Below, piece after piece: positions 1 through 39,486 of a stretch of DNA of 39,486 nt; positions within the stretch are counted from its first letter, which is position 1, and every line of letters begins with the position of its first letter. The position numbers and the translations under genes were made by a program. The DNA is from Octopus bimaculoides. Taxonomy: Eukaryota. The notes beneath the pieces were generated by a model. That model worked only from the letters and a program-made list of their open reading frames with translations, was not told the origin of the DNA and did no database searches. Location: positions 16,863,525 to 16,903,010 of the forward strand of contig NC_068999.1 in the NCBI RefSeq assembly GCF_001194135.2, given 5' to 3'.

Positions 1-120
1 AACACCGCAGCCACCACCACCACTACTTCTACTAACACCGCCACCACCATCAACACCTACCCCCACCCCCACCACCACTACTACTAATACCGCCACCAAA
101 TCACCACCAACACCAAACCC

Positions 121-179
<59 letters not shown>

Positions 180-180
180 G
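1..180. repeat. Compound (ACC)n/(ACT)n trinucleotide microsatellite
   Basis: Degenerate CCA/ACC units grading into a pure (ACT)n run at ~126-179. Confidence 0.95.
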
Positions 181-1455
181 CTGAATTTCTTTATCAGTTG
201 TAAGGGCATAGCTTTTATGCTGTTTGAGAAATTGCTGCTGTTAAGACATCTGAAACTAATGCAAAAATAATCACTTCTTGAAATATTTTCGCAAATATTT
301 CCAGTTGTGTCTGCGAAGAGGTTTCCATTCCTACTTATTTCAATTCCTCATATTTCCTGTCAGTGATGGAAAAACACAAGATACATTTCTTTTTACTCAT
401 ATTTCTACTTATATATATATTCCAATTAAAAACTTTTCATGTTTTCATATCTCAAACCTCTCTGATACTTTCCTTTTCTTTGCCACATTGCAATTGATTA
501 TAGCTTTTCTAATACATTCGATAATGATACCGAAGCCAATGTCAGGAGCTAAAATGTATACATTTCTTCGCTTTATTTCGTATGTTACATTATGTAAATG
601 AGACGAAGAAATTCATATTATTATTCGGAAAACCCAGAATTCATGAATATTAAGTGTTAGTAAGAAAGAGAGAAAATGAAAACTATGCAGTTTTCGTACC
701 CCAAGAGTAAATTGAAATATATTAGAAATATAAGCATATAAAAACGCTTCTTTTGTATTGATGGTTTACGTAAAGATATTTGAATTTAATAAATGACGTT
801 ATCCAAAAGAATAGTAATATTATTGCTATGAAGATTTCACATATTATTTCCCAACATCAATAAAAGCAACGAAAACGATATGTATGCATATAAATATATA
901 ATACATACATACATACATACACACATGTATACATGCATCCATACATAAATATATATGTTGTGTGTGTGTATGTACGTATGTATATTCAGAAGCAAAAATA
1001 AAAGTAGGCAGACAAATTTCTTCATCTTCAAGATAATTGTTTTCTTAACATTTGTAAAATATGTCCCCCAGTACACATCATTTTCCAGTGTAGATTTGAC
1101 AATTTCGCAAACAAAAAACTATGTAAGAGACAGCAGCTGCGTCGCCTTTACCTCGAAGTAGCAATCGTTAATCTTCATTTGAAATCGAAGTCATATTTAA
1201 GTTATTCAGCTGAGATAGATATTAAATATCACTTCTTTATGTTTCGACATTGTATCGATGTTTAGGATATCAGGAGCTTATTGCGTAGGATGAATATTGA
1301 CTAAATTGAGAATTTCTTGTTTAATGTGAAATAACTTATTTAAATGATCTGATAGAGAATTACAAATACATATAACCATAGTACATTATGTACATTTGTA
1401 CATACATATTTGCATAGATATACATCCACATGTTAATATTTTTTGCTTGCATAGA

Positions 1456-1645
1456 AAGGCGGCGAGCTAGCAAAATTGTTAACAGGCCGGGCAAAATCTG
1501 TACCTTCCGTACTGCATTGCCACCGAGATCGACTTTGTTTTTCATCCCTTTCGGGGTCGATTATAAAGGATCAGTTGAACCCTGGAGTCAGTGTAATTGA
1601 CTTAGATTCACCACCAAAATTACTGGCCGTGTATCGAAATTTGAA
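1456..1645 (+). mobile_element. SINE family A copy (diverged)
   Basis: aaggcggcgagctag head, core gatcgactttgtttttcatccctttcggggtcga, tail ccaccaaaattactggccgtgt; matches the cleanest copy at 38565-38800. Confidence 0.85.
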
Positions 1646-1989
1646 AACAATACCGTGTTTGCAAAAAGTTGAAAACTATAATTACTATTTTACAGCAAAT
1701 AACAATCTACACATACGCGCGCGCACGCAAGGATGATCAAACATATGACAATATTAAAGATAGTACAATATAACTAATCCTCTTCAGTTGTCGGCTATTC
1801 CGTAAATGGAAAGCCAGAGGTAATTCGTAAATTTGGCAATATGAGCGGCATTGTAGTAGACTTAAGGTACTTGACCTGTCCAGTGTACTTGAAGACTAGT
1901 TTTGTGAGGTGTGGGCATGGAATAAAATGGGGAGACAAGTCTTCTGGGATACGGTGCGAGTTGTGATATGTGAGGAAAGAATATAAACG

Positions 1990-2233
1990 GCACTGTAACT
2001 GAGGACTCCACAGATACCTGCACCCTCATCGCAGATCTCAGGGAGATGCAGCATGATACACAGTGTGACAAGGCTGGCCCTTCGAAATATAGGTACTACT
2101 CATTTTTGCCAGCCGAATGGACTGGACTAACATGAAATAAAGTGTGTTGCTCAAAGACACGACAAGTCGCCGGGAATTGAACTCACGATCTTATGACCGT
2201 GAACCGAATACCCTAACCCCTAAAACGCGCGCC
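1990..2233 (-). mobile_element. tRNA-derived SINE family B (older copy)
   Basis: Minus strand: ggcgcgcg...ggttagggtattcgg...gagttcaattcccgg (A/B-box-like), gtgtctttgagcaacacactt, then aagggccagccttgtcacact...tctgtggagt. Head resembles 35905-36178. Confidence 0.75.
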
Positions 2234-3280
2234 TTGAGAAAAGAATTGAGAGGTAAAAACTCGACGTACATTGACAAGATTGAATGTCTTCGATTTATAG
2301 TAGGATTATGTTAAGACTAATGAGATTTTCTTTATCCTACCTGTCTATGAAAGTTTGAATAGATATGCATGTATATATGTGCATGTTTGTATGCATAACA
2401 TATATAATACCTACATAGGTATATTACATCTATCTATCTATCTATCTATACACACACACACACGTACAAATACATGTGCGTAGAAATGTAAACATAGATA
2501 AAGGATGAGAGAAAGTGGTGGATGATCGTAAGTAAGGGAAAGTCATTACACATACATACAAACATTATTAAATGCTGAGACAAAGGAAGAGTGAGGAGTG
2601 TTAATAGGCGAAACAGAGATTCATTAAATGTCTGATTTCAAATATGTCAGCCTCGAACCAACCAGATAATTGGCGCGGAAACAGTTATTCCAAAACGTCT
2701 AAGACCCAACAAGGGAATGCTAGATATAAAGTCAATGGCAAAAAGGTCGTTCGATATCTCTAAATTGTTTCGTATAACCTTGTCAGGCATCAGCTAAAGT
2801 ATGCATTACCCCTCACTCGTGAGATTTGCAAGCGGCGTTATAGTTTTGCCAAGAGTCAAGACAAACGATTATATATATACCTCCTCCCATGTCGAAGCTC
2901 ATCATTCCCAGCTGAGATAATGATGATAAAAATTTCGTTGAAACGTACAAAATCTGATCGTAACGACAACAAACTATCGCACAAAATATCCAATACTCAC
3001 TCAAACAGAGAAATATTTTCGTTGTACCTTTTGACATGTTTTTGCTAAACATATTCACATTCACATGAGAGCGAAGAAATATACTTAAAGAGGCCCGACA
3101 ATGATATTGATACTCTGTCTTTTGAATATCCTGCTCAAATTTAATGAGACAAAGAAAGCGAATCATCACTTAATATGCAAATGAAAACGAAACCTTACCA
3201 GATTTTATAACGTCACTACGATAACGTCGCACTAGATTAAGAGCTTACACTATAGAACGCCAGTTATTATAACATATATT

Positions 3281-3493
3281 AAGGCGTTGAGTTAGTAGAA
3301 TCGTTAGCACACCAGGCAAAATGCTTAGTGGTATTTCGTCCGTCTTTGCATTCTGAATTCAAATTCCACCGGGGTTGACTTTGCCTCTCATCTACGCTGG
3401 GTCGATAAAATAAATACCAGCTGAACACTGGGGTTGATATAGTAGTCTTACGCCCACCTTAAAATATTTGGCCTTGTGCCAAAGTTTGGAATC
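3281..3493 (+). mobile_element. SINE family A copy
   Basis: aaggcgttgagttagtagaatcgttagcac...aaatgcttagtggtatttcgtc...gaattcaaattccacc...gggtcgataaaataaataccag...ggccttgtgccaaagtttg. Confidence 0.9.
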
Positions 3494-3562
3494 ATTATAA
3501 CATATACTTGTCGTACCCGTGGGAATGTGTCGGCCTATTTTATGATAGAGTGTCAATTATAA

Positions 3563-3828
3563 TCATCTCCTCCTTTGATAATAACTTCCTGTTATATCTT
3601 TTACGATCCTTTCATTAATTTCTTGGAAATCTTGTCTATTCTCTTCGGTCATGTATTCTCTTCTAGCTTGTATTCTCTTTCTTGCTCGTTTATATTTTTG
3701 CTTTCTTTTTTTTTATTAGCATTTCTCGTTCTTTCCCTATTAGCTTCAACTTCATTAGTCATCGTATGAGACCTTCTAGCTCGATTTCTCGCATTTATTT
3801 CTAAATTTTTCTCCTGAGTTAAATACTC
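3563..3828 (-). pseudogene. Frameshifted, highly charged (R/E/K) ORF relic, possibly the N-terminal repeat region of a Helitron RepHel
   Basis: Reads TQEKNLEINARNRARRSHTMTNEVEANRERTRNANKKK / RKQKYKRARKRIQARREYMTEENRQDFQEINERIVKDITGSYYQRRR*. The single frameshift falls in the 9-T run at 3706-3714. Helitron assignment is inference from composition only. Confidence 0.3.
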
Positions 3829-4338
3829 TCATCGTTCTTCATTCTATCTTCATTATTCTTAATTTTTATACTTTCATTTTACCCATTTCACAATCTGTTC
3901 CTCTTCTACTATTCTTCTCTCTATCTTGTGAATTATGATCATTGTCCCCGTGATACCAAAAACAAAAAAAACTCGGTTTCAGTAATAAAATATTTTTAGA
4001 TACACTTGATATATAGTTTGTAACACCTGCATCCAGAATATACAACAACATATCTTTTACAAAGAAAGTAACAAACATGGTTATTAATACGTACAGAGTT
4101 GGAAAAACTCTTTCTAAAGGATATACCGTTACATATATTTTACGAAGGAAGGCAGTTTTCTATTATGTATATGTCGGTATAATAAAGATTGTGATTGTGT
4201 GAATTTATGCATAATGAACATTACATATAAATACATGCAATTCAATTCAATAAACAATATATTTTAAATATCTAATTATCCATTACCATTCAGACTTGAA
4301 ACTCGGAGTAGCTGAAGTATAAACGATAGTTCATGTGA

Positions 4339-4389
<51 letters not shown>

Positions 4390-4506
4390 CATACATAAAG
4401 AGATAAAAAAGTGTATTTATATATATAAAAAGCTGTACTATATAAATGGTTGCATACATAAGTGTACGTACGTATGCAAGAATGTACGTATGTTTGTATG
4501 CATGTA

Positions 4507-4544
<38 letters not shown>

Positions 4545-5415
4545 TATATATGTGTGTGTGTGGATACGCATTGGTTCATGTGTGAGCAGATTCGTCGGTG
4601 TATTATATGTGTTAGTGTAAGTTGTGTATGCAATTCAAGTAAGAATAGGTTGGCATGTGAATGTGTCTGCAAAGATTTTGTTGTTATTTTTTATTTATTT
4701 AGCTTTTGTCTGCGTGCTTTTCTCTATGTATCTCCACGTATGTATTTGTGAGCTGGAATGTCTGTACGTAATGAACGTGCTAGTTGTTTTTGTACCAGAC
4801 TGCTGTACACTATTTATCGTCATTAACGTTTCTTTTCACCGCAGTTTACGGAGTAATATTTGAAAAGATCTTTCATGTGGCAATCAGTCGAAGTAACCGG
4901 AGATTAAAAGTTTGATCAATGATTCTGAGTGGTTTCTTTTTGAACTGTGCTTTGCAGTTCATTCTCACCTTATATATTCATTTCTACTCGTGCAAGGAAG
5001 AAAAGAGTAAAGGATAGAGGTAGAGATGTAAATAATCTTTATGTTTACGTATTCATTGCACATACATCCTGAACAAGTTAATATCCACCGCTCTCCCTAT
5101 ACGGTTGCATATATAAACAAGTACAGAGCCAGAAACGCATGCACATAACAGATTCAAAGTAAGTGACTAGTTTGTTGATTGACGTGTTAGAAACATCAAA
5201 CTGCATCATTTCAGACCATATACTCACAGAATAACTAAGCAAAGATTGGCATTTCTAGGTACCCGTACAAAGACGTGATGATCACAACTGGAAAGTCTTC
5301 AGTAAAAGATACGCTAGACAACAACAACTTGCGAATGAACAAGCCACTAAAGACGCTTCTTCGCAACCATTGTCAAGCTAAAATTACTAGCAAAATATCA
5401 TTTCAGTTACTTCAT

Positions 5416-5515
5416 NNNNNNNNNNNNNNNNNNNNNNNNNNNNNNNNNNNNNNNNNNNNNNNNNNNNNNNNNNNNNNNNNNNNNNNNNNNNNNNNNNNNN
5501 NNNNNNNNNNNNNNN
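5416..5515. other. Assembly gap (100 N)
   Basis: Run of exactly 100 N, typical of an unsized scaffold join. Other gaps: 13086-13228, 20102-20111, 21954-21963, 31047-31097, 35362-35371, 36121-36130. Confidence 0.95.
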
Positions 5516-5550
<35 letters not shown>

Positions 5551-6539
5551 GTGTGTATAGATGATTTAAATGATATTTACACGCACACTCACTCACTCAC
5601 ACATCAATATATGCAAGTATCGATATATGAACCAATGAATATGAAAATGAGATAGTATAGAACTGTCTGGAACTCCTCCGGTTCAAGAAAGTGCAACAAT
5701 TTATTGGAGAGAAACCCTATGACTATGAACCCATAAAACACATACTCAGGTAAGCTTAAGCAGGCGTTAGAATGTTGCATCGACAAAGCACTGAAATCTA
5801 ACGTTCCAAGCAGTGCATACTTTAAACGTTACGTTAATCTTCAACTTCTCAGTAAAATATAATATTCCACTTTGTAAACATTTTGTCATTTGTCGCAATC
5901 GTTGATTTAAAACTAAATATTTCACTATGGCCTTATTGATATTTTTCTCTTTCTTAAAAACAATAGCTGACATATCCGTACTTTTATTTGACTGATTAGC
6001 TTAATTTCATTTAACTAATCTATTCTTTTGAATGGAAACATCATTGTAATAAGTATATGTCTCACAAGTGTAATTAGTTGAGCTAATCAAAGAATTTCAT
6101 ATGAAACGTCTGCGTGTTCGAGGTAAGTTTTACCAGTCTTAGTATTAAATTAATGTTAATGTACTTTTCTAATTGTATAAAATACACGGTTGTTTATTTT
6201 CTTATTGCACCTTGACCCTATAAAATGTTAATACCTACTGTCGTTACCCGTAAGAATTTCACGCTTTACAAGAATTTCCATTTTCATAATTTCCTTTACT
6301 GCATAAATAATGCATCTGTACAAAATTCTGTCTTTTTGGTTATGTGTTTGGTACTGTTCCATAGTCATGGATGTTTAAAACATAAATCTTAAATTTGTTC
6401 TATTTTCTTAAATATTTCAGTTATACCTTTAATTCCGTTTCATAGTTAAGATTTTTAAAAGCGAAAATTGCAGTGCACGAACACCGTGAAAAATAGGATA
6501 ATATAATGTCTGCACGAAGTCAGAAATATGAAGAGAAGA

Positions 6540-6730
6540 GATATGAATGGTTGTTTTAATTTAAGCAAATACGGTGGTTATACTACTTATGTTATGAGTC
6601 ACAGAGGGAAGAATTGCAAATTAAAGTCTAGAGGGACTTGTACGCAGAGCTTAAATAGACTTAATTGAAAACAACATGGAATTCAGGTGGGTCTCTCTTA
6701 CAATTATTCCCACTTAATCATTCGCTTCCT
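6540..6730 (+). mobile_element. Possible heavily decayed Helitron Rep fragment
   Basis: Translations WLF*FKQIRWLYYLCYESQREELQIKV*RDLYAEL and DLIENNMEFRWVSLTIIPT*SF loosely follow the Helitron Rep pattern LFQQ..VD....ES.RL...R..LY.GL....G...ILPSSF (from memory). Confidence 0.22.
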
Positions 6731-7113
6731 TCACAGCGAAATGAGTTATTGAAAGTTGATATTTTTAGCTTTGGATGTTGGTATTGTAATTGTGAAATAT
6801 ATTTTGACCTAATTAAGGAGTCTTCAAAGAATTTCCTGCGATGATCACCATATTTGACATATTCTTCCGCGTTTTGTTTCATTACCTTTAACAGAAAAAC
6901 ACGGTTTTTAAGGGGGGGGCTGTGTTATCTCTAATACGATAATAAACCATGTAAAGGATTCCTTTTTGGTTTGTACGTTATTGCGAACTCAGTGGGATGA
7001 CTGAAATAGAATTTAAATGAAGACATACTCTTACATATATTTTGATTCCTACTTCAAGTTAACAAACATATTAGTTACGTATTACATTCTATTCAAAGTA
7101 GCATAACCATTAT

Positions 7114-7152
7114 CGATCTATACCAGTATGTATTGAATACTGGTATAGATCG
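7114..7152. repeat. Perfect hairpin, 16-bp stem and 7-nt loop
   Basis: cgatctataccagtat-gtattga-atactggtatagatcg. Confidence 0.95.
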
Positions 7153-7971
7153 GAGACGGTTATGCAATAGGATTTGTCTAAATGATAACTAAAGGCATCT
7201 ATACTGACGAATTTAAAGTTCTTTTAGCAAACATCGCAAAAGAAAAGAACATCTTATTGAGACTTAATAAATATTTTTCCCACCAGTAATTCTTCTCTGG
7301 CATACGTAGCAAAATCACATGCTCATATATTTAAGAGATGCAACGTAATAGAATATTTCAATCACCACTATTTAACTGTATTTATTGATTTGGAATATTG
7401 AAAAACAAAATTGTTATTAGAGTGGTACGGGCAATAAATAGAGTTAGACAATTCGTTTCGCATGTGTTAACATTACCAACATTAAAAATTACTTTCGGTA
7501 ATAACAAAACACTTCAGATAAACGATTCATATTAAGCGAAACACATGGAGTTGGTCTATGTCCCACCTACTGCGATAGTAACATTTCTAAACAGTTTTAT
7601 TTCTTTGGTACACACACGCATACGCATGTACATATACGTATAAACATGTATATACATATATAATATATATGGGCAGGGATGTTTAAAAACACTAAGTCAA
7701 AAAGGAAGGCAATTTATAGTTTGCCAGGAATGGTTTCGTTGCAATTTCCACCGTGCAGAAAGTCATTCATCAATGTCCTAGATAAATTAATACTGCAGTG
7801 TTATACGAGTCATGATGTTATCTGTGTTTCTAATATAACCAACGTGGAAGAATACAGAAATTTTCTTACACGAAAGAAACAGCATCAATACGTGTTTGTG
7901 ACGAAATATTCTTTAGAAACCCTCGTTACAAATTGTATGCGTGTTTAAACACATACCTCTCTCTCCCTCAC

Positions 7972-8162
<191 letters not shown>

Positions 8163-8494
8163 ATATAACTAACGAGCTGTAAATACAAACACGCATACAT
8201 ACAAACATACATAACATACATAGATACGTGTGCGTGTACATCTGTGTATCTGTATGAGCGGTTGAGCGTGTGTGTGTGTGCTACAAAAATGCACTGTGAG
8301 TATATAGGAATCTACAATTGCTTACTTTTTGTGCTATTCTGCAGGAGAAGATCCATTTCCTTGACGGCCTGCTTAACTGATTATCTTACGATCCTCAGAG
8401 ATGTATCCGCCGTCATTACTCAATGACGAAATTACATACATAATATATATACCTTACTAAAAATAATGCATACATATATGTATATATATACTGA

Positions 8495-8603
8495 GCGTTG
8501 TGTGTGTTTATATAAACACACACAACGCCCGGTCTGGGAATCGAAACCGCGATCCTCCGACCGCGATTCCGCTGCCCTAACCACTGGTCCATTGCGCCTC
8601 CAC
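8495..8603 (-). mobile_element. 3'-truncated SINE family B ending in a fold-back palindrome
   Basis: Minus strand gtggaggcgcaatggaccagtggttagggcagcggaatcgcggtcggaggatcgcggtttcgattcccagaccgggcgttgtg nearly matches 35905-35990. It stops at gtttat and its last 17 nt are repeated inverted (palindrome 8495-8528). Confidence 0.9.
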
Positions 8604-8677
8604 ATATGTATATAGACATATGTATATATTATATATATATATATGTGTGTGTATGTATGTATGTACGCATGTAAGTT

Positions 8678-8726
<49 letters not shown>

Positions 8727-8952
8727 GCATAGATATATGTACATCCACTTTGCTACCCATTATTTACTAGTTCTACATTTGCTCACGAAATGACGTGCAA
8801 CACTTGATAATGAGGCTGTGACAGCATCTTTTATTCTAGTTCTTTTTGTTTCTACCAATTCCAGCCGCTAAGTTAACTCATTCATGATTTTTATCACTGT
8901 CTGTGACCTTATCGATGATTACCATCGTCTACAATTTTATGAATTTTACAGG

Positions 8953-9140
8953 CTTTATTATGTTGTTTAAATGTTTTTTCCTGTTCTTATGTTTGCATGT
9001 TAAATGGTTTTATGAACGGTCCGACCATACACAATACAACTGTATAGTCCATTATGTACATGCATTATAAAGGAACTGATTTTGAATTAAGGCAAGTTTC
9101 GCTGTGTTTCTGTCAAGTCAGTTGAATATATCAATGCTAC
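8953..9140 (+). repeat. Local direct duplication, copy 1 (copy 2 at 10765-10952)
   Basis: ctttattatgttgtttaaat...atgaacggtcc...gtatagtccatta...cgctgtgtttctgtcaa...gttgaatatatcaatgctac aligns without gaps to copy 2, with scattered substitutions. Confidence 0.95.
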
Positions 9141-10459
9141 GTTATTAGTTTTGAAGCGCTTCTCTAAGTGTCAAATTTTAAAGGTAGCTGGGATTTGTGA
9201 TTAGCTATTTAATTTAGGGCTTAAACTACTGATTCGAGAGAAAATGCATATTACTTCCAACATACATGGAATTCGATTTGTATTGAGCAATATCAGGCAA
9301 TGATATTTACAGTGAAGCCGCGAATTTTATAGAAGGGAGGAGAAATATATTACAAATAAACAGCAAGAGGGTAAGATATACCTGTAGTATACGAAGTGCT
9401 TATGATTTTGAGAAACGCTTGTTGTATCAATGGCATCAAAGTATTAAAAAGAACATACACAGTACTGGAAAAGGGATGCAGTGAGGGTAACCTTGATGCG
9501 TGGCCTCGTTTTCCTAGAAGAAACAACCAATTTATACTCATATCATTAACTATATGTTAATTTTGTATTCGAACCCCTGACATATGTCTATAAAATAACA
9601 AGTATTGCCATTAAAATACTGCCTTTTATTTGAAATTTGCCTTCTTGATCAGGGTTCATATGTATACTAAAGAATGACTCCAATAATCACAATAACTATC
9701 AGAAACCTGTTCAGGAAAACTGGGACGATATTTCATCTATATGTGTTCATAAAAACGTTTATACCTTAATATTATAATCGATATTAAAATGTTTGTGTAT
9801 TTACTATTCTACAAAATTCATTTACATATTCCAAAGAATTTTATATTAACATACATTTTTATTGCCAACATTTCAATTAAATAACTTAATGTATGTTTTG
9901 AGGTAAATAATAACTAAAATATTTTATATCATTTTATGATTATTGTAATGTTTCTTTTTTTATTTCATTTGCCTTAATTTAGTTTAAATATATGCTTCTT
10001 GTAAGTGTTTAAGCATCTGTGTGCGTGTGTCATTTTATTTGTGTGTATGTGTAATTTAATTTGTGTGTATGTGTAATTTAATTTAAACCATCTCTGCAAC
10101 ATTTATTGTTCTTCCATGAATGCAGAAAAATGTTCTTCAACCGTTATTATTTTCCTAATAATCATAATAATAACAATCATTCTTTTATTGGCCACACAAA
10201 GCAATATTTATGTGTGTGTCGGCGCGTGTGTTTATGTGTGTGTGTTACGTATGTATGTAAACGTTTGATACATTGAAGGATTACAAAATGCGCAAAGTTG
10301 TACATATATGCATAATAAACGAGGAGTGGGTAAGAAACCTAACACAATATACTATTAAAGTTTAAAGATTTTGTGTGAAAAGGAATAAAAATACGTGACA
10401 AATATTACTGTTATGCAAAATAAATCTAAATTATGTATTTTTCCTCATTCTCCCAATAG

Positions 10460-10590
10460 AAAACAACTCTGCAATATTCCGTTAGATATTTAGAGGTTAC
10501 CAAGACGTGGAGGTTTGTGCAAAGCAAACCCGATTATATTTTACTGCGTGTCACACCTGCACCCACAACATGTCAGTGCCTTGCGGAAAG
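10460..10590 (+). other. Candidate internal exon (unverified)
   Basis: Strong acceptor tttttcctcattctcccaatag, donor AAG|GTAACG, only one open frame (KTTLQYSVRYLEVTKTWRFVQSKPDYILLRVTPAPTTCQCLAE). No homology recognised. Confidence 0.2.
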
Positions 10591-10764
10591 GTAACGAAAA
10601 GCGAAGAAACTACAGTGATCACTGGGCCTGAATTTTGCATCCCAAACTTTGTAAACGGACATTAAATTCCAGCATTACATATCTCTTCTGATAAGAAAGA
10701 CTAGGTACACCTTTCCATTTGCTCTGCCGTTGTCGGTATATTGCAGGTTCTGATACTTCTGAGT

Positions 10765-10952
10765 CTTTATTATGTTGTTTAAATATTTTTTCCTGTTTCT
10801 ATGTTTGTATGTTAAATAGATTTATGAACGGTCCAACCGTACGCTACACAACTGTATAGTCCATTATATACATGCATTATAAAAAAACTGATTTTGACTT
10901 AAGGTAAGCTTCGCTGTGTTTCTGTCAAATCAGTTGAATATATCAATGCTAC
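10765..10952 (+). repeat. Local direct duplication, copy 2
   Basis: See 8953-9140. Confidence 0.95.
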
Positions 10953-11427
10953 TTCTTCCAACATTTATTACGAGGTTATATAGAATCCTCCGTATTTTGA
11001 TAAGGAGCCTAATTACGTTTTAATACATACCATGTTATAAATATTTTCGTCGAGCAATGAGGCGCTGTATTTTGCTACAACTTTCCATTGAGCTGGCTCA
11101 CGGCGACTTCTTTCTTTTTAACCACAAATTTTGAGACAGGTGGAAAGGTATTGTTGTTTGTATCCTTTTTGTTTCTGTGTTAACTGATACTTTCATTTAA
11201 ATATATTCAATAAGCTGTGTTGTTGCATTTTCCTTTATGATATCGTTAGCTTTACATTCAATTTCTCTATTTGGAAACAATTTTGGGGGGCATTAATCTT
11301 TACATTATTCAGAGAGATGTATCACTTCTGCGTGCAGACTTATTGCTCCTTCTTCTGAGGCAGCTACCTGACATCTGGGTAAATACTCTAAATGATCGTT
11401 ATGATCATGCCAATGACGGTGGTGGAC

Positions 11428-11695
11428 ATTATTATTGTTATTGAGTGAGAGAGCAGTGCATGCCATCAAAGTGACACTTGGGTACAATTATACGAAGTCT
11501 AATATACCCATCAGGACTACCCGTCTGATAAGGGTACACCAGGTATATGCATCACAGCCATGTGTACGCGACATGGTTATCTCATATCAAGGTAAACAGC
11601 GCATGATTTTGCAGGTGCGGCCCATTTAGAATATTCTTCAGGTCGAGTAGCCCTTCCCAGTAAAAAGGCCCCTGAGAAAGGTTTGTTTAAGGATG
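11428..11695 (-). mobile_element. Retroposon family C with (AAT)n tail
   Basis: Reverse complement aligns with 37142-37427; both translate PSVTxMACTALSLNNNN in the ORF track. May extend to ~11857, which is not checkable within the window. Confidence 0.85.
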
Positions 11696-11965
11696 ATGAA
11701 AGAAACACCCATGTTTCCAGAGGCGAATTATTGAAAGTCCTTGAATTCCTTTCAACACATAGCTACGCTGCTCTCCCACTAATGCTCGAGATGCACATAT
11801 CGTCAGCCACCAAGGGACATGCTCAAATGGTTATGGTCAAGCAACTGACAAGCGAATTTTCTTCTTCTTCTTCTCCTCTTCCACTTCCTCCTCCTCCTCC
11901 TCCTCCTCCTCATTATTATTAAGGTGATGAGCTGTCCCAATCTTTTTTTTTCTTCTTTACTTTTT

Positions 11966-12004
11966 GGTGACATATCCGCCGAGGTGACATGTCCGCTGAG
12001 GTGA
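11966..12004. repeat. 17-bp tandem repeat x2.3
   Basis: ggtgacatatccgccga ggtgacatgtccgctga ggtga. Confidence 0.8.
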
Positions 12005-13020
12005 TTACTGGAATCTACGCACTCATTCGAAATTGCTGGCGTTGTGTCAAAATGTGTTACCATTATTATTATCATTGATGTTGGCATAGCCGTTATCCTT
12101 ATTATAATCATTATTGTATGTTTTTGGCTATATCACTACTGTTATTTATTGTCATCATCATCATCACTATCGTCATCATCATCAACATAAAAACCTTTAC
12201 CACCTAAACAACGATCGTGAATATTATTATTTTGTAAACGTTTTACACATTGTCATCATTAATCTTTTTGTTGCCCATAAAGTTTCTTATTTTTAACAAT
12301 ATCATGATTATTGTTTCTGCTATTACTAGTACATCATCATCACAAGTTATATTCCTGTGAATAATAGTAATAATAAGAACAATAATATTAAAACTAGGGA
12401 AGATAATATTATTATCATCGTTGTTGCAATTTGCAAAGCTATTTAATTTCTATTCTATTCCTAACCGATCTGTTTCGCAGGAAAGTTATACTCGCTTTAA
12501 TTATATCTTTAAGGGAAAATCAATACCGCATCGCGTTCTATGTGTCAATGTTATAAACAAGCCTACCTTACATACAAATATGTGAACATACGCATACATA
12601 TACGCATACACACGCATATATATGTGTGCGTGTGAGAGAAAGTATATATATATATATATATATATATGCGTGTGTGGTGGGGTGCTGGTGAGGGTGTATG
12701 CATATATAAATAGTTATATATATATATATACTAATACATCTGTATATATGTACACACATATACATGCTTATTTATATATGTATGTATGTGTGTGCGTGTG
12801 AGAGTATATAACCCAAACGAATTCCAATTTGCGTCAAAGATTGGAAATAATTTAGTTGTTTATCTTTTATTTTATAATAGAACACAAAATAAGATTAGTG
12901 ACAATTCTTACTTCTGAGAAAGACAGGTAAAATAATTACGCAAATTGATTTATCTATTCCATCGATTTAAAAACTGCTACAACACCAGAAGATTTGTAAG
13001 CAATTCGTATCGAGAACTCT

Positions 13021-13036
13021 GTATATATACATACAT

Positions 13037-13071
<35 letters not shown>

Positions 13072-13365
13072 TATAAATATATATANNNNNNNNNNNNNNN
13101 NNNNNNNNNNNNNNNNNNNNNNNNNNNNNNNNNNNNNNNNNNNNNNNNNNNNNNNNNNNNNNNNNNNNNNNNNNNNNNNNNNNNNNNNNNNNNNNNNNNN
13201 NNNNNNNNNNNNNNNNNNNNNNNNNNNNTATATGCGTGTATGTATGTATTTATATATATATGTGTGTGTATGTTTGTGTTAGTATATATGTTTGTATATA
13301 TATGTATATATGTGTGTGTGTGTATGTATATACGTATATATATATATATATATATATAGATATAT

Positions 13366-13429
<64 letters not shown>

Positions 13430-13430
13430 A
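13021..13430. repeat. (TA)/(CA)/(TG) microsatellite block spanning an N gap
   Basis: Directly visible. Confidence 0.95.
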
Positions 13431-13989
13431 TATCGTTCTATTGGTATTGTTGGGGAAGTTTGTATAAAAATAGATGATTAAGTTTGCACGGTTCTCTATA
13501 TAGAAAATTCTTCGTATTTGTAAATTTAACCTTCTATCTGCTTTGTGTTATTGACAGAGTAATCAATGCATCAAGGTAATGTCCTTTCTTCTGCTTTTAA
13601 TGTTTTATTGCTCATTTTTTTCTTAGTAGAAGAAATAATGCTGACGTGTTAATTACATTTAAGATAATCTGAATAAATGTTCTAATTCATACACTTCCAG
13701 TTTGCAACCTTGTAACATGGAAATGAATTAAATATTACACCTATGTTTATTAATTTGCTACTGAAATATTCATAAATAGAGACCTCTATAAAACATCTTA
13801 ATTCTAAATAAGTTGGTCAGAATATGTATATGTGTGTGATGTGTATGTGTGCGTGTACGCATGTATGTATGCATGTATGTATACACAAACACACACATGC
13901 GGGTATCTTACGCATGTTTATAATCTTGATCACATGAATGAATATTCGGTATTGCATTACATTTTATAATCACGTATTGTTGAGAATGA

Positions 13990-14162
13990 GCGTAGGCGTG
14001 ACTGTGTGCATATGAAACTTGCTTCCCAAGAAGTTGGTTTTCGGTTCAGTCATACTGCACGGCACTTTGGGAAATTGCTTTCTACTATAGTCAAATGCCG
14101 ACCAGAGTTTTGTGAGAGTGGTTAACGGAAGCTGAAAGAATCTCGTTATATATACGTTTTAA

Positions 14163-14247
<85 letters not shown>

Positions 14248-14620
14248 CCCACATGTGTAAATATAAACAGACTAACATGTGTCTTTATATGCACCGAAAT
14301 GTGTTTAAAGATACAAATAAGATTATAATTGTTTTGTAAGTGTAATTTACCTGTTTTTCTAACGACATCTCTTCGTTCGAAAATAAATTATTTTTTTTCT
14401 ATCCATATATATACACACAGACCCAGACACGCATACACACACATAGACACACACACACACACACACACATACACACACACACATACACGCACACACACAT
14501 ACACACACACCCACACACACACAAACATATCTATTGAGGTCAGTTTGTTCAACTGAAGTTTTCAAGGTGTTGCCTCAGCATGGCTGTAGTTCAATGACTA
14601 GACCAGATAAACGATAAAAG
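13990..14620 (+). mobile_element. SINE family D with internal microsatellite expansion
   Basis: Head gcgtaggcgtgactgtgtg...ggttcagtcatactgcacggcactttggg...ctactatag...aagctgaaagaa (13990-14152), (CA)/(TA) tracts, tail aaggtgttgcctcagcatggctgtagttcaatgact (~14533-14620). Tail is similar to 26915-26970. Linking head and tail relies on recalled octopus SINE structure. Confidence 0.6.
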
Positions 14621-15924
14621 TATATTGCCGGATGACATATATCTTTGCTAAAATACGCTTAATTCCACTGGTCTCTGGGATGTCCAAATAATAACGAATT
14701 TACCTTCACAGATGTGTTTTGTTTGAATTGTTAGACATCTCCATCAAATGATATTTCAAACATTATAGTAATAAATACCCACTTAGTAACTAATATGATC
14801 CTGCCTATGGAAAAAAAATCGTATGGATGATTAAACGTAAAATAACGTTGAAATTAAACCTGTTCGATTGGGCTGATTTAGTCTCAGTGAAACAGTAACT
14901 CATCATCTGCTTTAAGAAGCTGTAACTTCTTTTTAATTATAAATACGTTCTAAACGATTTCTAATTAAAATAGTTAATATTCTATGAAAAATCTTGGAAT
15001 AAATGTTCATTAAAAATAAAACAGCATGTGATCTTTTGTGTTTCTAGGCAAATAACTATCTTAGAACTTAGAACCATGATAAACCCTCATGTTTACGTTT
15101 GAACAAAGAACTTCAACAAAACAAACAGGAAACATACATAAATTATGACGTCTACGTTTATCTACAGTAAACGTAGAACCTAAGTTTCTTCTAAATCAGA
15201 AGTACTAATAGATACACAGAAGAATATATTATTACGAAAAATATATAACGGCATTATGATGACCGAATTCCATATCTTTAAAACATAAAAACTAGACGAA
15301 GTCATTGATACTTCTTGTGAATGCTTTGTTGAGCCAAGACGCGCTGCATATAACATGATGCAATAACATTGCTTCCCAAATTGTCTCAATGTTCAGCAAT
15401 TGTTTAATGAGAGGTAGTGAAGACAATTAAATGAAAATTTGAGAAATTCTGTAAAACACAGCATCAGATTGAACCAAAACAACTGCAGTAGTGGTGAAAA
15501 CATAAATACAACAAAGAACAGCAAAAGTCCTATATCCACCGTTTCTTCTCCATTTATCAGCCATGTTATGTTCAACTCTTAAACCACGTCCTAATCACTA
15601 CCCCCAGTTCTGTTATCCCCTGAAGTTCGGCGATATGGCTCTCCCTGCGCGGAGGTCATTGTTAAAGAAGTACACTCTAGGGGCCAATGACAGCCCTAAG
15701 AACTGCTACCTAAGAACTACTCCTGCCTTGGTAAAAAAAAATGCTGAAACTATTAAATTGAGTAAAGAACATTTAATGCATGTTTGCTTCAGTAACAATA
15801 TATTTCTTTCTGTGTGATCCCTATTCTTCTGTGAAAATACATACTCTACGTTATGTCACAGTTGTTCGTGGAAAAGGAGTATTACAGAACTAATCTTCAA
15901 AGAAAAGCCAAAACAACCCAACTA

Positions 15925-16050
15925 ATCTCTCTCTCCCTCTCTTCCTCTCTCTCCCACTCTTCCTCTCTCTCCTCCTCTATCCATCTCTTCCACCCCTTTC
16001 TCTACCTCTCTTCCACCTCCTCTCTCTTCCTCTCTCTTCCTCTTCTCTCA
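15925..16050. repeat. Polypyrimidine (CT-rich) low-complexity tract
   Basis: About 125 nt almost entirely C/T. Confidence 0.9.
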
Positions 16051-17282
16051 AATACTCTTTGATATGGGGTATTTTTTAAATCAGAAAATATTTTGCTGTA
16101 TCAGCGGTTGTTGTATGCTTCAATGCACGTAGCAGAAATATTAAGAGTAGAAACTAATGTCAATATGTGCAATATAGAGTGCAAGAATTTCATTGTCGAT
16201 GAACAAGAAATAACAATGAAATTTTTTTTTTAATGTGTTTGAAAGAATAGCGGAATAAAAGTTTGGGGCGTTTCCATGGTTGATTAATTATGTATATCGT
16301 GTAATATTAAAGAATCTAACAAGGTTTCAAATGATATATATTCGTGAATATGATAGAAAAAATATTTCAGATAAAAATGGCATTAACTGAAAATGGTTTT
16401 AGCATGAAAAACTACAACTTAGAAAACGAAATAATTCATTCCATGCCACCTAATTTATTTTCAAATATCATAAAAGAAAATGACCAAAAAGTTAAATTAA
16501 ATACTATGAATAAATCATCTGCCTTCTCTCATCTAGAATAATCATGATCATAGAATATTATTAAAGAGGCTCTGCTTTCGATAACTATAGTTAAACGGTC
16601 CAACTCCCATATTCGTTAAAGAACTCATAAAGTTATTTGATATTATTTTATTGTTATTTGATTGCTATTCGTACTAATTAAACTTTACACAAAATCTAGC
16701 TGAATTCTCCTTCCTCTTTTATAAAAGGAAAAATATTTAACAGCAACAAAATACGACGCGAACAGTATCAGAAATTCAAGAAAAATAAAACGAACATTAC
16801 AGTAAAAATGCAAATTATTTATTATAGTGATTTTTGTTATATGCAATATCTCATAAATCATTTAGCAACTGGTTTCGATTTATTTTTCTAACATGAAATG
16901 GCGTGTTAGGATTAATCATGGATCGCGGTGGGTAATACCGGGCATTGTGATTAATGAACCACTACCTCTAGTAAAACGCCCGTTTACATGAACACGAAAA
17001 AAAAATACACTAAAAAACAAAAAATTGAAAGTTTACGTCATCAATTAATGTGGTCTTTTTTTTATGACTTTGTCATCGATTGGAATGGGTTCATGAATTA
17101 ATTTCTTCATCTCTTCATATTAGAAAGCAATAAATAAGCATAATAATAATAATAATAAAGAATACAGATTTTAATGTATTGCTGAGGGAAATTTCAAGTT
17201 TGATATCAATTAAAAAATATTAAAAATATCAGATAAAGATAGCAAAAATTTACGTGCCAAAATTTTAATCTTTTGAGAAAAC

Positions 17283-17405
17283 GTACTCGTATTCAATAAT
17301 AGAGCTTGCAAGAAAACATCATATGTCAAATTTTCTTTAATGCAGCTGTGTTATATTATCGAATATTACATATATTTATTTAGACTATCAATATAACTAT
17401 AGTTA

Positions 17406-17436
<31 letters not shown>

Positions 17437-17932
17437 TTAATAATTATTATTATTATTACTTTTTTTCTTCTTTTTATTCTTCTTCTTCTTATTATTATAG
17501 TTTAATCCGGCGAGCTGGCACAATCGTTAGCCCGCTGGGCGAAATGCTTAGCTAGATTTCATTCTGCAGTTCTGAGTTCAAATTCTACCGAGGTCGACTT
17601 TGTCTTTCATCTCTACGGGATCGATAAATTAACTACTAGTTAGGTACTGGAGTCGACCTAATCGACTGCCTCCTCCCACCAAATTTCTGGTTTTGTGCTA
17701 ATAATAATAATAATAATAATAATTATTATTATTATTATTATTATTGTTGTTGTTGTTGTTGTTCTAAGGCAGCGAGCTGGCAGAAACGTTAGCACGCCGG
17801 GCGAAATGCTTAGCAGTATTTCGTCTATCATTACGTTCTGAGTTCAAATTCCGCCGAGGTCGACTTTGCTTTTCAACCTTTCGAGGTCGATAAATTAAGT
17901 ACCAGTTGCGAGCTGGGGTTGATCTAATCGAC
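17283..17932 (+). repeat. Inverted segmental duplication, left arm (unique DNA plus two tandem SINE A copies at ~17506-17698 and ~17766-17975)
   Basis: Reverse complement of 18620-19275, including a 126-bp non-SINE segment with one mismatch and shared diagnostic SINE variants. Confidence 0.95.
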
Positions 17933-17978
17933 TAACCCTCACCCCCAAAATTTAGGGCATTGTGCCTAGATTAGAAAA

Positions 17979-18150
17979 CAATCGTTAGGGCGTCGGACAA
18001 AGTGGCAGTTCTTCTGACCTTACTTCTCAGCTCAAATCTCACCGAAGTCGACGTTGCCTTTCATTCTTTGGAGGTCAATATAATAAGTACCAGTTGAGCA
18101 TTAGCATCGATGTAACTAGGTAACAGCCTCCTCCAAAATTTGGAATCTTG
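17979..18150 (+). mobile_element. SINE family A, degenerate, in the inverted-repeat spacer
   Basis: atcgttagggcgtcggacaaa...gctcaaatctcaccgaagtcgacgttgccttcattc...ataagtaccagttgagcatt. Confidence 0.75.
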
Positions 18151-18379
18151 TAACTATAGTAAAAATATTTATCATTATAGTGATTTGCCAGAGAACAGGT
18201 GGCGGTTTCAAATCGACGGAAATATTTTGACACAAATTAAATTTAAATGTTGAAGTTAATCTGATTTTTGTGTATTATTAAATTGTTTATAAACAACTTC
18301 CACGCTGCTATTGTTATTATCATTTTTATCGTTTGTAAATGCATTGAGCTGATTGTATTGTTATCGCGTCGAAAAAAAA

Positions 18380-18619
18380 AAATGCTTATCAATATTTTCA
18401 CCGCTCTTTACGATCTGAGTTCAAATCACACCGAGGGTAATTTTAAAATTTATCCTTTCCGTGTCGATAAAACTAAGACCCAGTAAAGAACTGGGATCGT
18501 TATAGTCGATAATCTTAATCTCCCTAAAATTCCTAGTCGTTTGCTAAAGCATAAAAATGAACTACTAGTACTCTTGCTTGCACTCTGAGAAGCTGGCGAG
18601 CTCGCAAAATTGTTAACGC
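18380..18619 (+). mobile_element. SINE family A, degenerate, plus a truncated SINE head at 18593-18619
   Basis: aatgcttatcaatatttt...ctgagttcaaatcacaccgagg...gtcgataaaactaagacccag, then ggcgagctcgcaaaattgttaacgc cut at the arm junction. Confidence 0.7.
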
Positions 18620-19082
18620 GTCGATTAGGTCGACCCCAGATCGCAACTGGTACTTAATTTATCGACCTCGAAAGGTTGAAAAGCAAAGTCGACCTCGGTG
18701 GAATTTGAACTCAGAACGTAAAGATAGACGAAATAATGCTAAGCATTTCGCCCGGCGTGCTAACGTTTCTGCCAGCTCGCTGCCTTAATTATAATAATAA
18801 TAATAATAATAATTATTATTATTATTATTATTCCTTCTACTATAAGCACAAACCCGGAAATTTTGTGGGAGGAGGCAGTCGATTAGGTCAACTTCAGTAC
18901 CTAACTGGTAGTTAATTTATCGATCCCGAAGAGATGAAAGACAAAGTCGACCTCGGCAGAATTTGAACTCAGAACTGCAGAATGAAATATAGCTAAGCGT
19001 TTCGCCCAGCGGGCTAACGGTTGTGCCAGCTCGCCGGATTAACTATAATAATAATAAGAAGAAGAATAAGAAGAAGAAAAAG

Positions 19083-19152
<70 letters not shown>

Positions 19153-19275
19153 TAACTATAGTTATATTGATAGTCTAAATAAATATATGTAATATTCGAT
19201 AATATAACACAGCTGCATTAAAGAAAATTTGACATATGATGTTTTCTTGCAAGCTCCATTATTGAATACGAGTAC
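18620..19275 (-). repeat. Inverted segmental duplication, right arm (SINE A copies at ~18620-18787 and ~18843-19039 plus unique DNA)
   Basis: Reverse complement of 17283-17932. Confidence 0.95.
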
Positions 19276-20111
19276 ATCCAGTAGCATTTCTAGCAATACT
19301 TTACTCTCTAAGTCCATCGGTATCAACTTGTCGGGCTCAATCAAAATAATATACCAGACAGAGAATTGGACCACAACTCCAATTTTCTCTAAAATTACTG
19401 TCCAAATTACTGGTAAAATTTAAAATAATTATTAATATTCCAAGCTATTTATATAGCGGAACATAGAAATGCATGCTCTTCTATTTTACACGGCGAAAAG
19501 TCTATTCTATGAACACTAATGCGCGTATATTGTGGAGAAGTTTCAGAATGCATAATTCTTGGTCTTTTTCTCTTCACTTTCTCTTTCTCCTACTCCTCCT
19601 ACTTTTCTTCACTACCACAAATCCTCGCTCTCAATGCCGTCATCAGCGTCGTCGTGGTCGTCAGCATCATCATCATCATCATCATCGTTTCATTTACTCG
19701 TTTACACTATTAGCGAGTGCAGATCCGTGTGTGTTCGTTATATGCAGAGCTACATTTACAGTTTTTCTATTGTACCAAAACAAAACCCTGTAATATGCAT
19801 GCTGCGCCTGATACCACAATGGACGGACGTTTTAGCGATGTTCTCAATTTTTTTTTATCTTCTTAATGCAAGAAAAATGTATGGGTTTTTTTCTGTTTTC
19901 CTTTTTACTCCTTGTAATCTGTTCATCTCGAAATAAATTTAACTAACTATTTGTAATTCTGATGACACGATAAGGTGTTACTCAGGTATGAGTCCGCCTC
20001 GTCTTATAGTGGAAACAAATAGAAGCTAATGAATTCATAATATAATCGTATATTCCTTTGTCATTTATTTCTTATTTCCAGAAGTGTATATATATGTTTG
20101 ANNNNNNNNNN

Positions 20112-20153
<42 letters not shown>

Positions 20154-20324
20154 TAGAAAAAATAATAACGTACTCAGAGATCTGGATGATTGTACATTTA
20201 CAGATTTTTATTTATATGTCACATGCTTTTATAAATCATATAATAGATTCTGAAGAATCTATTAGAGTAGATGAAGGCGCTATATATATATATAAAATTT
20301 GTCATTGATGCATTTTCTGAGAGT

Positions 20325-20630
20325 TTACATATCTTTTAAGGTATGTACTTCGATTAGGAGGCGTTTCCTCTTCTGTGTATCAGAGGCAATAATATCCAAT
20401 CGATTACTTGAAATCACTACTCTTACAGAATTCCAATATTCTTTTGAATGGTCCAGTTCTCGTACTTCCGAAACCTTTATAGCATCTCCTTCTGATCGTC
20501 TTAGTACTGATATAACTACTAGTGTATGACAGCCACAATATAATCATGTCTATAGATGCATTATCCATAGCGTATGTCTGGATAGTCACGCATGGATAAT
20601 TTCTTTTATCCCTTTTCTGCATTTTCTGTA
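20325..20630 (-). mobile_element. Decayed RLE-type (R4/Dong-like) non-LTR retrotransposon: zinc knuckle to endonuclease region
   Basis: Across frameshifts: KCRKGIKEIIH, IYRHDYIVAVIH**LYQY, ELDHSKEYWNSVRVVISSNRLDIIASDTQKRKRLLIEV. This follows the CCHC / RHD..IHW / W..NRPDIV.D....IE-D motifs of RLE LINEs. Confidence 0.55.
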
Positions 20631-21200
20631 ATTACTTAACGTTTATGTGCTACTGACTGGAAGTCTTATTACAACACTGGAAAAAAAAAAATTCTTAACT
20701 TCGATATTATTCAGTCTTCTTTTAAAATATGGGTTGCGTAGGGGCTTTTCTTTTAAATAGTTTTAACATGGCATATTAGCAGCCTATTTTGAGTTACCGA
20801 ATATTTTCTATTGTTTCGCCCTACTTTTCGCAACTGCCAATTTAGGCTATATTTTTTTTTAATATGTTAGTTTCCTTGAAATCAAAAACTCCTTGTTTTC
20901 TTTATTTCAAGTGTCGTTTGTTCTTCCTTAAATAGTTATTTTTTAATGTTTCTACAGTAGATATTTTGTAATAGATTTAAAGTTTTAAATAATATAGTTC
21001 TCACAATCGCAAAGCCCATATATTTATATTCAAGATTTTCTGTGATATATTAGACCCCTCCAAAAGTAATTTCTACCATTATATCACAATTTGAAACAAC
21101 TATATTGGTGTAGTCTTTCTGGTTAGATTTCAAAATTCATTTATCTTCTACATGAAATAGAGTAACTGCAAATTATTAATGAGAGGGTTAAACTATTGCT

Positions 21201-21426
21201 TTCAAATTCTGGCGCAAGGCCAGCGATTTTGAGGGAGAGAGCAAATCGATTACATCGGACCCAGTGCATAACTGGTACTTATTTTATCCCTCCCCCCGAC
21301 CCCGAAATGATGACAGGAAAAGTCGACATCGGCAGAATTTAAATGCAAAACGGGAAAATAAAATCTGATGAAATACCGCTCAGCAATTTACCCGGCATGC
21401 CAACGAATTTGCCAGCTCACCGCCTT
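21201..21426 (-). mobile_element. SINE family A copy
   Basis: ttcaaattctggcgcaaggcc...aactggtacttattttatc...aagtcgacatcggcagaattt...gccagctcaccgcctt. Confidence 0.9.
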
Positions 21427-21919
21427 AGCGGATTAAAACATAAAAATTCATGCCTTATTTTTGGATTTATATCTGCCTTAACAACAAATATTGTCTGATA
21501 ATTACAACAGTTTCTGTTATTAATTAGTGTGCTTCTTTAATAATCGAACCTATATTTTGTTTGCGTCTGTGCATTATAAACTGCTTAGTTCATTTAGAGC
21601 ATGTAAATCGGTGTTTTGATTTATATTGTTATTACAACTACTCTGTCTAATGCCATTTTAGTGTTCTTCGTCTTACCATTTCAGAGATTAAGACCGTCTT
21701 AGCGATTACAAATTTCTAACACTTCCTCTCTTGCTCCACACAGTTTTAATGCTTTCTTCATTTATTCATATACATATCTGAATTGCTTTTATATATTGCG
21801 GTCGTTCCAATTTAAGTACGTTTTCTTGTGTTTGTGCCAAATGCTCACTTGTCTGCAATGTCAATCTCCCCTTCTCACTCTCTCACACATACTCTCACTG
21901 TCTGAATATACATACATAC

Positions 21920-21953
<34 letters not shown>

Positions 21954-21963
21954 NNNNNNNNNN

Positions 21964-22002
<39 letters not shown>

Positions 22003-22662
22003 CACATGCATGTGTATGTACGTTCATAATTACATATACGTATGTACATATACCCATATGAATACAAATACATAAGCACACACACACAATTACACATACA
22101 GAGATAATTATATATGGCTTGACAGAATTTTAAAAAAATCAATTGAAAGCCATGTCCAGGCAGTTCAAAGTCTAACACAAGAAATAAAATAAATGTATGA
22201 ATTTTACGACGTTCAGTGTTCTGAAAATATAGTTTGAATTTCGAAACAAAAAGAGCAAAATTCATTTACTGATTACATGAATAAGAACTTTGAAAGAAAA
22301 GAATAATTATAGATGTTGCATAAATCCCTAAAATTATATAATATTTATGCTTGATTAAATAAACTCAGAAAGTATTTTATATTGTAGTGACTTTACTCCC
22401 AAATATGCTTTGTATAGCATACACACACGCACAAACACACAGATAAACTTAAACACACACGCGCGCGCCCACACGCATATATACAATGTAAACATGTTTA
22501 CACATATATCATGGCAGTAGGTAATCATTAGGGAAGGTTCTATCATCCAATCAGTTATTCGGTGTTGATTTTAACATGTTCTTTGCATTAAACTGCAAAT
22601 ATGCAGTTCTCAAGCTTATCACGCATGCAAACACAAAGAAGTAAACAAACAAATATATGTGC

Positions 22663-22707
<45 letters not shown>

Positions 22708-22759
22708 GATGTATGTATGTATTGTTGACATAAGAGTAGGCCTGTTTCAGTTGCAATTT

Positions 22760-23030
22760 ATTTAGTTTGGAGTATTCTTTGAAGCTAGACTAATAAAAAT
22801 TCCATCTGAATAAGAGATGTATTATTTATCTTCGATCAGGCGTACGATGGAAATTCCATTGCAATTAGGTTGGTGATAATAGGGTGCATATGTTTAGTAC
22901 ATATTGATTTCATCTTTGGTGGCCATTTAACTGTAGATATCAAAACAGGCGTGAATGGCACATGAGATTTTCTTATATTTGCAAGTTGCTATCAAAGCCT
23001 GGCTGATTGCCATATTGTTTGTATTCTCTA
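22760..23030 (-). mobile_element. Decayed Penelope-like RT fragment
   Basis: Frameshifted translations YKQYGNQPG, QSARL**QLANIRKSHVPFTPVLIS and EDKIYISYSDGIFISL resemble PLE RT motifs (P.RLYGLPK.HK..VP.RPI.S and E..VSYDV.SLFT). Confidence 0.35.
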
Positions 23031-23462
23031 TGTAATTATTACATTGTGTAAGCTGGTACGCAATTGTCATATGTGTATGTATTTTGAGCATGATATGGCT
23101 CTGTGGTAAAGGAATAATATTTTAACATATATTCATTACACATACCTCTCAGCAATAAGCTGAATGTAGAGAAAGAGTTTGCAGCTCTGTTATTATTGTC
23201 ACACACAAATTCAGTGATTCTTTGATGTCATTGTCAACGGAGTTATTTTAATAGAATAATGCATCTCTCTGCTAGTAGAAATTGATATATTATAACCACC
23301 AGATTTTAGCTTCGGATCTTATCTGCGCTTAATGTCATATATTGCTAAAAGTGAAATCAATGATATGTTGTCAACATATTGCTGTCTGTTTGGAATAACG
23401 AGAACAAGATGGTTACTTTATTGATCACTGATGGTTTAGGTAGCATAAGAAACGAAACTTGA

Positions 23463-23640
23463 TACAACTTTGTAAAATGATTTGACACATTACTTATCCA
23501 TAAGCTCTTATCAAAGCTGAAAAGAAAACTGAGAAATTCGTGTAGGATTTTATATTCTAATGATCTTAGCTTCATGAATAAAGATCATGTCTGGTGAACG
23601 GATACGTGCGAATCAAAGTAGCCAGCATCGAAAAGAAACA
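23463..23640 (+). mobile_element. Decayed CR1/L2-like LINE RT fragment
   Basis: YNFVK*FDTLLIHKLLSKL followed after a frameshift by VNGYVRIKVAS. This matches the Y.DF.KAFD.V.H..LL.KL ... VNG....V.SGVPQG pattern. Confidence 0.45.
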
Positions 23641-24249
23641 AAAGCATTTTAAGCTAAATTTGCAATAACGTGATTTCAGTAGAAGCCGTTGATGGTATAA
23701 ATAGCAAAAGAAGATAATTAGGTGCAAATCTTAGAACCAGAGACAATTATTGTAATATTAAATCCTTAAATATGTAAATATCTTTTGACACTGTATAGAA
23801 AAATCCATAATGAATCAATGTTAAAGAATGCATTTGATTTAAAATGACATTCGAAATCAATAAAGCTTCTTTATATATCGATCCTGAGTAACAGATTTAC
23901 GTATTAATGTCATTTCTATTAGCAAAGACGCTGATTTGTTAATTTTCCATGCGAAGCTAAAACATGAGATATGAAAAGGAAGATTACAAGTGTATAATTC
24001 TGTAATGTTGATTTCCTATGGTTCAAATATTACTGAGAAAACAGAATATAACAGAATGTGGCGAGGTCGAGTTTAATTTCTTGATTTTTGTAATATATAT
24101 TATATATGTTATATTCAGAGATGAGAATAACGACAACGGTTAACATAATGAACATCGTCCAGTAAAAAGTCATATAGAAAATAGCTGGTGGTGAATAGGC
24201 TGAGGTATTAGAACCCCAAATAATATTTTGCGTCACGTGTTCGGGCTCT

Positions 24250-24395
24250 TTTCACGCAATGTTCCAATCCTGTCGAAGTCAGTTTTGTCTTCCCTCCCTG
24301 CTTGGTTGATAAAACAAAATACCAATCAAGTACAGCAGTCGATGATATCAACTAAACCCACTCCCTCAAAATTCAAGGTCATGTGTCTCCCCTCC
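24250..24395 (+). mobile_element. SINE family A, 5'-truncated and degenerate
   Basis: gttccaatcctgtcgaagtcagttttgtctt...gttgataaaacaaaatacc...cagtcgatgatatcaact...ccctcaaaattcaaggtcatgtg. Confidence 0.65.
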
Positions 24396-24680
24396 CATAG
24401 TTACAATTATTATTATTATTTAGCCTAGTGCCTGTAAGAAACCATAAGAAACACTCACTACACGCTATCCCCCCAAAATGGCCCTGCTAGAAACGGCTGA
24501 TTTCCTATGCCAGACACTATCAATTCAATAATACAACCTAAACAAACTAATACACAAACACAAGACATACTCGATACAGCAATTATCCAATGAAATTAAC
24601 TTCCACCAGCAAGCCGTAACCAACGCATTACACACACAACACAAACGCTAATACAACAAAAGACTGCACCACAAAAAAAA

Positions 24681-24724
<44 letters not shown>

Positions 24725-24869
24725 GAAAGAAACTGACGCAATATAATAGCAAGAAGAGTTTGCAAACTCCCAACAACAAAAAATAGCACACAATACTGCA
24801 CATACACCCATCAAGACGGAGAGATAGACGATGATGTAGTAGAAATTTCACTGAAACGACCAAATGTTG

Positions 24870-24905
24870 AACAACAACAACAATAACAACAACAACAACA
24901 ACAAC

Positions 24906-24960
<55 letters not shown>
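24870..24960. repeat. (AAC)n(AAT)n microsatellite
   Basis: Directly visible. Confidence 0.95.
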
Positions 24961-24961
<1 letters not shown>

Positions 24962-24969
24962 TGTTTTAG

Positions 24970-25258
24970 TATTATTATTAGTAGCATTATTATTATTATC
25001 ATTGATTTCCCTCAGGTTCGTTCTTTTTCCCGGCAAAATTTATGTGGGGAGGGTGTTAATATCTGCAATCTTAGGTAACCATAATGTTTCAGTTGCCGTT
25101 CAAGTGCTTAAGACACTTCTGATATTCTTTCCTGTCGCTAAGGGGCACACTTTCTGTTGAAGCTCTACAGGACATTCTATTCCAATCTCCTTGAACCATT
25201 TTTCTATATCTTAGCCTACAGTTTGCAATGCACCAGTTATTATAGGCGCAACATGTAC
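24970..25258 (-). mobile_element. 5'-truncated R4/Dong-type non-LTR retrotransposon 3' end (ORF C-terminus, ~100-nt 3'UTR, (AAT)n tail)
   Basis: 25258-25100 reads VHVAPIITGALQTVG*DIEKWFKEIGIECPVELQQKVCPLATGKNIRSVLST*, the typical RLE-LINE C-terminus (V.V.PI..GALG.V......L..IGI......LQK..LLGTA.I.R.VL). Flanked on both sides by (TTA)n. Confidence 0.8.
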
Positions 25259-36392: not shown

Positions 36393-36824
36393 TGAACAAC
36401 AACATTTAACTTAATTTCTCCCTGGAAAACTCTGCTTGAAATTCAAAATAATTCTGTTCTCAAAATTGTTATCCACGTCCACCATGCACTAAACGTCCTT
36501 ATAACTACTTGCCAGGTGAAGTTCTTTCATGCCAAATGAAATCAATGGGTTTGTTTTCACGATAGACGCAACTCACAACCAGAACTGCACTGGAGGTGAG
36601 AAAAACAATTCGACAAAAGCCCGCAAACAAAAAAGCAAAGACTCTAAGAGAGTGCATGCCGAATAGTCTCTGCAATCTTCGTAAATATCTGTTCCTGGAG
36701 CCTACGGTATGACTGTGCCCGACCTGGTTCTCTTTACTGAAATGCCCTTTTAGCCGTATCAGGTCAAGATCTTCTGCCACCTCGCCGCCTTAACAACAGT
36801 AACAACAACAAAAATATTAATCCT

Positions 36825-37035
36825 TTCTACTATAGCCTCAAGGCCTGACATTTCGAGTGAGGGGGTGAGACTACTACATCAACTCCATTACTCAACTAAT
36901 ACTTAATTTATCGACCACGAAAGCATGAAAAGGAAAGTAGACCCCGGCGGAATTTGAACTCGTAACATAAAGACAGACGAAATACCGCTAAGCATTTTGC
37001 CTAGCGTACTAACGATTCTGTCAGCTCGCCGCCTT
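36825..37035 (-). mobile_element. SINE family A copy (plus an isolated head at 36771-36791)
   Basis: atacttaatttatcgaccacgaaagcatgaaaaggaaagtagaccccggcggaatttgaactc...cagctcgccgcctt. Confidence 0.9.
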
Positions 37036-37092
37036 AATAATAACAACAACAACAGCAACAGCAGCAGCAGTAGTAGTAGTAGTAGTAAAAAA

Positions 37093-37133
<41 letters not shown>

Positions 37134-37141
37134 TAATAATA

Positions 37142-37372
37142 CATCCTTAAACAAACCTTATTCAGGGACCTTTTGAGCGGGATGGGCGACCCGACCTGAA
37201 GAAAATTCTAACTGGGCCTCATCTGCGAGGTCATGCGTTCTTTATCTTGATATGAGATCATCTTGTCGCACACATATGGTTGTGATGCATGTGCCTGGTA
37301 TACCCTGGGTCTATTGGGCTTCGTATATTTTACCCCAGTGTCACTTTCATGGCATGCACTGCTCTCTCGCTC

Positions 37373-37427
<55 letters not shown>
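37142..37427 (+). mobile_element. Retroposon family C with (AAT)n tail, embedded in (AAT)n
   Basis: Homologous to 11428-11695 with an internal deletion of roughly 20 bp; (AAT)n on both sides. Confidence 0.85.
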
Positions 37428-37456
<29 letters not shown>

Positions 37457-37489
37457 AAGAAGAAGAAGAAGAAGAAGAAGCCTTGGTGC

Positions 37490-37694
37490 TATAGGTGCAA
37501 GTCTTGAAATTTGGGTGGAAAGGCCTAGTCGATTAAATCCAATCTAGTGTCCGACTGGTACTTTATTTTATCGACTCCAAAAGGATGAAAAGTAAAGTCA
37601 TTCTCGGTGGATTTTGAACTCATAACGTAAAGACGGTCGAAGTTCTGCTAAGCATTTTGACCGGCGTTCGAACGATACTGCTAGCTGGCAACTT
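37490..37694 (-). mobile_element. SINE family A copy
   Basis: gactggtactttattttatcgactccaaaaggatgaaaagtaaagtc...tgaactcataacgtaaagac...gctaagcattttgaccggcg. Confidence 0.85.
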
Positions 37695-38194
37695 TAACCA
37701 CATTGATAATAATACTAATAACAATAAGAAAAGTTATATTTATTGTACCTACACTCGTTGGTTCTCTCGACTCTTAATGTATTATAAATTTTTAATGCTT
37801 TTATCATTCATAGTGATATTTCAGCAACACATATCTCATACTTAAACATGTATACATCATATTTTAATTCACCACAATAAAGAACAACAGGAAAATATGT
37901 TATAATAAACCGTTTATTAATAATATATATACCTGCAACTACTAGAGTATCAAGTATTCAGCTGCAAATACTCCAAATGCATTACGTTTATTATGAATTT
38001 CTATAGACTTCTCATACTATATATAAGAGTTTAAAATACGTGCAGTTATTGGATTCTGCAGCGGTTACTCTATTGTATGTAATTTTCCATTGATAATTTG
38101 TTTGACTATCATTCATGCTAATACAGGAAATGTATATTTGCATGGTAATAGAGATGATAATGGGTTCACATGCACTCATTGATTTTAAAGTTTG

Positions 38195-38545
38195 GCGCAA
38201 AGTCATCAATTTCGGGTTATGGTGTAAGTGGACTACACCGACTCCAGTGTTCAACAGGTACTTGCTTTATTGAATCCAGTGTTCAGCAGATACAGTAATT
38301 CTTCGCCATATCGCAGTTTACCTATCACGCACTCAGTATATCGAGGATTTTTCTTGCTAATATATATTTATATCGCGGAATCCTCAGTATATGGCGGGTT
38401 TCTGCAACCGATAGGTACCAAATGTTTTTTTAGATTTTAATTATTTCTGTGGGAGGGTTTGGAACGTTACACCCGCGATAGTCGAGGAATTACTGTACTT
38501 ATTTTATCGAACCAAGAATGGATGAAAGCTAGAGTCGGCCTGAGA
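38195..38545 (-). mobile_element. SINE family A copy interrupted by a MITE
   Basis: ctccagtgttcaacaggtactt...gaTA [MITE] TActtattttatcgaaccaagaatggatgaaagctagagtcggcc. Confidence 0.75.
38293..38495. mobile_element. Tigger/pogo-type MITE, 203 bp, TA target-site duplication
   Basis: TA(38291-38292)-cagtaattcttcgccatatcgcag ... ccgcgatagtcgaggaattactg-TA(38496-38497); ~23-bp TIRs beginning CAGT. Confidence 0.88.
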
Positions 38546-38564
38546 AGGTGAAGAAGGACGAAAT

Positions 38565-38800
38565 GCCTATTTCGTTATTGCCCACAAGGGGCTAAACATA
38601 GAGGGAACAAACAAGAACAGACGAACGGATTAAGTCGATTACAACGTCCCCAGTGCGTAACTGGTACTTAATTTATCGACCCTGAAAGGATGAAAGGCAA
38701 AGTCGACCTCGGCGGAATTTGAACTCAGAACGTAACGGCAGACGAAATACCGCTAAGCATTTCGCCCGGCGTGCTAACGTTTCTGCCAGCTCACCGCCTT
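38565..38800 (-). mobile_element. SINE family A, best-preserved (young) copy
   Basis: Minus strand aaggcggtgagctggcagaaacgttagcacgccgggcgaaatgcttagcggtatttcgtctgccgttacgttctgagttcaaattccgccgaggtcgactttgcctttcatcctttcagggtcgataaattaagtaccag. The central part resembles Meta/MESC-type SINE domains (from memory). Confidence 0.95.
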
Positions 38801-38999
38801 CAACATAGGCACTCATATTAATTATTCTTAAATCTTATGCACAACCAAATTGTATATATTTCATGCCTTAAATACTAGGTACGAAAGTACGCAAACGTTA
38901 TATACATATATATGAATACATGCACCATTATATACAATTATTTTGCTTAACGTTTTAGGTGTCTATAATCTAGAGAAAATACACACATTCTCATCACAC

Positions 39000-39348
39000 C
39001 TCCTCAGATGACTCAAAAAGGAAAATGCAATACTGCAATTTGACATTTGCGTGGAAAAATCGTTGCACAGAAATACAGCTGTGACGTATTTACCCTGAGA
39101 ACCATGAAGCATATAAATTCAACAAGGACACAATCCAGTGCGATAATGAAACTTATGACCTCACGATCATGAACCCAACATCCTACACATCAAACCTCAT
39201 CACTACATTCCCAACTACACCTACACGTATGTGAATATGTATAAATATGTGTGTGCGCGCGCACACACAAACACAATATATTTTTACAAGACGTTAGGGT
39301 TGTAATATCTTCGAAATTTCGGCCGGCTAGCCTTTATCAGATTGAAGA
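39000..39348. mobile_element. Possible decayed Penelope-like end (GIY-YIG tail relic on +, degenerate hammerhead on -)
   Basis: Plus-strand TAI*HLRGKIVAQKYSCDVFTL and EAYKFNK weakly resemble the PLE endonuclease end. Minus 39348-39308: tcttcaat-CTGATAA-A-GGC-tagccg-GCC-GAAA-tttc-gaaga. Confidence 0.28.
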
Positions 39349-39486
39349 AGTGTAACATGATGTAACTTCGAATTCACTTGTAGCACTGTTCTTGTAATAT
39401 ATACACTATGTATTTTACAAAACTAATGAGTAACCCGTCAGTACAATGTAAAATTGTTTAGCGTATAACTCGATATAAAAACAAAC

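What the first reader, a model, noticed from the sequence alone, without database searches (positions are those of the whole stretch)
17283..19275. ~2 kb inverted segmental duplication (650-bp arms, 687-bp spacer)
The arms share non-repetitive DNA, microsatellites and two SINEs with private variants, so this is one duplication event rather than independent SINE insertions. About 18 substitutions were counted by eye over ~480 non-microsatellite bp. The inner junction cuts a SINE head at 18619, and no target-site duplication was found (seen). If co-transcribed it would fold into a very long dsRNA, an ideal ADAR or Dicer substrate in a lineage known for extensive A-to-I editing (established plus inference). 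It could also promote back-splicing or act as an inversion hotspot.
Basis: partly seen in the sequence, partly recalled or inferred. Interest (0 to 1): 0.7.

Follow-up and report, generated by a model that had tools for sequence, protein, structure and literature searches.

The report
Local inverted duplication inside a SINE cluster
A 650-bp stretch of ordinary repeat-rich DNA was copied once, in reverse orientation, into an old SINE 687 bp downstream; this is a real but ordinary DNA-repair or replication scar that could form a long RNA hairpin only if it is transcribed, which could not be tested.

Summary
The arms are 17283-17932 and 18620-19275 (inverted), with a 687-bp spacer. There are 17 substitutions in 471 non-microsatellite bp (K2P 0.037), and all indels lie in microsatellites. 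Both arms carry the same ordered string: 114 bp of unique DNA, a microsatellite, SINE A, a microsatellite, SINE B. So this was one duplication event, not independent SINE insertions.

Two new points. SINE B is full length on the left and runs on into the spacer, but it is cut at the junction in the right arm. The right arm lies between the head of an older SINE (18589-18619) and what is probably the rest of that SINE (19276-~19365). The left arm is therefore the source, and the right arm is a copy inserted with no target-site duplication and up to 5 bp of inferred microhomology (GTCGA).

The best mechanism is fold-back (snap-back) priming at a break, or a double template switch at a replication fork. 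Both are known kinds of event. A transposon, an RNA-mediated copy and an assembly artefact all fit poorly.

As one RNA the locus would form about 615 arm-to-arm base pairs (MFE -1149 against -428 kcal/mol for shuffles). Transcription, editing, small RNAs and the host lineage could not be tested. Interest is low to moderate.

The parts
17283..17932 (+). Left arm (650 bp), the source copy of the duplication
   Evidence: Gapped alignment to the reverse complement of 18620-19275. SINE B runs through the arm boundary to its natural end at 17978, so this copy is the undisturbed one.
17283..17396 (+). Non-repetitive segment U, shared by both arms (partner 19162-19275)
   Evidence: 113/114 identical between the arms. 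There is no other match in the window.
17397..17501 (+). Compound microsatellite (AAT)n(ATT)n(CTT)n, duplicated with the arm
   Evidence: Length differences between the arms (13-, 2- and 1-bp indels) lie here.
17498..17707 (+). SINE A (profile positions 4-218 of 224); partner 18835-19044 on the minus strand
   Evidence: nhmmer E=6.7e-57 and 1.2e-54. The partners are 94.7% identical, against at most 81% to any other copy.
17700..17764 (+). Palindromic microsatellite (AAT)8(ATT)7 followed by (GTT)6
   Evidence: The 9- and 17-bp indels between the arms lie at its two edges.
17760..17978 (+). SINE B, full length (profile 4-222). The arm ends inside it at 17932 (about profile position 176). The right-arm partner 18620-18790 stops there.
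   Evidence: nhmmer E=2.6e-70 for the left copy. The right copy covers profile 6-176 only, E=1.3e-57. The partners are 96.4% identical.
17933..18619 (+). Unduplicated spacer (687 bp): tail of SINE B, SINE C (17980-18163), unique DNA, SINE D (18335-18544) and the head of SINE E. All are on the + strand.
   Evidence: nhmmer hits with E=3.9e-28 (C) and 3.7e-22 (D). The unique part 18164-18334 has no other copy in the window.
18589..18619 (+). Head of the old SINE E, cut by the insertion. Bases 18620-18624 (GTCGA) may belong both to it and to the arm, which would be microhomology.
   Evidence: nhmmer profile 8-42 at 18588-18622, E=2.7e-4 in a restricted search. The head shares ATTGTTA[T/A]CGCGTCGA with the neighbouring SINE D.
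18620..19275 (-). Right arm (656 bp), the derived inverted copy inserted into SINE E
   Evidence: Its SINE B copy is truncated, and it is flanked by the head and the probable remainder of SINE E.
19276..19365 (+). Probable remainder of SINE E, resuming directly after the right arm (moderate support)
   Evidence: Right flank alone, + strand: profile 115-161 at 19321-19369, E=1.3e-3. Head joined to flank gives one collinear hit over profile 9-157, E=5.1e-5. A pairwise alignment to SINE D alone is not significant (117 of 500 shuffles reach the score).

Best explanation
This is a genuine, moderately old, local inverted duplication made at the DNA level. The locus was once a run of five same-orientation SINEs (A to E) with microsatellites. 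A break or a stalled fork arose inside the head of the old SINE E, at about 18619-18624. The free 3' end of the + strand (...GCGTCGA-3', inferred) paired with TCGAC at 17928-17932 on the same strand (fold-back, or snap-back) or on the sister template. It was then extended leftwards for about 650 nt to 17283. The extended end was released and joined to the other side of the break, where SINE E resumes at 19276. The outcome is source arm, 687-bp loop (spacer), inverted copy, with no target-site duplication and at most about a dozen bases of SINE E lost. Both copies have since mutated independently (K2P 0.037), and the microsatellites have changed in length. The structure most likely has no selected function. 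If a Pol II transcript runs through it, it would incidentally form a duplex of about 615 arm-to-arm pairs, the kind of substrate ADAR hyper-edits. Shown: the anatomy, the polarity, the absence of a target-site duplication, and the folding potential. Inferred: the break, the priming microhomology, the choice between fold-back and fork template switch, and neutrality.
For: Arms, spacer and divergence are established. It was a single event: the arms share unique DNA found nowhere else in the window, and partner SINEs are 94.7% and 96.4% identical against 67-90% for other copies. On polarity, SINE B is full length on the left (profile 4-222, running into the spacer) but stops at profile 176 in the right arm. 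The right arm is bracketed by the SINE E head (E=2.7e-4) and a collinear SINE remainder (E=1.3e-3 alone; a joined single hit over profile 9-157 with E=5.1e-5). On microhomology, the SINE E head shares derived variants with neighbouring SINE D (ATTGTTA[T/A]CGCGTCGA, 15/16), so GTCGA at 18620-24 is plausibly native to E and identical to the start of the copy. Derived substitutions, polarised against 12 other SINE copies, fall on both arms (about 8 left, 9 right). That fits real age, not copy errors or errors in a single arm. The geometry matches published fold-back events. Human inverted duplications have unduplicated spacers of 766-70,466 bp and 2-8 bp of inverted microhomology (PMC3907307). 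Yeast shows local foldback templated insertions at breaks, with polymerase delta synthesis at one end and end-joining capture of the other (PMC11724301).
Against: No empty-site sequence (orthologue or other allele) was available, so the pre-insertion state of SINE E, the microhomology and any deleted bases are inferred, not observed. The SINE E remainder is weak: 3.9 bits, and not significant in a pairwise comparison with SINE D. Experimentally documented fold-back templated insertions at breaks are mostly 5-34 bp (PMC11724301), far shorter than 650 bp. The human fold-back cases are megabase-scale and terminal. This event therefore sits between the documented size classes. The sequence cannot separate break-induced fold-back from a double template switch at a fork. 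Neutrality is assumed, not shown.
Confidence: 0.68

Rival explanations
1. The locus is transcribed through both arms, for example inside an intron or a long non-coding RNA. Its hairpin would then be a working substrate: hyper-edited by ADAR, or diced into endo-siRNAs that also match SINE transcripts. This would be an hpRNA-like locus with biological consequences. This concerns function and is compatible with the fold-back origin.
For: The predicted hairpin has about 606-618 arm-to-arm pairs, perfect helices of 135-154 bp, and an MFE of -1149/-1123 kcal/mol. Shuffles give -428 +/- 11 and the direct-orientation control gives -519. The arms contain two SINEs, so any small RNAs would match a family with more than 20 copies or fragments in this window alone. 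If the host is an octopus, long near-perfect dsRNA-forming loci are unusually common and account for most hyper-editing (PMC5625713). About half of TE insertions are reported to be transcribed in some tissue (PMC12988792).
Against: There is no evidence of transcription. No exon, conserved ORF, Rfam family or tRNA gene was found in the 39-kb window. The host lineage is unverified. Incidental editing of such pairs is the norm and does not imply function. Mismatches are scattered on both arms, as expected for neutral decay.
Confidence: 0.2
2. The 2-kb unit is a foldback-type or long-TIR DNA transposon. The 650-bp arms would be its terminal inverted repeats.
For: The inverted arms are exactly terminal to the unit. 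Foldback-like elements have long, internally repetitive arms.
Against: There is no target-site duplication: the flanks read ...GAGAAAAC | GTACTCG...CGAGTAC | ATCCAG. The arms are made of host SINEs and microsatellites. SINE B runs uninterrupted from the arm into the spacer. A SINE whose head lies inside the unit appears to resume outside it, which cannot happen if the whole unit moved. There is no second copy of segment U or of the spacer in the window, and no transposase ORF.
Confidence: 0.03
3. It is an assembly artefact: a mis-joined haplotype, or a chimeric or palindromic read, created the second arm.
For: The window is a gapped scaffold with seven N runs, the nearest at 13086-13228 and 20102-20111. 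Repeat-rich, microsatellite-rich DNA is error-prone to assemble.
Against: No gap touches the structure. The arms differ by 26 substitutions and 5 indels, so this is not a perfect palindrome of the kind read artefacts produce. A divergence of 3.7%, with derived changes on both arms, does not look like allelic variation in one misplaced arm. A unique 687-bp spacer separates the arms. The copy sits neatly inside an older SINE whose two parts remain collinear.
Confidence: 0.07
4. It is an RNA-mediated copy: retrotransposition or twin priming of a read-through transcript covering U, SINE A and SINE B.
For: The arms contain SINEs, so a partner LINE machinery exists in this genome.
Against: The copy lacks the 3' tail of SINE B, the part a LINE reverse transcriptase would need (it ends at profile position 176 of 224). 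There is no poly(A) or tail repeat at either end of the insert and no target-site duplication. Microsatellites and unique upstream DNA were copied collinearly.
Confidence: 0.02

Closest known systems
Fold-back (snap-back) inverted duplications with an unduplicated spacer (Hermetz et al. 2014, PMC3907307; yeast foldback inversions, PMC10622511)
   Same: The layout is the same: source segment, single-copy spacer that corresponds to the fold-back loop, then an inverted copy. Short inverted microhomology lies at the junction between spacer and copy (2-8 bp reported; 0-5 bp inferred here). The spacer size falls near the low end of the reported range (687 bp here, against 766-70,466 bp).
   Different: The published cases are kilobase- to megabase-scale and usually terminal. 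They pass through a dicentric chromosome and carry a terminal deletion. Here only 650 bp was copied, the chromosome continues normally on the far side, and almost nothing was lost.
Local foldback templated insertions at double-strand breaks (Yu et al. 2024, PMC11724301) and Pol theta-type snap-back synthesis (own knowledge)
   Same: An inverted copy of nearby sequence is inserted at a break. [quoted passage not shown] There is no target-site duplication and little loss of sequence.
   Different: Reported inserts are mostly 5-34 bp and are templated right next to the break. Here the insert is about 650 bp and was templated 687 bp away.
Replication template switching (FoSTeS/MMBIR, own knowledge; short-range template switches in great apes, PMC7954356)
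   Same: Two switches, to the opposite-strand template and back, give a precisely inserted inverted copy of nearby DNA.
   Different: Evolutionary short-range template-switch events are typically tens of bp. FoSTeS/MMBIR events in disease are usually much larger and complex.
Inverted SINE pairs (such as inverted Alu pairs) as ADAR hyper-editing substrates (Porath et al. 2017, PMC5625713)
   Same: Neighbouring inverted repeats containing SINEs could pair within a single transcript. The duplex is long and nearly perfect.
   Different: The pair arose by segmental duplication, not by two insertions. The duplex is therefore about three times the length of a SINE and much less diverged (3.7%, against 10-33% between independent copies here). 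Transcription and editing were not shown.

Membership tests
Fold-back / template-switch inverted duplication | Two arms in inverted orientation derived from one local source | tested here: met
   The arms are 650 and 656 bp and collinear across unique DNA, microsatellites and two SINEs.
Fold-back / template-switch inverted duplication | A single-copy spacer (loop) lies between the arms, contiguous with the source arm | tested here: met
   The 687-bp spacer is not duplicated. SINE B runs unbroken from the left arm into the spacer.
Fold-back / template-switch inverted duplication | Short inverted microhomology at the junction between spacer and inverted copy | tested here: inconclusive
   GTCGA at 18620-24 is shared by the arm and, by analogy with SINE D, by the interrupted SINE E. 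The pre-insertion sequence itself is not available.
Fold-back / template-switch inverted duplication | No target-site duplication and no transposon termini | tested here: met
   The flanks of the right arm and of the whole unit share no direct repeat.
Foldback / long-TIR DNA transposon | Target-site duplication flanking the element | tested here: not met
   The flanks read GAGAAAAC | ... | ATCCAGTA.
Foldback / long-TIR DNA transposon | Multiple dispersed copies with the same termini | not testable with these tools
   There is only one copy in the 39-kb window. No eukaryotic genome collection was on hand, and the metagenome scan for a 26-mer from the arm found nothing.
Foldback / long-TIR DNA transposon | The element is a discrete insert: sequence features do not run across its boundaries | tested here: not met
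   SINE E has its head inside the unit and its probable remainder outside it.
hpRNA / ADAR hyper-editing substrate | A long, near-perfect intramolecular duplex is possible | tested here: met
   About 606-618 arm-to-arm pairs, and an MFE of -1149/-1123 against -428 +/- 11 kcal/mol for shuffles.
hpRNA / ADAR hyper-editing substrate | Both arms lie in one transcript | not testable with these tools
   No RNA data were available. No exon or known RNA gene was found in the window.
hpRNA / ADAR hyper-editing substrate | Clustered A>G mismatches between RNA and DNA, or 20-23-nt small RNAs from the arms | not testable with these tools
   No RNA-seq or small-RNA data were available.
Independent inverted SINE insertions | Homology is confined to the SINE bodies, and each has its own flanks | tested here: not met
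   The homology covers 114 bp of unique DNA plus two microsatellites in the same order.

The most novel reading that the evidence does not exclude
The hairpin is expressed and acts as an hpRNA-like locus. Because its arms carry two copies of the genome's abundant SINE, it would yield endo-siRNAs or heavily edited dsRNA that act in trans on SINE-containing transcripts. The 96%-identical arms might also drive a population-level flip-flop inversion of the spacer. The assembled orientation is the ancestral one, because the tail of SINE B is still attached to the left copy.
Probability: 0.05. Interest if true: 0.55.

Novelty: new member of a known kind. Interest (0 to 1): 0.22.

Why it matters
As a structure it is a clean natural example of a mid-sized (650-bp) fold-back or template-switch insertion. 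It has a readable polarity and a nearly intact target. In size it falls between the tens-of-bp events seen in break-repair assays and the kilobase-to-megabase events seen in human disease. It also shows how segmental duplication can produce a dsRNA-forming locus that is longer and cleaner than any pair of independent SINE insertions. In a genome rich in such structures, that is one more source of ADAR substrates. On its own it changes no open question, and its value would come only from RNA or population data.

Tried and rejected
1. tRNA and Rfam scans of the window, plus a relaxed Rfam scan of the youngest SINE copy, found nothing useful. The tRNA origin of the SINE is therefore not shown.
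2. I looked for genes, to learn whether the locus is intronic. All ORFs of at least 110 aa are low-complexity microsatellite translations. Pfam gave only a Tc3/Sleeping-Beauty HTH relic at 27699-27938(-) and a sub-threshold TMEM144 match at 36508-36789(-). The TMEM144-like ORF had no homologue, so I dropped it as an exon.
3. Identifying the organism failed by every route: a protein search with the Tc1-like relic, a full-text search for four SINE sequence strings, exact-protein look-ups of three ORFs next to or across the outer junction, and a metagenome scan for a 26-mer from the unique arm segment.
4. A pairwise alignment of the right flank to SINE D is no better than shuffles (117 of 500). 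The case for a SINE E remainder therefore rests on the profile search alone.
5. Segment U looks less diverged than the SINEs (0.9% against 4.5%), which could hint at gene conversion. The difference is not significant (Fisher p=0.086, or 0.31 without CpG sites), so I dropped it.
6. Non-allelic homologous recombination between SINEs is rejected, because the junction joins profile position ~42 of one SINE to position ~176 of another in opposite orientation.
7. Error-prone copying as the source of the divergence is rejected, because derived changes are spread evenly over both arms.

Full report
**Check of the observation**

The repeat finder reports three collinear inverted blocks: 17283-17496/19062-19275, 17502-17751/18793-19042 and 17765-17932/18620-18787. 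A gapped local alignment joins them into one pair. The left arm is 17283-17932 (650 bp). The right arm is 19275-18620 (656 bp, reverse complement). The spacer is 17933-18619 (687 bp).

Outside the microsatellites there are 17 mismatches in 471 aligned bp. That gives p=0.036 and K2P=0.037, with 11 transitions and 6 transversions, 5 of them at CpG sites. The five indels (13, 2, 1, 9 and 17 bp) all lie in or at the edge of microsatellites.

**One event, not several**

I built a 224-position profile from nine SINE copies in the window. With it, each arm reads in the same order:

- a 114-bp non-repetitive segment U (17283-17396)
- a compound microsatellite
- SINE A (17498-17707)
- a palindromic (AAT)n(ATT)n microsatellite followed by (GTT)n
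- SINE B (from 17760)

U is 113/114 identical between the arms and occurs nowhere else in the window. SINE A and SINE B are 94.7% and 96.4% identical to their partners in the other arm, but only 67-90% identical to any other copy. Homology stops sharply at 17283/19275 and does not extend into the flanks. Independent SINE insertions are therefore excluded.

On the left, SINE B is full length (profile 4-222, 17760-17978, E=2.6e-70). It runs straight through the arm boundary at 17932 into the spacer. Its right-arm partner stops at profile position 176, exactly at the junction (18620-18790).

The spacer holds three more + strand SINEs: C (17980-18163), D (18335-18544) and the head of an old copy, E. 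The head of E covers profile 8-42 at 18588-18622, with E=2.7e-4 in a 200-nt one-strand search.

Directly after the right arm, the + strand again matches the profile further along (positions 115-161 at 19321-19369, E=1.3e-3 in a 200-nt one-strand search). When 18560-18619 is joined to 19276-19475, nhmmer returns a single collinear hit over profile 9-157 (E=5.1e-5), with a gap of about 12 positions at the join.

This second piece of evidence is modest. It scores 3.9 bits, and a pairwise alignment to SINE D is no better than shuffles. Taken with the truncation of SINE B, it still indicates that the left arm is the source. The right arm is then a copy inserted into SINE E with little or no loss of target sequence.

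**Junctions**

No direct repeat flanks the right arm (...TTGTTAACGC | GTCGATTAGG...GAGTAC | ATCCAGTAGC) or the whole unit (GAGAAAAC | GTACTCG...).

The heads of SINE D and SINE E share the string ATTGTTA[T/A]CGCGTCGA (15/16). This includes variants outside the arm that depart from the family consensus. The GTCGA at 18620-18624 is therefore plausibly native to SINE E as well as being the first five bases of the copy (the reverse complement of TCGAC at 17928-17932). That would be a 5-bp inverted microhomology at the junction between spacer and copy. It is an inference, because the empty site is not available.

**Mechanism**

The anatomy is a source arm, a single-copy loop and an inverted copy, with no target-site duplication, a near-intact target and possible microhomology. 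This is the signature of fold-back (snap-back) priming at a resected break. A double template switch at a replication fork would give the same result.

In the fold-back version, the + strand 3' end ...GTCGA-3' pairs with TCGAC at 17928-17932. It is extended leftwards to 17283, perhaps the limit of resection about 1.3 kb from the break. The extended end is then joined to the other side of the break.

Published parallels:

- Human inverted duplications have unduplicated spacers of 766-70,466 bp and 2-8 bp of inverted microhomology (PMC3907307).
- Yeast shows local foldback templated insertions, with polymerase delta synthesis at one end and NHEJ or alt-EJ capture of the other (PMC11724301).
- Short-range template switches are documented in great apes (PMC7954356).

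This event is intermediate in size between those classes. That is the main caveat, and also the only mildly unusual feature.

**Age and authenticity**

I polarised the SINE differences against 12 other copies. Derived changes fall on both arms in similar numbers (about 8 left, 9 right, the rest ambiguous). The divergence therefore accumulated after the event on both copies. It did not come from error-prone copying or from errors confined to one arm.

The nearest assembly gaps are at 13086-13228 and 20102-20111, and neither touches the structure. The arms are 3.7% diverged and differ in microsatellite length. A palindromic-read artefact or a misplaced haplotype is therefore unlikely, although only long reads can exclude it.

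U appears less diverged than the SINEs (0.9% against 4.5%), but this is not significant (p=0.086).

The tail of SINE B is still attached to the left copy. The assembled spacer orientation is therefore the ancestral one, and nothing here shows inversion.

**Rivals**

- A foldback or long-TIR transposon fails on the target-site duplication. It also fails because SINE B and SINE E run across the element's supposed boundaries, and there is no second copy in the window.
- An RNA-mediated copy fails because the insert lacks the 3' tail of SINE B, any tail repeat and a target-site duplication.
- Recombination between SINEs fails because the junction joins non-homologous positions (about 42 and about 176).

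**The functional idea**

Folded as one RNA, 17283-19275 gives an MFE of -1149 kcal/mol on the + strand and -1123 on the - strand. There are 606-618 arm-to-arm pairs and perfect helices of 135-154 bp. Shuffles give -428 +/- 11, and a control with the right arm flipped to direct orientation gives -519. The physical premise is therefore sound.

Nothing could be learned about transcription. There are no tRNA or Rfam hits. No credible exon was found: ORFs are microsatellite translations, the only Pfam hits are a Tc3-type HTH relic and a sub-threshold TMEM144 match, and the latter has no homologue.

The host could not be identified. The 34% G+C content, the microsatellite load and a SINE that from memory looks like a CORE-SINE are compatible with a cephalopod. 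This is a lead, not a test.

If the host is an octopus, loci able to form long near-perfect dsRNA are reported to be exceptionally frequent and to carry most hyper-editing (PMC5625713). About half of TE insertions are reported to be transcribed in some tissue (PMC12988792). Incidental editing is therefore plausible, but that would also make this locus one of very many.

**Verdict**

It is best explained as a neutral fold-back or template-switch insertion of a 650-bp inverted copy into an older SINE. It is a new instance of a known kind of event. The dsRNA, ADAR, Dicer, back-splicing and inversion ideas are physically possible but untested.

Noticed in passing
window 1456-38806 (e.g. 3275-3492, 21198-21432, 27263-27454, 34008-34222, 36823-37040, 37483-37700, 38595-38806): One SINE family of about 224 bp has at least 20 full or partial copies in 39 kb. 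Copies are 67-90% identical to each other. Five same-orientation copies are packed into 17.5-19.4 kb. The central part resembles the CORE-SINE/MIR core from memory, but ARAGORN and Rfam do not recognise a tRNA head.
   Followed up: partly
window 38595-38806 (-): This is the youngest-looking SINE copy, 89.9% identical to SINE B. It departs from the family tail soon after ...TAATCGACTTAATCC, within a few bases of the profile position (~176) where the duplication breakpoint cuts SINE B. It may be a subfamily with a different 3' module, or a coincidence.
   Followed up: no
window 17700-17745, 18793-18832, 19086-19152: Perfect palindromic compound microsatellites (AAT)n(ATT)m of 40-67 bp occur only inside the two arms. 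They could form hairpins or cruciforms on their own, and all the length differences between the arms lie in or next to microsatellites.
   Followed up: partly
window 27699-27938 (-): A short 5' relic of a Tc1/mariner-type transposase is present (Pfam HTH_Tnp_Tc3_1, E=4.1e-5; HTH_SB, E=7e-4). It is broken by frameshifts and stops after about 90 codons. The word-indexed protein search found no homologue.
   Followed up: partly
window 8950-9140 and 10762-10952: A 191-bp direct repeat, 90% identical and about 1.8 kb apart, is not SINE and not microsatellite. It may be another small local duplication or an unclassified repeat.
   Followed up: no
window 8512-8603 and 35905-35996: A 92-bp inverted match at 92% identity lies 27 kb apart. 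It is probably a second interspersed repeat family.
   Followed up: no
window 5416-5515, 13086-13228, 20102-20111, 21954-21963, 31047-31097, 35362-35371, 36121-36130: There are seven runs of N (334 bases in all), so the window comes from a gapped scaffold. The contig that carries the inverted duplication spans 13229-20101.
   Followed up: yes
window 36508-36789 (-): An ORF has a sub-threshold Pfam match to TMEM144 (17.4 bits against a cut-off of 26.2). The protein search found no homologue, so it is probably a chance match.
   Followed up: yes
window 25815-26541 (-), 32140-32577 (-), 28200-28330 (+): Very long trinucleotide and homopolymer tracts give spurious ORFs of 145-231 aa rich in Ser, Thr, Tyr or His. 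They are microsatellite arrays, not genes.
   Followed up: no
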